A stretch of DNA of 64,000 bases from Gemmatimonadota bacterium (lineage in GTDB: Bacteria > Gemmatimonadota > Gemmatimonadetes > Gemmatimonadales > GWC2-71-9), in assembly GCA_036679605.1 (NCBI GenBank), contig JAZDCZ010000365.1, positions 32,001-96,000 of the forward strand, read 5' to 3'. Positions 1 through 64,000 of this stretch are shown piece after piece. The translations under genes and the position numbers were made by a program. Every line of letters starts with the position of its first letter. Position 1 is the first letter of the stretch. The notes beneath the pieces were generated by a model that had not been told where the DNA came from, searched no databases, and saw nothing but the letters and a program-made list of their open reading frames with translations.

Positions 1-369
1 CGGGCCGGGCCGATTCACTAGGGCGCGAACATCACCTGTCACACTAATCTCAGGGTTCAATCTGCTCAGATTGCGCGTGCGGCTCACGAATTGTGTCTGT
101 CCAGTGTCGGGTTGCTCGCCTCCGGCAGCCTCTTGAGCTGCTGCCTGTGCGGCCGCTCGAAGCGCCGCCAGTTCGTCCACTGCCTCGGTCGTGTCTTCGC
201 CCTGCTGCGCCATGTGCGCAACGACTTCTTGCAGCGAGTCCAGACGTGCCTTGAGGCGCCGGACTTCGTTTTCCAGAGAGTCGGTCTTGGTCAGCGGATC
301 TTGTGCTCGAGCCGGCGATGCCACCCCAGCAAGGGCGAAAATCACGGACACAAACAGTTTTATCTTCAT
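1..369 (-). CDS. Secreted/outer-membrane protein, probably a metal (Zn/Co/Ni)-uptake beta-barrel receptor or porin; truncated at the window edge
   Basis: Not in the ORF track; manual translation from ATG 369 gives MKIKLFVSVIFALAGVASPARAQ (signal peptide), a coiled coil (LENEVRRLKARLDSLQEV) and 'LNPEISVTGD', which resembles the N-terminal (F/L)NPxISx motif of zinc-regulated OM receptor/porin proteins. Confidence 0.6.
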   Translation of the reverse strand, partial: MKIKLFVSVIFALAGVASPARAQDPLTKTDSLENEVRRLKARLDSLQEVVAHMAQQGEDTTEAVDELAALRAAAQAAAQEAAGGEQPDTGQTQFVSRTRNLSRLNPEISVTGDVRALVNRPGP

Positions 370-462
370 TTTTTCTGGCCCCACATAGCTCTTTCAGTCT
401 TGAATTGCATCGGTGTTGCGGCTATCCAGAGCGAGCCGCAGCGGTAAATGGAAACGACTAAT

Positions 463-813
463 TTACCGTAGAGGTGGGGGGCCTCGAACTCCGTTTGCGT
501 TTGAGGGAATCGTCTTGCGGGGGCAATCTAGCGTCGTCAAATCGTCGATCGACTGAATGCGATCATGGTCCAGCGAGAGCTGGTGTTGGTGGGGGACAGC
601 TGGGTTGAATGATGCAGCACATGTATGACACCAGGTCTCGACATGGATCTTGGAACAGTCACTCGACTGGGAGTTCTCGATGTGCTGCGTAGTGGAAAGT
701 ACGTCGCTACTGGCGTGGATCACTGGAACCCAAATCCAAGTAGCCAACTGGACAATGGCCATCATGAGAGGAACAAGACGGCTGTTCCTGCGCAATGCAT
801 CATGGCGTTTCAT
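463..813 (-). CDS. DUF2946-like small protein (hydrophobic N-terminus, His/CxxC, C-terminal RGPP); candidate metal-sensing leader/arrest peptide
   Basis: ATG 813 (MKRHDAL...); hydrophobic LVPLMMAIVQLATWIWVPVIHA; HIE..DCSKIH..WCHTC; ends VRGPPPLR; 93 bp upstream of the OM protein gene on the same strand. Confidence 0.65.
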   Translation of the reverse strand: MKRHDALRRNSRLVPLMMAIVQLATWIWVPVIHASSDVLSTTQHIENSQSSDCSKIHVETWCHTCAASFNPAVPHQHQLSLDHDRIQSIDDLTTLDCPRKTIPSNANGVRGPPPLR

Positions 814-895
814 AGACTTAACAATATAGCACCTGAGCGTCGGTCTGGTTCCCGGCGGGACCAAGCCGGGGGCATCAGCCGCACGCCTCCGGACC

Positions 896-2011
896 TCAAC
901 GCCGAACAGCCTCGAAGAGGAGTTTGCCAACCTTCCAGTTCCGCATGATTCCTCCAAACTCCTCGGCTCCAGGGCCCGAAGCAAAAAGGGGAATCATCTG
1001 AGCCGTGTGAGACTCGGAGGTGTAGTGTGCTTCGAGTGAGTCCAAATGGAACTCAGTGCCGTCGCTCAAGTGACCGACGGCCTCTTGGATCGCAAGCCCT
1101 CCTGTCTCGTGATCAGCCACTACAACGATGAGAGTTTCCGGATTGCGCTGCTGGTATTCTAGTCCAACCGCAATCGCATCGTCGAAGTCCAGTACCTCTG
1201 CTGTAACCGCCTCGAGCGGCTCGTTCCCGTGCCCCCGCCAATCGGGCTGGGATCCCTCGACCATGAGGAAGAATCCCTTGGGGTTTTGGTCGAGCACGTC
1301 GAGTGCCGCCTGTGTCATCTGCGGCAGGGTCGGTGAGCGGTGCGGCGCCGCGGGCATGTGGCTCCAGGTGAACAGTCCAAACAGGGAGTGAACTTCATTC
1401 AGGTCCAGAGCTTCGAGTTGCTGAGGAGTTTCTACGTAGGTGCTGTACGCAAGAACGCGTTCCAAGAGATCAATTGAGTCGGGCCGGACGCTGCCATCCC
1501 AAATGCTGCGGCCGCCGCCCAGGATCACGTCTATTTCCAACTTCGCCATGTGCGCTGCTATCGTAAATTCATCCACACGTGTAACGACGTGTGCGGCAAA
1601 TGAGGCAGGAGTGGCATGGGTGATCCGAGAAGTCGCTACGAGGCCTGTTCCCATGCCCAGCTCCTTCGCCACTTCGAGCACTGTCTCCACCGGCATCGAA
1701 TCGGGCCCCACTCCAATCGCCCCGTTGTATGTCAGTATGCCCGCGGCGTACGCGGTCGCTCCCGCTGCGCTGTCGGTGACCTTTCTGTCGGAGCTTCTAG
1801 TGTCTACCAGCCCCATCACGTGGAATTGGTGAACGGCCAAGTGGTCCCGGGCGTATTCGGCCGCAGTCCAGTAGCTAGCACCGACTCCGTCACCAATGAA
1901 CAAGATCACCCTTGTCGGAGCACTCTGAGCGCCTGCGCTGGCAGTCGGTCCAATGACTAGAAATAACGCGATCCCTAGAGCCCGGAGCAGATTGGATCGG
2001 GTTCGTACCAT
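896..2011 (-). CDS. phoA: Alkaline phosphatase (PhoA family)
   Basis: Motifs VILFIGDG, VTDSAAGATA (catalytic Ser), THATPA, FFLMVEG..D..GH, ADHETGG; signal peptide; GGAGAG SD before ATG 2011. Confidence 0.92.
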   Translation of the reverse strand: MVRTRSNLLRALGIALFLVIGPTASAGAQSAPTRVILFIGDGVGASYWTAAEYARDHLAVHQFHVMGLVDTRSSDRKVTDSAAGATAYAAGILTYNGAIGVGPDSMPVETVLEVAKELGMGTGLVATSRITHATPASFAAHVVTRVDEFTIAAHMAKLEIDVILGGGRSIWDGSVRPDSIDLLERVLAYSTYVETPQQLEALDLNEVHSLFGLFTWSHMPAAPHRSPTLPQMTQAALDVLDQNPKGFFLMVEGSQPDWRGHGNEPLEAVTAEVLDFDDAIAVGLEYQQRNPETLIVVVADHETGGLAIQEAVGHLSDGTEFHLDSLEAHYTSESHTAQMIPLFASGPGAEEFGGIMRNWKVGKLLFEAVRR

Positions 2012-2021
2012 TAAACTCTCC

Positions 2022-2888
2022 CTATACGTCTTCTTGTTTTCGTTGGCCGGCGTACGCTCTGAGCCGCCTGAGCATTCGCCGGTCATGTCGGACCGGATCG
2101 TCCAATTTGGGTGTCTCGATGACCTTGATGATACCCCTGAATCGTTCATCTTGCATCACGCGGCGAAACGGGGCAGGGCCCATCGTCCCCTCTCCGATCC
2201 ATTCGTGACGATCGCGGTGCGACGCAAACGGTGTCTTAGAATCGTTTAAGTGCAAGCACCGCAGGTACTTGAGACCGATGGCCTGATCCCATTCGTGCCA
2301 CACACTGTCCCAGTCGTTCACTAGATCGTATCCCGCGGCATACAGATGACAGGTGTCGGCGCAAAACCCTACTCTGCGGCGAAGCCGCCCGGTGATTTTC
2401 CGGCGCAGCTCCGCGAGTTCGCGGAACGTTGAGCCCAACGCCGTGCCGGACCCAGCCGTCGTTTCGATGAACAGGTCGGGACCGCTCACTTCTTGTAAGC
2501 ACTCGCTGTAAGCATCGGCGTTGCGTTGCAGGCCCTCTTCGCGATTATCCATGAAGTTGCCGGGGTGGGTAACGACACCCCGGATGCCAAGATCCCGCGA
2601 TCGCTCCAGTTCTTTCTTGAACGAATGGATGGATCGCGACCGTAGTTTCGGGTTTGGTGACGCTAGATTTATCAGATACGAATCATGAGAGATTACCCCA
2701 AGAATTTTCGTACGGGCCAACTCTTCCTTGAATCGAACGATCTCTTCCTTGGCGAGTGCCTTTTCCCGCCATTGGTTGGGAGACTTGGTGAAGACTTGAA
2801 TCGCAGTGGCGCCGATCTCGGCGCCTCGGGTCGGTGCGTTTGAAATCCCACCGGCTGTCGAGACGTGGGCGCCGAGGAGATTGACCAC
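2022..2888 (-). CDS. nfo: Endonuclease IV (AP endonuclease)
   Basis: LLGAHVSTAGG, HDSYLINLAS, HPG, DTCHL, HLNDSK, DRHE, ETP; start trimmed to GTG 2888. Confidence 0.95.
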   Translation of the reverse strand: MVNLLGAHVSTAGGISNAPTRGAEIGATAIQVFTKSPNQWREKALAKEEIVRFKEELARTKILGVISHDSYLINLASPNPKLRSRSIHSFKKELERSRDLGIRGVVTHPGNFMDNREEGLQRNADAYSECLQEVSGPDLFIETTAGSGTALGSTFRELAELRRKITGRLRRRVGFCADTCHLYAAGYDLVNDWDSVWHEWDQAIGLKYLRCLHLNDSKTPFASHRDRHEWIGEGTMGPAPFRRVMQDERFRGIIKVIETPKLDDPVRHDRRMLRRLRAYAGQRKQEDV

Positions 2889-2890
2889 GA

Positions 2891-3505
2891 CTACGCGGGG
2901 AAGGCGTAAGGCGAAACGAGTGGCACGAACCGGCATGAGCCGGCGGTGGTTTCTCGGTACCCTCTGGTAGTTCGCTCTATCACCTGCAAAACCTGTGTCG
3001 CGCGGCCGCCTACAGGTATGACCAGCCGTCCGCCGATTGTGAGCTGGTCGATGAGTTGCTTCGGGATCTGGGGAGCGGCTGCAGCTACTACGATCGCTTC
3101 GTACGGCGATCCGGCATGATGGCCTCGGGCACCGTCGCCGACTAGGAAAGTGGCGTTCGAAACCCCCAGCTCGTGTAACCTGCATTCTGCCTCGAGCGAC
3201 AGGTCCTCGAAGCGTTCAACACTCCAAACGTGGCGCACCAGTTTCGCGATGACTGCCGTGTGATAACCCGATCCGCTACCCACCTCCAACACATTGCAAT
3301 TGCGTCCCACACGCGCCTGTTGGGTCATGAGGGCGACCATGTACGGTTGGGAGATCGTCTGATCGCGGGCGATCCGGATAGGTTGGTCAGCGTAGGCTAG
3401 GTGCTGCATTTCGTACGAAACAAAGAACTCGCGTGGTACGCTTGCCATCGCAGCCAGCACTCTGCTATCTGAAATACCTCGACTCGCGAGTTGTTGACGC
3501 ACCAT
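2891..3505 (-). CDS. pcm: Protein-L-isoaspartate O-methyltransferase
   Basis: RGISDSRVLAAM..VPRE.F, QTISQPYMVA, VLEVGSGSGY, QLTIGGRLVIPVG, FVPL. Confidence 0.95.
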   Translation of the reverse strand: MVRQQLASRGISDSRVLAAMASVPREFFVSYEMQHLAYADQPIRIARDQTISQPYMVALMTQQARVGRNCNVLEVGSGSGYHTAVIAKLVRHVWSVERFEDLSLEAECRLHELGVSNATFLVGDGARGHHAGSPYEAIVVAAAAPQIPKQLIDQLTIGGRLVIPVGGRATQVLQVIERTTRGYRETTAGSCRFVPLVSPYAFPA

Positions 3506-3554
3506 TGCATGGCGCTCTCCTCGCCGGCCGATCGAGGTCCGGTCCGTCCTAGTA

Positions 3555-4268
3555 TCAGTCGTGGCGACTCAGCAGTCGGGTCAAGAGCCCGGGCCTGTCA
3601 CGTGCTTCACGCAGCCGCTCCTCAGCCATGGCAGTGCGCCGCTCTAGCTCCAGTCTCGACCGTCGCAGTCTCTCGACAAGGTCTCGCTCCTGCGACAGTT
3701 CATCCTCCAATAATTTCACCTGTCGGCTGCCATCTTCCGGTGGTGTCTTCCCCTCCACTTCAATCACGTCTTCATCAACAACGATATCCGCTTCATCCTG
3801 CCCCGGCATGAGACTGTGTCCGGAACCGTCGAAAGACTCCTGAATCAATTCAACGAGGATGCGCTGCTGGCGTTCGACTACATCGCCGAAGCGCGTGATT
3901 TCCTGGACCATCTGCCACATGAGTTGACGCTGCTCACGCTCACCCTCTAGCACCGCCGTGACGAGTTGCTCGTATCCTGAAGGCGACCCGCCGTTCGAGC
4001 GTATTGGGAGTGGCGACTGGGCATTGGCTGCAGAAGGAGGACTGGAGTTCAAAGCCGATTCGATTTGTTCGCGCGTGTTGCCGGAAGCGTACGATTCAGC
4101 GATGAAACGCAAGGTTTCGAGAGCCTTTTCCGGATAACGTCTACGAGCGCCGCTGCCGACCCAGGGAACGTGGAGCGCAAATGTGTCGCGGTAATACCGC
4201 GTTGTGGATTCAGGCAGATTCAGTGCCCGAGCCAGCTGGCAGAGCGTATACACCTTTGTGTCCGGCAT
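3555..4268 (-). CDS. MerR-like HTH protein with C-terminal coiled coil
   Basis: N-terminal YTLCQLARALNLPESTTRYYRD...GARRRYPEKALETLRFI; coiled-coil C-terminus ending LLTRLLSR. Confidence 0.7.
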   Translation of the reverse strand: MPDTKVYTLCQLARALNLPESTTRYYRDTFALHVPWVGSGARRRYPEKALETLRFIAESYASGNTREQIESALNSSPPSAANAQSPLPIRSNGGSPSGYEQLVTAVLEGEREQRQLMWQMVQEITRFGDVVERQQRILVELIQESFDGSGHSLMPGQDEADIVVDEDVIEVEGKTPPEDGSRQVKLLEDELSQERDLVERLRRSRLELERRTAMAEERLREARDRPGLLTRLLSRHD

Positions 4269-4340
4269 GGGCTAGGAAGATAATTGTTACGCGGTGGGGA
4301 AACCAATCGCGACTGACTGTCGAGCTAGGATGCGCCGATG

Positions 4341-5543
4341 CTAGCGCCGCTTTGTGAGCCAATTTTCGGGATTGAGAGCGATAGGTCTGGTGCTGCCGGC
4401 CGCTGCCTGGCGTATCTGGAACTCAAGGTGAGGGCCGGATTCAGACCCACTGCCTCCGCTTCGGCCGATAACCTGTCCAGCGGACACGGTCTGACCAGAT
4501 GAGACATCGAGACCTGATAGGTAGAGGTATAGTGTATAGAAGCCGCCACCGTGATCGATTATGACGCTCGGTCCGTAAGTTCCGAATAGGCCAGCTCGCT
4601 CAACCGTTCCACCGGCCACGGATCGTACGGCAGTGCCAGGAGGGACTGTGATCCCGATACCCTCATAGCGAATCCTAGTCCCGTCCGGCCCGGGGGCCCG
4701 GCCGAACCGATACACCATGGGGCCCGTGGCCGGCCACAACAGACCCCCGAGATCCGCGGTGCTGATGGTTGCTTCGGTGCTGGGGCGACTCCCACTTGCT
4801 ATAGCGCGCCGCCGCTCGCTTTCCAGCGACGCCAGCACATCGGATAATGCAACCTCGGCGCGAGCCAGGGAATCCAACTCTGACGTTGCCGTCTCCTGTG
4901 ACGCACGTGTTTGTCTCAGACTGTTTTGGCGTTGCCGTTCTAGGCTCACGAACCGCCGCAGCTCGATGCCGCGCTGCTCGCGCTGCGTGTCGAGTGCTGT
5001 TTGTGCGCGCACCTGCTCACGGTGCTGGGCATCCCTGGCCTGATGAAGGTCGTCGATCTCTGTGACTAGAGTTCGATCCCGCCGGGTGATGATGTGGAGA
5101 TACTTGTAGCGGCTCAGCAGATCGCCGAAGGATTCGGCTGCAAGGAGGACTTGGAACGTATATAGCGGGCCGCGCTTGTATATGTCTGACAGCCTCTTTT
5201 CAAGAACCGCCTGAGCCTCCGCCAGCGCATCCCGAGTCAGCAGGAGATCGGTGGTGACGACATCGAGCCGGCCGGTCATGGCCACCATCTGCCGGTCGAG
5301 TTCGTTTACAACTCGGTTGGTTAGGCTTCTCTGTAGTTCGAGGTTGCGGATTTCGGTATTGATGTTTCGCGTCCGGCCCCTTAGGCGCCGCAATTCTCCT
5401 TCCAGGCTGCTGCGCTGTTCTCGAATGGAATCGAGCCGGGCCTGATTTTGCCGAATGCGGCGGTCCAGGTTGCCCTGGGCTTGTACTTGGGACGCCAGAC
5501 AGGCAAGACAAAGAATACCTAGTGAAGGAGCAAGCCACTTCAT
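4341..5543 (-). CDS. envC: Murein hydrolase activator EnvC (coiled coil + degenerate M23/LytM)
   Basis: Signal peptide, long coiled coil, LytM-like C-terminus (GPHLEFQIR, Zn ligands incomplete); directly downstream of ftsEX. Confidence 0.85.
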   Translation of the reverse strand: MKWLAPSLGILCLACLASQVQAQGNLDRRIRQNQARLDSIREQRSSLEGELRRLRGRTRNINTEIRNLELQRSLTNRVVNELDRQMVAMTGRLDVVTTDLLLTRDALAEAQAVLEKRLSDIYKRGPLYTFQVLLAAESFGDLLSRYKYLHIITRRDRTLVTEIDDLHQARDAQHREQVRAQTALDTQREQRGIELRRFVSLERQRQNSLRQTRASQETATSELDSLARAEVALSDVLASLESERRRAIASGSRPSTEATISTADLGGLLWPATGPMVYRFGRAPGPDGTRIRYEGIGITVPPGTAVRSVAGGTVERAGLFGTYGPSVIIDHGGGFYTLYLYLSGLDVSSGQTVSAGQVIGRSGGSGSESGPHLEFQIRQAAAGSTRPIALNPENWLTKRR

Positions 5544-6403
5544 GCTGGATTCACGCTCTTCAAATGTCTGCCCACGCTCATGGCGCTTGCAAGGAATCCT
5601 AGCACCGTCCCGAACAGAACCAGAATGAGCGCCTGATCGAGAGTAAAAAATGATGAACTGAATAGCGGGTCTATGGCGGCATATGCACCGTAATTGAGTG
5701 CGATCGCACCGATGCCGCCAAGTGTGCCTTTGATCGTTCCCTCCAGCAGGAACGGCTGGCGAATAAAACCGTCGGTAGCGCCGACAAGTCGCATGATCGC
5801 GATCTCGCTGCTGCGGTGTAGCACCGCCATGCGTACGGTGGTCCCTATGATGATGATGCTGGCAATCGCAAAGGCGCCACCAATGACCAGTCCAACTATG
5901 GCCGCGATGTTACGGATGCGGTCGAGTTTCTCGATCCAGTCGCGCCCGAATCTGACGTCTTCCGCAAAACGGAATCCCCGCAACCATTCCGCGACGCTCT
6001 CGACGCTCTCGCTGTCGCGGAACCCTGGTTGCAGTCGCACTTCGAGTGACGCCGGCAGCGGGTTGGTTGCCAGGTCGGCAAACACGTCCTGAAACTCGGC
6101 GAGTCCACGGCGCGCTTGGGCGAGCGCCTCATCCTCACTCACGTATGTTACTGCCTGTACTCCCGGGAGAGCCTCAATGTCACTTATGGCAACAGTGACC
6201 ACTTCAACCGGCGTGCCTCTCCTGAGGTAGGCAACGATCTCGACTCGCTCCTCTAGCTTGGCGAGAGCACTCCGCAGGTTCAGCGCGATCAGCCCAAATA
6301 GCCCAAGCACGAACAAGGCAAATGCGATAGTGGTTATGGAGAGTGCCGACAACACCGGCGCACGGCGAAATGATAGGTAAGCCTCTCTCAACGCTAGCCT
6401 CAT
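5540..6403 (-). CDS. ftsX: Cell division permease FtsX
   Basis: NPLPASLEV, EIAIMRLVGATDGFIRQPFLLEG; 4 TM; overlaps the ftsE stop. Confidence 0.95.
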   Translation of the reverse strand: MRLALREAYLSFRRAPVLSALSITTIAFALFVLGLFGLIALNLRSALAKLEERVEIVAYLRRGTPVEVVTVAISDIEALPGVQAVTYVSEDEALAQARRGLAEFQDVFADLATNPLPASLEVRLQPGFRDSESVESVAEWLRGFRFAEDVRFGRDWIEKLDRIRNIAAIVGLVIGGAFAIASIIIIGTTVRMAVLHRSSEIAIMRLVGATDGFIRQPFLLEGTIKGTLGGIGAIALNYGAYAAIDPLFSSSFFTLDQALILVLFGTVLGFLASAMSVGRHLKSVNPA

Positions 6404-7095
6404 CGTGCCACTACTCCCGGCTCCACATCATCTTCAGTCGAGTCGTAAACGACTACTCCGTCCTCCATCTCAATCGATCGGTAGGAGGTCTGACGCACCA
6501 GTGACAGATTGTGAGTGGCCATCACTACGGCCGTCCCGTTGGCGTTGATGTCCCGCAGGAGCTGAAAGATTCCGCGTGATGCTCTTTCATCCAGATTCCC
6601 CGTCGGTTCATCGGCTAGGAGTACCAATGGGTCGTTAACGAGCGCCCGCGCAATGGCAACGCGCTGTTGCTCCCCGCCCGACAACTCTCTCGGGTAACTC
6701 TGTACCTTTGCCGCCAGTCCGACTTGGGTGAGTACGCGCATGACTTTCGGGGCGATTACGCTGCGGCGGACTCCGGTAACCTCGAGAGCAAAGGCTACGT
6801 TTGCTTCGGCTGTCCGGTCCTCGAGTAGCCGAAAGTTCTGGAACACGATGCCGAGCCGACGCCGCAGCTTTGCAATATCGCGGTGCTTGAGCCTCGAGGT
6901 GGCGAAGCCCGACACGCGAACGTCGCCCGAGGTGGGAAGCTGGTCGGCGTAGATCAGACTAAGGACAGTGGACTTGCCGGCCCCAGAGTGTCCGGTCAGA
7001 AAAGCGAATTCTCCTTTGCCTATGTGGAAGGAGACATCACGGAGGGCTATGGTCCCTGAGCGGAACGACTTGAAGACCTTCTTGAAACGGATCAC
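6400..7095 (-). CDS. ftsE: Cell division ATP-binding protein FtsE
   Basis: [50 protein letters not shown]. Confidence 0.97.
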
Positions 7096-7098
7096 GAC

Positions 7099-8259
7099 TC
7101 AGAGTGCTCCGAAAGCTGCCTCGAAGTCGGCGATGATATCTTGGATGTCTTCTATTCCTAGACTTACGCGGATCAAGCCTGCAGGTATTCCCTGGACGGC
7201 CAGCTGGTCCTCAGAGAGTCCGGCGTGTGATGTAAATATCGGTTGCGAGGCCAACGTCTCTACTCCGCCGAGGCTCGGAGCATGAGTTACCAGCTGAAGT
7301 TTCTTTAGCACTCTCGTCGTGCTTTCAGCGTCGCACTCGAGATTTATTGCTACCATACCGCCGAAGCCATCCAGTAGTTTACGGGCCACAGCGTGATCGG
7401 GATGGGTCTCGAGGCCGGGGTAGTGAACCGTCGACACGCGGTCGTGATTGGAGGCCCACTCCGCGAAAGCCGCTCCGTTCGCGTTGTGTTTCTGCATTCG
7501 GACTGCGAGGGTCTTAAGCCCCCGCTCCACCAGCCATGCCTGGTGGGGATCGATAGCCGGGCCCCAGAGTTTCATGAGACGCTGAACTTCGTCGACAATG
7601 GGTCTCGATCCAACGACGGCTCCGGCTATCACGTCGCTGTGTCCGTTCAGGTATTTGGTAGCGCTATGAATCACTACGTCCGCACCGTGCTCCAGAGGTC
7701 GGAAATTGACAGGCGAGGCAAATGTCGAATCGACTAGTAGACTGATTCCGCACTCCCGACAGAAGTTTGCCAAGTATTCGATGTCGACAACACGCATCAG
7801 CGGGTTGGTAATGGCTTCGACAAACACTGCGCGAGTGTTGTTGCGCAGGTTGCGCCGCCAGTTTCTGAGGTCTGACGGATCAACGTAGCTCACATCGATG
7901 CCCAGGCGAGCAAATTCGTGGTCGAACAGCCGCCGTGTCCCGCCATAAACCCACTGGCTCGAGAGCAGGTGATCACCCGGATGGAGGACGGCAAGATGCG
8001 CTAATGCGGTGGCACTCATACCGCTCCCCAAAGCGATTGCACTGTCCGCGCCCTCCAGCGCAGCCAGTCGGTCCGCCAGGGTGACTTGGTTCGGGTTGTT
8101 TCCGTAGCGAGTGTAGAGAACTCCGTTGGGACTTCCCACAGGGTTCACAAATGTAGAACTCTGATAGATCGGTGAGGCTACAGGAGTTCCTATGGCTGAT
8201 GCGCGTGGTTTACCGTGAATGGCTCTAGTGGCCAGGCCATTCTGCCGGTCTTCCTTCAC
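7099..8259 (-). CDS. PLP-dependent trans-sulfuration enzyme (cystathionine gamma-synthase/lyase or methionine gamma-lyase family)
   Basis: YTRYGNNPN, LAALEG, SGMSA, DSTFASP, HSATKYLNGHSDV (PLP Lys), SLGGVE, IRVSLGIED. Confidence 0.9.
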   Translation of the reverse strand: MKEDRQNGLATRAIHGKPRASAIGTPVASPIYQSSTFVNPVGSPNGVLYTRYGNNPNQVTLADRLAALEGADSAIALGSGMSATALAHLAVLHPGDHLLSSQWVYGGTRRLFDHEFARLGIDVSYVDPSDLRNWRRNLRNNTRAVFVEAITNPLMRVVDIEYLANFCRECGISLLVDSTFASPVNFRPLEHGADVVIHSATKYLNGHSDVIAGAVVGSRPIVDEVQRLMKLWGPAIDPHQAWLVERGLKTLAVRMQKHNANGAAFAEWASNHDRVSTVHYPGLETHPDHAVARKLLDGFGGMVAINLECDAESTTRVLKKLQLVTHAPSLGGVETLASQPIFTSHAGLSEDQLAVQGIPAGLIRVSLGIEDIQDIIADFEAAFGAL

Positions 8260-8792
8260 GTGCTGAGTGTCCGGTAGTAGTCGGCGTCCAAGTGCAGAAG
8301 CCGGCGGGCGATGAGATGATCGAGTGCGCTGCGGGCCGCGTCCGTTGACACTTTCATATGATCTGCGACTTCACCAGCAGCAGCACGGCCTCGCTCTGTC
8401 ACCGCACCGAAGGCTCTGCGCACAATCTCTTCCAGGGGCCCGAGGAGTTGCAGCTGGCCGTCACGGTGCTGTGCCACAACCGCCAATCCGTGCCGTTCGA
8501 GTACAAGGCTGATGGCCTCACAGTGAGATTCAGTCACGCCGCTGAGCAGGAAATAACGAACGTCGCCGTATGCGAGGAGGATCTTGCCGACGATTTCATC
8601 GGCGCATGAAATATCGAGGCACCTCACCGCTCCGAATTCAATCACGGCAACGTCGTTGTTATCGGTCTTGGAAAGAGCCACCTCGATTTCGCCGCGAACG
8701 GCTCGGCCAGTGTGGCGGGTAACCAGGTCACCGTACGCCTGGGATACGGTCTCCCGCAAGATCTCCCTCAAGTCGATTGTTTGCCCGTTCAA
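8256..8792 (-). CDS. STAS-like (DUF4325-type) domain plus C-terminal winged HTH protein
   Basis: LVTRHTGRAVR..., VIEFGAVRCLDISCADEI (STAS-like, Ser at the phospho-acceptor-like position); C-terminal AAGEVADHMKVSTDAARSALDHLIARRLL wHTH-like. Confidence 0.55.
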   Translation of the reverse strand: MNGQTIDLREILRETVSQAYGDLVTRHTGRAVRGEIEVALSKTDNNDVAVIEFGAVRCLDISCADEIVGKILLAYGDVRYFLLSGVTESHCEAISLVLERHGLAVVAQHRDGQLQLLGPLEEIVRRAFGAVTERGRAAAGEVADHMKVSTDAARSALDHLIARRLLHLDADYYRTLST

Positions 8793-9685
8793 TTGTCGTC
8801 CTGACGTGCTGGAATGATCTGAAGCATCTGGCTACCCGGAAAAAATGATAATCCATCCTGCAACGGGACATCGTCATCCCATGGAGGTACTATCGCGATG
8901 CGGGCTGTCCCGCTCCTGATACTGATTTTCCCGTTCCAACGGTTGAGGTATCGCCTAATGCCACCCAAACCCTGCCCGCGACCCGGATCCGCCAATCTGC
9001 TCACTCCCTGAATGAGGGCGGCTTCAAGAGCCGTCGCGTCGCTCCAGCGATCGCCGTATCGGCCTGCCTGTGTCGATCCCAGGGATTGACGGAACCCCAC
9101 TCCTGCGTCAGCTACGGCGATCACGACCACCCTCCGGCCGAGACGGCGGCGCCAGTGGTAGGTCTGAACTGCAACCCAGCCCGATGTTCCAGCGTGCTCT
9201 ACAATATTCTGACAAGCCTCCGAAAGCGCCATACCGAATCCCATGGTGGCACTGGCTTCGAGCCCCAATTTGTCGGAAAGTATGGTCGCCGCCCGTTCCT
9301 GGATCACGCTCACCACCCCATGGACGTCTCCGGACTCTCGAACCGGAGTAATCTCCAGCAGCACGTCTGACGTACGGCTCACAGTCACTCGCGGGACCTT
9401 GCCGTGGATCTCGAACCACTCGCCGGCATATTCGAAGAACCCTGTGCGCGCCCAATAGTGGAGCACGTCTCGATCCGTGGGAATCGTCAGCAGCGGGCGC
9501 TGTTCCGCACGTTCCATGATGGCCTGTCCAGCCACTATCAATGCGAGGAGCCCATACGGAGATGCCCATTGAGTCGCATGAGCATCGAACAACAGCCTTC
9601 GCCCATCTTCGGCGCTGTAGGCTCGAGCGAACTGATCTAGGGAATGATCGTCGAACTGAGTCGGTACCTCTATCACACGAGTCAC
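8789..9685 (-). CDS. ATP-binding protein with GHKL/HATPase_c domain (anti-sigma-kinase-like) and N-terminal STAS-like region
   Basis: N-box SEACQNIVEHA, G1 IAVADAGVG, G2 GRGQGLGGI; no His-box/DHp. Confidence 0.75.
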   Translation of the reverse strand: MTRVIEVPTQFDDHSLDQFARAYSAEDGRRLLFDAHATQWASPYGLLALIVAGQAIMERAEQRPLLTIPTDRDVLHYWARTGFFEYAGEWFEIHGKVPRVTVSRTSDVLLEITPVRESGDVHGVVSVIQERAATILSDKLGLEASATMGFGMALSEACQNIVEHAGTSGWVAVQTYHWRRRLGRRVVVIAVADAGVGFRQSLGSTQAGRYGDRWSDATALEAALIQGVSRLADPGRGQGLGGIRRYLNRWNGKISIRSGTARIAIVPPWDDDVPLQDGLSFFPGSQMLQIIPARQDDN

Positions 9686-10638
9686 GTGCGGACTATCTCG
9701 CCCCGAAGGTGATGGTGCAGGTGGGTCGCTCCTCTATACGAAAGGTTCTTGGCGGCGAGCTGATTGGCGCGCACAATCGCTTCCTCTACCCCCACGCCTC
9801 CGGCCAGGGAGGCCACCAAAGTTGCGCCAAACACATCGCCGCAGCCAGTCGGGTCGAGATCTTCAGATGTTGCTGCTGCTGGAATCCGTGCCGTGTGAAC
9901 GGGACCAGCGTCTTGCTCGTATTGTGCGGAGGATGCAAAGAAGTTGAACGGCTGGTGCGTAAAGTAGACTGCACCGTCGGATCCTAGAGTCACTATCAGC
10001 AATCGCACTCCATTGCCAAGTGCCTGGGCGGCGACCTCCATCGGATCGCTACCTGCCAGCTTCATCTCCTCCTCGTTCAACTGTACGACGTCAAAGCAGG
10101 AAAACCATCCTACTAGGTCGATTAACGTTTGAGGCTCTCTCAATCCATTACGCTTGACTCCTAGGAATAAGCTGTGCAGGTCTGCGTAGATCGGCCCCGT
10201 GAAGCCGTGTCTCAGAAGGTGCGCCGTTTCGCGCGGCATTTCGAATCCTGAGATGAAGTTTACGTAGAGGGCATCTAGGTCGTGCACCATAGGGCCAAGC
10301 TCCGGCCACGTCCACGGTGGAACACCACCGCTGAGCTGTTCGGCCCGGCGGTCGTTCTCTCGGTAACGAATGGTTACGCGGTTATTGGGGGCAGCAACCT
10401 CGAGAAACCGCGCAACTCCAGCACGGTGTGTCAGTGAGTTTAGAAACTCGTTCGCTCGGGCCGCCAGGTCCGTTCCCACTTTGATTAGTGGGACGATTTC
10501 CCAGTCGTTGGGCAGAGAAGCTTCGAGCGCGCCCAGTGCATAGCTGATGCCCCCCCATTCCTCGACGGGTTCCGACTCTGCGCCTCGTCCATGGATGGTG
10601 TCCCACACCATCGTTCCCACTACACCGAGTCGTTTCAT
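9682..10638 (-). CDS. PfkB-family carbohydrate kinase
   Basis: Start MKRLGVVGTMVWD, WGGISY, VQLNEEE, VTLGSDGA, DPTGCGDVFGA; ATGA overlap with the ROK gene. Confidence 0.9.
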   Translation of the reverse strand: MKRLGVVGTMVWDTIHGRGAESEPVEEWGGISYALGALEASLPNDWEIVPLIKVGTDLAARANEFLNSLTHRAGVARFLEVAAPNNRVTIRYRENDRRAEQLSGGVPPWTWPELGPMVHDLDALYVNFISGFEMPRETAHLLRHGFTGPIYADLHSLFLGVKRNGLREPQTLIDLVGWFSCFDVVQLNEEEMKLAGSDPMEVAAQALGNGVRLLIVTLGSDGAVYFTHQPFNFFASSAQYEQDAGPVHTARIPAAATSEDLDPTGCGDVFGATLVASLAGGVGVEEAIVRANQLAAKNLSYRGATHLHHHLRGEIVRT

Positions 10639-11618
10639 GGGTGACCTGTAGTCTGCATCTTGAACGACGCAACGGCACCATATACACCGGCCGTTCCAGG
10701 GAGCGCGCCGGCCACTATGGTGCACGCCACGACCGCTGGTTGAAATGCTCGCCGCCTTACTTGGTCCTTGAGAGGTTGGAATAAGTGGTCTCCAGCCATA
10801 GTGACGCCACCGCATACGACCACGAAGTCAGGGTTAAAGGTGTTTACGAGGTTGGCAATGGCGCCGCCAAGAAACTGCGCGGTCTCTCGTATCACCTGCA
10901 GGCAGAACTCGTCCCCGTTGCGCGCCGCCTCCGATATCGACTGCGCAGTGACTTTGGAGGGATCGCCATCTACGTAATCGAGTAATCGTGATGATGACCC
11001 CGATTCAATTCCCTCGATAGCGCGTTTGGCGATTGCCGGGCCCGAAGCATAGGCCTCGAGGCAGCCATAATTACCGCAGTTACAGAGCCGGCCTGCCTGC
11101 TCAATGCTGGTATGGCCAATTTCACCGGCGACATCGCTGGCCCCGTGGAAAATTTTCCCGTCTAGGACGATCCCGCCGCCGACCCCGGTGCCGATGGTAA
11201 GCCCAACGACGACTCGGCCACCTTGGGCGGCTCCCTTCCACCACTCCCCAAGGACTGCGCAGTTGGCATCGTTATCAAGAGTGGCGCGAAGGCCGGTTGC
11301 TTTGCTAACCCGATCGCGCAGCGGCATGTCGGTCCAGCCCAAGTTAGGAGTGGCGAGAATCGTTCCGGTGTGTGTGTCGAGAGGGCCGGGTGATCCTATA
11401 CCAAGGCCCACCACATCGATGCTGCCCTCGCCCAACTCTTTGCCGGCCCGATCGATTGACTGACCTACCATGGAGGCGATCTGGTCGACAACGCCGTCGG
11501 GGCCAAGCCCCGTTTTCGTCGGCTCCATCACTAGACCGTGGAGGTCGTCCCCGCTCTCCGGCATGGTGCCGACAACGACATTCGTACCTCCCACATCGAC
11601 TCCGACGATCATGCTCAT
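10635..11618 (-). CDS. ROK-family sugar kinase (glucokinase-like)
   Basis: GVDVGGT, LDNDANCA.LGE, TIGTGVGGG, AGEIGH, CNCGNYGCLEAYASG. Confidence 0.92.
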   Translation of the reverse strand: MSMIVGVDVGGTNVVVGTMPESGDDLHGLVMEPTKTGLGPDGVVDQIASMVGQSIDRAGKELGEGSIDVVGLGIGSPGPLDTHTGTILATPNLGWTDMPLRDRVSKATGLRATLDNDANCAVLGEWWKGAAQGGRVVVGLTIGTGVGGGIVLDGKIFHGASDVAGEIGHTSIEQAGRLCNCGNYGCLEAYASGPAIAKRAIEGIESGSSSRLLDYVDGDPSKVTAQSISEAARNGDEFCLQVIRETAQFLGGAIANLVNTFNPDFVVVCGGVTMAGDHLFQPLKDQVRRRAFQPAVVACTIVAGALPGTAGVYGAVASFKMQTTGHP

Positions 11619-11646
11619 GGCTGAGAGGAATCTGTTGGAGGCATGG

Positions 11647-13443
11647 TCAATCTACCTGCAGCACGGCTAGAAACGCTTCTTGTGGTATTTGCACGGTGCC
11701 AACCTGCTTCATGCGTTTCTTTCCTTCCTTTTGCTTCTCCAGAAGCTTCCGTTTCCTGGTTACGTCACCTCCGTAGCACTTGGCGGTTACGTTCTTCCTG
11801 AGCGGACGGACATTGGTGCGTGCAATGACCTTAGATCCGATCGCAGCCTGAATCACCACTTCAAATAGCTGCCGAGGTATCAGTTCCTTCAGCTTCGTCG
11901 CGATTTTTCTTCCCCACTCGAACGCTTTGTCACGGTGTATGATGACGCTGAATGCGTCCACCGGATCTCCGTTAATGAGCATGTCCAGCTTTACGAGGTC
12001 GCCCCTGCGATAGTCCGTAAACTCATAGTCCATGGCAGCATAGCCGCGGGATACGGTTTTCAGCCGGTCGTAGAAGTCGAGGATGATCTCGGCGAGTGGG
12101 AATCCCCACTCCAGTTGGACCCGCGTAGTGTCTAGGTAGTGCATCCCCACATATTCACCGCGTCGCTCTTGTCCCAAACTCATTATGGCCCCGATGTAAT
12201 CCGACGGGGTCGTAATGTGCGCCGTTATGTAAGGCTCTTTCACATGATCTACAACGGAACCGGTCGGCATCATGGAGGGGTTCTCGATGACTTTCCGGGA
12301 GCCGTCAGTTAGATGAATGTGGTACTCAACATTCGGTACCGTGGTAATCAGATCCAGGTTGAACTCGCGCTCCAAACGTTCACGGATAATATCCATGTGC
12401 AAGAGCCCCAGAAACCCGCATCGAAAGCCGAACCCTAGAGCTGACGAGGATTCCGGTTCGTAGTGTAGCGACGCATCGTTTAGCTGGAGTTTCTCGAGTG
12501 CGTCGCGCAGTTCCTCGTACTTGTTTGAATCCGTAGGGTACAGGCCCGAAAACACCATCGCGTGGGATTCTTTGTAGCCCGGTAGCATGTCGCTAGCGGG
12601 ACGTTCTGCATCGAGGACCGTATCGCCGACCCGCGTATCGCGAACTCCTCGGACGTTGGCGATGAAATATCCTACCTCGCCCGCCTCGAGTGCCTTCCCG
12701 CGCCGCTGGCCGAGTTGCAGATACCCAACCTCGGCTACTTCGTACGAGTCGTCTGGGTGTGACGCGAACGCGATCGTCGTACCCGGTTCCATTCTGCCGT
12801 CCACGACTCGAATACTGGGAACGGCACCGCGGTAGCGATCGTAGTAGGTGTCGAATATCAGAGCGCGTAGCGGCGCATCGAGGTCACCTCCAGGGGGAGG
12901 AATCCGCTCTATGATCGCATCCAGGAGGGTTGGGATCCCATCTCCCTCCTTTGCCGAGATGTGAAGAATTTCCGACTCATCGGCACCCAGCAAGTCCTGT
13001 AATTCGCGCGCGCGGCGCTCCGGCTCAGCAGCGGGAAGGTCGATCTTGTTGAGTACCGGAATGATCTCGAGCCCTGCCTCGAGGGCTAGCAGCAAGTTAC
13101 TGACAGTCTGAGCTTCGATTCCCTGACTTGCATCAACGACCAGCACCGCGCCTTCACATGCATTGAGGGAACGAGAAACTTCATAAGTGAAATCTACGTG
13201 GCCGGGAGTGTCGATGAGGTTGAGTTCGTATTCCTCACCGTTCTGAAGGTACTCCATGCGGACGGCGTTCAGTTTGATCGTGATACCACGTTCACGCTCC
13301 AAGTCCATGGTGTCGAGGACCTGAGCCCGCATACGTCTCTTGTCCACCGTACCGGTGAGTTCGAGCAGCCGGTCGGCCAGCGTGGACTTGCCGTGATCGA
13401 TATGCGCAATGATGCAAAAATTCCGGACCCGTGCTTGGAGCAT
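11647..13443 (-). CDS. lepA: Elongation factor 4
   Basis: [57 protein letters not shown]; start ATG 13443. Confidence 0.99.
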
Positions 13444-13474
13444 CCGGAGAATATAACGAGGAGAGGCAGTTCGA

Positions 13475-14968
13475 TTACCGGCCTGCACCCTCCACGATTT
13501 GCTTGTAGCTCTCCGGATTCCATTCGGGTTTCTTGGCGGCATTCGCTATGTCCAGGCCCAGATAGAACAGGAGCTTCACGATGCGCGACTCCTTTTCTGC
13601 ATCGATCTTCCCAACCTCGTCGCTCGGTCTGTGATAGTCCTCGTGAGTCCCGTTGAAGAAGAACAGGATTGGCACGCCCTTGCGGGCAAAATTATAGTGA
13701 TCGGAACGAAAGTAGAACCGCTCTTGTGGCCATATATCGTCGATGGCCGTCATACCGAGTTCCGGGTGCTCGCCGTTAACTCGGTTCAGCGTTGCGCCCA
13801 GATTGGAATGCTCTTTTCCAATCACCACGATAGTGTCGGGCCAGTTGCGGCCTACCATGTCGGCGTTGAGGTCTGCAACGATCTGGGACACCGGCACGGT
13901 GGGGTGTCCGGCGAAATACTCGCTGCCCCAGAGACCTTTTTCCTCACCGCTCACAGTGAGGAAAATCAACGATCTCTTTGGATGAGGCTTGAGTTTGGAG
14001 AAGGCTTCTGCCGCCTCTACGATCGCGATGGTCCCGGACGCGTCGTCATCCGCACCGTTGTAAATGCTATCTCCGTCTGCTGGCCGGCCCACGCCCACAT
14101 GATCCATATGGGCGCTAAAAACAACGTACTCGTCCTTGAGTTTGGGATCGCTGCCCTCCAGGATTCCGACAACGTTTGGCGCAGAGAGTTCCTCGATCTC
14201 TTGGTTCGAGGTGACGGTGAAGTCGATGTTCTGGAGCTTGTCGGATCTAAGCTCACCGCCCTGGGGCAGGTCGTGTCCCGCAGCCGACAGAACGGCCGCT
14301 ACCGTGCTGGACTGGACCGCCAAGACGGGAATGCCCTCAGGCCTCCCCTCCCATCCCTTTGACAGCCGTGAAGTGCCCTGCCTGCGGAGCAGAAACCCCC
14401 AGGTTCGCTCGGGAAAGTTCGTGGCAACAATGATCGCGGCAGCGCCATGGTCTCCCAGGCTTTCAATGAGTTCTTGGGCCCGGGAGCCGAGTCCTCGCCG
14501 GCCGTCCAGCTCGGTCGAGAGTATGACGACGGCGCCGTTCAGGAACACATCGGGCGGCCACTCTCCGCTGCCTGACACGATGAATGTCGAGCCAGATACG
14601 GCGTCAGCTCCGCCTCCGGCCAGTTGCAACACCTCTTGGCCTCCACGCCATGTGATCCCGGTCGATGTCTGGACTACCAGCTGTTGGGCTATTCGAAACA
14701 GGGGATACTGCTGGATAAATCTGCCGTCGCCACCGGCGGGCTCGAGACCGAACTCCCGAAACTGATTGGCGATGTACTTAGCTGTCAGCTCCAGTTCCGG
14801 ACTCGGCGTATTGCGGCCCCTCATGGAATCGTCCGCGATCACTCCGATCCTGTGCAGAATGTCGCTGGACTTGATTGACTGTATCGCCTGTTCCACGGTC
14901 GTCGAACTTTGCGCCGCAGATGCAGTCGGTAGCAACAGCACAAAGAGAATTGACCACAATCGCCTCAT
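13475..14968 (-). CDS. Secreted M28 metallopeptidase
   Basis: Signal peptide; [47 protein letters not shown]. Confidence 0.92.
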
Positions 14969-15280
14969 CGGTCTCTCCCGGAGTTATGAGGATCTAAAAA
15001 AATCAGTTGCGAAACCGCATTGAGGGTGGCGACTCGCACCGGAAATCTCAACCGGATGGGGTTCTGACAACGGTGGTACCGCGCACCTGCCGGAGGGCTC
15101 TCAATCTGCACCACCCCCGAGCGTCTACTTGGTTCATTGCCATATGTCGTTTGACCACAGTGGGTTACAGAGTTTGGTGGTGTTGCTCTTGCCCGCAATG
15201 TCCTATGGGGATGACACGTCCGGTGTGTTACACTTCTCCCTCTTGCGAGTATAGAGAATGACACAGGTAGAGGTTTCCAG

Positions 15281-16189
15281 ATGGTAGAGGCGGCCCGAAG
15301 GCCAGATCTGCTGGACCCCCACGTCGTTGCTCAATTGGGGGGCATTGAACTCGTCGCGCGCGGCGTGGTCGAGGGCTTCCTGTCCGGCCTCCATCGGTCT
15401 CCGTTCAGAGGATTTTCTGTTGAATTCGCCGAGCACCGGCCCTACCAGCCGGGTGACGAGCTACGCTATCTGGATTGGAAGATGCTGGCTCGCTCGGATC
15501 GTCTCTTTGTGAAGCAATACGAAGAGGAAACGAACCTTCGCTCTATGATCGTGATGGATGTTAGCGCTTCGATGGATTGGACGGGGAGTGAACAGCGGTT
15601 GAGCAAGCTCGAGTATGCCAAGCGACTGGTGGCCGCACTTGCGCTTATCCTGCTGCGGCAACGAGATGCGACCGGGCTAATTGGATTTGACGAAACCATC
15701 CGACAAGTCGTTCGCGCACGCGCGCGTTCCCAGCACTGGTGGTCTTTGCTAAAGGCTGTGGAGAACCTGACGCCGGGATTGGGCACCGCCGCGGTACCCG
15801 CTCTCGAGAAAGTCACTCACCTGCTGCGCCGCCGCGGCCTTGTGGTTTTCGTCTCTGATCTGTTGTTCGACCGTGAGCTGGCCTTGCGGACCCTGCAATA
15901 TTTGAGACATCGCGGGCACCAAGTCATAGTCTTTCATCTGATGGATCCGGCAGAGCTGATTCTGGAGGGTCCACCTGAAGCTCGGTTTGAAGACCCGGAG
16001 ACGGGGACGAGTGTCGTCGCTCGACCGCGGGAGCTGCGTGCAGTTTATGAGCGGACCGTTCGGCGAGCGGTAGCCGGCTGGAGACGGGCCTGTCGTGGCG
16101 GTGGAATCCACTATCACCACGTTCTGACGGACACTCCCTTCGGATACGTGCTGCGTCGTGCGACGGCGCGCCGTTCGCGCCTCGGCTGA
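15281..16189 (+). CDS. DUF58 (VWA-like, MoxR-associated) protein
   Basis: GLHRSPFRGFSVEFAEHRPYQPGDELRYLDWK, VKQYEEETN, DVSASM, SDLL. Confidence 0.93.
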   Translation: MVEAARRPDLLDPHVVAQLGGIELVARGVVEGFLSGLHRSPFRGFSVEFAEHRPYQPGDELRYLDWKMLARSDRLFVKQYEEETNLRSMIVMDVSASMDWTGSEQRLSKLEYAKRLVAALALILLRQRDATGLIGFDETIRQVVRARARSQHWWSLLKAVENLTPGLGTAAVPALEKVTHLLRRRGLVVFVSDLLFDRELALRTLQYLRHRGHQVIVFHLMDPAELILEGPPEARFEDPETGTSVVARPRELRAVYERTVRRAVAGWRRACRGGGIHYHHVLTDTPFGYVLRRATARRSRLG

Positions 16190-17988
16190 TGGGATTTCTT
16201 CAGCCGCTGGCACTGTTCGCGCTGGCAGCTGCGGCCATTCCGACCCTGTTGCACCTTCTAGCGCGTCGGTTGCCACCGGTTGTTGTTTTTCCAGCCATCC
16301 GCTATTTGACGGCGACGGAGCGCGAACATAGCCGCCGGCTAAAGCTCCGTAATTTACTGCTCCTCATTCTACGCACTCTGATAATTCTCTTGCTCGTACT
16401 TGCTGCCGCGCGACCGGTAGCGCGGGTGGCTTCAGGTGATGCACACCCTCCAACGGCTCTCGCCATGGTAGTCGACAACTCGCTGTCGAGTGGGGCTGTC
16501 AACGGTGGCCGGATGACGCTCGATGCGGCGGTGGACGCGGCAAGGCGTGTGCTTGGGCGGGTCAATACGGGCGATCATCTCTGGCTCGTATTGGCGGACG
16601 GTGTACCGAGGCGGATGACCAAGATCGAGGCTGGGCAGGTGTTGGACAGTTTAGCTCCGTCCTCTGCACACCTCGATCTCGGTTCGGCCGTTCGGGTGGC
16701 TGCCAGTGTCATTCTCGACGATCGCCTGACGGAGCACGAACTCGTGGTATTCAGTGACTTACAAGCGAGTGCCGTGTCCGATGGCGATGTGTCGCCGGTT
16801 CCTGTCTTGTTCTGGGATGCGCCTGAGCCACCAGAGAATCGCTGGATGGACTCGGTGCGTTCGGATCCCCCCTTGTGGTCACCGGCTGGAGCGGTAATGG
16901 CCACGGTCGCAGGATCCGCACGCCAGCCTGCCGCGGTACGTCTTTCGGTGCGCGGTAATGATGTGGCTCGGGCCGTGGCTTCGCCGGGTGAGGCGGTCGT
17001 ATTGTCGGGCCGAATTAGAGGTGCGGGATGGATGGTCGCGACCATCGAGCTGGACCCCGACGAATTGCGAGCCGATGACAGGCGATTCGTGGCGCTCCAC
17101 ATAGCGACGGCGGTTGCCGCCAACGTACGCGGTGGTGCGGGACAATTCGTTGAGGAGGCCCTTCAGGTTCTATCGGAGGGTGGGCGAGTGACGCCAGGGG
17201 ACGCCGTGCGGCTCGACGACCGACCGGGGCCAGGAGCCACCGTCGTCTTTCCGCCGAGCGATCCAGCTCTACTGGGAAATCTCAACCGCAATCTCGCCAC
17301 CCGAGGTGTCGGGTGGAGGTTTGGTGAAATGATCGAGGGCGAGTGGCAGCTTTCGGCAGGCGTCGAGGACGCCAGCGGTGTTCCAGTGTATCGTCGATAC
17401 CGCTTAATCGGAACGGGCCCGGTAGTGGCAAGCGTGTCCGGTGGCGACCCGTGGCTGGTGCGGGACGGCAACCTGGTTCTGGTGGGCAGCCGGATGGAAC
17501 CGGACTGGACCGATCTGCCGGTCAGGGCCGGGTTCGTTCCGTTTGTCGACTTTCTGGTGAATCGGATCGCGGCCCGCCAGAGTTGGATCGTGCGGGCCGC
17601 ACCCGGCGACGTTGCGGTTTTCCCTCCCACTGCCACTGCACTACTGGGACCGGAAGGCCGGATACCGATCTCCAGCGATGGAAGATTGAAGGTGTCCAGA
17701 AAGCCTGGTGTCTATTTCCTTTTGGGCTCGGCGGATGACACGGTGGGCGCTCTGGAGGTCAACTACGACAGCAGAGAGTCGCAGCTCGAGAGAGCCGACC
17801 GGCGTTTGCTGCAGGCCCGCCTCGGTACTGACACAAGAGTTCTCAGCGCGAGTCGTTTGAGCCGGGAGGTTTTTCGCGGTGCAAAGCGCGCGGATCTCAC
17901 GGGTCTCATGCTATTGGCCAGCCTTTTGGCAGCTGTTGCGGAATTCTCAGTGGCTAGCTGGGGTGGACGGACCAGAGGTGTCGCCTGA
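16189..17988 (+). CDS. BatA N-terminal domain + VWA membrane protein
   Basis: MGFLQPLALFAL..IPTLLHLL..FPAIRYL..LLLILR..ARP (BatA); VVDNSLS MIDAS; SDLQ; C-terminal TM. Confidence 0.85.
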   Translation: MGFLQPLALFALAAAAIPTLLHLLARRLPPVVVFPAIRYLTATEREHSRRLKLRNLLLLILRTLIILLLVLAAARPVARVASGDAHPPTALAMVVDNSLSSGAVNGGRMTLDAAVDAARRVLGRVNTGDHLWLVLADGVPRRMTKIEAGQVLDSLAPSSAHLDLGSAVRVAASVILDDRLTEHELVVFSDLQASAVSDGDVSPVPVLFWDAPEPPENRWMDSVRSDPPLWSPAGAVMATVAGSARQPAAVRLSVRGNDVARAVASPGEAVVLSGRIRGAGWMVATIELDPDELRADDRRFVALHIATAVAANVRGGAGQFVEEALQVLSEGGRVTPGDAVRLDDRPGPGATVVFPPSDPALLGNLNRNLATRGVGWRFGEMIEGEWQLSAGVEDASGVPVYRRYRLIGTGPVVASVSGGDPWLVRDGNLVLVGSRMEPDWTDLPVRAGFVPFVDFLVNRIAARQSWIVRAAPGDVAVFPPTATALLGPEGRIPISSDGRLKVSRKPGVYFLLGSADDTVGALEVNYDSRESQLERADRRLLQARLGTDTRVLSASRLSREVFRGAKRADLTGLMLLASLLAAVAEFSVASWGGRTRGVA

Positions 17989-20900
17989 TGCTGCCACAGC
18001 TCGTTAAACGATTCCGCGACCTAGTGCAACTGAGGCAGCTGCAGACGGATCTCCCAGTTGCCGGCGCGTCGATTCGAATTACCGGCCTGCCGGGATCCAG
18101 TTCAGCCGTACTGCTTGCTGCGTTGAGCGAAGAACTTCGGCAGAGAGTTCTCCTGTTGGTGGCCGCAACACCGACCGATGCCGAGCGATGGTACACCGAC
18201 CTGAATATGTTGCTGGCCGACGTCGTGCGTCACTATCCTCAGCGAGAGATCGTGAGCGAAGAGGAATCGCACGTCGAGATTGCCGGAGAACGGGCTGAGA
18301 CTATCGAGGCCGTTCTTTCGGGTCGCGTGAGAGTGCTGGTTACGACGCTCCATGCGACACTGGAGCTGAGCCGAATGCCTTCGCTGATAGCGGGCCGACG
18401 GCTTACAATCGACAGGGTTCGGTCGATTCCACTTGGCGAGGTCGTCACGCGTCTGACAGAGATGGGGTATGAGCGATGTCCGGCGGTTAGAGATGTTGCT
18501 CAATTCGCCGTCAGAGGTGGCATTGTAGACGTCTATGGATTCGGGATGGCTGCTCCGGCGCGGTTGGAGTGGTGGGATGACGCAGTGACGTCGATCCGCA
18601 GTTTCAATCTCGATTCTCAGCTGTCCGAAGTAGAAACTGAAACGGTAACCCTGCTTCCGGTGGCTGCCCCGTCGGCCGACGCCGTCATCAAAGGCATGGT
18701 GCGCCAATCACTTCTCGATCTTTTGCCGCCGGACACGCTCTTGATAGTAACTCCTGAGACGGACGTATCGGCGATCGGGCGATTTTGGGAAGAGGACGGA
18801 CACCACATACGAGTTGCTCACCGGCGGGGTGAAGATGTGCCTAACCGAGATGAGATCTATCGTGAACCAGGAGATTGGTTGACGAGATGGAACTCGTTTG
18901 CTCGGATCGAACTCGATCCGAGCGAGGGGAAATGTGATTTCGGTCTGTCGACTCCGGTGGAAATTGGTAGGGATATCAAGAAACTCCGCAAACTCGCTCG
19001 ATCATCGCCCACTTTGATCTTGTGCGACAATGAGGGGCAGTTGGAGCGATTGGAAGAGTTGCTTTCGGAGGGCGACATTCCAGGCGAAAAGTTGCCGAGT
19101 TGGGTGACTCTTGCCCTGGGTTCGCTGCACGGCGGCTTTGTACTTCCCGATCTTATCGTGCTGACTGATCACGAGATTTTCCGACGTACGAGACGGATCC
19201 GTCGATCGCGCCGTTACCGTCAGGCGGTGGGAACAGCTGCAACGGAATCCATCTCTCCTGGAGCATACGTGGTGCACTTGGAGCACGGTATCGGGATATA
19301 CCGTGGAATGGAGACCATAGAGGTTGGTTCGGGGTCGACAATCGACGTTGCCGTCATTGAGTACGAGGGCGGCGACCGTCTCAATGTTCCCGTGTATCGG
19401 CTCGATCAGTTGGAGCCGTTTCGTCTAGCGTCAGACGAAACCCGTCCACCACCAAAGATCGACAAGTTAGGGGGAACGCGCTGGCGGAAGCAGCGTGCGA
19501 AAACCCAAGCTGCAGTCCGGCAACTGGCGGCCGAGTTACTGGAACTTTACGCGCAGAGGTCGATTGCTCCTGGTTTTGCATTTCCGCCCGACACGCAATG
19601 GCAACGGGAACTGGAGTCTTCTTTTCTTTATGAGGATACTCCCGATCAAAGGCGTGCCACGGAGGAAACGAAACGAGACATGGAGCGCCCGCAGCCAGCC
19701 GATCGTCTGGTGGTGGGTGACGTCGGTTATGGCAAGACGGAAGTTGCAGTGCGGGCAGTGTTCAAGGCAGTACAGGCCGGCAAGCAGGCGGCAATCTTGG
19801 TTCCTACCACGATATTGGCGGAGCAGCACGGACGAACTATTGGCGAAAGGCTTGCGGAGTATCCCGTGACAATCGAGGTGTTGTCGCGCTTTCGAACCGC
19901 TGCTGAGCAGAAGAAGATGATAGAAGGGGTGCGAAACGGAACCGTGGATATAGTTATCGGAACGCATCGACTGCTTTCCAAGGATGTCGAATTTCACGAC
20001 CTCGGCCTGCTGATCGTGGATGAGGAGCACAGGTTCGGCGTTCAACACAAGGAGCGGCTCAAAGCGCTGCGCTTGGCGGTTGACGTCATTACCCTAACAG
20101 CTACGCCGATCCCACGTACGCTCCACCTGGCACTGTCGGGGTTGCGCGACATGACCTTGATGGAGACGGCCCCGCGAGACAGATCTCCCGTTCTGACGTT
20201 CATCGAACTCTGGGACGACGAGTTGCTCGAGGAAGTGTTGGCTCGCGAGCTGGATCGTGGCGGTCAGGTGTACTTCGTCCACAACCGAATTGAGACTATC
20301 GAGACAATTGCTGAACGAGTAAAGCGCTTGGTCGCGCGGCGAGATAGTGTGGTGGAGACGGCGCATGGCAGAATGCGGGAGCGGGATCTCGACCGCGTTA
20401 TGCGCAGTTTCGTGGCCGGCGAGATAGACGTACTCGTATCGACGATGATTGTGGAGTCCGGGCTTGACGTCCCAAATGCCAACACAATGATCGTACACGA
20501 TGCCCATAAATTCGGGTTGGCGCAGTTATATCAACTCCGAGGGAGAGTGGGCAGGGGACATCGGCGTGCATACTGCTATCTATTGACACCTGACACCGTG
20601 GCCGCTGACGCCGAACAGAGGCTGAAGGTGTTGGAACATCATACCGAATTGGGAGCAGGTTATCAGATAGCCCTAAGGGACTTGGAACTGAGGGGAGCTG
20701 GTAATCTGCTTGGTGCCGAGCAGTCAGGTCACACTCATGCGGTGGGATTTGACATGTTCATGCGCTGGCTCAACGAGACGGTGCAGGCACTGAAAGGAGA
20801 TATTGGTGCGGAGCAACTGCCCCCGCCAGAAGTGGTTCTCGACCGAGCGGCCTATCTTCCGGACGCGTATCTACCGGACGACGATGCCAAACTAGACTTC

Positions 20901-21305
20901 TATCGACGCCTGGCGCGGGCCGGTGAGCTTAGCGAGATTGTGGACCTCAGAGCGGAACTGCGCGATCGCTTCGGGCCGCTACCCGATGAGGCCGATCGGC
21001 TCCTCATTGTTTCGGAACTGCAAGCGCTTGGTGCAAAACTGGGTCTTGCCACCGTGATAGTGAGAGGTGATGAGGCCCGTCTCAAGTTTCGCGCGGGTAC
21101 AGCCCCTAGGCTTGTGCGGCTATCGGCGGCTCTGGACGATGTACAGTTCTCGGCGGAGGTGAGGAGAACTATGCCCTTGTCGTTACGACTCACACGGTTG
21201 GGGGGTGTGGATATTGGCTCGGGCCTGGTTCGAGCTCTCACTGCAGCTGTTGCAGATGATGATGCAGCGGCGCACGCCCTAGCGTTAGGAGTGAGTCAGG
21301 AGTGA
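17988..21305 (+). CDS. mfd: Transcription-repair coupling factor
   Basis: VVHLEHGIGIY (RID), GDVGYGKTEVA, DEEHRFGV, TATPIPRTL, QLRGRVGR, DLELRGAGNLLG. Confidence 0.98.
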   Translation: MLPQLVKRFRDLVQLRQLQTDLPVAGASIRITGLPGSSSAVLLAALSEELRQRVLLLVAATPTDAERWYTDLNMLLADVVRHYPQREIVSEEESHVEIAGERAETIEAVLSGRVRVLVTTLHATLELSRMPSLIAGRRLTIDRVRSIPLGEVVTRLTEMGYERCPAVRDVAQFAVRGGIVDVYGFGMAAPARLEWWDDAVTSIRSFNLDSQLSEVETETVTLLPVAAPSADAVIKGMVRQSLLDLLPPDTLLIVTPETDVSAIGRFWEEDGHHIRVAHRRGEDVPNRDEIYREPGDWLTRWNSFARIELDPSEGKCDFGLSTPVEIGRDIKKLRKLARSSPTLILCDNEGQLERLEELLSEGDIPGEKLPSWVTLALGSLHGGFVLPDLIVLTDHEIFRRTRRIRRSRRYRQAVGTAATESISPGAYVVHLEHGIGIYRGMETIEVGSGSTIDVAVIEYEGGDRLNVPVYRLDQLEPFRLASDETRPPPKIDKLGGTRWRKQRAKTQAAVRQLAAELLELYAQRSIAPGFAFPPDTQWQRELESSFLYEDTPDQRRATEETKRDMERPQPADRLVVGDVGYGKTEVAVRAVFKAVQAGKQAAILVPTTILAEQHGRTIGERLAEYPVTIEVLSRFRTAAEQKKMIEGVRNGTVDIVIGTHRLLSKDVEFHDLGLLIVDEEHRFGVQHKERLKALRLAVDVITLTATPIPRTLHLALSGLRDMTLMETAPRDRSPVLTFIELWDDELLEEVLARELDRGGQVYFVHNRIETIETIAERVKRLVARRDSVVETAHGRMRERDLDRVMRSFVAGEIDVLVSTMIVESGLDVPNANTMIVHDAHKFGLAQLYQLRGRVGRGHRRAYCYLLTPDTVAADAEQRLKVLEHHTELGAGYQIALRDLELRGAGNLLGAEQSGHTHAVGFDMFMRWLNETVQALKGDIGAEQLPPPEVVLDRAAYLPDAYLPDDDAKLDFYRRLARAGELSEIVDLRAELRDRFGPLPDEADRLLIVSELQALGAKLGLATVIVRGDEARLKFRAGTAPRLVRLSAALDDVQFSAEVRRTMPLSLRLTRLGGVDIGSGLVRALTAAVADDDAAAHALALGVSQE

Positions 21306-22651
21306 GAATGAGAATGCAATTGTGGATCGTGGCCGTCTGGGCAGTATTTCTGAGCGGATGCCAGTTTGACGGCCTGTTGGCTCGGAATACCGTTGCCCAG
21401 GCCAACGATCAAAAGCTCACGGTCAGCGAATTGGCCGACATATTGGCGCATGGCAAGGTCCAACTCGAATCGGATATGGTCGAGCAGTGGGTCTGGTCTT
21501 GGTTGCAATCTTCGCTCTACGCGCAGCGGTTGGCGGCGGGCGAGTCAGTTACAGACACGGCGTCCGTTCTCGAGTCTATGTGGCCGGAGGCAATGGGATG
21601 GGCGGTTTTCCATCTGGCCGAGCGGGATGGGCTAGACACCACCGCGGCAGTGGACAGCGCTTTCCTTGCCGGGGACGACCGGATTCTCGACCAGATTCTC
21701 ATCCGCGTGACGCAGGGTATCGTGCCTGAGGACAAGGCAGCTCTACGGCGACGTGCAGCAAGACTCCGTGCGCGCCTACTGGCGGGTATCCTTTGGGACA
21801 CTGTCGCGGCACGCACGAGAGACCTGGGTAGGCAGGCGACAGCGGGCAGCATTGGTCTGGTCGAGCGGGGCCAGCTCGCTCCCGAGGTCGAAAAAGCTGG
21901 ATTTTCTCTAGCGCCTGGGGCGGTATCTGGCGTTGTCGAGTCGTCCTTCGGGTTTCATATTCTTCGTCGACCCCGGTTCGATGAAGTAAACGTGCAATAC
22001 AGTGCCTTTGCCCTGAACAAGGTGTTGGAGCGCTGGAAATCCCAGAAACGCGAGGAACTCTTGAAAAGCCACGACGTCCGGCTGGAGGATGACGCGGCCG
22101 ACGTGCTGCGGGATGCGGTCAAGCACCCAATGCAATTGTTGGCGACCGACCGAAAGGACTTGATCGGGGAGTACGATGGAGGACGTTTTACCAACCGCGA
22201 TTTCATCCATTGGTTGCAAGCCCTGCCCGTACAGGAACATTTGGCCGCGGACACGGTGGACAACGAGGGGCTGAGACGCCTTGCTCGTAGACTCATCGCG
22301 AACGATCTCATCTATGCGGAGGCGAAGAGTGAGGGTGTGGGGCCGACGAAGGACGAGTACGCGGCAATGAGCCGCGAGTACACCGGGAGGCTTGCGGAAC
22401 TGCGATGGGTGATGCGGATAGACACTTTGCTGATAAAGGCAGCCACACCTGCGGAGCGGATGCAAGCGGCGGCTGACGCCACCGACGACTATTTGAAACG
22501 CCAGATCGAAACGCTGAGGGACGTGAGAGTAGTTCCCCCTTTTCTGGCGCAGCGGCTGCGTGACGAAGCCGACTGGAAGTTTTCCTACGATGCTTTAGAT
22601 CGAGCCGTGGAGAGAGCTCGGCGATTACGCGCGAGAACGAACGAGAGGTGA
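21302..22651 (+). CDS. Parvulin-type peptidyl-prolyl isomerase lipoprotein
   Basis: Lipobox FLSG-C; parvulin motif GSIG...VSGVVESSFGFHILR. Confidence 0.75.
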   Translation: MRMRMQLWIVAVWAVFLSGCQFDGLLARNTVAQANDQKLTVSELADILAHGKVQLESDMVEQWVWSWLQSSLYAQRLAAGESVTDTASVLESMWPEAMGWAVFHLAERDGLDTTAAVDSAFLAGDDRILDQILIRVTQGIVPEDKAALRRRAARLRARLLAGILWDTVAARTRDLGRQATAGSIGLVERGQLAPEVEKAGFSLAPGAVSGVVESSFGFHILRRPRFDEVNVQYSAFALNKVLERWKSQKREELLKSHDVRLEDDAADVLRDAVKHPMQLLATDRKDLIGEYDGGRFTNRDFIHWLQALPVQEHLAADTVDNEGLRRLARRLIANDLIYAEAKSEGVGPTKDEYAAMSREYTGRLAELRWVMRIDTLLIKAATPAERMQAAADATDDYLKRQIETLRDVRVVPPFLAQRLRDEADWKFSYDALDRAVERARRLRARTNER

Positions 22652-22660
22652 GATAGTACA

Positions 22661-24088
22661 ATGAAGCTTCGGTTTTTGACGGTTGGCGTTTTGCTCGGTG
22701 GAACGGTGTTGGCCAGCGGTTGCGACGTCCAGGATGCATTTCGTGCGCACGCCGACGTAGCTGCGCGTGCCGGCAATCACGAACTCAGGGTTGAAAGGCT
22801 TGCCGAGATTATTGCCAACTCGCGGAATATCCCGATCCGGCAGGACATTCTCAAGCGTGTCGCGTCGCTGTGGGTAGACTACACTCTTTTCGCACAGCGA
22901 ATCACCGATCAAGATTCTTTGCTCGATTCCCTTTCTGTGATGAACACGATGTGGAACGCAGCTCAGCTGCAGGTGATCGGCTACTATCACGATCAACTGG
23001 TGAGCCAACGCGTAACGATAGATTCCGCGACAGTAGACAGTGTATACAATGCGGGTGAGCGGCGTCTGATATACCACATCCTCGTCCAGACGAGGCCAGA
23101 CATGTCCCAGAGCGACAAGGCCGACCAACTGCGGAAGGCACAGCGACTCAGGACAAGCGCATTGGGCGGCAGTGCAGGTTGGAACAGGGCCATCACTGAG
23201 AGTGAGGACTCGGTGAGCCAATCGCAGGGAGGAAGTCTTGGGATTCTCGGGCGAGGTCAGACAGTTGAGCAATTCGAACGCGTGGCGTTTGCACTGGTGC
23301 CGGGGGAGGTCTCGGCCGTCACGGAAACGGAGTTCGGATATCACGTCATCAAACGCCCGTTTCTCTCTGAAGTACGCCAGGAGTTCGAGCAGCGACTGAA
23401 CGCGATGCTCGTTCGTGATATGGACGCCTTATTCTTGGATGAATTGGAACAACGTTGGGACGTAGAGGTGGTTGTGGATGCGCCGCGCGTGATGCGCGAC
23501 GCGGCCGACGATATGATCCGTTGGAAGGGGTCTCAGAAAGCTATTGGCAAGTACAACGGCGGAAAGTTCACGGCCTCTGATTTTGTGAAGTGGCTCCAAG
23601 CCCTGCCGGCCGAGAACATGGCTCAGGTTACCAACGCGAGCGACGATCAGTTGGTAGAGTTCGCTATGGGTCTAGTTCGGAATACGGTGTTGGAGAAGGA
23701 GGCAAGGGATGCGGGCTACGGGCCAAGCGCGGAAGATTTCGAAAGTCTCAAGCTTTCGCTGTCACAGCGCCTCGCGGGCCTGCGCAATGCAATGGGGCTA
23801 GATTCCAATATCGTGATGTCGGCCGTTGCTGATAGATCGCAGTTGGTTGAGGATGTAGTCGACAGCTATCTTGCGGCCGTCACAACAGACGTCGCTCAAC
23901 TGATAATGGTACCGCCGGCACTCGCCGATCGATTGCGTTCTGAGGACGATTGGAGTTTGTCGACTCCCGGTCTTAAACGCGCGTTACTGCGTAGCGCTGA
24001 AATTCGTGTGAGATTGGGCGGCGATGTGGCTGGTCAGGCGCCGGTAACTCCGGCACCTGCCGCGTCGCAAGATTCTACCGAGTCGTAA
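22661..24088 (+). CDS. Parvulin-type peptidyl-prolyl isomerase lipoprotein (paralog of the upstream gene)
   Basis: Lipobox LASG-C; HILV, SED..S..QGGSLG, FERVAFAL.PGEVS.VTETEFGYHVIK. Confidence 0.85.
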   Translation: MKLRFLTVGVLLGGTVLASGCDVQDAFRAHADVAARAGNHELRVERLAEIIANSRNIPIRQDILKRVASLWVDYTLFAQRITDQDSLLDSLSVMNTMWNAAQLQVIGYYHDQLVSQRVTIDSATVDSVYNAGERRLIYHILVQTRPDMSQSDKADQLRKAQRLRTSALGGSAGWNRAITESEDSVSQSQGGSLGILGRGQTVEQFERVAFALVPGEVSAVTETEFGYHVIKRPFLSEVRQEFEQRLNAMLVRDMDALFLDELEQRWDVEVVVDAPRVMRDAADDMIRWKGSQKAIGKYNGGKFTASDFVKWLQALPAENMAQVTNASDDQLVEFAMGLVRNTVLEKEARDAGYGPSAEDFESLKLSLSQRLAGLRNAMGLDSNIVMSAVADRSQLVEDVVDSYLAAVTTDVAQLIMVPPALADRLRSEDDWSLSTPGLKRALLRSAEIRVRLGGDVAGQAPVTPAPAASQDSTES

Positions 24089-24103
24089 ATTGCGGGGGTA
24101 GGT

Positions 24104-25420
24104 ATGCAACTGCGTCAATTGAGAATCGCTCTACTAGGCCTGATCGTGATAGCCACTCCGGTCGTAGCGCAAGAAGGCCTGCGAGTGCCGGTCGATCGAA
24201 TAGTTGCTATCGTGGGCGAGACACCCATCACGTTGAGCCGGATGGACGAGCAGCTCCAGGTGTTTCTCACCCAGGGTGGCGAACTCCCGACCGATGCAGA
24301 TTCACTGCGCCAGTTGAGGCTTTCGGTTCTCGAACAGCTCGTCGATGATGAGCTGATCATTCAGGCTGCCGAGAGAGATACGCTAGTCCAGATTACAGAG
24401 GAGGAAGTGCAGAGCGCTGTAGAAGAGGCCATGAAAAACCTCAGGGAGCAAGTACCGTCGGAACTCGATTTTCAGCGGGAAGTCCAGGCCATCGGTTTCA
24501 AGAGTCTGGACGACTACCGCGTTTGGTTGGCCGAACAGCAACGGCGCCAGATTCTGACATCAGTTTATATGCAGGAACTCAGGCAGCGTGGTCAGTTCAT
24601 TCCAATTCCGCCGACCGAATCGGAACTGCGAGACTATTTTGAGAGCACACGAAGCCAGCATCCTAAACGACCGGCCACGGTAACGTACCGCCAGATCGCC
24701 GTGCCGGCCTTCGCAGATCCGGTGGAATTGCGGAAGGCCGAGCAACGTGCCGATTCTCTCGTACTGCGTCTTAGAGGAGGGGAGGATTTCGGGGCTCTAG
24801 CGCTTCAGTTTTCGGCCGATTCCGGCAGCGCGCAGCAGGGAGGTAGGTTGGGATGGGTGCGTCGAGGCCAAGGTCTGGTCAAGGAGTTCGAGGATCTGGC
24901 GTTTCGGCTCCGACCCGGTGTGGTGTCGAGTCCTCTACTGACCCCTTTCGGATTTCACATTATTGAGGTAGAGCGTTCCGAACCCGCGTCCATTCAGGTC
25001 CGGCACATTCTCATCGCTCCCACAATAACCGACGAGCAACAGGCCGCGGCACGGAAGCGCGCCGAGGCAGCCAAGGGAGCCCTCGAGCAGGGCCTGTCGT
25101 TCGACTCGCTTTCGCGCAGCTTTCACGACCGCACAGAAGAGCGCTTTCTAGAGGACGTTCCGGTCGATGCCCTTAGTCTGCAGCTCAGAGAAGCCTTTGC
25201 GACAGCTAAGCCAGGCGATATTCTGGGCCCGTTTGAGCGCGACCGTGGCTTGGGTCGTGTGCTCTATCCGGTAATAGTCTTTCAAGAGCGGAGAGCAGAG
25301 GGGACGGCGAGCTTTGAAGATCTAGAAGATCGAATGCGCTCTTCGCTTGCCGAGAACAATGCGCTCAAGCGTCTCCTCGATAGCCTACGCTCATCGACTT
25401 ACGTGGACGTTCGCCTCTAG
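24104..25420 (+). CDS. surA: SurA-like periplasmic chaperone/PPIase
   Basis: VDRIVAIVGETPIT N-terminus, parvulin FSADSGSAQQGGRLG..FGFHII, C-terminal LRSSTYVDVRL; adjacent to pdxA. Confidence 0.85.
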   Translation: MQLRQLRIALLGLIVIATPVVAQEGLRVPVDRIVAIVGETPITLSRMDEQLQVFLTQGGELPTDADSLRQLRLSVLEQLVDDELIIQAAERDTLVQITEEEVQSAVEEAMKNLREQVPSELDFQREVQAIGFKSLDDYRVWLAEQQRRQILTSVYMQELRQRGQFIPIPPTESELRDYFESTRSQHPKRPATVTYRQIAVPAFADPVELRKAEQRADSLVLRLRGGEDFGALALQFSADSGSAQQGGRLGWVRRGQGLVKEFEDLAFRLRPGVVSSPLLTPFGFHIIEVERSEPASIQVRHILIAPTITDEQQAAARKRAEAAKGALEQGLSFDSLSRSFHDRTEERFLEDVPVDALSLQLREAFATAKPGDILGPFERDRGLGRVLYPVIVFQERRAEGTASFEDLEDRMRSSLAENNALKRLLDSLRSSTYVDVRL

Positions 25421-25427
25421 CAATCCC

Positions 25428-26348
25428 GTGCGCCCGCGCGTCGCGATTACAGTAGGGGATCCGCGAGGCATTGGACCGGAGATCTCCAGGAAAGTCTTGC
25501 AACATCCCCCCGAAAATTCGGATTACGTTCTCATAGGTCCCGCGGAGCAAGTTTGCGACGTGGGTGTCGATTCCATTGTCGTGGGTGGAGGTCGAGGAAA
25601 AGGGGAAGCGGGATGCGCAGACTTGCCGATCGAAGAGGCGGGAAGGCTCACCGTCCTACAGGTTGAGAAGGCTGTTGCCCTGGCGCTGGAAGGATCCGTG
25701 GACGCCATCGTTACAGGTCCAGCCGAAAAACGCGCGCTTCACGCTGCCGGCTGCAAGTACCCGGGACACACCGAGTGGCTCGGTGAACTCGCGGGCGGTG
25801 TGGAGACAGCCATGATGCTCGCAGCGGGCGATCTGCGAGTGGTGTTGGCCACTACCCATATTGCGTTGAGACAAGTTCCGGACTCCGTGACGGTAGAGCG
25901 AATCGTCACCGTCGGGAAATTGGCGGCCAGGGCGTTGCAAAAATGGTGGGATCTAGAGAATCCGAGACTTGCGATCTGTGCCCTCAACCCGCATGGGGGT
26001 GAGGGGGGATTGTTCGGTGAGGAGGACGAGACCGTACTGCGGCCTGCCGCGGAAGAATTGGGAGCAGCAGGGCCTGTGCCCGCCGACACCGTGTTCGTTC
26101 GAGCGTTGAGGGGTGAGTTCGATGCCGTAATAGCTCCCTATCACGACGTTGGTATGACGGCAGTAAAGGTTTCGGGATTTGGGAGAGGTGTTAACATCAC
26201 GTTGGGGTTGCCATTTATTCGAACCGCGCCCGACCATGGCACGGCGTTCGATATCGCCGGTAAGGGAATTGCAGATCCTAGCTCTATGCAAGAAGCCGTA
26301 GCACTTGCCGTTCGACTCGCCAAGATGTGTGTTTCGACCGGCGGCTAG
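25428..26348 (+). CDS. pdxA: 4-hydroxythreonine-4-phosphate dehydrogenase
   Basis: AITVGDPRGIGPEI, GHTE, TTHIAL, LNPHGGEGG, YHD, RTAPDHGTAFDIAGKG; start GTG 25428. Confidence 0.95.
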   Translation: MRPRVAITVGDPRGIGPEISRKVLQHPPENSDYVLIGPAEQVCDVGVDSIVVGGGRGKGEAGCADLPIEEAGRLTVLQVEKAVALALEGSVDAIVTGPAEKRALHAAGCKYPGHTEWLGELAGGVETAMMLAAGDLRVVLATTHIALRQVPDSVTVERIVTVGKLAARALQKWWDLENPRLAICALNPHGGEGGLFGEEDETVLRPAAEELGAAGPVPADTVFVRALRGEFDAVIAPYHDVGMTAVKVSGFGRGVNITLGLPFIRTAPDHGTAFDIAGKGIADPSSMQEAVALAVRLAKMCVSTGG

Positions 26349-27679
26349 GAGTCTGACTGCGCTTTTCCAACCGTAACAATTCTCACTTTTTCCACACGTT
26401 TCTCTTCCATCTCGAGCACGTCCAGCATGAGATCCTCCAGCTGTATTCGATCTCCCGGCTGCGGAAGCCGTCCTAATTTGCCAAAGGCGAGACCGCCGAT
26501 CGTCTGGTAGTCATCGGTCTCTATGGAGAGCCCGAATTTTTTGTTCAGGTCATCGATTTCGGTGTCGCCTGCGACTGTTATGCCATCCGTGCCGGCGTCG
26601 GGCAGAGACTCGGCTTCGTCGTATTCGTCATAGATTTCTCCAACGATCTCCTCGATGAGGTCTTCCATAGTCACTATGCCGGCTGTTCCACCCCACTCAT
26701 CGAGTACCACCGCCATTTGGGCTTTGAGCCGCTGCATGTCGGTGAGAACATCCTCGATCTCCCGGGTGCCGGGCAGAAACATAGGTTCCATCATCAAGTG
26801 AGAAATTGCCTCGTTCCTCTTGTCACGGAGGGACACCAATATCTGTTTGACGTGGACTATCCCTACGATGTCGTCGAGTGAGTCTTTGTAAACGGGGTAA
26901 CGTGATCGTCCGGTTTCAGAGATAAGGTTCAGGGCTTCGTCCACCGTGGTGTCTATGGGCAAACCCACCACCTCCGTGCGCGGTGTCATTACGTCCCGCG
27001 CACGTTTCTCACTGAATTCAAATACGCCTTCGATAAGTCGAACGTCTTCGTCTTCGAGTTGCCCCGACTCCTTGCTTTGCTTGACCAGCATCACGATCTC
27101 TTCAGGCTGGTGCACGCGTTCGGCTTCGCTAGGAGCTTTGGCGCCGACGAGCCGGAGCAGACCATTGGCTGCGCCATTGAGCAGCCAGATAAACGGATTG
27201 GTAGCTTTTGTAAATAGGATGAGGGGGGCGGCGAGCCACCGACTCGTGTCCTCGGGATGTAGGAGCGCGAATGCTTTCGGGGCGAGTTCACCTAATACGA
27301 TATGAAGGAAAATGATTATCAGAAACGCAATCGTGGCCGCCGCCCCGTGTGTGGCGATCTGGTCCAGCGGAGTGGGCAAGTTGCGAAACAATTGCTCGAT
27401 TGCGGAGGCAACGGCAGGCTCGCCGATCCAGCCAAGGCCCAGGCTTGCGACGGTGATCCCGAGCTGTGTGCCGGAAATGTACCGATCGAGTGATTGAATC
27501 GCCTTTTGAGCGAGCTTAGCTTTCTTGTCACCGTCGTCGGCGAGTCGGTCGATACGGGTACGGCGGGCCGCGACGAGTCCGAACTCCGCGGCCACGAAGA
27601 GGCCGTTGGCAGCAACAAGAAGGAGGACGGCGCCGGCACGCCAGATGAAGTCCAGGAGTGATAAGTCGGATTCAGGCAT
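26345..27679 (-). CDS. CNNM/HlyC-CorC family transporter (DUF21 + CBS pair + CorC)
   Basis: [61 protein letters not shown]. Confidence 0.93.
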
Positions 27680-27746
27680 ATACTGATGGCTCTAAGGTAA
27701 GCAGGGGTACAGTCCCGGCAACAGGACACGGCTGAGGCGCCTGAAA

Positions 27747-28664
27747 GTGACGTCCAACGATTCTACTGATAACGCTCTGAAATGCGTTCAATCGGCTCCG
27801 GTGCTGCGCGGTCACAAGCGCTCGTTGAGGCTGGTCCTGGCAATCACACTCACAGTGATGGTGGCCGAAGTCCTGGGTGGCTGGTTCGCCAATTCGCTGG
27901 CGTTGCTGGCGGACGCCGGTCACATGCTTACAGATGCTGCCGCAATCGGTCTGGCCTTGTTCGCGGCCTGGATCTCCGACCGACCACCCACGGCGAGCAA
28001 GACATTCGGCTACTTGAGGCTGGAAGTGCTGGCCGCGCTGGTGAACGGTTCGACACTGTTCGTGTTGGCCGGACTCATAGTCTGGCACGCGATCGATCGA
28101 TTCGTCTCGCCGCCGGACGTAGAGCCACAGCTAATGCTTGGGGTGGCAGCGATAGGCCTTATGGCCAACGTGATTGCGCTCAAGATTCTCCACGGCGGCC
28201 ACGAGCATTCGCTCAACATTCGAGGGGCTTTTCTCCACGTACTAGGTGACTTGCTGGGCTCGGTAGGTGCACTGATCGCCGGCGTGATCATATTGACGAC
28301 GGGCTGGACGTTGGCAGATCCTATCACGTCGATTGTGATTGCAGTTCTGATTCTCGGTGGCGCCTGGCGCCTGGTTCGTGACAGCGTTGACGTCCTTCTG
28401 GAGGCTACGCCGCGACATATCTCGCTCCAGCAGGTGGCCGACAGGATCTCGAGCATTCCGGATATTCTAGAGGTGCACGATCTCCACGTATGGACGGTTA
28501 CGTCTGGAGTCATCGCGATGAGCGGTCATGCGATTGTGGCTGAGCCCAGCCGCAACCAGGCTGTGCTGGAAGCTGTGCAGAGGAGGATGGCGAAACTCGG
28601 CATCAATCATGTGACCGTGCAGATCGAGGATGGAAAAAACGGCTGCGCCGAGATTAGCATCTAG
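27747..28664 (+). CDS. Cation diffusion facilitator (CzcD/ZitB-type Zn/Co/Cd exporter)
   Basis: SLALLADAGHMLTD, TFGYLRLEVLAALVN, HVLGDLLGS, HDLHVW, HVTVQIE. Confidence 0.93.
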   Translation: MTSNDSTDNALKCVQSAPVLRGHKRSLRLVLAITLTVMVAEVLGGWFANSLALLADAGHMLTDAAAIGLALFAAWISDRPPTASKTFGYLRLEVLAALVNGSTLFVLAGLIVWHAIDRFVSPPDVEPQLMLGVAAIGLMANVIALKILHGGHEHSLNIRGAFLHVLGDLLGSVGALIAGVIILTTGWTLADPITSIVIAVLILGGAWRLVRDSVDVLLEATPRHISLQQVADRISSIPDILEVHDLHVWTVTSGVIAMSGHAIVAEPSRNQAVLEAVQRRMAKLGINHVTVQIEDGKNGCAEISI

Positions 28665-28715
28665 CTATACTCCACAGCTTTAGTTGAACGTCTAATTGCA
28701 CGGTAATGGAAGGAT

Positions 28716-30575
28716 TTGCGGTCGGTGCTTAGGAACATCGCGATTATCGCACATGTGGATCATGGAAAGACTACGCTAGTCGACAAGATGTTGCGTCAGG
28801 CCGGCGTGTTCCGGTCTAACCAACAGGTAACGGAACGCGTTATGGACTCAAATCCGCTCGAGCGTGAACGTGGCATAACGATTCTGTCGAAGAACACTGC
28901 TGTTCGGTGGAACGACGTGAAGATCAACGTAGTAGATACGCCGGGGCACGCCGATTTCGGTGGAGAGGTCGAGCGGATCCTGCGGATGGTAGACGGAGTG
29001 CTCTTGTTGGTCGATGCGGCCGAAGGTCCGATGCCGCAAACTCGATTTGTGATGCGCAAGGCGTTGGCGTTGAACTTGAAGCCGGTCATAGTCATAAACA
29101 AGGTTGACCGCCCCGACGCCCGTTCTGCAGAGGTTCACGACGAGGTATTGGAGCTGCTGTTAGATCTCGAAGCTAGTGACGAGCAGTTGGATGCGCCTTT
29201 CCTTTACGCCTCTGCGAAATACGGATGGGCGGCTAGGGATTTGCCGGAGGACTGGGATCCAGAGAATCACGACCTCACGCCTCTTTTCGAGACGATTGTG
29301 GAGGCGGTACCTGCGCCTCGAGCATACGCTGGACCCTTCCAGATGCTAGTCTCTACGTTGGACCATTCGCCGTATACGGGCCGCGTGGCCATCGGCCGGA
29401 TCGAGCGGGGCAGTGTGACGGCCGGACAGCAGGTCGCGTTGTTGTCGCTGGGCGATCCAGGGTTTGTTGCGCAGGATGAAGCGGTGCATGGGCGCGTACT
29501 CAAGTTGTATGGCTTCGAGGGTCTGGATCGAGTCGAGCTGGATACCGCCGCCGCCGGTGATATCATCGCGCTGACCGGGTTGGACGGAATAGAGATCGGC
29601 AAGACGGTGGCCGATGTCGATTGTCTCGAGCGGCTTGCAGGCATCGCGGTAGAAGAGCCCACGATCTCCGTCGAATTCATGGTGAACGATTCTCCTTTCG
29701 CCGGCAAGAGCGGGAAGTACGTCACGTCGCGCCAGATACGGGACCGACTTTACCGTGAATTAGAACGCAACGTGGCGCTTCAGGTAGACGACACTGAGAA
29801 GCCGGAAGTGTTTTCGGTCGCGGGACGGGGGGAGTTACATCTCGGAATTCTCATTGAGACGATGCGGCGCGAGGGGTACGAGTTTCAGGTGAGCCGACCG
29901 AGGGTAATCATGCGGCAGGATGCCGACGGCAAGGCGACCGAGCCATATGAAGAACTCGTGGTAGATGTGCCGGAGGACATGGTCGGCGTCGTGATCGAAA
30001 AAATGGGTTCGCGCCGAGGTGACATGATCGATATGAGGAACCCGGGGCGGGGCAGCGTGAGGATGCGGTTTCGCATCCCTTCGCGTTGTCTATTCGGATT
30101 TCGCTCGGAGTTCTTGACTGATACCAGGGGTGAGGGAACATTGCACCACCGGTTTCTGGAGTACAGTCCCTGGGCGGGCCCGCTGGATGGCCGGTCGCGC
30201 GGTGTACTGGTTGCGGATCGTCAGGGCCAGGCGGTAGGTTATGGAATATTCGGGCTACAGGAGCGTAGTACGTTGTTCGTGGCGCCGGGCGACCCCGTGT
30301 ATGAGGGGATGATCGTGGGAGAGAACGCCCGGGAGAGTGACATGGATGTCAACGTCTGTAAGGAGAAGAAGCTGACGAACATGCGTGCCTCCGGTTCCGA
30401 TGACAACATTCTATTGGTTCCTCCTCGACGAATGACGCTCGAGATGTCGCTGGAGTACATCGCGGACGATGAGTTGATCGAGGTCACGCCGGATGCGATC
30501 CGGCTTCGAAAGCGCGCGCTCAGTGTGAACGCGAGGAAGAAGGCTGTCCGCCAGGCACGTGCGGCGGCTAGGTAG
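28716..30575 (+). CDS. typA: Translational GTPase TypA/BipA
   Basis: RNIAIIAHVDHGKTTLVD, DTPGHADFGGEVER, GRGELHLGILIETMRREG, KKLTNMRASGSD. Confidence 0.99.
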   Translation: MRSVLRNIAIIAHVDHGKTTLVDKMLRQAGVFRSNQQVTERVMDSNPLERERGITILSKNTAVRWNDVKINVVDTPGHADFGGEVERILRMVDGVLLLVDAAEGPMPQTRFVMRKALALNLKPVIVINKVDRPDARSAEVHDEVLELLLDLEASDEQLDAPFLYASAKYGWAARDLPEDWDPENHDLTPLFETIVEAVPAPRAYAGPFQMLVSTLDHSPYTGRVAIGRIERGSVTAGQQVALLSLGDPGFVAQDEAVHGRVLKLYGFEGLDRVELDTAAAGDIIALTGLDGIEIGKTVADVDCLERLAGIAVEEPTISVEFMVNDSPFAGKSGKYVTSRQIRDRLYRELERNVALQVDDTEKPEVFSVAGRGELHLGILIETMRREGYEFQVSRPRVIMRQDADGKATEPYEELVVDVPEDMVGVVIEKMGSRRGDMIDMRNPGRGSVRMRFRIPSRCLFGFRSEFLTDTRGEGTLHHRFLEYSPWAGPLDGRSRGVLVADRQGQAVGYGIFGLQERSTLFVAPGDPVYEGMIVGENARESDMDVNVCKEKKLTNMRASGSDDNILLVPPRRMTLEMSLEYIADDELIEVTPDAIRLRKRALSVNARKKAVRQARAAAR

Positions 30576-30614
30576 AAAGGTGCATGACCCTTAGCGCGAG
30601 GAAATGAAGGAGTC

Positions 30615-30811
30615 ATGTTGTCCCGACAGACGTCGACTTGGCCGGTCCTGGGCCTCACTGACGACGATGACGATGAGGAATGAACGACGAGCGTGATTTC
30701 GAAGAAGACGAGGTACTGGGTGACGACGACGGTGATGACGATGATGAATGGGAGGAGGACGAAGATGAGTTGGAGCCGCACCGCAGGAAGCGGCCTGCCG
30801 AGTGGGAGTAG
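30615..30811 (+). other. Highly acidic small protein, either split by a 1-nt frameshift or two overlapping mini-ORFs (30615-30683, 22 aa; 30680-30811, 43 aa)
   Basis: MLSRQTSTWPVLGLTDDDDDEE* overlaps via ATGA with MNDERDFEEDEVLGDDDGDDDDEWEEDEDELEPHRRKRPAEWE*; AAGGAG upstream. Confidence 0.5.
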
Positions 30812-30874
30812 AAAAGGCGCGGCGGCCGGGGTTGGCCCGTCTGGCTACCGCGTCTAGATTTGTGTGTCCAAACC

Positions 30875-30948
<74 letters not shown>

Positions 30949-30995
30949 TTGCCGTTGCCGCAGACAACGCAGATGGCACTGATCTACGCAGATGT

Positions 30996-31031
30996 AGCCC
31001 GCCGTGGTCCGAGAGACCGCGGTGGGTTTTT
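30996..31031 (+). terminator. Intrinsic terminator after tRNA-Ile
   Basis: AGCCCGCCGTGGTC-CGAGA-GACCGCGGTGGGTT hairpin (G-U pairs allowed) running into a T tract. Confidence 0.75.
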
Positions 31032-31113
31032 GCGTGAACGGCCTCCGTCTATCCGCGGTGGTCAGTGTAATGAGTGGCCGGGTTGTTGTCATGGAGGACG
31101 GGACAGACATCCC

Positions 31114-31317
31114 GTTACACATCGAGCGCTAACCCGCTACTCAGAGGGATTCATAAGTGAGACTGCAATTGGTATTACCGATTCGGCTGGGACGACCGTA
31201 TGTTTCAACGCCTTGAGATTGTTGAGATTATCGGGGATTACCCTTGCATGATATTCCGATACGCGGCCTGGGGAGAGCAGACCATGAGCACTCCGGATAC
31301 AATCCTTATCGTTAGAC
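31114..31317 (+). repeat. Repeat A copy 1: non-coding leader ending in a GTTAGAC core (attI/Pc-like)
   Basis: Shares GTTAC.CATCGAGCGCT.AC.CGCTAC, GCCTTGAGATT.TTGAGATT.TCGGGG, CTTGCA.GATATTCCG and GCGGCCTG.GGAGA with copy 3; GTTAGAC at 31311. Confidence 0.85.
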
Positions 31318-31393
31318 GCCGCTTCAGAAACCGATATTCTGCGATGATCTTCAGATGCAAGAGCACCGAGCACGTTCTGATTACGTCCCTTCT

Positions 31394-32458
31394 ATGACGA
31401 TGCCTCGGCTGCTGCGATCGGCCAGGGCTGCGGCCCTGGTCGTCACGACGATTTCCGGCTGCGCAGATGCTCGTCGCGCACCGAGCACTGCCGAGTCTGT
31501 AACCCTCGTCCCCATGGATACGCTGGTTGCCACCGCCTCCGAGCTACTCGGCGGCGTGTACGACTTGGCGGTATCGCCGGACGGGGATGTTTATGTCGCG
31601 GACTATGGCTACAAGCACGTGCTGGTGGTCGGCCCCGACGGTGCGGTCCGCCGGACGATTGGCAAGCAAGGGTCGGGTCCTGGCGAGTTCGAAATGCCCT
31701 ACGTCGTCTACGCCGGCGCGGATTCGGTCCGGGTGTTCGACGCCGCGAGCAATCGGGTGCAGGTGTTCGACCGCGCCGGTGGGCTGGTTCGGAGCTATCG
31801 GCTGGACGCACCCGGCCTCGGAGGCGGTCGTGACTTCCGGGACGACGGTTCGCTCGCCGCCACGATTGGTGGCTTCGACAATGCGATGATCCTGGTGCTC
31901 GACGCGGCTGGCACCCGCGTCGGCAACTTCGGCGAACCAATCATTCCACCGGTGACCTTCTACGACTTCACTGCGCTCAAGTCCGAGATACGGGACGGCC
32001 GCGTCCCCGATGCGTTCCGGAATCGGGCAACACTCGCCTGGGGCCCAGAGCAGTCGCTCTATCTCGTCTTCCTCGCCGAGCCCCAGGTCCGCCGGTACGC
32101 CGCCGCCGGAAGGCTTCTGTGGACTCGTACACTGGACGAGCCCGTGCTACGCTCGGCCCGAGAGACGTTTATCCGCAAGAACATTGAGGAGCCGAACCCG
32201 TCCCGCATACACTCACTCCAGTACGTCACCGACGTCGCGGTGGTGGGTGGAGCCTTGTGGCTCCTGCTGAACACCGCCGATGAGGATGACGGGCTGCTGC
32301 TCGTGCTCCGTGCCGACGACGGCGCGGTTCGCCGCCGCGTCACCTTCCCGGGTTTGCCGAACACCGGGTACTTCGCGGTGGACCAGTCACGGCGAAGGCT
32401 GTACATAGCGCCGCGCGGTGAAGCGTCGGTACTGATTTTCGAGTTGCCGAGCTTGTGA
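31394..32458 (+). CDS. 6-bladed beta-propeller (NHL/TolB-like) lipoprotein
   Basis: Lipobox ISG-C; DLAVSPDGDVYVAD, IGKQGSGPGEF, NRVQVFD. Confidence 0.85.
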   Translation: MTMPRLLRSARAAALVVTTISGCADARRAPSTAESVTLVPMDTLVATASELLGGVYDLAVSPDGDVYVADYGYKHVLVVGPDGAVRRTIGKQGSGPGEFEMPYVVYAGADSVRVFDAASNRVQVFDRAGGLVRSYRLDAPGLGGGRDFRDDGSLAATIGGFDNAMILVLDAAGTRVGNFGEPIIPPVTFYDFTALKSEIRDGRVPDAFRNRATLAWGPEQSLYLVFLAEPQVRRYAAAGRLLWTRTLDEPVLRSARETFIRKNIEEPNPSRIHSLQYVTDVAVVGGALWLLLNTADEDDGLLLVLRADDGAVRRRVTFPGLPNTGYFAVDQSRRRLYIAPRGEASVLIFELPSL

Positions 32459-32459
32459 T

Positions 32460-32816
32460 AGCACGGTTGTCCCAGGCAAGTTTGAAATCATCTATTTCAT
32501 CCACGCGGTGAACTGTGCGCACGCCGAGTTCTACGGTCACCAGAGACTCGCCCATTATCGCGCGACAGGAGAGTTCTTCGACGTGCCTATTGGGGTTGCC
32601 ATCGATGCGATCGACGAGGTGGCCAAGCAGTTTGCCATCAACATGGACCTTGCTCGGCCTAAGAAGCGGGGCGGTTGGGGAGACAAGTGGCTCCCCCAGG
32701 CTTTCCGGCACGTGGTCAGTCCATGTCCTCATTGCGGGAAAAAGAACAAAATTCACATGCTTGCGGTGCCGTTTATCCCGAAGTGTGTAAAGTGCCGCAG
32801 AAATCTCTCGGGCTGA
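32460..32816 (+). pseudogene. 5'-truncated T5orf172/MUG113-type GIY-YIG domain followed by a zinc ribbon
   Basis: Frame open from 32460: STVVPGKFEIIYFIHAVNCAHAEFYGHQRLAHYRATGEFFDVP resembles the C-terminal half of T5orf172; CPHC...CVKC; N-terminal GIY-YIG part missing. Confidence 0.6.
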
Positions 32817-32842
32817 GGACGGATCGCCTCGTGCCGATAACG

Positions 32843-34051
32843 ATGTGCCAGCTCACGGCGCTGCTAGCATTCGCGGCGATCAGTACATTTGCCTGTGGCC
32901 AGGGCGAAGCTCCCGGGCCCTGGCTGGGCTCAATCGACACGCTGCCATCCGGCACGATCCGGACTGTGAACCCGGCCCAAGGAATCTGGAATCGCAGGAC
33001 GGCCTGGCGCATCGCAGAGAACCTCAGGATTGGATCGCTGGACGGTGGACCCGAGGAGTTTGACCGGATCGTGGATCTGGACGTGGACGATTGGGGCCGC
33101 ATCTATGTGCTCCTCGACCGCCGTGCCGAGATCCGTGTATTTGATGAACGAGGAAACTACGTTCGTACCATTGGTCGTCGAGGCGGCGGACCCGGCGAGT
33201 TCAGAGCCCCTGTCAGCTTGGACATAGACTCGCTTGGTCAGATATGGGTTACGGACCCGATGAACCTTCGGTACACCGTCTTTGACTCAACTGGTACGTT
33301 CCGCTTTGGCCGAAGTCGCCACAGCAAGTTTTCTACTTTTGGAGGGGTTCGCGGTGATAGAGTCGGTGTCGATGGAGCATTGTTCGATGCGGATGTCCAC
33401 GCTAGCGCGCCTTCCGTCTTTGAGTATCGCTTCTTCAAGCTCGACACAGCGTTCACGCCCATCGATACCATAATCGTACCCCGGGGCAACCGCACTCCGT
33501 CGACCCGTCCACTTCCGTTCCGGCCATACAGTCCGAGAGGGCTCTACTCGCTGGATCTTAGAGGATACGTGTGGTACGGTGTTTCCACCACTTATGAGGT
33601 TTTTCAGCTCGGTTTTTCCGGTGATACAGTTCGCTCGGTAGGTCGTGATTTCGAGCCGCAAGTGATAACAGACGCGGAACGTGCGTCGATAGCTGAGGCT
33701 AGCCAACGTGGCAACCGGGAGATCGGGATTCCCGGTTCTAGGAGTAGTCCGGACATACCTACACACAAGCCCGCAATAGCGCGGATATTCGTTGACTCGC
33801 GTGGCTATTTGTGGGTTGTACCGTATGGCGAAGTAGACGGTGAGACGCACAACCTCGATGTGTTTGATCCAGACGGGAAATATCTGGGTCAAGCAACAGC
33901 AGATTTCCCCATTGGTCTTGAGCCCAGCGGGATGCCGGCTGTGCTAAGAGGAACGCCGATAGTCATCAGAGGTGACAACCTGTATGCGGTGACCTTCGAC
34001 GATCTCGACGTACCCTTCGTTGTCCGAGCACGTATTCAAGTACGGAGGTAG
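32843..34051 (+). CDS. 6-bladed beta-propeller lipoprotein
   Basis: Lipobox TFA-C; LRIGSLDG, DVDDWGRIYV, IGRRGGGPGEF, DVFDPDGKYLG, DDLDVPFVVRARI. Confidence 0.88.
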   Translation: MCQLTALLAFAAISTFACGQGEAPGPWLGSIDTLPSGTIRTVNPAQGIWNRRTAWRIAENLRIGSLDGGPEEFDRIVDLDVDDWGRIYVLLDRRAEIRVFDERGNYVRTIGRRGGGPGEFRAPVSLDIDSLGQIWVTDPMNLRYTVFDSTGTFRFGRSRHSKFSTFGGVRGDRVGVDGALFDADVHASAPSVFEYRFFKLDTAFTPIDTIIVPRGNRTPSTRPLPFRPYSPRGLYSLDLRGYVWYGVSTTYEVFQLGFSGDTVRSVGRDFEPQVITDAERASIAEASQRGNREIGIPGSRSSPDIPTHKPAIARIFVDSRGYLWVVPYGEVDGETHNLDVFDPDGKYLGQATADFPIGLEPSGMPAVLRGTPIVIRGDNLYAVTFDDLDVPFVVRARIQVRR

Positions 34052-34077
34052 CTTCGTGAGCATGCCTTTTAACCCGA

Positions 34078-34241
34078 AAACTCCGATTGTTATTACGTAT
34101 CCGCTGTGACGGCTCTATCTTCCAATGCCTTGGATTGTCGAGATTATCGCTGGGGGAGACTCTTGCCTGATATTCGGGTAGTGCGGCCTGCGGAGATCGT
34201 GAACCCGTTACGCGCCGCGCGTAATACTTGATAGAGCTTGA
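34078..34241 (+). repeat. Repeat A copy 2 (5'-shortened) ending at the cassette start GATAGAGCTTGA
   Basis: AAACTCCGATTGTTATTACGTATC...TGTGACGGC.CTATCTTCCAATGCCTTG...GCGGCCTGCGGAGATCG...AACCCGT...CGCGTAAT nearly identical to copy 3. Confidence 0.9.
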
Positions 34242-34253
34242 GGGGAGATCGTC

Positions 34254-34931
34254 GTGAAGCCGAAGGAATTGCTGGAAGCACTACAAAGAGTAATTGGTCT
34301 CTCAACAGATTCCGCTGTAGCGCGGCTAATTGGGCTTACTTCGGGTCGTGTAAGCCAATGGCGTTCTGGCAAGCGCGATTTAAGTGCTCGCCAGGTGGCA
34401 AACCTAGTGAAACGAGTAGCTTCATTAGCCGGAACCGAGCAACTCGGAAACGCTATTCGTCCAATTGTTGAGTTGTACCCTGTAGATTGTGTCGCGTCGA
34501 AGCAAGATGCCCGCTGGCTGATTCTCCCGACGGATAAGCGAAAAAATCCCCGTCGGAACAAGCTACGAAAGCACCTTGAAAAAGCAAAAGGCATCTATTT
34601 CTTCTACAACTCAGAAGGGGAAGTGGTATATGTAGGTCAGACCCAGAAACGTACTCTGTGGAAAAGAATGAATGAAACATTCAACCGAGAGGCGCAATCA
34701 CATCAGGCATATGTTGTGCGGCATCCGTCCACAGGAAGCGCTTTTGTTCCCGCATGGAGTAAGCTGCGCCAGCCCGTCAAGCGAATTGTCTATCTGTATG
34801 ATATCGCAGCCTATTTTTCAGCCTACGAGGTAGCGGAGCCACTCATAGACAATCTTGAAGCAATGATAGTACGTGCTTTCTGTAATGACTTGGCAAATGT
34901 GAAAATGGAGAAATTCAAATTCAAGCTCTAA
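34254..34931 (+). CDS. XRE-type HTH fused to a GIY-YIG nuclease-like domain (integron cassette gene)
   Basis: TDSAVARLIGLTSGRVSQWRSGK (HTH); GIYFFYNSEGEVVYVGQT, R, LEAMIVR..N (GIY-YIG); AT-richer than the flanks; stop codon lies in the attC TAAC. Confidence 0.75.
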   Translation: MKPKELLEALQRVIGLSTDSAVARLIGLTSGRVSQWRSGKRDLSARQVANLVKRVASLAGTEQLGNAIRPIVELYPVDCVASKQDARWLILPTDKRKNPRRNKLRKHLEKAKGIYFFYNSEGEVVYVGQTQKRTLWKRMNETFNREAQSHQAYVVRHPSTGSAFVPAWSKLRQPVKRIVYLYDIAAYFSAYEVAEPLIDNLEAMIVRAFCNDLANVKMEKFKFKL

Positions 34932-35044
34932 CAAAACACTCCAGACCGACGCTCAACACTTTGCCGGTTCTGTGTTCTCGCTGCGCTCCATATTCACACA
35001 AGAACGGGCAAACTGTTGAGCGCGGCTGAGCGTAGTCGTTATAC
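34926..35044 (+). other. attC site (119 bp)
   Basis: R'' CTCTAAC, L'' CTCCAGAC-like, internal palindrome CGCTCAACACTTTGCCGGTTCT / AGAACGGGCAAACTGTTGAGCG, L' GCTGAG, R' GTTATAC. Confidence 0.9.
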
Positions 35045-35108
35045 AACCCGACCACCGTCTTTGTGCTAGACTGCAGGTGGCCTTGAACTCACTATTTGGC
35101 GGCGTACC

Positions 35109-35441
35109 TTGAAGTTACCTCACAGTGACCGAGCCCAGATTCCATCGGAGAAGTTGCGTGGCTACTTGCTCTCTTCGGAGCATCCGATCGGTAGGTTCAA
35201 GGCGCGGTTCTTCCACGCACTTGGCTACAAAGCGGAGAGTTGGGAGAAACTCGAACGAGACCTCGTCGATGCGGCCCAATCCGCGGAGGCGGAGCTGGTC
35301 CCGTCCCCGTATGGCGACAAGTACCTTGTTGGGTGTACACTTACAGGGCCGGCAGGATTGTCGGCCGGTGTGATCTCAGTGTGGATCCTGGCGCGCAGCC
35401 AGGATATTCCGCGCTTTATCACGGCATATCCTTCGGAGTGA
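35109..35441 (+). CDS. DUF6883-like protein (putative toxin)
   Basis: KLRGYLLSSEHPIGRFKARFFHALGY, YGDKY, SVWI, PRFITAYP. Confidence 0.7.
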   Translation: MKLPHSDRAQIPSEKLRGYLLSSEHPIGRFKARFFHALGYKAESWEKLERDLVDAAQSAEAELVPSPYGDKYLVGCTLTGPAGLSAGVISVWILARSQDIPRFITAYPSE

Positions 35442-35443
35442 TA

Positions 35444-35677
35444 ATGGACTACAAGACTCTCGATACGGTGGTCCTAGACCGCGATCTTCCAGATCATTCG
35501 CTTCGGCGTGGAGACTTAGGTGCGGTGGTGTACGTCCACGAACCAGATGGGATCGAGGTCGAGTTCGTCACGGCATCGGGAAAGACCGAGGCGCTCGTGA
35601 CACTCAGCTCCTCGGATGTACGACCTGTCGCCGAAACCGATCTGGTTTCGGTTCGTTCCTTCCCGAAATCAGCCTAG
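35444..35677 (+). CDS. DUF4926 protein (putative antitoxin/immunity partner)
   Basis: LDTVVLDRDLP..LRRGDLGAVV...EVEFVTASGKTEALVTL. Confidence 0.8.
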   Translation: MDYKTLDTVVLDRDLPDHSLRRGDLGAVVYVHEPDGIEVEFVTASGKTEALVTLSSSDVRPVAETDLVSVRSFPKSA

Positions 35678-35845
35678 CCGTCACAGACGGGTTGCATAAC
35701 TCGACTAAGAAGTACCTTGTTGAGACGGTGCAGTTTCCCTGCGTGCTGCCATAGCCAGTTTTCATCCCCACTCCCGCCGATCCCAGGCAACGCCCGAAGG
35801 ATACTTCAAGAATGGTTGTGGCGGATTCCGGAGTGAAATCCAGCC

Positions 35846-36013
35846 ACGCCTATTTAAGTGCGGCACTACGATGGTGTCGATTGTGGTGTCGATTATGGTG
35901 TCGATTGATACCGGTACATGACGATCTCAACGAAGCACGATGTGGGCAGATCGCGCGTTCTGTCTAGGAAATGGGCAAGGTGTCGTGATCCGATTGGCCT
36001 CGTAGCAGCCTGA
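35846..36013 (+). repeat. Repeat B copy 1 with 3 tandem RTGGTGTCGATT 12-mers (35871-35906); ends in GCCTGA
   Basis: Direct repeat of 36843-37000. Confidence 0.92.
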
Positions 36014-36053
36014 GGCGTGTCGTTAGACGGCACGCAAGAGAGCGAGGCGTGGC

Positions 36054-36410
36054 TCAGATGCGTCGCTGACGTACGTGAGTACCATCCACGATACTGATGT
36101 GATCGCGCCAAGTCACATCGGACCGCGTCAGAAGATCTAGAAGCAAACGTGTGATCTCCTCTGCGCTTTTCGGGATGATGCGCAAGAGCAGAACACCGGC
36201 AGCCAGTCGGTCAGTGCCACGCACTGCAAGTTCGCCGAAGTCCCGATCGAAAGTCACAATGAGTCGGTCCTCACGAATCGCTCTTTCGACATGTCTCACA
36301 TCTGCGGCGCCCGGCTCGGCCTCGGTGGTCGAATAGACATCGTGCCCTGCGGAACGCAGGGCACGGACGGTATCGAGGGGAATGTTTTCGTCTGCCAGCA
36401 ACCGCATCAC
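36054..36410 (-). CDS. DUF5615 PIN-like toxin
   Basis: MRLLADENIP, GHDV, D, EDRLIVTFDRDFGEL; overlaps the upstream DUF433 gene. Confidence 0.88.
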   Translation of the reverse strand: MMRLLADENIPLDTVRALRSAGHDVYSTTEAEPGAADVRHVERAIREDRLIVTFDRDFGELAVRGTDRLAAGVLLLRIIPKSAEEITRLLLDLLTRSDVTWRDHISIVDGTHVRQRRI

Positions 36411-36646
36411 GCGGCGCCGGGACGGACCGGGAGGAGCGTCTGATCGTGAAGCACTTCAGCCGCGTAGGCGAACACTGCACGAAGCGCATCATCGCCCAGC
36501 TGGGGGTAGTTCTTTTGGAGCTGTTCCTGTGACCAGCCTTCAGCCAACAGTCCCAGCACGAAATCGACGGCGAGCCGAGTTCCCTTGATGACGGGCTTGC
36601 CACCGACAACAGCGGGGTCGGCATGAATGTGCTCAGTCCAAGTCAC
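36407..36646 (-). CDS. DUF433 antitoxin
   Basis: IHADPAVVGGKPVIKGTRLAV..L..G.S.E.L..NYPQL. Confidence 0.92.
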   Translation of the reverse strand: MTWTEHIHADPAVVGGKPVIKGTRLAVDFVLGLLAEGWSQEQLQKNYPQLGDDALRAVFAYAAEVLHDQTLLPVRPGAA

Positions 36647-36842
36647 CTGTCCCTCCTGGTCCCCTAAGGTACTGCGGGGGCGTGCCGTCTAACAAGCGCT
36701 GGCTGCCGGCGCGGTAGGGAGGGAGGTTGTGCGTATGGAGAGTCTGAGAATACGGACCACCGGTGCGTGACGTGCCGTAGGAGGACGTCGAGGAATTCCT
36801 AAGGGTCGATTGGCATACGTGCTCGTGTAACCATCGTTCCGT

Positions 36843-37000
36843 ACGCCTGTCTAAGTGAGTGCACCACGATGGTGTCGATTGTGGTGTCGATTGATACCGT
36901 TACATGACGATCTCGGCGAACCACGATGTGGGCAGATCGCGCGTTCTGTCTAGGAAAGTGGGCAAGGTGTCGTGATCCGATTGGCCTGGTAGCTGCCTGA
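36843..37000 (+). repeat. Repeat B copy 2 with 2 tandem RTGGTGTCGATT 12-mers (36869-36892); runs into the tRNA fragment
   Basis: Direct repeat of 35846-36013; the terminal GCCTGA continues as tRNA-Ile anticodon sequence. Confidence 0.92.
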
Positions 37001-37080
37001 TAAGCGTGAGGTCGGAAGTTCACCTGCCCATCCCCGTCTCACCCCGTGGTGCGCTAACGCGTTAACTCTTCCCTGGCCCA
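36995..37080 (+). pseudogene. Duplicated 3' half of tRNA-Ile (attR-like) interrupted by about 41 nt in the T-loop
   Basis: GCCTGATAAGCGTGAGGTCGGAAGTTCA (36995-37022) and AACTCTTCCCTGGCCCA (37064-37080) are identical to tRNA 30905-30948. Confidence 0.9.
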
Positions 37081-37216
37081 TGACTTGAAACTGTGATCCC
37101 GCTTGGTGTTACGACATTAGGCAGGACTTCGCGTCGACGAAGCTGACAGCGCGTGTATTCATTGGTAGCACGATCTCGCTGCTTGTATCATACGTACAAT
37201 GTATGTACATTAGGAA

Positions 37217-37513
37217 GTGGCTGAACTCCGCTTTGAATGGGACGAACGCAAAGAGACCTCGAACCGGCGCAAGCATGGTATCTCGTTCGACGAGGCGAAG
37301 ACGGTCTTCGCGGATGACTGCGCGCTCTTGCTCGACGATCCGGATCACTCTGAGCAAGAAGATCGGTTCGTGTTGCTCGGACTAAGCTCGGCGCTTCGGA
37401 CCTTGGTTGTCTGCCATTGTTACGGCGAACCAGATGAGGTCATTCGGATCATCTCGGCGCGGAAGGCCACACGACCAGAGCGACAGATCTACAATCGCAG
37501 GTGGCGCCAATGA
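37217..37513 (+). CDS. brnT: BrnT family ribonuclease toxin
   Basis: FEWDERKETSNRRKHGISFDEAKTVFAD, HSEQEDRF, IRIISARKAT. Confidence 0.93.
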   Translation: MAELRFEWDERKETSNRRKHGISFDEAKTVFADDCALLLDDPDHSEQEDRFVLLGLSSALRTLVVCHCYGEPDEVIRIISARKATRPERQIYNRRWRQ

Positions 37514-37737
37514 GAAAAGAGTATGATTTCACGAAGGCCCGGAAGAACCCGTATGCAAAGCGGCTGAAGAAGTCGGTGACGATCCGTCTTGATACCGACA
37601 CGGTCGCGTACTTCAAGGATCTGGCGGCCGAAACGGGCATCGCCTATCAGACCCTGATCAATCTCTACCTTCGCGACTGTGCGGCGTCGCATAAGAAGCT
37701 GTCGATGCGTTGGGCGTCCAAGTTCGGTGCTGCCTAG
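37510..37737 (+). CDS. brnA: BrnA/CopG-like antitoxin
   Basis: MRKEYDF..NPYAKRLKKSVTIRLD..YFK....GIAYQTLINLYL; ATGA overlap with brnT. Confidence 0.9.
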   Translation: MRKEYDFTKARKNPYAKRLKKSVTIRLDTDTVAYFKDLAAETGIAYQTLINLYLRDCAASHKKLSMRWASKFGAA

Positions 37738-37887
37738 TACCTGTAAGGCCTTCGCTGTCAAGCGGCCGTAGCTAGACAACGCAGACTTTTTTGGTTTCCG
37801 TTTTGCGGTTCGTTTTCCAGCAGTGGCGTTATGGTTTCATTGCCAATGTGGTGCAAGAAAATGCTCTGCACGAAACTCCTCACTCGG

Positions 37888-38088
37888 GTTACCCATCGAG
37901 CGCTGACACGCTACCCAGCGGGATTCAGCGGCAAACTCCGATTGTTATTACGTATCGACTGTGACGGCCCTATCTTCCAATGCCTTGAGATTATTGAGAT
38001 TGTCGGGGGGAAGACTCTTGCACGATATTCCGTTAGGCGGCCTGCGGAGATCGGTAACCCGTCCGGGGAGTCGCGTAATGGGTTGGGC
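37888..38088 (+). repeat. Repeat A copy 3 ending in a GTTGGGC core
   Basis: Full-length homolog of copy 1 and near-identical to copy 2; GTTGGGC at 38082. Confidence 0.9.
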
Positions 38089-38109
38089 GATCACCAATCG
38101 AGAATAGCG

Positions 38110-38535
38110 ATGACACATCTGTTATCAACGGAAGATAGAGATTTTCAGGCCCAGTTTGAGTCCCGCAAGTCTCCACCTGCGGAGTTCAATCATCGTGCGC
38201 ACCTGAGACTGCCCTACGCTTACCTGGCCGAGCACGACACCGAAACAGCTCATCGATTGATGCGCGAAGCGCTGCAACACCTTCTCGAACATAACAGCGT
38301 CGATATTTCGAAATGCCATGAAACCATGACTCGAGCGTGGATTATGGCAGTACGGCACTTCCTGGAGGGGATTTCAAACTCCGAATCATCTGACTCATTC
38401 ATTGAGCAGAATCCAACAATGCTCTATGCGAAAATCATGATGACGCACTACTCACCGGAGGTGCTCCTTTCGGACGAGGCTTGCGCAAGATTCGTTGAGC
38501 CAGATCTAGGCCCAATATCGAGATATGGTGGGTAA
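38110..38535 (+). CDS. Hypothetical cassette protein (FxHxxHLR family)
   Basis: MTHLLSTEDRDFQAQFE..EFNHRAHLRL, HETMTRAW, HYS, FVEPDL; bounded by GTTGGGCGA...TCGCCCAAC. Confidence 0.7.
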   Translation: MTHLLSTEDRDFQAQFESRKSPPAEFNHRAHLRLPYAYLAEHDTETAHRLMREALQHLLEHNSVDISKCHETMTRAWIMAVRHFLEGISNSESSDSFIEQNPTMLYAKIMMTHYSPEVLLSDEACARFVEPDLGPISRYGG

Positions 38536-38538
38536 GTC

Positions 38539-38634
38539 GCCCAACCAGCCGCTACAATGGACGCCTCAGCCGCTACGCGGTCGCGATTCGCTCCGGGCTG
38601 CGGCCTCCGCCGCCACTGAGCCTAGACGTTGGGC
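38539..38634 (+). other. attC site (96 bp)
   Basis: R'' GCCCAAC (RYYYAAC) directly after the stop; L''/L' CTACAATGGACG / CGCCACTGAG; R' GTTGGGC (GTTRRRY). Confidence 0.9.
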
Positions 38635-38664
38635 TCCTCGCCCGTGAAAGGAGGGACCAAGAGA

Positions 38665-39891
38665 ATGAGAATGGGCCGTCACGTGCGGTTCTCGTTGAGT
38701 GACATCTTCTGCATGGGCGTGGGTCTTTGTGCCCTCTCTGTATGCACTTCGGCCTGTGGGAGCGATTCGAAGATTTCGCAAACGGCTGACTGGACCGTGC
38801 GCGACAGCGCCGGAGTCACCCTGGTTTCCAACCACACGGACGGTTTGACACGCGGCTGCGTGACGTTTTCCCAAGACCCCGAAACCACCATACCCTCGAG
38901 TGGCTTTAGTCCCCCACTGTACCGTGTGCGAGGAGGAGTAGTGCTGGACGACGGCCGGATCGCCGTCTTGAATGCCGGGAACAAGGAACTCCTCTTCTTT
39001 GGAGCCGACGGCAGGTTTGAACGTGCGGTCGGTCGTTCTGGACGCGGCCCGGGAGAATTTGTCGATCCGAGATGGCTGGGTCAGGGGAACAACGACACGT
39101 TATTCGTATGGGATGGTGGTTTGATGCGGCTCTCGACATTCGATGGGACGGGAGAGTTACTAGCGCTACATGAAGTGCGAGTCGGCGTTGAGGAGCGAAA
39201 GCCCATCGCGATCCGCGGACGGTTCGATGATGGCTCCTTCTTCTTCAGCCCCGGACCGCTGATGTTCTTTGACGGCACCGCCGGTATCTTGCGGTTTCCC
39301 GAAACGTACGGACGCTACAACGTTGAGACGCGTCAGGCGGAGCAGCTAGTCGAGGGGGCAAGCTCGGAGACGGTGGCTGGCCCGGGCGTGCCGGTGTACG
39401 AGCTGCCCTTCGGCAAGATGGACGTAGCGATCGCAAACGGCGACGCTGTGGTAATCGGCGACAATGGCACGTCCATTTTGCGGTATTACGATCTACAAGG
39501 ACAACTCCGCCGTATAGTGGAGTGGATGTCAGAACCGATTCCGATCACGGATCGCGACCAGAGGGCATACCGTCAGGATTTTGACGAATCAGTTCCGGCA
39601 CGTTTTCACCTACCCGCCACTGCCCGATTTGCCAAAGAGCGACCCAGATTCTCGTCAATAACGAGCGATACGATTGGGTGGATTTGGGTACGATCATACA
39701 CCGCGGGCTGGGAGTCCTCGGGCCATTGGCTGGTCTTTGATGAGGACGGCGTTTTGATATGCTCCGTCAACCCACCACCGGCTCGTCGATTCCGCCCGCT
39801 GCAGATAAGTGAGACGCACATGCTGGGCGTGCAGCGCAATGAGGACGGTGAGGAGACTCTGGTGCTTTATTCCCTTGTCCGCAACATGTGA
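38665..39891 (+). CDS. 6-bladed beta-propeller lipoprotein (cassette gene)
   Basis: AGGAGG SD; lipobox TSA-C; VRDSAGVTLVSN, VGRSGRGPGEF, WLVFDEDG; starts right after the attC. Confidence 0.88.
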   Translation: MRMGRHVRFSLSDIFCMGVGLCALSVCTSACGSDSKISQTADWTVRDSAGVTLVSNHTDGLTRGCVTFSQDPETTIPSSGFSPPLYRVRGGVVLDDGRIAVLNAGNKELLFFGADGRFERAVGRSGRGPGEFVDPRWLGQGNNDTLFVWDGGLMRLSTFDGTGELLALHEVRVGVEERKPIAIRGRFDDGSFFFSPGPLMFFDGTAGILRFPETYGRYNVETRQAEQLVEGASSETVAGPGVPVYELPFGKMDVAIANGDAVVIGDNGTSILRYYDLQGQLRRIVEWMSEPIPITDRDQRAYRQDFDESVPARFHLPATARFAKERPRFSSITSDTIGWIWVRSYTAGWESSGHWLVFDEDGVLICSVNPPPARRFRPLQISETHMLGVQRNEDGEETLVLYSLVRNM

Positions 39892-40023
39892 GACCACTCC
39901 TTCCGTCCTACACCGGAATGAGGAGAGGCAGTGAGACGCCGGCAGCTATCTTGCACGAAGGCTTAGCTGCTTGTTTGGCGATATGGCAATCGGCATCCCT
40001 GACTGTTGCTGATGGTGCTCGCA

Positions 40024-40063
40024 GTCTAACTGGCGCATGAAGCGTGACGAGCGCGGTAGGAGC
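40024..40063 (+). other. Left half of an attC site (truncated)
   Basis: GTCTAAC-TGGCGCATGAAGCGTGACGAGCGCGGTAGGA resembles the half-site at 36687 (GTCTAAC-AAGCGCTGGCTGCCGGCGCGGTAGGGA). Confidence 0.55.
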
Positions 40064-40130
40064 AATTGGATTGTTCGCATGGTGACATTGATTGGAACTG
40101 AGGCCGGTATCCTTAGGACTTGAAGAGGCT

Positions 40131-41141
40131 ATGAAGGCGATTGTCCAAGAGAAATACGGATCTCCTGATGATCTAGAGCTCCGAGAAGTCGACAAGCCGG
40201 CGGTCGGCGATGATGAAGTCTTGGTGCGGGTACGCGCGGCTTCGGTCCATCCGGATGTCTGGCACGTCGTGACCGGGCAGCCTTATGTCCTTCGCCTGAT
40301 GGGGGCTGGGTTTTCCAGACCCAAGAACCCGATCCCCGGCACAGACATGGCGGGAATCGTCGAGTCAGTCGGCAAGAGTGTGACACAGTTTCGGACGGGT
40401 GACGAGGTATTCGGGGAAACCATCGCCGTCAACTACTGGGCCAACGGCGGCGCTTTTTCCGAATATGTGTCCGTTCGACACGACCTACTGGCGCTCAAGC
40501 CTGACAACATCACGTTCGAACAAGCCGCCTCCGTTCCCGCTTCCGGATTCATCGCCCTGTTGAATCTCCGAGGAGCGAGGCAAGCCTTCCCAGGGCAGGA
40601 GGTATTGGTCAACGGCGCTGGGGGCGGAGTCGGTGGCCTCGCATTACAGATCGCGAAGGCCTACGGCGCGCACGTGACCGCGGTGGACATTACGAGCAAG
40701 TTGAGCATGCTCCGCTCATTGGGGGCAGACCAGGTCATCGATTACACCCAGGAGGATTTTACCCGTCGTGGCGTTCGTTACGATCTCATCTTCGATGTTC
40801 CGGGGGACCGCCCGTTCTCAGCTTGCAGGCGCGCACTCAAACCTGAGGGGAGATACGTGCCAATTGGACATGGTAGATTTGGCGCGTCAGGCAGGCGTGT
40901 TTTCGGACTCTTACCCCATTTTTTCAAACTGATGTTCCTCGCACGCTTCGTGAAGCAACTGCGAGGTCCGGGCTTACCGATGCCCACCAGGAAAGACGCA
41001 ATGGCCGTGCTCAGGGAATTCCTCGAAGCTGGAAAGATCACACCGATCATTGACAGTACCTATCCGCTGAGTGAGGTCCGCGAGGCTTTCCGGCACATGA
41101 TCGAGGATGAACTCCAAGGAAAAGTGATCATCATCCCATGA
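40131..41141 (+). CDS. NAD(P)-dependent medium-chain dehydrogenase / quinone oxidoreductase-like
   Basis: MKAIVQEKYGSPD, VLVRVRAASV, PGTDMAGIVE, VLVNGAGGGVG, LGADQVIDYT, GKVII. Confidence 0.9.
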   Translation: MKAIVQEKYGSPDDLELREVDKPAVGDDEVLVRVRAASVHPDVWHVVTGQPYVLRLMGAGFSRPKNPIPGTDMAGIVESVGKSVTQFRTGDEVFGETIAVNYWANGGAFSEYVSVRHDLLALKPDNITFEQAASVPASGFIALLNLRGARQAFPGQEVLVNGAGGGVGGLALQIAKAYGAHVTAVDITSKLSMLRSLGADQVIDYTQEDFTRRGVRYDLIFDVPGDRPFSACRRALKPEGRYVPIGHGRFGASGRRVFGLLPHFFKLMFLARFVKQLRGPGLPMPTRKDAMAVLREFLEAGKITPIIDSTYPLSEVREAFRHMIEDELQGKVIIIP

Positions 41142-41276
41142 CGATGACGGACACCGTTTTGTTTTTGGTGTGGTGATGTGGGCTCATTACGGCCAACGGT
41201 TTGGGCGACGTGGAATTCGCGCGTGAACTGATGGAGGAATTGGATGTGAACAATCACAATGTAGGAGCGGACGAAA

Positions 41277-41741
41277 ATGGCGAAACGAAAAATCAGAGTT
41301 GTTCAGCCCACCGACCAGGTCAAGGTGATGTTTGGAGCCGGTGATGATTACCGGTTTCTGGCTACTGGAGACGATACCGATAACAGCTATTTCCTTGTTG
41401 AGGCTATTGTGCCTCCGGGAGGCGGCCCACCTCCACATATCCAGACGAGAGAGGAGGAAGCGTTTTACATACTCGAAGGGGTGGTTTCGTTTTATGGTGA
41501 AGACGGGGAAATCGAAGCTGGACCGGGAACGTACCTCAACATCCCGAAGGGAGCCAAGCATAGCTTTCGTAACAACTCGAACGAGACCGTCCGTATGCTG
41601 TTTTTCTTTGCTCCTGCCGGAATCGAAGGACTTTTCGACGCAATGGCCACGACGAAAGAATCAGCCGGTGATATTGAGTCCACGATGGCAGCTTTGAATA
41701 CATTGGGGAAGAGTTATGGCGTGGAATATTTTGCAGAGTGA
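41277..41741 (+). CDS. Cupin domain protein (quercetin dioxygenase-like)
   Basis: PPGGGPPPHIQTREEEAFYILEG, IPKGAKHSFRN, PAGIEGLF. Confidence 0.85.
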   Translation: MAKRKIRVVQPTDQVKVMFGAGDDYRFLATGDDTDNSYFLVEAIVPPGGGPPPHIQTREEEAFYILEGVVSFYGEDGEIEAGPGTYLNIPKGAKHSFRNNSNETVRMLFFFAPAGIEGLFDAMATTKESAGDIESTMAALNTLGKSYGVEYFAE

Positions 41742-41745
41742 TCTC

Positions 41746-42588
41746 CTAGCGGCCGCGCCAGACACCTTTGGCCCGAGCTGCCACGGCACCGATTAGTCCT
41801 TCGAGCGCCTTTCGTGCCCTGCGCATGGAGTAAGCGTAGAGGGCTCGGAATCCTTTCACGCCGAGGCCCCCGCCTACCAAGGCACCCCCGACCGCGGCGA
41901 CCGGTCCAATCCCAATTGCCACTCCAAGCGCAATTCCCACACCGAGGCCCGCACCTCCGGTGAGTGCCGTCGCTAACAATCCCAGAACGAGGCCGATGTT
42001 GTGCGCCGTTGCGGGGCTGTGCACCGTCATCTCACAGGAGGACGTAGACCCCTCGATAGGCCGCAGTGAGACGAACACCTGCCGAAGCCCTGCATCTCTC
42101 GCTGCGAACGCGAACCCTTGGGTGGAGAAGGGAGTACTGTGTCCTTGAATATCGAAGACCAGTAGGCCTCGATTGAGCGGATCGCCCTGCTGGTCGGTCA
42201 ACGTCAGGCGAAAAGGTTCGTCGGGAAACACGGTCTCCATCGCCGAGAACACTTCTTGGGGTGTTGCTTCGATCACGCGCCGGACGGTAAGCGTATTGGG
42301 CGGATGATTCAGGAATCTCCGGGCAAGGGTATTGCTCTTCTCCACGTTGGGGAGTGTGCGCTCCGCACGCAGGTCGGCTAGGGCGGCTTCCACGAATTCG
42401 TTGGCGATGCCGGCCTCCAGTGCCGCGGAGCGAACGTGCGTGAGCGCATACCCCGGTGGGGGCATGGCAGCGCCATGGACCTCCGGTCCCTCGACTCTCC
42501 CGGCTGCCTCTGCCTGAAGCTGAGCAGCCCGGTCCCACAGACGGGCCGCCTCTTCCTCGCTGAGAATCTCGGGATCGCGCTCCGTCAT
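41746..42588 (-). CDS. Hypothetical membrane protein
   Basis: LSEEEAARLWDRAAQLQ, AALEAGI..FVEAAL; Gly-rich C-terminal TM hairpin. Confidence 0.7.
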   Translation of the reverse strand: MTERDPEILSEEEAARLWDRAAQLQAEAAGRVEGPEVHGAAMPPPGYALTHVRSAALEAGIANEFVEAALADLRAERTLPNVEKSNTLARRFLNHPPNTLTVRRVIEATPQEVFSAMETVFPDEPFRLTLTDQQGDPLNRGLLVFDIQGHSTPFSTQGFAFAARDAGLRQVFVSLRPIEGSTSSCEMTVHSPATAHNIGLVLGLLATALTGGAGLGVGIALGVAIGIGPVAAVGGALVGGGLGVKGFRALYAYSMRRARKALEGLIGAVAARAKGVWRGR

Positions 42589-42857
42589 GTGGAACCTGAA
42601 CCTTTCCTGTTCGTTGCTGCGTTAGACAGAGGGGGAAGCCCCTGCGAGCATTGGCTTGATTCGAGAGAACCTAAGGGATATGCTTGCCTAGCGGAGCCGT
42701 AGGTGCCACGATGGGGTCGATCATGTCGTCAACAATCACCATTCGTTATGCATTAACGTGCGCCATGCTTGCTTCTCCGGCATGTGGCGCAGGCCCTGAA
42801 AGTGGTCGGGACGCCGTGCCGTGCGAGACCGCGGACACCTCAAGGGGAGACAGACTC

Positions 42858-43211
42858 ATGAGCCAAGCTGAGCAAGACCGTCGTGTGGACTACATTGAGT
42901 TTCTGACCACAAACATTGAGGAGACCAAGAGGTTTTACTCGAAGGTTTTCGGTTGGGAGTTCACTGACTATGGTCCTGATTACACAAGCTTCACCGACGG
43001 TCGATTAACCGGCGGTTTTACTGTTGCGACGGAAGTAACGGCAGGCGGTCCATTAGTCGTGCTCTATTCCACGAATCTGGAAGAGATCGAAGCTAGTATC
43101 AGAGAGAGCGGGGGGCAGATCGTCCGAGAGGTATTCGAGTTTCCGGGTGGACGACGCTTTCACTTCACCGATCCGAGTGGGAATGAGTTGGCTGTTTGGT
43201 CAGATCGATGA
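42858..43211 (+). CDS. VOC/glyoxalase family protein
   Basis: VDYIEF, FYSKVFGWEFTDYGPDY, FPGGRRFHFTDPSGNELAVWS; GGAGA SD before ATG 42858. Confidence 0.92.
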   Translation: MSQAEQDRRVDYIEFLTTNIEETKRFYSKVFGWEFTDYGPDYTSFTDGRLTGGFTVATEVTAGGPLVVLYSTNLEEIEASIRESGGQIVREVFEFPGGRRFHFTDPSGNELAVWSDR

Positions 43212-43325
43212 TTTCTAGCCTGAACCACAGCGGTGACGGGTGGGCGCTGCCGCCGACCAGCGCGGTACGGAATCTAGTTTTTCTTAGGTCCGCTAGGTGG
43301 CCCGGTTATGTCTGGCCCATTGATA

Positions 43326-43952
43326 CTACTTGGTACCCGAGGCCACGAAGATACTGATCGCGGCGGATTCCCCGCCGCTCGACTCAACGCAACAGTCCTC
43401 TCCGACACAATCCACTACCACGTCATGGAGCCCGGCTTCGCGAAACCAACGGGCTACATCATCGCGGGCGAACCCAAGCCATCTGTCGTTATGTTCTTCC
43501 CGCAGGAATTCGAAGTCGTGTTCGTCGACGTCTGTTATCACCAGCACGCCTCCGGGACGGAGTATGTCTGTCATAGCCGTGATCGCCGCCGGAGGGTCTT
43601 CCACGTGGTGTAGATACATGTTGGCAAACACGTAGTCTACACTCTCTTCGTCGATGCCGAGGTTCGAGTCGCCGCCCACTCTGTACTGTACGTGACCCGC
43701 GGTCGAGAACTTCTGCTTCATCTGTTCCAGCATGCGCTGCGATTGGTCCACGGCCACGACTTCTAAGCCTCGCGCCAACAGCGCCTCGGTCATGAACCCC
43801 GTGCCCGCTCCGATGTCGGCCGCAAGTTGTCCGGGTTTGACGTCGGCTACATCGAGTGCACGGTCCCGCACGGCTTCAGGGAAGAAGCTCTTGCGCATAT
43901 CGTCCCAGGCATCCGCCACACCATCGAAGTATTCCTTGCTTCCTTCTGTCAT
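43326..43952 (-). CDS. Class I SAM-dependent methyltransferase
   Basis: YFDGVADAWD, ADIGAGTGF, VDQSQRML, MYLHHVEDP, ILRPGG. Confidence 0.9.
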   Translation of the reverse strand: MTEGSKEYFDGVADAWDDMRKSFFPEAVRDRALDVADVKPGQLAADIGAGTGFMTEALLARGLEVVAVDQSQRMLEQMKQKFSTAGHVQYRVGGDSNLGIDEESVDYVFANMYLHHVEDPPAAITAMTDILRPGGVLVITDVDEHDFEFLREEHNDRWLGFARDDVARWFREAGLHDVVVDCVGEDCCVESSGGESAAISIFVASGTK

Positions 43953-44080
43953 CTGACCCTCTACTCTGAGGAGTAACACACCGGATTAGATAGTCGGGTG
44001 GGGTCACCGAATCCGTCAAATCCAAAGCGGAGAATAGTGCACGGTGACCAAATCGTGCAAACCTTCTAGATTCAGCGGCT

Positions 44081-45505
44081 ATGTCCTCAGCCGCCGATCG
44101 AGCATCAATGTCCGAAAAGTCGTTCCAGTTTTGGCCCGCCGTCCGAGAGGCGATCCGTGGAACGCAGCAGGACTTCACCTCCGGGCCAATCGGCCGGGCG
44201 ATTCTGTTGCTGGCGGTCCCGATGGTACTGGAAACCGCGATGGAATCGGTGTTCGCCGTGGTGGACGTGTTCTTTGTGTCGCGTCTGGGCCCCGAGGCGA
44301 TCGCCACAGTAGGACTCACAGAATCGATGCTCACACTGATTTACACGGTGGCACTGGGTTTGAGCATCGGTGTCACTGCGATGGTGGCGCGACGCATCGG
44401 AGAGAAAGACCCCGACGGTGCCGCTCGTACTGCCGTCCAAGCGATCGCCCTCGGAATTGGCGTCGCCGCGATCCTCGGCGTCGTGGGGGGGATGTTTGCA
44501 CCACACCTGCTCGGCCTGATGGGGGCAGCGCCCGAGGTGATCGGACCGGGAGCCGCGTACACTCGCGTCATGCTCAGCGCCAACGCCACCGTGCTTTTGT
44601 TGTTTCTGATAAACGCAATCTTCCGCGGTGCGGGCGATGCGGCCATCGCGATGCGGATGCTGTGGCTTGCCAACGGAATAAATATCTTTCTGGATCCCGC
44701 GCTCATTTTTGGCATCGGACCTTTTCCCGAACTCGGCATCCAAGGCGCTGCTATTGCGACCAACATCGGGCGCGGCACGGCTGTGCTCGCCCAACTCTGG
44801 GTCCTGTCGCGTGCAACCGGCCGAATCAAGATCGCCGCCCGACACCTGCGACTGTATCCGCAGGTGATGTGGGAACTCATTCGGTTGTCGGGAACAGGCA
44901 TGTTCCAGGTCTTCATTGGGATGGCGAGTTGGATCGGGTTGATCCGCATCTTGGCCGGGTTCGGTAGCGAGGTTCTCGCGGGCTACACGATCGGCATTCG
45001 CGTCATCATCTTCGCGCTGTTGCCCAGTTGGGGGATGAGCAATGCCGCCGCCACCATGGTAGGTCAGGCGCTCGGCGCCAAGAAGCCAGATCGGGCCGAG
45101 CGTTCAGTGTGGATCGCAGGATTCTACAACATGATCTTCTTGGGAACGATAGGTCTGCTGTTCATTCTATTCGCGCCACAGATCGTCTCCGTGTTCACCA
45201 GTGAACCCGAACCCGCGCGCTACGCCGTGCTGTGTCTCAGGATAGTGAGTTCGGGATTCTTGTTCTACGCCTACGGCATGGTGCTCACCCAGTCGTTCAA
45301 CGGAGCAGGGGACATGTGGACTCCCACGATCATCAATCTGTTTTGCTTCTGGCTGTTCGAGCTGCCTTTCGCATACGTGATGGCCTACGTGTTCGATGTT
45401 GGACCGGTCGGGGTGTTCGTTGCCATGACCGTTGCGTTCTCATCCTTGGCTCTGGTGAGTGCGGTAGTGTTTAGGAGGGGCAAGTGGAAGAACACGGTGG
45501 TGTAA
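44081..45505 (+). CDS. MATE family efflux transporter
   Basis: LLAVPMVLE..VVDVFFVSRLG, FRGAGD, NIFLDP.LIFG, MVGQALGAK; about 12 TM. Confidence 0.93.
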   Translation: MSSAADRASMSEKSFQFWPAVREAIRGTQQDFTSGPIGRAILLLAVPMVLETAMESVFAVVDVFFVSRLGPEAIATVGLTESMLTLIYTVALGLSIGVTAMVARRIGEKDPDGAARTAVQAIALGIGVAAILGVVGGMFAPHLLGLMGAAPEVIGPGAAYTRVMLSANATVLLLFLINAIFRGAGDAAIAMRMLWLANGINIFLDPALIFGIGPFPELGIQGAAIATNIGRGTAVLAQLWVLSRATGRIKIAARHLRLYPQVMWELIRLSGTGMFQVFIGMASWIGLIRILAGFGSEVLAGYTIGIRVIIFALLPSWGMSNAAATMVGQALGAKKPDRAERSVWIAGFYNMIFLGTIGLLFILFAPQIVSVFTSEPEPARYAVLCLRIVSSGFLFYAYGMVLTQSFNGAGDMWTPTIINLFCFWLFELPFAYVMAYVFDVGPVGVFVAMTVAFSSLALVSAVVFRRGKWKNTVV

Positions 45506-45520
45506 GGCGTGTGAAACCTG

Positions 45521-45997
45521 TCATTCGACTCGTACAAGAGTCGTGATTCGTGTCTCCGTACCATCACCTGACACACGTTTGATTCTCAAAGTGTCGCCAG
45601 ACATGGAGATGTTGTAGGTGTAGCTACTTCCATCCATAGAGTTGGGACTCTTGGCAAGAGTTGGTGTTATCGTAAGAGTCGAATCGGTTGCCTGGTAGGT
45701 GCCGGAGTGCGCATGGAACACGTCGAACGCAGCGAGTCGAGCGGAATCACTCGTCTCCGCAGTGAATAGATCTCTCGGTCTGCTCTCGCGTATCTCCTGC
45801 ACACTGAAATGCCGCTGGGCGAAAATGTATTGACCGGGCTGGGGGCTCGCTTCGCGCCGAGTAGAGCCGTTGCTTGTGAATGACCGCTCCACGACGTGCC
45901 ACACACCGCGGATCGCCACGTTCTCTGGTTCGTTACTGCAACTTGAGGCCATGCCGGCACATAGCACTGCGATAAGAATCGGCGAACGACGAGCCAT
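45521..45997 (-). CDS. Lipoprotein, lipocalin-like beta-barrel
   Basis: Lipobox ASS-C; IRGVWHVVE; AHSGTY. Confidence 0.65.
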   Translation of the reverse strand: MARRSPILIAVLCAGMASSCSNEPENVAIRGVWHVVERSFTSNGSTRREASPQPGQYIFAQRHFSVQEIRESRPRDLFTAETSDSARLAAFDVFHAHSGTYQATDSTLTITPTLAKSPNSMDGSSYTYNISMSGDTLRIKRVSGDGTETRITTLVRVE

Positions 45998-46014
45998 TTT
46001 GCGATGCGGAATTG

Positions 46015-46281
46015 CTATCTTTCTGTCTTCTCTTTCTTCGGTTGTGTGAGCAAGCGTTCGTGAAAATCGATACGCTCCTGTAGTTCGATGATCTCTTCGC
46101 GCATGCCGTGTGATTGGTCCATTAGCCGATCGATCGTATCGGCCATTCGTTCGAGTGCTTCGGGATCCTTCTGCTGCGCTAACTTGGCCGTTAGCCGCAT
46201 CTTCAATCCGATCAATATGAACGTTCCGATGCCGAGCATCGCCATCAGCGGTGCAATGGCCTCTACGATCTCTGGGGGCAT
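46015..46281 (-). CDS. Small membrane protein (single TM + coiled coil)
   Basis: N-terminal TM; ELQERIDFHERLL. Confidence 0.7.
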   Translation of the reverse strand: MPPEIVEAIAPLMAMLGIGTFILIGLKMRLTAKLAQQKDPEALERMADTIDRLMDQSHGMREEIIELQERIDFHERLLTQPKKEKTER

Positions 46282-46499
46282 GTGATCCTCGGTGCCAGTT
46301 CTGGTCTGAAGTTACTACGCAGCCACAGGGATGCGAGATTCAGGCTTTTCCACGTTCCACATCTGACGCCCTCCCGCTCTCCAGCACGCCTCGATTTCCG
46401 GCCCCGCCGTGCATAAAAAAGGTACGGTCACTGGCCTGCGACCGACGCATAGTAGGCCATGTTTCGTACTTGCGTTCTACTTACCGCCGAGGTGAAATT

Positions 46500-47048
46500 A
46501 TGGGTATGGCAGCTCCTGTCTACTACTCCGCCGAGATGGTTCTGGCGTTGCCGGACGACGGCAAGCGCTACGAGACGGTGCACGGAGAGTTGCTCGTGAC
46601 GGCGACTCCGCACGCGTGGCACCAAGTTGTTTTGGGAAGAATACAATCGGCTCTCTGGAGCTTCCTGCATGACCATCACGTAGCTCATCTGTTTGCCTCC
46701 CCGGCAGACATCTCCTGGGGTCCCGACATTCTGGTGCAGCCCGATCTGTTCGTGGTGAATCTGGAACAAGCGCGCACTCTCGATTGGTCGCGCATGCAAG
46801 ATCTTTTTCTGACAGTAGAAGTCTTGAGTCCGTCCACCAGCCGCCACGACAGGTTCACCAAACGGAGACTGTATCAGGAGGTCGGTATTCCGTTGTACTG
46901 GATTGTTGATCCTGACGAGCACGCCGTAGAAGTGTGGACACCTGAGAGTACTTTCCCGACCATCGAGCGTGAACGTGTTGTGTGGCAACCCGATGGAGCA
47001 AGCGAGCGCCTGACGATCGGCCTTGAGGAGTTGTTCCGGCCGATCTAG
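46500..47048 (+). CDS. Uma2 family PD-(D/E)xK endonuclease
   Basis: LPDDGKRYE..HGEL, H, VQPDLFV, VEVLSPST..D...KR.LY...GIPLYWIVDP. Confidence 0.92.
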   Translation: MGMAAPVYYSAEMVLALPDDGKRYETVHGELLVTATPHAWHQVVLGRIQSALWSFLHDHHVAHLFASPADISWGPDILVQPDLFVVNLEQARTLDWSRMQDLFLTVEVLSPSTSRHDRFTKRRLYQEVGIPLYWIVDPDEHAVEVWTPESTFPTIERERVVWQPDGASERLTIGLEELFRPI

Positions 47049-47190
47049 CAGTCCGCCGCTTCCAGCCGCCCGCCCACTCTGGTGGAATCTTCCCACGACC
47101 CTTGCGGCCGAGTCCGGTCAACGATTCGCTAAACTGATGCGTAGTCCAGATGTATCGCATCTCTTCGAATACCCAAATACAGAGAGCCCC

Positions 47191-50100
47191 ATGAAACGGT
47201 ATCAAGTGTTTTCCGTAGCATTCCTGCTCACCATCCTCGCCGGCAGTGCTGAAGCTCAGCTTTCGGCACCGCTCGATTCCACCTTGCTCGACTCGTTTCG
47301 GTGGCGATCGGTCGGGCCCGCGAACATGGGGGGACGTATCACCGACATAGAGGGTATCGGTAGCCCTTCGAAGACGTTCTATGTCGCGGCGGCGGCAGGT
47401 GGCATTTGGAAGACCACCAACAATGGCACCACCTTTCGTCCGATCTTCGATCAGAAACGTGTGGCAGCGATGGGCGACATAGCGATCGCGCCCAGCGACA
47501 CCAACATCATCTGGGCCGGTACCGGTGAAGAGGATTCCCGTAATTCGATATCGGCCGGCGGCGGGATCTACAAGTCCACCGATGGTGGGATAACTTGGGA
47601 ATTCATGGGGTTGAAGCAAACTCAGGTGATCGGCCGGATAATCGTACACCCCATTGATCCCGATATCGTCTTTGTGGCCGCGCTGGGCCACATTTGGAAC
47701 TCGAACAAAGAGCGGGGACTCTACAAGACCAACGACGGGGGCAAGACCTGGGACCTCGTCAAGTTCGTGAGCGACAAGGCAGGTTTCGTCGACATCGCGA
47801 TTCACCCGACGAATCCCGACATTCTCTTTGCCTCGAGCTGGGAACGCGTGCGTGGTCCGTATTTCTTGAACAGCGGCGGCCCGGGGAGCGCTCTGTGGAG
47901 GACTACGGACGGTGGCGAGACCTGGGTCGAGGTCAAGGGAAACGGTTTCCCGGAGGGAATGAAGGGCAGGATCGGGGTCGCGATTGCCGCGAGTAACTCT
48001 GACGTCATGTATGCGTTGGTGGAAGCCAAGGAGGCGTCCGGGGAGGGCCTGGCGTCAGGCCTTTATCGCTCGGAGGATGGCGGTGAGAGCTGGACCAAAA
48101 TGAACTCCAATAACTCCAGACCGTTTTACTACTCGCAAGTCCGGGTCGACCCCAAGAATCCGAATCGAGTCTACTGGTCATCTACGCCCGTCAATTTCTC
48201 GGACGACGGTGGCAAGACGGTCCGCGGTGCCACCGTTGGGGTTCACGTAGATCATCATGCTATGTGGATTGATCCCAATGATCCCGAGCACTTCGTGGTC
48301 GGTAACGACGGCGGTTTCGCGCAGACTTGGGACAAGGGCGGCAACTACGACTTCATCAACACGATCGCGCTGGGCCAGTTTTACGCGATCAGCTATGACA
48401 TGGCAATTCCTTACAACGTGTGTGGCGGATTGCAGGACAATGGTTCCTGGTGCGGACCAAGCAGGCGCAGGCAGGGATCGATCACGAACGCCATGTGGAA
48501 CAACGTTGGCGGCGGCGACGGCTTCTATACCGCGCAAGATCCGAACAACCCCGACATCATCTTCGTAGAATCGCAGGGCGGCAACATGAGCCGGATGGAT
48601 CTCTCGACCGGTGAGCGCACGAGTCTTCAGAAGCCGGATTGGCGACGCGCTTACCGCCAGCTCGAAGACTCCATCATTGTTGACAGAGGCGATACGACCA
48701 AGCCGGCCAGTAAGGCCGTTGCGCGTCGCATTGCCGACCTACGCCGCCGCGCAACGGCCGACTCTTCGGAGAACGTAATGCGCTGGAACTGGAGCACCCC
48801 GTTCTTCTTGTCTCCGCACTCGCCGACCACGTTTTATGCGGCAGGCAACAGAGTGATGAAATCGACGAAGCGTGGCGAAGACTTGTACGCGATCTCTCCA
48901 GATCTCACTACACAGGATACCGAGCGCATTCGCGTCAGCACTTCGGCGACGGGCGGTATCACGAGAGATGTGACGGGCGCGGAGACGCACAGCACGATAG
49001 TGGCGTTGGCGGAATCACCGCTCAAGCCAGGCCTTCTCTACGCGGGCACTGATGACGGCAACGTGTGGATGACTCGCAACGACGGTGGCGATTGGGAAAA
49101 TCTCACGGGCCGGTTCCCCGGGGTTCCCAAGAAGACATGGGTGAGTCGGATCGAACCGTCGCAATTCGACGAGGCGACGTTCTATGTCTCGTTCGACAAC
49201 CATCGTGAGAACGATTTCACGCCGTATCTGTTTGTCACGACTGACCACGGTAAGTCGTTCATGTCAATCGCAAGCGACCTGCCGACCGACGGGCCCGACT
49301 TTATTCACGTGATTCGCGAAGATCCCGCAAATCGCAACCTACTCTTTGTTGGAACGGATGTTGGCGTATACATGTCCGCGAATAGTGGAGGATCGTGGCA
49401 ACGTTTCATGACCGGGCTGCCTACCGTTCCGGTGCACGATCTCAAGATCCATCCTCGTGACCACGATCTGATAGCAGGCACGCATGGCCGGTCTGTCTGG
49501 ATCGTAAATATCGGACCGTTGGAGCAGATGACCGACGCTATCCTGGCCGAGGAAGTGGTGTTGTTTACGCCTGGGACGGCCTACCAATACAGCCAGGCTC
49601 AGGTGGGGGGTGGTTCGTCTGCCCAGAAATCCTTCCAGGCGCAGAGTTCACAATACGGTGCAGAGATCGCCTATCTCCTGACGAGTGGCAGCCGCCGTTC
49701 GCGCCCCAGTATCGTCATAACCGACGTGAAGGGCGACACCGTCCAGACTCTCCAGGGAACGGGAGGCCCCGGCTTACACCGAGTCACTTGGAACTTCCAA
49801 TGGGCTCGGCCGCCCGCAGAGCCACTGTCACCCTCGCAGAAACGTGACAGCGTAATTGCTGCACGTCGTATAGATGTCGTGTTCGACTCGCTGGCAGAGG
49901 CGGGTACGAACAAACAGATGCTCGACCGCATAAGAGCGAACATCGAAAGTGGCAACACTCGCGCGTTGTTCCGATCCTTCGGTGGCGGTGGCCGAGGTTT
50001 TGGAGGGCGAGGTGGCGGCCAGCGAGATTTCGTCGAGCGACCGGCTGAGTCTTCTGCCGGTGGCGGAGGGAGAGGTGGACGTGGTGGAGGTGGGGGTGGG

Positions 50101-50331
50101 GGTGCAGGTGGGGCTCCCGACGTCAGACAGATTTTCCGGTTACTCAGAACGCCTGGGTCGCGAGGTCGGTTTGGTGGTCGAAGAGGCGGTGGCGGCCAGG
50201 TGGTAGAGAGCGGAGATTATTTGGTGAGCATCACGGTCGAAGGAAAAACCTTGACGCAGGTGCTGCGTGTTGAACGCGTCAATGGCTCAGGTCGTGGTTC
50301 GGGGTTTGGATTCGAAAGTCAGTACAGATAG
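47191..50331 (+). CDS. Secreted VPS10/sortilin (BNR-repeat) glycosyl-hydrolase-like protein with a Gly/Arg-rich C-terminal region
   Basis: Signal peptide; WRSVGPANMGGRI; repeated (S/T)xDGGxTW Asp-boxes; GGLQDNGSW; GTHGRS. Confidence 0.88.
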   Translation: MKRYQVFSVAFLLTILAGSAEAQLSAPLDSTLLDSFRWRSVGPANMGGRITDIEGIGSPSKTFYVAAAAGGIWKTTNNGTTFRPIFDQKRVAAMGDIAIAPSDTNIIWAGTGEEDSRNSISAGGGIYKSTDGGITWEFMGLKQTQVIGRIIVHPIDPDIVFVAALGHIWNSNKERGLYKTNDGGKTWDLVKFVSDKAGFVDIAIHPTNPDILFASSWERVRGPYFLNSGGPGSALWRTTDGGETWVEVKGNGFPEGMKGRIGVAIAASNSDVMYALVEAKEASGEGLASGLYRSEDGGESWTKMNSNNSRPFYYSQVRVDPKNPNRVYWSSTPVNFSDDGGKTVRGATVGVHVDHHAMWIDPNDPEHFVVGNDGGFAQTWDKGGNYDFINTIALGQFYAISYDMAIPYNVCGGLQDNGSWCGPSRRRQGSITNAMWNNVGGGDGFYTAQDPNNPDIIFVESQGGNMSRMDLSTGERTSLQKPDWRRAYRQLEDSIIVDRGDTTKPASKAVARRIADLRRRATADSSENVMRWNWSTPFFLSPHSPTTFYAAGNRVMKSTKRGEDLYAISPDLTTQDTERIRVSTSATGGITRDVTGAETHSTIVALAESPLKPGLLYAGTDDGNVWMTRNDGGDWENLTGRFPGVPKKTWVSRIEPSQFDEATFYVSFDNHRENDFTPYLFVTTDHGKSFMSIASDLPTDGPDFIHVIREDPANRNLLFVGTDVGVYMSANSGGSWQRFMTGLPTVPVHDLKIHPRDHDLIAGTHGRSVWIVNIGPLEQMTDAILAEEVVLFTPGTAYQYSQAQVGGGSSAQKSFQAQSSQYGAEIAYLLTSGSRRSRPSIVITDVKGDTVQTLQGTGGPGLHRVTWNFQWARPPAEPLSPSQKRDSVIAARRIDVVFDSLAEAGTNKQMLDRIRANIESGNTRALFRSFGGGGRGFGGRGGGQRDFVERPAESSAGGGGRGGRGGGGGGGAGGAPDVRQIFRLLRTPGSRGRFGGRRGGGGQVVESGDYLVSITVEGKTLTQVLRVERVNGSGRGSGFGFESQYR

Positions 50332-50365
50332 GGCCAGGCAGTATGCCGCGGACCGAGCGACTCGT

Positions 50366-52420
50366 TCAGCGTTCGGTTCGCGGCAGACCTCGTTTCAAGT
50401 ATTCCAGTTCATCGGTCGGACCCATGACCAACATGAGGTCGCCTGCGGCAAAAACATAGTCCGCCGCTGGGGCGACGTCGAGTCGTTCGTTTCCGTCGGC
50501 CGTCGGCTGCTTGATCATCACTACGCTCACGCCGAACTGCTGTCTTATATCCAATTCTCTGATGGTCTTGCCGGCAAAATGAGCTGGGGCGGGCACCTCG
50601 GCTAGGACTGTATTCTGAGTTGATGGTAACGATTCAATCTTGTTGTCTCCGCTCACTGTGGAAGCCATGCTGTGGGCCATGTCGCGCTTGAAGATCTCGG
50701 TGTTGTAACGCTGGATGACGTCCTCGGGCCAGATGACACCAACCACTCTTTCGTCCTCGATAACCGGTATCTCACCCCGGTAGCCACCGAGGAGCTTCAT
50801 CACTTGGGCTAGTGAATCGGTTGGTGATAGGGTGGGGAAATCTCCTTCCACCATGACGTCCTGTGCGATCACGAGAGAATCGAGCGCGGACGCATCTGCC
50901 ATAACAGGCCTGATTTCGTTGGCACTGATGAGCCCAAGTAGGCAGCTCTCTTCGTCCAATACGAACAGTGTGTTGCCTTGATGGTCGAGAAATTTGCTTA
51001 CGAGCGGTAGGAGCCCGTCGCCTGCAGAGACACTGGCAAAATCGCTGCGCATTTGCTCTTGAACCGTTACGTGCTGCAGGACATTGAGGGCGCTTCCCTT
51101 GCGGATGTCGATGCCACGGCGCAGCAGCTTGATGGTGTAGATGGAGCCGGTCTGAAGCTTTGTTGCCAGCAGTGTCGCAATGATGCAACTGATCATGAGT
51201 GGAAGCATGATCTTGTAGTCGCCGGTCAACTCGAAAATGATCAGTATCGCAGTTATCGGTGCCGCAGTTCCGGCCGCCACGACGGCACCCATTCCAACCA
51301 GCGCGTATGCACCTGGTCCGGCGGTCGATAGCGGCCAGATCGTGTGAACTACGGTTCCGACTGCACCACCCAACATTGCTCCGATAAACAGAGATGGTGC
51401 GAACACACCTCCAGACCCTCCCGAGCCGATAGTGATCGAAACCGCCAGAATTTTGAGCACTACTAGGAGGAGCATCAATTTCCAGATGATCGTGCCGTTC
51501 AGGGCCTCGTTGATCGCTTCGTACCCGACGCCAAAGATGTGCGGTACCCATATCCCAATCACCCCGACCGCCGCTCCTCCGAGCAGCCCCTTGATGGCGG
51601 GATGCATTCGGATCTTGTCGAACAGATCTTCGAAACCGTACAAGGATCTTACAAACGCTATTGCCACTATCCCCGCCAAGATGCCCATGGCCGCATAGGC
51701 GAAGAGTTCGTTGGCGTGGACCAGACTATATGCCGGAACTTGGAACGCGGGAAAGTCACCTAGGAAATGCTGGCTCACGACAGTGCCCGCGACGGATGAG
51801 ATTACGATGGGCGAGAACTGTGACACACCGAAATCTCCTAGTATGATCTCGACGGCGAACAGGGCTCCGGCGACGGGGGCATTGAACGTGCCGGCAATGC
51901 CCGCTGCCGCACCACAACCGACCAACGTTCGGAGTCTCTGTTCGTCGATCCTAAGCCACTGTCCGATGGTCGATCCAAGGGCGGAACCAATCTGCACGAT
52001 CGGGCCCTCGCGACCGACCGAGCCTCCCGAGGCAATACATATTCCCGAAGCGAACATCTTGGCGAATACAACTCGGGGCCTAATGCGTCCGTTCTTGAGC
52101 GCTACTGCTTCCATCACCTCAGGGACGCCGTGCCCCTTTGCCTCTCGCGCAAAGCTATAAGTGATTAGACCGACGAGCAGGCCCCCAACAGCTGGTGCAA
52201 CGATCTTCCACCAAAACGGCAAGCTGGATATATAGTCCAGCGTATACTCGCCTTCCCGCCAGGACACTTCGTTCATGGTTCTGATGAGCAGGCGGAAGCC
52301 GACCGCGCTGAGCCCCCCAAGAAGACCGATTAGAACAGCCACCAGTACCATGTAGACTTGTTCTGTCTGACGCAGCGTGTTGTGGGCCTGCCTAAGTTTT
52401 CTCACAACGGCTCTAACCAT
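50366..52420 (-). CDS. ClC chloride channel/antiporter with CBS pair and TrkA-C (RCK_C) domain
   Basis: GHGVPE, GGSVGREGP, FNAP, GGVFAP, SIY; CBS domains; C-terminal GKTIRELDIRQQFGVSVV. Confidence 0.92.
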   Translation of the reverse strand: MVRAVVRKLRQAHNTLRQTEQVYMVLVAVLIGLLGGLSAVGFRLLIRTMNEVSWREGEYTLDYISSLPFWWKIVAPAVGGLLVGLITYSFAREAKGHGVPEVMEAVALKNGRIRPRVVFAKMFASGICIASGGSVGREGPIVQIGSALGSTIGQWLRIDEQRLRTLVGCGAAAGIAGTFNAPVAGALFAVEIILGDFGVSQFSPIVISSVAGTVVSQHFLGDFPAFQVPAYSLVHANELFAYAAMGILAGIVAIAFVRSLYGFEDLFDKIRMHPAIKGLLGGAAVGVIGIWVPHIFGVGYEAINEALNGTIIWKLMLLLVVLKILAVSITIGSGGSGGVFAPSLFIGAMLGGAVGTVVHTIWPLSTAGPGAYALVGMGAVVAAGTAAPITAILIIFELTGDYKIMLPLMISCIIATLLATKLQTGSIYTIKLLRRGIDIRKGSALNVLQHVTVQEQMRSDFASVSAGDGLLPLVSKFLDHQGNTLFVLDEESCLLGLISANEIRPVMADASALDSLVIAQDVMVEGDFPTLSPTDSLAQVMKLLGGYRGEIPVIEDERVVGVIWPEDVIQRYNTEIFKRDMAHSMASTVSGDNKIESLPSTQNTVLAEVPAPAHFAGKTIRELDIRQQFGVSVVMIKQPTADGNERLDVAPAADYVFAAGDLMLVMGPTDELEYLKRGLPRTER

Positions 52421-52596
52421 GGTCGCGCTTGTTCCCAGTGTGTCTATCTTCCAATGTAGTCTGAAAAGTCTTGCCAATGGATACCGAGCCGGCAGAAACT
52501 CGATTAGCAAGGCAGATGTTGGCGCTGGTGGGGGTGGTGCGCTACTACGCAGCTACTGTCAGGTGAGCTTTCGAGACCATGAAGGAGCGGTGTTGT

Positions 52597-53274
52597 TCAG
52601 CTGCCCCAGGGTCTTCCCGTCGCAGCTTGTTGTCTAACCTGGGCAATTTGTGCTGCGGTCAACAGCGTTCGATCGGGAGCGTCACAACCGGGTGCCATCA
52701 GGTTGCCCTCGGGTGGACAGGCAACGTGCTGTAGTGACAGTGAATGTCCTAGCTCGTGAGCCAGTATGCGTCGGCCGGAGCCCGTCAGGTCCCGTAACCC
52801 CGTCGGATCCAGCTCCGGAAAGATCACCGACTGAATACTGGGGAGATATATGCCACCGGCCACTCCGCCGAACGACCGGATCATGAACACGTCCCAGTCG
52901 CCGAAGAACAAGTTACCTCCTGGCACGACCGCGGTCAGTGCGTCAGCTTGGAGTTGCCCCGCCAGGACCGCTTCGAATATTTCTTCGTTCTGTGGAAATT
53001 CTCGGAAGATTGTGTCGACCAACCAGGTGATCGCGGCCTGACTCCATACTTCATTGACGCCTTCGATGAGTATTGTCACCTCCGCTTCGGTCAATGTTGT
53101 GTTGAGCGAGTCGGATGTGGTGGATTCAATGAGGTGGATTCGCAGTGGAATAGTGATGTTGGCGAGGTTTTGATCACGCGTGGTGGGGTCTGTACTACCA
53201 TCGCCACCACAAGCAATAACTGCTAACGTCACTAGTGAGACGGACAAGAGTCGCAGTAGGGTGCGTGTGGTCAT
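52597..53274 (-). CDS. Lipoprotein metzincin-type zinc metallopeptidase
   Basis: Lipobox VIA-C; AHELGHSLSLQH; Met-turn NLM. Confidence 0.75.
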   Translation of the reverse strand: MTTRTLLRLLSVSLVTLAVIACGGDGSTDPTTRDQNLANITIPLRIHLIESTTSDSLNTTLTEAEVTILIEGVNEVWSQAAITWLVDTIFREFPQNEEIFEAVLAGQLQADALTAVVPGGNLFFGDWDVFMIRSFGGVAGGIYLPSIQSVIFPELDPTGLRDLTGSGRRILAHELGHSLSLQHVACPPEGNLMAPGCDAPDRTLLTAAQIAQVRQQAATGRPWGS

Positions 53275-53411
53275 TCGTGCTTGTATCCAGCTTTGATCAG
53301 ATGCACCTTGTTCAATACCGTTTGATTGCCGGGTTCATGAATCACTGTTGATAGAACGTTGATGGACGCTAGCTAGTTCCCAACGGGACTGCGCAAGATT
53401 CGCACTGACAG

Positions 53412-54764
53412 GTGGAGCTTTCTGTGAAGGCAATCCGCAAGCAAGGTCTTGGTCTGTGGATGACGACCGCTCTCGTCGTGGGCAACATGGTGGGCTCCGG
53501 TGTTTTTTTATTGCCGGCGACGCTGGCTGCGTACGGCGGAATCAGCATAATCGGATGGCTCATCACTTCGTTTGGTGCAATCATGCTGGCGCTAGTGTTT
53601 GCTCGTCTGAGCGGTATGGTTCCGAAAGCTGGTGGGCCATACGTGTACACTCGCCGCGGTTTCGGAGACTTCGCCGGCTTTCTAGTTGCTTGGGGCTATT
53701 GGACGTCGATCTGGACGAGTAATGCGGCGATTGCAGTGGCGATGGTGTCGTATCTGTCGGTGTTCTGGCCCGCCCTGACACAGAACGGAGTGCTCGCTGC
53801 ATCGGTCGCGATCTCTGCTATATGGCTGCTTAGTTGGGTAAACGCCAGTGGCGTTCGGAACGCCGGTTTCGTGCAGGTTGTCACGGTCATCCTAAAGGTG
53901 TTGCCACTCTTGGCGGTAGCGACATTGGGGTTGTTGTACTTCAATGCCGATCACTTTACTCCCCTCAATGTGAGCAAGGATTCGAACTTCTCGGCGATCA
54001 CCGCCACGGTGGCATTGACGTTATGGGCGTTCCTTGGCCTGGAGTCAGCTACGGTGCCTGCCGGCGATGTAGTCGATCCGGAGCGTACGATTCCGCGTGC
54101 TACGATTTTGGGGACACTCGGTGCTGCCACGGTGTACATCTTGGGGACTATCGCTGTTATGGGAATCATCCCTCCCGCCGGACTGGCTACCTCCAGCGCA
54201 CCGTTCGCCGATGCTGCCGAAAAGGTATGGGGAGGTTGGGCAGCATACGCGGTGGGTGCGGGTGCGGTTATCTCTTGTTTCGGCGCTCTAAACGGCTGGA
54301 TAATGCTCCAGGGGCAGATACCGTTGGCGGCAGCGCGGGACGGCATTTTCCCGGAAGTCTTCGGCCGAATTTCTAAGAAAGGCACACCCGCCATGGGGAT
54401 CGTCATATCGAGTGTGCTGGTGAGCGTATTGATTTCCATGAACTTTACTAAGAGCTTGGTAGAGCAGTTCAAATTCATAATCCTGCTCGCTACGCTCAAC
54501 ACGCTGGTTCCCTACGCCCTCTCGAGCCTGTCGGAGTTGATGATTTTCATAAAGGAACGTGCACGCTTTAGCGGACAACGGTTGATGGGGTCGAGCGTCA
54601 TCGCTGTTCTGGCCTTCTCTTACTCGCTCTGGGCGATCGCGGGTGCCGGCAGCAGAACCGTATACTTGGGATTCATGTTGCTGTTGCTCGGCCTACCAGT
54701 CTATGTATGGGTCAGGTGGCGACGTGCCGAGGCAGTCGCTAGTGATGCCGATGCGATTACATGA
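53412..54764 (+). CDS. APC-family basic amino acid/polyamine antiporter (AdiC/CadB/PotE-like)
   Basis: GNMVGSGVFLLPA, GGPYVY, LWAFLGLESA, SSAPFADA, SCFGALNGW. Confidence 0.92.
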   Translation: MELSVKAIRKQGLGLWMTTALVVGNMVGSGVFLLPATLAAYGGISIIGWLITSFGAIMLALVFARLSGMVPKAGGPYVYTRRGFGDFAGFLVAWGYWTSIWTSNAAIAVAMVSYLSVFWPALTQNGVLAASVAISAIWLLSWVNASGVRNAGFVQVVTVILKVLPLLAVATLGLLYFNADHFTPLNVSKDSNFSAITATVALTLWAFLGLESATVPAGDVVDPERTIPRATILGTLGAATVYILGTIAVMGIIPPAGLATSSAPFADAAEKVWGGWAAYAVGAGAVISCFGALNGWIMLQGQIPLAAARDGIFPEVFGRISKKGTPAMGIVISSVLVSVLISMNFTKSLVEQFKFIILLATLNTLVPYALSSLSELMIFIKERARFSGQRLMGSSVIAVLAFSYSLWAIAGAGSRTVYLGFMLLLLGLPVYVWVRWRRAEAVASDADAIT

Positions 54765-55636
54765 GTGACCTCAGGCAATCCGACGTTGGCCCCGTCAAGA
54801 AAATGTTGCTTAAGCACGCGAGGGATGCATTCATCGATGAGACCACAATCGATTCCCATTGGAAGGAACTCGGCTACCTAGAGCGGCCGGATTTTGATAA
54901 CGCCGTTAGAGAGTATGACAATTTCGTTGCTGCTCTAAAGGGTTTCGACATCGACGTTTGTTTCCTGCCTGCCGACGGTAGAGTCGGGATCGATTCCATC
55001 TACGTTCGCGACGTAACGATCTCTTGTCGGCACGGTCTCGTTCTCTGCAATATGGGGAAACCCCAGCGCAAAACAGAGCCCCGGGCACAGCAAGATTCAT
55101 TTGAAGGTCTAGGGCTGCACGTCCATGGTCGGATCGAAGGTGAGGGAAGAATCGAAGGTGGGGACGTGGTTTGGTTGGGCGAGCGGACGCTAGCAGTAGG
55201 GCGCGGCTATCGCACCAATGACGAAGGGATTCGTCAGGTCGAAAAACTCTTGAGCGACTGCATCGATGAGCTAATCGTTGTGCCACTGCCGCATTGGCGC
55301 GGCGCTGGTGACGTATTTCACCTCATGTCGATGCTGAGCCCGATCGATCACGATCTCGCGCTCGTCTATTCACCGCTGCTGCCGGTGCCTTTTCGCGAGG
55401 CGCTGGTTAGACGCGGCATGGAATTCGTTGAAGTGCCGGCTTCGGAGTTCGAAACTATGGGCTGCAATGTGCTAACGGTGGCGCCGCGTCGGTGCCTAAT
55501 GCTTGCTGGAAACCCCGTGACCCGTTCCCGGTTGGAGAAAGCAGGCGCCGTCGTTGAAGAGTTCCAGGGGTGCGAAATCAGCACCAAGGGCTGTGGCGGT
55601 CCTACATGCCTCACCAGGCCGCTGGAGTGGCGTTAG
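54761..55636 (+). CDS. Amidinotransferase-superfamily hydrolase (DDAH / arginine deiminase-like)
   Basis: DSIYVRD, EGGDV, RTN, FHL, GGPTCLTRP (catalytic Cys); ATGA-coupled to the transporter. Confidence 0.88.
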   Translation: MSDLRQSDVGPVKKMLLKHARDAFIDETTIDSHWKELGYLERPDFDNAVREYDNFVAALKGFDIDVCFLPADGRVGIDSIYVRDVTISCRHGLVLCNMGKPQRKTEPRAQQDSFEGLGLHVHGRIEGEGRIEGGDVVWLGERTLAVGRGYRTNDEGIRQVEKLLSDCIDELIVVPLPHWRGAGDVFHLMSMLSPIDHDLALVYSPLLPVPFREALVRRGMEFVEVPASEFETMGCNVLTVAPRRCLMLAGNPVTRSRLEKAGAVVEEFQGCEISTKGCGGPTCLTRPLEWR

Positions 55637-55654
55637 AGATTTCTTACGGCGTTA

Positions 55655-57247
55655 TTACGGCTTTCTCCTCCGAACGGACGAACGTGCACGAGACGGTGAG
55701 GACCGTTTAACGCTAGGGCGCCTAACACTTGGCCGACTCGTGCGAGGCGAAGAGCGCTTGATGCTCGGCCGATTCGTGCGAGATGGCGAAGAACGCTTGA
55801 CGCTCGGACGGCTCCTAGTTGCAGTCCGGCTCCTGATTTGGACCGAGGACCGGGACTGTGATGTCCGGCGTCGTACTGTTGGGGTCTTGGCCCGCGAGGT
55901 TGAGCGAGACCTCGTCGTCACCGCCTGCCTGCTTCTTTGCGGCGACCTAGATGACGAAACAGTTGCTCTCGACCGCACGGATCGACGCACCGACGCACCG
56001 TCGGGTCTGGAAGCTTGTGCCGAGCGTGCGGCGCGACGCTTGGATGTCGATGAAGGGGCGACCACCGTTCCACGCGCCCGGGTGCCGGACGCGCTCGTTG
56101 TGCGCCTACCTGACGCGCCATCCAATTTCTGACTGGCTGACCTGCCGGCGCTCGTGCTGCGGCGGCGGACTGCCACACCGGCTGCTCGATTCGTCCGGTT
56201 CACGCCGGTGGTTGTGTGTCGTCGAGCGATGGCACTCCGGCGGGCGGTAGATGCCGATCGCGATCCGGGTGTAACCCTGCCACTCCTTCTGGCGGCAGTG
56301 AATACTCTTCGTCCCGACTTGCCACTGCTGACGAACGGGCGTGTGCGCGGGTTCACTCTCAATCGATTGCCAGCGAAGAAGACTGTCGAAGGTCTAGAGA
56401 ACCCGAAACGCGAGCCAAATCCGAACCCTGACCCAAATCCGAACCCCGATCCATAATAGAAAGGATCGTAGAAGAAGGGATCGTAATAGAACGGATCGTA
56501 GTAATAGGGGTCGTAGTGTCCAAAGCCGATTCCTATCCCAATGCCGAAACCATGGCCGCCATAGTATGGGCTGCCAAGGAGAGCGAACCGTCTCGCGCGC
56601 ATATATCTGGGTCCATACAACACACTCAAGCCCAAACTCGGACCATAGGGTCTGTGTGAGCGGTAATACGGATCGTAGAGCGTTAGGTGTTGGTTGTAAT
56701 CTCGGGCTACTGCGTAACGCTGTTCTACGCCATACTGAACGAGGTCGTAATCGAAGTACGCCCCCGACGCCAGACGCAGCGCGAAGTCGGTGAGTTCTGC
56801 CTCGTCATCTTCTTCAACTACCCACGTATCCGCCAGGGTGTAGTCCCAGTGGTCGCCGCGCACCAATCCGTCGAACGTGAACGGATCGCGAGAAAACGCC
56901 GCGTAGACAGTACCCGTTCCCTCTGCTGTGTAAACCTGGAACGAGCGGCGGTCGCCCCGGCCGCGTACCTCATACTTCCTTCCACCACGGATGAAATTGT
57001 CGTCACCCGGATCGAGCGGGAATAGCACTCGCACTCGACCGTCGGGCTCGGCATGTAAGACCACCAAGTAGCCATCGTATTCCGTGCGTACGTGGGTCTT
57101 GACGCGGTCGCCTAGCCGGACATCGGTATCACTGACCCAGATCTTCACGGCAGGATCTGGGTCTTGCGTTGCAGCTGGCGCAGTGTTTGCGCTAGCCCCA
57201 ACGGTAGGGACCAGTAGGGAAAGCAGTAGAGCACTCAGCATATGCAC
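55655..57247 (-). CDS. Secreted DUF4384-like protein with Tyr/Gly/Phe repeats and a long Arg/Ser-rich tail
   Basis: Signal peptide; GDRV..VRT.YDGYLVVLH.EPDGRVRVLFPLDP; YYDPF and GFGFGS repeats; over 200 aa R/S-rich C-terminus. Confidence 0.75.
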   Translation of the reverse strand: MHMLSALLLSLLVPTVGASANTAPAATQDPDPAVKIWVSDTDVRLGDRVKTHVRTEYDGYLVVLHAEPDGRVRVLFPLDPGDDNFIRGGRKYEVRGRGDRRSFQVYTAEGTGTVYAAFSRDPFTFDGLVRGDHWDYTLADTWVVEEDDEAELTDFALRLASGAYFDYDLVQYGVEQRYAVARDYNQHLTLYDPYYRSHRPYGPSLGLSVLYGPRYMRARRFALLGSPYYGGHGFGIGIGIGFGHYDPYYYDPFYYDPFFYDPFYYGSGFGFGSGFGFGSRFGFSRPSTVFFAGNRLRVNPRTRPFVSSGKSGRRVFTAARRSGRVTPGSRSASTARRSAIARRHTTTGVNRTNRAAGVAVRRRSTSAGRSASQKLDGASGRRTTSASGTRARGTVVAPSSTSKRRAARSAQASRPDGASVRRSVRSRATVSSSRSPQRSRQAVTTRSRSTSRAKTPTVRRRTSQSRSSVQIRSRTATRSRPSVKRSSPSRTNRPSIKRSSPRTSRPSVRRPSVKRSSPSRARSSVRRRKP

Positions 57248-57365
57248 TCCTCAGTGGAGTCTTGGGCTGCACCGCGACTGCCAAATCTACCGGCAAGGCG
57301 GCGCCTACAGCTGACTAAATATAGCGAGATGCGTGCCAACATGTAAATGGTTCTACACCAGGGGG

Positions 57366-58670
57366 TTAGTGAGTTCCCGGTGAATCGTAGTCGTCCACTT
57401 TTTTAGACGATCTGTCCTTAGTTGGTGTCTCGATTCCCCGAACTATGCAGCCCCTCCCGAATCGTGAGTTAATGTCGTCCACGGCGCCAATGATCAGACG
57501 GTCACGGTCCCGTTCCGGCGAGGATTCAGAGAGCAAGCTGAGTTGAAGGTGGATCTTGGGAGATGTGACCAGGTTAGAGGCAGAAACGCCTATCAGGCGG
57601 ACTCCAGTACGACGGGCCGCTCTCAGTTGGCGGAGCAATTTCCGGACGGTCTTGCGGATGGGACGGTCGGAGGCCGTCGGGGCGTCGAATGTGCTACTTG
57701 CTTGCCTGGTAGTGAAATCTGCGTCCCGCAATCTGACCGAAATCGTGCGGGCGAAAAATCCCTTGCCGCGCAAGTCGGCGGCAATGCGCGTAGCTTTGCG
57801 CAGTACTTCTCTCTCGATGTCTCTGTCCGATTCGAGATCGATGGCGAACGTCTCCTCCCGACTCAAGGACTTGGCGGCCACGTGGCTTACAACTGGGGCA
57901 GCATCGATTCCCCGTATTCTTGAGTGGAGCCATCGACCGGTTCGCTCACCGAACCACGCTGTCAAACTCTCCGGGTCGATCGCCAGGGCTTGTTGCACGC
58001 TGCTTAGGCCGTGCTTGGCAAGGCGCGCCTGCAGACGCGGACCGACTCCAGGGATATCGGCGAGGTTGAGTTGGGAAAGGAATTGTGTCTCTTTGCCTGG
58101 CTGAACGATGAAAACGCCCGCTGCGTGATCGTTGTGCGGTTTGGCGCGCTTAGCCGCCAGCTTGGCGATCAGGCGTGACGTGCCGCCTCCGATCGAGATT
58201 TTGAGCCCAGTTCGATCGGAGACAGCCTGGCGAATTGTGGCCGCGATCGCTGCCAGGGACTCCCCGTCATATAGCTGTGCCGTTCCTGTCATGTCGAGGT
58301 AGAACTCGTCGATGCTCGCGGGCTCTACGATCGGAGTGAACTGCGACAGCACTTGTTTGATTTCGTGGCTCTTGCGGCGGCATAGCTCGCCCGCTACTGG
58401 GACTCGTGTCGCCTGGGGACAGAGGCGTAACGCTTGGGCCATCGGCATACCGGAGCGGACTCCAAACCGCCTGGTTTCGTAGGACGCCGAAGTGACTACG
58501 CCCCGGCGAGTGGCTGCACCGCCCACAACCAGCAAGGGCTTGCGGCCCGCAACTTCGGGGTCTGCTAGCCGAGCGACCGCTACGAAGAAGGCATCGGCAT
58601 CCGCCAGGAGGATCTGCCGTTCAAGGCTACTGGTTCTCGGCTCATCGAGCGGCGCTGCCACTTGTCTCAA
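57366..58670 (-). CDS. dinB: DNA polymerase IV
   Basis: ADADAFF, GVVTSASYETRRFGVRSGMP, SIDEFYLD, IAKLA, IPGVG, KSLSREETF, RLIGV. Confidence 0.95.
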   Translation of the reverse strand: MRQVAAPLDEPRTSSLERQILLADADAFFVAVARLADPEVAGRKPLLVVGGAATRRGVVTSASYETRRFGVRSGMPMAQALRLCPQATRVPVAGELCRRKSHEIKQVLSQFTPIVEPASIDEFYLDMTGTAQLYDGESLAAIAATIRQAVSDRTGLKISIGGGTSRLIAKLAAKRAKPHNDHAAGVFIVQPGKETQFLSQLNLADIPGVGPRLQARLAKHGLSSVQQALAIDPESLTAWFGERTGRWLHSRIRGIDAAPVVSHVAAKSLSREETFAIDLESDRDIEREVLRKATRIAADLRGKGFFARTISVRLRDADFTTRQASSTFDAPTASDRPIRKTVRKLLRQLRAARRTGVRLIGVSASNLVTSPKIHLQLSLLSESSPERDRDRLIIGAVDDINSRFGRGCIVRGIETPTKDRSSKKVDDYDSPGTH

Positions 58671-58671
58671 C

Positions 58672-60264
58672 CTAGGGGGCTAGGTTTCGACGCACTCTGA
58701 TTGGCAGGATGGACCAACCGTACCGGATGGGGACGCCGCGCTGAGTTCGGAACGGATCGCCGGGTGAAGGCGAATTCACGCTGGCGTAGTGAACCGCAAC
58801 CACGCGCTGGCGCAGATCGATGAGTGGACCCCCGCTTCCCCCCACGGTGGTCGCCGCAGTGTGAATGACCTCTGTGCCTGTGGCGTCGCTGACGCTGCCA
58901 TTGAGAATGAGTGGCTGGATCAACCCTCTACGCGCCAGTTCCACGGCAAGCTCCCGACTGTCCTCGCCAGCCTTGCGTAGGATCTCGGCGCGCTCATCGT
59001 CGTCGACTCGGAACAGCAGGTTGTGAACACCGGTGGGATAACCGATGAACACCAAGGGGTCACCGGGGCGTGGACCTTGGGTGGCGGGTGCCAGCGGGAG
59101 CGGTGGAGCGTCAACTCTCGACCCCAGAATGTGCATGACCGCAATGTCAGCCTGGTCCGATGAGGAGTCCACCACCATAGAGAATGATTGTCGCCCAGGC
59201 GGGAAGAACGCCTCCAGGGAAATGAATCGGCCGGTCGCCCGAATGCCACGCGACTGCATGAACGCGAGTTCTTCGTCCTCGCGCCACGGCTCGGCGACGT
59301 GCCGGTTGGTTAGCAAATATCCGGCTGAATCGATTAGGAACGCGGTGGCCGTTCCTTGGCGCTTGACCGGCGGCCCAGACCCGCCGAAACCTACTTGCGG
59401 GGTTGGCGGGCCTCTTCCACTGGGCGAGACAATCGGGTTACCCCTTGAGTCGATGGAGTAACGCAGAAGCTCGGTGCCTCCCCTCTCAACGTATCCGTAC
59501 GAGAAAACTACCAGCGCCACGCCCCGGCTGTAGTCTCGGATCTTGTTCGGATCGATACGTGGATCTTCGGCTAGCTTCTGCTGACTGGCCTCTACTGCGT
59601 CTCGCAGGGAATCGTAGCGTGAAAGGACTGTTGCGAGATCTTGTTCAAGTGCAGTTCGTGAAGTCAGTTCGGTGCCCAGCGTGCTCGAAAGTTCGGCTAA
59701 CGTGCGCTCGAGAGCGGCCTTGCTCCGCTCCTGCCAGATTCCCACCCCCACGATCCCGACAAGTCCGAATAATGATATGACCAAGAGGAGCCGCCGAGTG
59801 TGGCGTACTCGCCGCACGGCTACCGCAAGCAGTTCGCGGGTAGTCCGGGTTGGGTGCGCGCCAAGTCTTGACTTCGCATCCGAGTCGGGTCGCGTAAGCG
59901 CGAGTAGTTCGGATGCACGGGCCGTTTCGCTAGGGTCGAGGGTCGGCATCACTCCGTCTTGGGCATGGAGTACGAATCTCGCACCGGGGCCGCCTGCTCC
60001 GAATTGTAGGAGGTCACCCTCTCTCAGGATGCGCTGCTCAATCCGCTCGGCATTTACGAACGTGCCGTTGCGGCTATCGCTATCGCGCAGGACATGACTG
60101 CCGTCCCGACAGAGCAGCGTTGCATGCCTAGACGACACCAGCACCTCGTGAGGTGCGAAGGTTATGGTACACTGTGGGTCTCGACCGAGCGTTATGTCTT
60201 CTCCGGTCAGGTCGAAAACCGTTCCTGCTCGGCTTCCCGTGAGGAATATTAGCCGTGGCGCCAT
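58672..60264 (-). CDS. FHA domain - TM - coiled coil - trypsin-like serine protease
   Basis: FHA LGR..VSSRHA..SRNGTFVN; one TM; triad TNRHV / ADIA / GGSGGP. Confidence 0.88.
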   Translation of the reverse strand: MAPRLIFLTGSRAGTVFDLTGEDITLGRDPQCTITFAPHEVLVSSRHATLLCRDGSHVLRDSDSRNGTFVNAERIEQRILREGDLLQFGAGGPGARFVLHAQDGVMPTLDPSETARASELLALTRPDSDAKSRLGAHPTRTTRELLAVAVRRVRHTRRLLLVISLFGLVGIVGVGIWQERSKAALERTLAELSSTLGTELTSRTALEQDLATVLSRYDSLRDAVEASQQKLAEDPRIDPNKIRDYSRGVALVVFSYGYVERGGTELLRYSIDSRGNPIVSPSGRGPPTPQVGFGGSGPPVKRQGTATAFLIDSAGYLLTNRHVAEPWREDEELAFMQSRGIRATGRFISLEAFFPPGRQSFSMVVDSSSDQADIAVMHILGSRVDAPPLPLAPATQGPRPGDPLVFIGYPTGVHNLLFRVDDDERAEILRKAGEDSRELAVELARRGLIQPLILNGSVSDATGTEVIHTAATTVGGSGGPLIDLRQRVVAVHYASVNSPSPGDPFRTQRGVPIRYGWSILPIRVRRNLAP

Positions 60265-60391
60265 CCAATCCCTCCTAGACTGACAAAGCTAGCGTAGCTG
60301 GCCTTGCGCAGCGGTGTCAAGTGAGCGTGACCTCTGGTGCGGCCCCAAGTCCGCGTGGCTATCTTTGCAAGACGAAAGGATGGGCTCAATC

Positions 60392-60889
60392 ATGCCGATG
60401 GTTCCGTTTGATCAACTACCCGAGAGCGCCAGGCTTTGGGCCTTCGGGTGCTCACGTTCACTGGATGTGGGTGAGGAGCGAGAACTGAAAGAATCGGTCG
60501 AGTTGTTTCTTACCGACTGGGCGGCCCATGGCGCATTGCTAACGTCGAGCTGGGAGTGGCGATATCACCAATTCCTGTTTGTGGCGGTGGACCAAAGTGA
60601 CACGGGACCGTCCGGTTGCTCGATCGACGCGCTGGTGGGGCGTCTCAGGGCGCTCGGCTCGAAACTGGGCGTCGATCTCCTGGCCAACAGCCCTGTCTTC
60701 TATCGGGACGATAGCGGCATTCGCAGAGTAACTCGTGACGAGTTCTCCGAATCGATGCAAGCGGGTACGGTGGACCTTGATACCGTGGTTTTCGACAATA
60801 CGATTCAGTCTGTGAGTGAACTCAGGACGGGACGGTGGGAGTTGCCCGCCAAGGAGTCGTGGCACGCACGCGCCTTTTCTCTGGTCTAA
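60392..60889 (+). CDS. Conserved hypothetical protein (SGCSID family)
   Basis: LPESARLW, W.AHG, PSGCSID, VFDNT, SWH. Confidence 0.75.
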   Translation: MPMVPFDQLPESARLWAFGCSRSLDVGEERELKESVELFLTDWAAHGALLTSSWEWRYHQFLFVAVDQSDTGPSGCSIDALVGRLRALGSKLGVDLLANSPVFYRDDSGIRRVTRDEFSESMQAGTVDLDTVVFDNTIQSVSELRTGRWELPAKESWHARAFSLV

Positions 60890-61040
60890 ATCGTTTGCCT
60901 GGTGCCATTTAGGGGTTTTGTTGGCCGGGTCCTTGGTGCTGGGAGCAATCGGTACCTCGAATGAAGAGTGAAACCCTCGTGTCGGCTTCGACGTAAAGCC
61001 CTAGTAGGTAGATAGACATACAGATATGGGAGAGTGAGTT

Positions 61041-61787
61041 ATGAGGCCTGTCAGAAGGCTGTTTGTTTCGATCGGCGCCCCCCTCATCCTTGTGTTGGGA
61101 GTTGGGGTCGCCTGGGGTGTTCGGAAGGGCTCGACCATGGTCAGGGAAATCGAGCGCTGGAGTGAGAGCCTCGAGCATACCGCGGATCCCGTAGAGTTGC
61201 GGGTGTCCGGGTTCCCCATCATCTCCACCATGTATCTGGATGGCGCGAAGATCGGCAAGCTCGACCGGATCGTCGTGTTGCGAGAGCGGGTCGGTGAAGT
61301 GGACAGCGTTCAATTGATCGCGCACGTGGATGACCGCCATCTAGCGCGCGTCAGCGGGTGCAACTTTGCATTCGATCCCGAGGCGATGCAGGACGTTTTT
61401 CCAACTGAAGGTTGGAAGCGAGTGTTACAGTGCGAGTCCGACGTTTCGCATCTTACGCCGTTTGGCTCGGTGTTGTTTGAAGGCTCAGATCTATCCTCAC
61501 CGCTGTACGTGGAGCGTTGGTCTTCCGATTGTAGCGACGAGTTGAGCACCAACGTCGAGACCTCGGTCAGCGCAGCTATGGCCTCGGTGGTGGAAGTGTC
61601 GGAGGCATTGGGGGTAGAGGTAGACGCTTCGGTAGATGAATCGGTTGTAGCTCCAAGCGTCGCCCTATCAGTCGACTGTCTCGGGTCTCAGAAAGCGCGG
61701 TTGCGCGCGCAGGTCCGGCGATTACGCGATCAGATCCGGAGGGATGTCAGAAGGAGCACAAGAAACGTCCGGGTAAGGGTCCCCTAG
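61041..61787 (+). CDS. Hypothetical membrane-anchored protein
   Basis: N-terminal TM; long ORF with upstream GGAGAG. Confidence 0.6.
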   Translation: MRPVRRLFVSIGAPLILVLGVGVAWGVRKGSTMVREIERWSESLEHTADPVELRVSGFPIISTMYLDGAKIGKLDRIVVLRERVGEVDSVQLIAHVDDRHLARVSGCNFAFDPEAMQDVFPTEGWKRVLQCESDVSHLTPFGSVLFEGSDLSSPLYVERWSSDCSDELSTNVETSVSAAMASVVEVSEALGVEVDASVDESVVAPSVALSVDCLGSQKARLRAQVRRLRDQIRRDVRRSTRNVRVRVP

Positions 61788-61809
61788 TTCAGGCCGGTAT
61801 GGCTACTAT

Positions 61810-61850
61810 GAAACCCGCCCGGCTTCTGAGTCGGTCGGGTTTCGTCTATT
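61810..61850. terminator. Hairpin, probable intrinsic terminator
   Basis: GAAACCCGCCCGGC-TTCTGA-GTCGGTCGGGTTTC followed by a weak T-rich tract. Confidence 0.55.
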
Positions 61851-61900
61851 TAGACCCCACACTTATCTGAGATCCGTCAGTACTGTAGATTCGCCAGGAC

Positions 61901-63901
61901 ATGAGTGATCGAATCCTCCACACCACGTGTCCCCTGGATTGTCCGGACAGCTGTGCTCTCGAAGTGTCGATTGGGGATGATGGGGATTTTTCAATCGAGG
62001 GTAGTAACGACCACCCACTGACATCCGGGTTTATCTGCAGCAAGGTTTCGCGGTTCGGGCGTCGAGTCTCGCATGCAGACCGCCTGCTCCATCCCATGCG
62101 GCGAACCGGAAAGAAGGGAGACGGGAGTTTTGAGAGGATCTCCTGGAGTGAGGCAGTAGAAGAAATCACTCAGCGGTTCGGCGAGATTATCTCGAAATGG
62201 GGGGGAGAAGCGATCCTCCCCTATCACTATGGCGGCTCTAACGGATTCCTTACGGATGGTTTGATTGACGACCTGTACTTCGCAAGACTGGGCGCGTCGC
62301 GGATCGCTAAGACTCTGTGTGCAGCCACGTCGGGCGCTGTTACCGAGGGGATGTATGGGAAGATGCCGGGAGTGGCGATCGAGGACTATCAGCGCGCCGG
62401 CTGCATAGTGGTTTGGGGAGCTAATCCGAAAGCGTCCAATATCCACCTGGTGCCGTTTCTCAAACAGGCAAAGCAGCGAGGGGCTTTCATAGCCGCAATC
62501 GATCCGATCCGGAACTTTTCGGACCGGGAGATCGATGTCCATCTACCGGTCAGGCCCGGTGCGGATCTGCCGTTGGCCTTGGGGTTGATAAAGCGTTGGA
62601 TCGATACGGATCAATTAGACAGTGAATTCTTGGACGGTAACGTTCGTTCAGTTGATCCGATCCTGGCCGCGGCCCAAGAGTGGCCACTAGATAGAGCTGC
62701 AGCGGAGGCTGGAGTCTCCGAGCATGACATTGTCGTTCTGGCCGATGCCTACGCCGAGCGGTCTCCGGCCGTTATTCGCTGTGGGTGGGGGCTCGAGCGG
62801 AATCGAAACGGCGGGCGCGCCATTGCGGCAATTCTGGCAATGCCGGCTCTGCTGGGCAAGTTCGGAGTTCGGGGCGGTGGATATACTCTGAGCAATAGCG
62901 GCCACGCCACTTTCGATCGGGCGCGGCTGTTCGACACGTCGGATTGGCAGACTCGGCGGTTCAACCAAACTCGGTTGGCAGCAGTGCTGAGGGAGACGGT
63001 AGATCCTCCGGTGAAAGCTCTTTTCGTTTACAACTGCAATCCCGCCGTTACAGTGCCCGATCAGAGATCGGTGCTGCGGGAATTATCGGACGAAGATCTG
63101 TTTACGGTGGTTTTTGACCAAGTGATGACAGACACGGCTGCCTATGGTGATATACTGCTACCCGCCACGACGTTTCTCGAGCACTGGGACCTGCGGGTCT
63201 CCTACGGCAGCTACACAGTAGGTGGAGTGAGACCGGTTATGGAGCCGCGAGGGGAAGCTAGGTCCAATGTGGAAGTCTTCGCGGAGCTTGGACGAGCCAT
63301 GGAATTCACCGACAAAGCGTTTTCATGGACATCTGAAATGGCGTTGGAGCAAGTCGCTGCTGCCATGTCGTTGAATGGACTAGCGATCGATTCTAGGGTG
63401 ATCGCGCGGGGTGGATCGCAACGGCATGAGCAACATCAGAATTTCTTACCGCGGACGCTAGATGGCAAAATTGATCTTTGTCCCCAGCAGCTTGGTGCTG
63501 CTCCGTTCAGGTATGATGATACCGCTTCCCCAGGCTTTCCCCTGAGACTGGTTAGTCCAGCCAGCTCAAAGATGATTACCAGCACGTTAGGCGAGTTCAA
63601 TCTCGATGAGTTGGTTGTGCTGCTTCATCCGGACGATGCGGCAATCCGTGGAATTGTGACTGGTGATGCCGTTCGCGTTTTCAACGAATTGGGGGAGGTG
63701 ATCTGTACATCGCGCGTAACCGACCGAATTCGTCCCGGTGTCGTATCGATGCCCAAGGGCGCGTGGCGCAAGTCGTCACGTAACGGGCTGACGTCGACCG
63801 CGCTCTGCCCTCCACATGTCAATGACGTCGGCGGCGGGGCATGCTTCAACGATGCCCGCGTGGAGGTAGCGGTAACGCATGCGTTACCGCTACCCACCTA
63901 G
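61901..63901 (+). CDS. Molybdopterin-dependent oxidoreductase (DMSO reductase superfamily, single subunit)
   Basis: CPLDCPDSC...C 4Fe-4S motif; DRLLHPMRR; ISWSEA; VWGANP; TDTAAYGDILLPA; LHPDDAAIRGI. Confidence 0.9.
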   Translation: MSDRILHTTCPLDCPDSCALEVSIGDDGDFSIEGSNDHPLTSGFICSKVSRFGRRVSHADRLLHPMRRTGKKGDGSFERISWSEAVEEITQRFGEIISKWGGEAILPYHYGGSNGFLTDGLIDDLYFARLGASRIAKTLCAATSGAVTEGMYGKMPGVAIEDYQRAGCIVVWGANPKASNIHLVPFLKQAKQRGAFIAAIDPIRNFSDREIDVHLPVRPGADLPLALGLIKRWIDTDQLDSEFLDGNVRSVDPILAAAQEWPLDRAAAEAGVSEHDIVVLADAYAERSPAVIRCGWGLERNRNGGRAIAAILAMPALLGKFGVRGGGYTLSNSGHATFDRARLFDTSDWQTRRFNQTRLAAVLRETVDPPVKALFVYNCNPAVTVPDQRSVLRELSDEDLFTVVFDQVMTDTAAYGDILLPATTFLEHWDLRVSYGSYTVGGVRPVMEPRGEARSNVEVFAELGRAMEFTDKAFSWTSEMALEQVAAAMSLNGLAIDSRVIARGGSQRHEQHQNFLPRTLDGKIDLCPQQLGAAPFRYDDTASPGFPLRLVSPASSKMITSTLGEFNLDELVVLLHPDDAAIRGIVTGDAVRVFNELGEVICTSRVTDRIRPGVVSMPKGAWRKSSRNGLTSTALCPPHVNDVGGGACFNDARVEVAVTHALPLPT

Positions 63902-63999
63902 GATGCATCGCCCTGCTGAAACACGATGTCTACAGGAACGCCCAATTCGGCGAGCCGATCGAGATCGGATTGAAGAACCGGACCGACTATTCCTTTCTC
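63898..63999 (-). CDS. C-terminus of a probable M49-like (dipeptidyl-peptidase III-type) Zn hydrolase; partial
   Basis: Manual translation ...EKGIVGPVLQSDLDRLAELGVPVDIVFQQGDAS*, resembling the LxxDLxRL...IPVDIVFEQG end of that family. Confidence 0.55.
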   Translation of the reverse strand, partial: EKGIVGPVLQSDLDRLAELGVPVDIVFQQGDAS

Positions 64000-64000
64000 A

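Follow-up and report, generated by a model that had tools for sequence, protein, structure and literature searches.

The three repeated non-coding elements found in the window, by which we mean the whole 64-kb stretch of DNA analysed here, are probably the heads of inverted (co-oriented) integrons without intI, each made up of the spacer that comes after the stop codon of intI, with attI at its end, and they are likely relics. We classify the element as dispersed headless attI heads, a variant of the CALIN and delta-attI arrangements; the copies in the window belong to a set of some twenty docking sites across the genome and are no purpose-built multi-entry platform. In inverted integrons of the Treponema denticola type, as outlined in PMC3607928 and PMC4889954, intI points towards attI and the cassettes, and attI lies 3' of intI; the general description given in PMC3607928 is of one attI per integron.

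The copies lie where the first-pass annotation had placed them, at 31114-31276 (c1), 34078-34196 (c2) and 37888-38050 (c3), and all of them terminate in GCGGCCTG(C/G)GGAGA, followed 34, 33 and 31 bp later by cores at 31311, 34230 and 38082 (Table 1). To call c2 and c3 near-identical overstates a likeness of 82% across the full alignment and 87% in the BLAST core (132 bp, E 4e-37 against the 6.7-Mb genome); in the same search c1 matched c3 with 79% identity over 165 bp (E 6e-31) and c2 with 76% over 119 bp (E 3e-13), its best matches being c3 and then a copy on contig C91 (78%). The cores of c2 and c3 complement the R'' of the next attC at 11 and 9 bases, and neither a motif and stem scan nor an attC model found an attC ending at any of the three cores, both as had been proposed. 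The scan recovered only the two attC of Table 1 in the whole window and provides their independent support, since the model (R1), which may miss atypical attC, was trained on 15 sites of this genome that include these two, making its scores in the window circular. That each copy heads its own array thus holds for c2 and c3, with their attC-bearing first cassettes, but not for c1: the interval from c1 to c2 contains no attC and no R'' matching the c1 core (best 8/12).

Table 1. Features of positions 30875-39891 of the window
Feature	Position	Strand	Evidence or remark
tRNA-Ile(GAT), where the island stack integrated	30875..30948	+	ARAGORN, Rfam
c1, subfamily-B intI-3' spacer	31114..31276	+	BLAST/alignment
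c1 foreign tail and core GTTAGAC, crossover G 31311	31277..31317	+	tail common to C278, C276:91835 and C426
6-bladed beta-propeller ORF 3' of c1	31355..32458	+	PF17170; no attC found
second 6-bladed beta-propeller ORF	32675..34051	+	PF17170
c2, 5'-truncated subfamily-B spacer and attI; core GATAGAG, G at 34230	34069..34236	+	
c2 first cassette	34230..35044	+	ORF 34254-34931 (weak GIY-YIG), intact attC 34926-35044
DUF6883/DUF4926 toxin-antitoxin-like cassette	35038..35700	+	R'' 35694-35700; remaining attC lost
island right end, first copy (attR-like arm repeats)	35863..36013	+	
DUF433/DUF5615 toxin-antitoxin cassette, genes on - strand	36022..36693	+	core GTTAGAC, R'' GTCTAAC; attC truncated
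island right end, second copy	36861..37080	+	includes interrupted tRNA-Ile 3' half, 36995-37025 + 37064-37080
BrnT/BrnA cassette	37116..37738	+	decayed core ATTAGGC, decayed R'' GCCTAGT
IS1111/IS110-family element, non-coding end directly after R''	37739..37877	-	remainder deleted
c3, subfamily-B spacer and attI; core GTTGGGC, G at 38082	37888..38088	+	
c3 first cassette	38082..38634	+	ORF 38110-38535 (no Pfam family), intact attC 38539-38634
second cassette start GTTGGGC and 6-bladed beta-propeller ORF	38628..39891	+	no attC found behind ORF

The window does not hold the family's full complement, as a profile of the element recovered 27 pieces genome-wide (40-200 bp of an inverted-integron head), 20 of which reach the right end. 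There the homology stops at a fixed G, to which the cassettes, mostly different ones, are joined, so that copies outside the window also precede cassette starts, as had been anticipated. In 5/20 right-end copies the core pairs with an R'' further downstream at 11 or more bases, as against 0.7% of random GTTRRRY sites, and 13/20 right ends fall in the top 5% on a matrix for the L-box side before the crossover, derived from the attI of eight relatives; GTT itself is kept in only 9/20. Within the window the fixed crossover (G/TTRRRY) is supported at c2 and c3 and not at c1, and on the attI matrix the 10 bases before the G of c2 are in the top 3%, while c1 and c3 do not score.

The members of this family fall into two subfamilies, A and B, and their relation to intI differs from the divergent attI/Pc leader originally envisaged: the element corresponds to the region downstream of a co-oriented intI, a spacer of roughly 200 bp plus attI. 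Besides two intact genes, the genome contains five intI 3' stumps, and all five are followed on the same strand by a subfamily-A element, with which the heads share homology. Likewise, 12 of 20 intI loci of relatives have an attC of at least 25 bits, in every one of the 12 downstream on the intI strand and in none upstream; co-orientation is the rule of this lineage. A profile built from the six subfamily-B copies alone picks up subfamily A behind intI stumps (E 8e-6 and 6e-5) and has no match in the reversed genome. As A and B share only 39-55% identity, the link of the window copies to intI rests on homology. No subfamily-B copy adjoins intI in the window or in 400 family genomes, where subfamily B has two short matches, neither with intI, and this counts against reading the copies as heads. 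The absence of intI from the window, also claimed earlier, is borne out by profile searches of its contig C296 (no match to TIGR02249 or PF00589), and no intI remnant beside the window copies rises above shuffles (p 0.07-0.99); one upstream of c1 that seemed plausible by eye gave a shuffle p of 0.18-0.99 and no profile match. BLAST with c3 in 40 relatives gave 0 matches. Pattern searches for an intact cognate platform gave 0 matches in GTDB and, in metagenomes, 0 and then 2 chance matches, and a search for the intI C-terminal motif gave 4 matches, none with the element, in collections that may omit records near this genome. A complete cognate intI may be missing from the assembly, as several copies of the element are situated at contig ends.

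The first-pass annotation had read the three copies as a single functional platform with several attI, Pc promoters and an integrase acting in trans. We consider this improbable, even though three heads lie inside 7 kb, two of them with matched first cassettes, and the bin encodes two intact IntI (contigs C73 and C407; TIGR02249 462 and 456 bits). These two, on contigs of 5 and 10 kb, are of the divergent type, each with its own attI unlike the element, and are not of the cognate type, so that service in trans is not supported; the attI of a truncated intI on C182 is likewise another sequence, by which a divergent attI/Pc was rejected. Their likeness to the intI stumps (81% and 75%) is also below that of relatives' IntI (up to 91%). 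In a tree of 35 IntI made with a quick method the two pair among relatives with weak support. IntI1 can act on delta-attI2 (PMC12901181), and attI is reportedly recognised by the cognate integrase only (PMC2095811). As to the proposed Pc, a crude consensus scan found no sigma-70 site within any copy, and the 4 sites in the 7.8-kb region compare with 3.6 expected.

Moreover, each docking site in the window is damaged or chimeric. c1, which has no preceding cassette, is chimeric in that its final 34 bp are of foreign sequence and recur at three further loci, and a contig of run X4 matches from exactly 31311, with other letters linking it to the leader. In the core of c2 GTT is mutated to GAT; this copy begins 17 bp past the stop of the second beta-propeller ORF at an R''-like TTTTAAC to which no core could be matched. 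In c3 two bases are missing ahead of the core, a contig of run X3 with the same first cassette having two extra bases at 38079, and the IS end lies between c3 and the preceding R''.

The DNA between the copies also argues against one platform. c1 and c2 sit in a decayed stack of islands at tRNA-Ile and c3 is fused to an IS1111 end; the heads are diverged members of the genome-wide family, and what separates them is put down to the island ends and this IS remnant. Behind the same typA-tRNA-Ile site a relative (G298) has a phage-type tyrosine integrase and two tandem island ends. The island right end is present in 19/300 family genomes and is followed by a tRNA-Ile 3' piece at 6/11 loci examined. 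Proximity to tRNA was rejected as a general explanation: only 4/21 clusters have a tRNA less than 10 kb away (2.9 expected, P 0.33), which is the chance level, so tRNA islands do not account for the genome-wide spread. The IS1111 end inserted at an attC and only 139 bp of it are left; a full relative has an IS110-family transposase (PF01548 and PF02371) with a non-coding region downstream, and among 19 loci of relatives the junction mostly follows an R''-like RYYYAAC. A repeated left segment, considered as part of a platform or as a second, outward attI, was identified as this IS1111 end, and a giant attC made of the left and right ends of a longer unit was discarded, as these ends do not pair. 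The IS1111-attC group is reportedly the subject of a paper by Tetu and Holmes from 2008. As characterised in PMC11187229, the group compares with the remnant in its DEDD IS110-family transposase, its insertion at one end of attC and the long non-coding region downstream of tnp.

The many dispersed copies, 6 of which in this genome are fused to an IS1111 end, the 5-bp matches near both ends of each copy and an imperfect 28-nt inverted repeat in c3 might alternatively suggest a MITE or IS end that precedes cassettes by chance. This is very improbable: the IS end belongs to another element, which brings its own transposase, and the 19 IS loci of relatives that were examined lack the element, except the congener's. 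The inverted repeat is absent from c1, c2 and the C276 copy, and in c1 and c3 the 5-bp matches amount to no more than the GTT cores. The left ends vary, whereas on the right the boundary stays at the cassette crossover. Neither terminal inverted repeats, nor two sharp ends, nor a target duplication were found, and the reading as a MITE or IS end is largely refuted. A structured RNA was also rejected, the folding not exceeding shuffles (z -0.64 and -0.33), and Rfam has no family for the element, having matched only the tRNA and an unrelated riboswitch.

An artefact of assembly or binning would be suggested by the size of the bin (6.7 Mb vs 3.7 Mb for a congener), its contamination of 6.3%, the 96 tRNA and tmRNA genes called in it and the presence of another typA, 50% identical to the first. 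It is nevertheless hardly credible, as rpsB and serS are single-copy, and the congener's backbone matches single large contigs of this genome, including the element-bearing C296, C91, C173, C276, C278 and C319. The three copies are on one 125-kb contig, and in the independent Logan assembly of the probable source run five overlapping pieces tile the stretch with no differences at depth 11.5-17.3; the stretch is therefore not misassembled. This refutes an artefact for the window, and small contigs, including those with both intact intI, may be foreign.

Taking the copies as relic heads, the cognate integrase, while intact, would have inserted cassettes at them, and attI with one or two cassettes would have been copied around within accessory DNA, carried by tRNA-targeted islands, by blocks exchanged between species and probably by delta-attI-like IntI excisions at secondary sites. 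Deletions, often from IS1111 in a neighbouring attC, may then have taken away the integrase and shortened the heads from the left, and the window would be a tRNA-Ile pile-up that gathered three heads at different times. Today the three are most likely relics. Alternatively, attI might be a self-spreading module: IntI of an inverted integron would recombine attI, or a downstream attC, with a core-like GTT that closes intI, or with some other secondary site lying upstream, and the released gene-less or one-cassette circle would re-insert elsewhere, so that docking sites multiply. We regard this as possible but unlikely. The homology of c1 and c3 does begin at a GTT aligned with a GTT in the last codons of type-A intI, contigs of runs X2 and X3 begin matching at exactly 37888, and at C5:64400-64570 a decayed attC is directly followed by an intI stump and attI. 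IntI1 excises and inserts delta-attI cassettes (PMC12901181), and cassettes inserted in a genome can excise at nearby sites (10.1101/2022.09.11.507474). Nevertheless, copies other than c1 and c3 begin at scattered points of the profile, only these two window copies having the left GTT, and type-A copies mostly retain intI sequence to the left of it; the left flank of c3 is a deletion junction, and in no case is a copy neatly flanked by a core and an intact attC.

The preferred reading, of relic heads, bears on how integrase-less clusters are interpreted. Integron surveys find attC and intI and cannot search for an unknown attI (PMC4889954), so clusters without integrase are usually taken for remnants that have lost their head or for insertions at off-target sites. 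The window resembles a CALIN as defined there, having two attC 3.5 kb apart, no intI and intI elsewhere in the bin; however, CALIN detection ignores attI, and the clusters here retain recognisable attI heads, several per cluster. The layout is that described for the T. denticola type in 12/12 informative loci of relatives and 5/5 stumps, but intI is here decayed or gone and the head is in at least 20 places. The delta-attI cassettes of class 1 and 2 integrons, as presented in PMC12901181, carry attI pieces (attI2 up to 244 nt) inside arrays, placed, much like the heads here, after a cassette that has kept only the R'' of its attC; in contrast, the pieces here are genome-wide and from inverted-integron heads, most of them separated from R'' by IS or island DNA, and no clean R''-attI joint was seen. 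Among the intI-less clusters of this genome, many have an attI head that can still be recognised, the heads forming two subfamilies; this shows that the heads themselves were copied and scattered, and an attI signature is now available for a lineage with almost only inverted integrons. If heads move by IntI, a single integron would give rise to many capture points, both throughout the chromosome and within arrays, and attI would be a mobile unit and an unrecognised source of CALIN; if they are passive relics, they offer a well-resolved case of integron decay through IS1111-attC insertion, island accretion and deletion.

In the congener (G001) a longer intI stump shares one locus with two heads, one of them truncated, a cassette and an IS end. 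Comparison with this longer stump shows internal deletions on C173 and C276, by which a common G/TT crossover starting three intI stumps was rejected. The block is 91% identical to C276, as against mostly 70-77% for the backbone, and the DNA flanking it in G001 corresponds to a different contig of our genome; the locus of pcm, a membrane gene and the intI stump, which we had considered as a sedentary ancestral site, is therefore exchanged DNA.

BLAST comparisons bore out the three copies of the element (c1, c2 and c3; see table) that the first-pass annotation had recognized in the window: c2 and c3 are 87% identical over 132 bp, c1 and c3 79% over 165 bp, and c1 and c2 76% over 119 bp (E 4e-37 to 3e-13), and the distances of 34, 33 and 31 bp from element to cassette-start core were likewise recovered. 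Contigs of the probable source run cover this stretch in five overlapping pieces with no differences, which is a check of the assembly only and not independent biology. The further proposal that each copy heads a cassette array stands for c2 and c3: a motif-and-stem scan of the 64-kb window found two attC sites, which end the first cassettes behind these copies, and each core is complementary to R'', the far end of attC, of its own first cassette (11 bases for c2, 9 for c3). It does not stand for c1, behind which motif/stem and R'' searches found neither an attC nor an R'' matching its core. The tail of c1 is foreign, its final 34 bp being a different sequence that is also present at three other loci. 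A 45-bp attI-like tail of a third type was seen at four loci, the c1 tail among them, with differing left flanks; on contig C278 its core matches an R'' 568 bp downstream, and no link to intI was found at the four loci. An open frame of 234 codons, running from an IS remnant through c3 into the first cassette gene and without a Pfam family, is probably chance read-through.

Coordinates of the features discussed (window positions unless a contig, C, or fetched locus, L, is named)
Feature	Location	Detail
c1	31114-31276 (+)	core at 31311
c2	34069-34236 (+)	core at 34230
c3	37888-38088 (+)	core at 38082
attC behind c2	34926-35044	
attC behind c3	38539-38634	
45-bp attI-like tail	31277-31317; C278:1333-1378; C276:91833-91877; C426:42164-42208	
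Open frame	37831-38535	234 codons
150-bp repeat	35863; 36861	
Duplicated 3' half of tRNA-Ile	36995-37080	
Toxin-antitoxin-type cassettes	35038-37738	DUF6883/DUF4926, DUF433/DUF5615, BrnT/BrnA
Fluoride riboswitch	L010:1252-1322	contig C91
IS1111-type element	L132:262-1296; L152; C273; C404	L132 is C13 of relative G298; C273 and C404 are in the genome under study
105-bp contig-end sequence	C276:1-105; C278:1-105; C319:1-105; C292:3456-3560; C311:51971-52075	
Second typA	C317:595-2370	50% identity

BLAST recovered more copies on contigs C91, C162, C161 and C165, and an iterated profile detected 27 pieces genome-wide (E <= 0.05) and none in the reversed genome. An alignment of 14 longer copies, on which the split rests, yields subfamily B, the window type (62-82% identity within), and its sister group A (59-91%), with 39-55% identity between the two; a B-only profile picks up A at E 8e-6 and 6e-5, colinear up to the same right end. 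At this right end, reached by 20 of the 27 pieces, the common sequence halts at a fixed G and the DNA beyond mostly differs between copies, the exception being C276 and C278 with the same IS-like follower. At 5 of the 20 right ends the core matches an R'' within 3 kb at 11 or more positions, and at 6 it does so at 9 or more, as against 0.7% and 6.6% of 1500 random GTTRRRY sites; GTT is retained at 9. The fixed G, the differing followers and the core/R'' matches mark the right end as a cassette insertion site. The copy on C91 has a fluoride riboswitch some 1.7 kb upstream. The bin may include foreign small contigs, and the 96 tRNA/tmRNA calls and a second typA indicate that some of its DNA is foreign; rpsB and serS are present in one copy each, and several large element-bearing contigs match the backbone of a congener, G001.

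The element had been expected to adjoin a divergent intI. The two intact integron integrases of the bin, on C73 and C407, belong to classical divergent integrons with another attI sequence. Subfamily A lies directly behind all five intI 3' remnants (stumps) that a nucleotide profile found besides them (C173, C251, C276 and two on C5), on the same strand. Among relatives, 22 of 40 genomes carry intI; 20 such loci were fetched with wider flanks and searched with an attC model built from 15 sites of the genome under study (threshold 25 bits). Twelve gave attC sites at or above this threshold, all downstream on the intI strand; two had weak matches on the same side, and six, all near contig ends, had none. 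Complementarity to the first R'' placed attI in 8 of the 12, at 124-325 bp beyond the YTHV motif, with the consensus TCCAATAGTA before GTT (loci among L078-L093). In the matrix derived from these eight, 13 of the 20 right ends score as high as the best 5% among 12,746 background sites, with c2 inside this group and c1 and c3 outside it; two of the 20 ends may be off by one base in register. The position of A behind stumps, the downstream attC sites of relatives and the matrix scores together argue that the element is a spacer plus attI (a head) lying 3' of a co-oriented intI, a layout described from Treponema (PMC3607928, PMC4889954). This assignment is limited by the B copies, none of which was found beside intI in the window or in 400 family genomes. 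Nearly all integrons of the family and order are inverted and have a common attI signature, whereas the intact integrases of this genome are divergent.

Examination of the surroundings revealed a 150-bp repeat, present in 19 of 300 family genomes, whose second window copy precedes the duplicated 3' half of tRNA-Ile. The relative G298 shows the order typA, tRNA-Ile, phage-type tyrosine integrase and two tandem ends like this repeat, and the window is this G298-type tRNA-Ile site minus its integrase, with c1 and c2 inside the first island and c3 past the second island end. Only 4 of 21 clusters genome-wide lie near a tRNA (P 0.33); tRNA islands account for the window and not for the genome-wide spread. 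The T-loop of the duplicated half is split by about 40 unrelated bases, and a contig of an outside run, X4, jumps here from 30931 to 37064. Three successive toxin-antitoxin-type cassettes, every attC broken, persist in this decayed island stack.

The 139 bp left of c3 begin immediately past the R'' of the BrnT/BrnA cassette. They recur in 21 of 400 family genomes, mostly starting behind an R''-like site, and in full copies are the non-coding end that follows an IS110-family transposase; such an end has been described for IS1111 elements targeting attC (PMC11187229). This IS end is joined to six heads of the genome under study at differing points. The IS1111-type element, whose non-coding end exceeds 400 bp (no Rfam matches) and whose target is the attC R'', is a candidate new attC-targeting seekRNA system; G298 has two copies that are nearly identical, which suggests that it was active recently. 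In G001 two heads, one of them truncated, lie inside one 2-kb stretch together with a stump, a cassette and the IS end. The block upstream of this stump is 91% identical to C276 as against mostly 70-77% for backbone segments, and these heads therefore ride on exchanged DNA. A 16-kb block of 88% identity (L200, G001 C12, versus C28), well above backbone, therefore marks more exchanged DNA between the congeners.

Cassettes were inserted at the fixed G in the past, subfamily A sits 3' of intI, and the heads lie in an island and IS context. We propose that heads with one or two cassettes multiplied on accessory DNA, probably also through IntI excisions at secondary sites, and that deletion would afterwards have stripped them. 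That IntI itself relocates attI is unlikely: c1 and c3 do start at a GTT aligned with the final codons of the subfamily-A intI, two outside contigs start matching at the same base and one stump sits behind a decayed attC, but the left ends of the remaining copies are scattered.

With regard to the present state of the sites, c2 has GAT in place of GTT at its core, and c3 lacks two bases before its core, where a contig of another outside run, X3, has two extra bases and the same first cassette. In X4 the gene behind c1 begins exactly at 31311, behind the leader, the intervening letters differing. A promoter scan found no sigma-70 site within any copy, and the Pc promoter once suggested inside the leader is thus not upheld. 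Stumps are closer to the IntI of relatives (as much as 91% over 34 residues) than to C73 (81%) or C407 (75%), G001 has no intact intI, and attI reportedly depends on the integrase cognate to it (PMC2095811), yet IntI1 acts on delta-attI2 (PMC12901181); for these reasons we regard service of the heads by an integrase in trans as no more than possible.

Inverted integrons, CALINs, IS1111-attC associations and delta-attI cassettes, the last reported with attI pieces up to 244 nt within clinical arrays (PMC12901181), have all been described already. What appears new here is the dispersal of at least 20 attI heads through one chromosome, a variant on known integron arrangements; a literature search spanning few subscription papers returned no report of such scatter.

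A 105-bp sequence, 98-100% identical at five contig ends, is probably one terminus of an IS that was active recently. On C276 and C278 its start lies inside the core of attI in a subfamily-A head, exactly at CTAG, and a similar start is seen at C5:82044.
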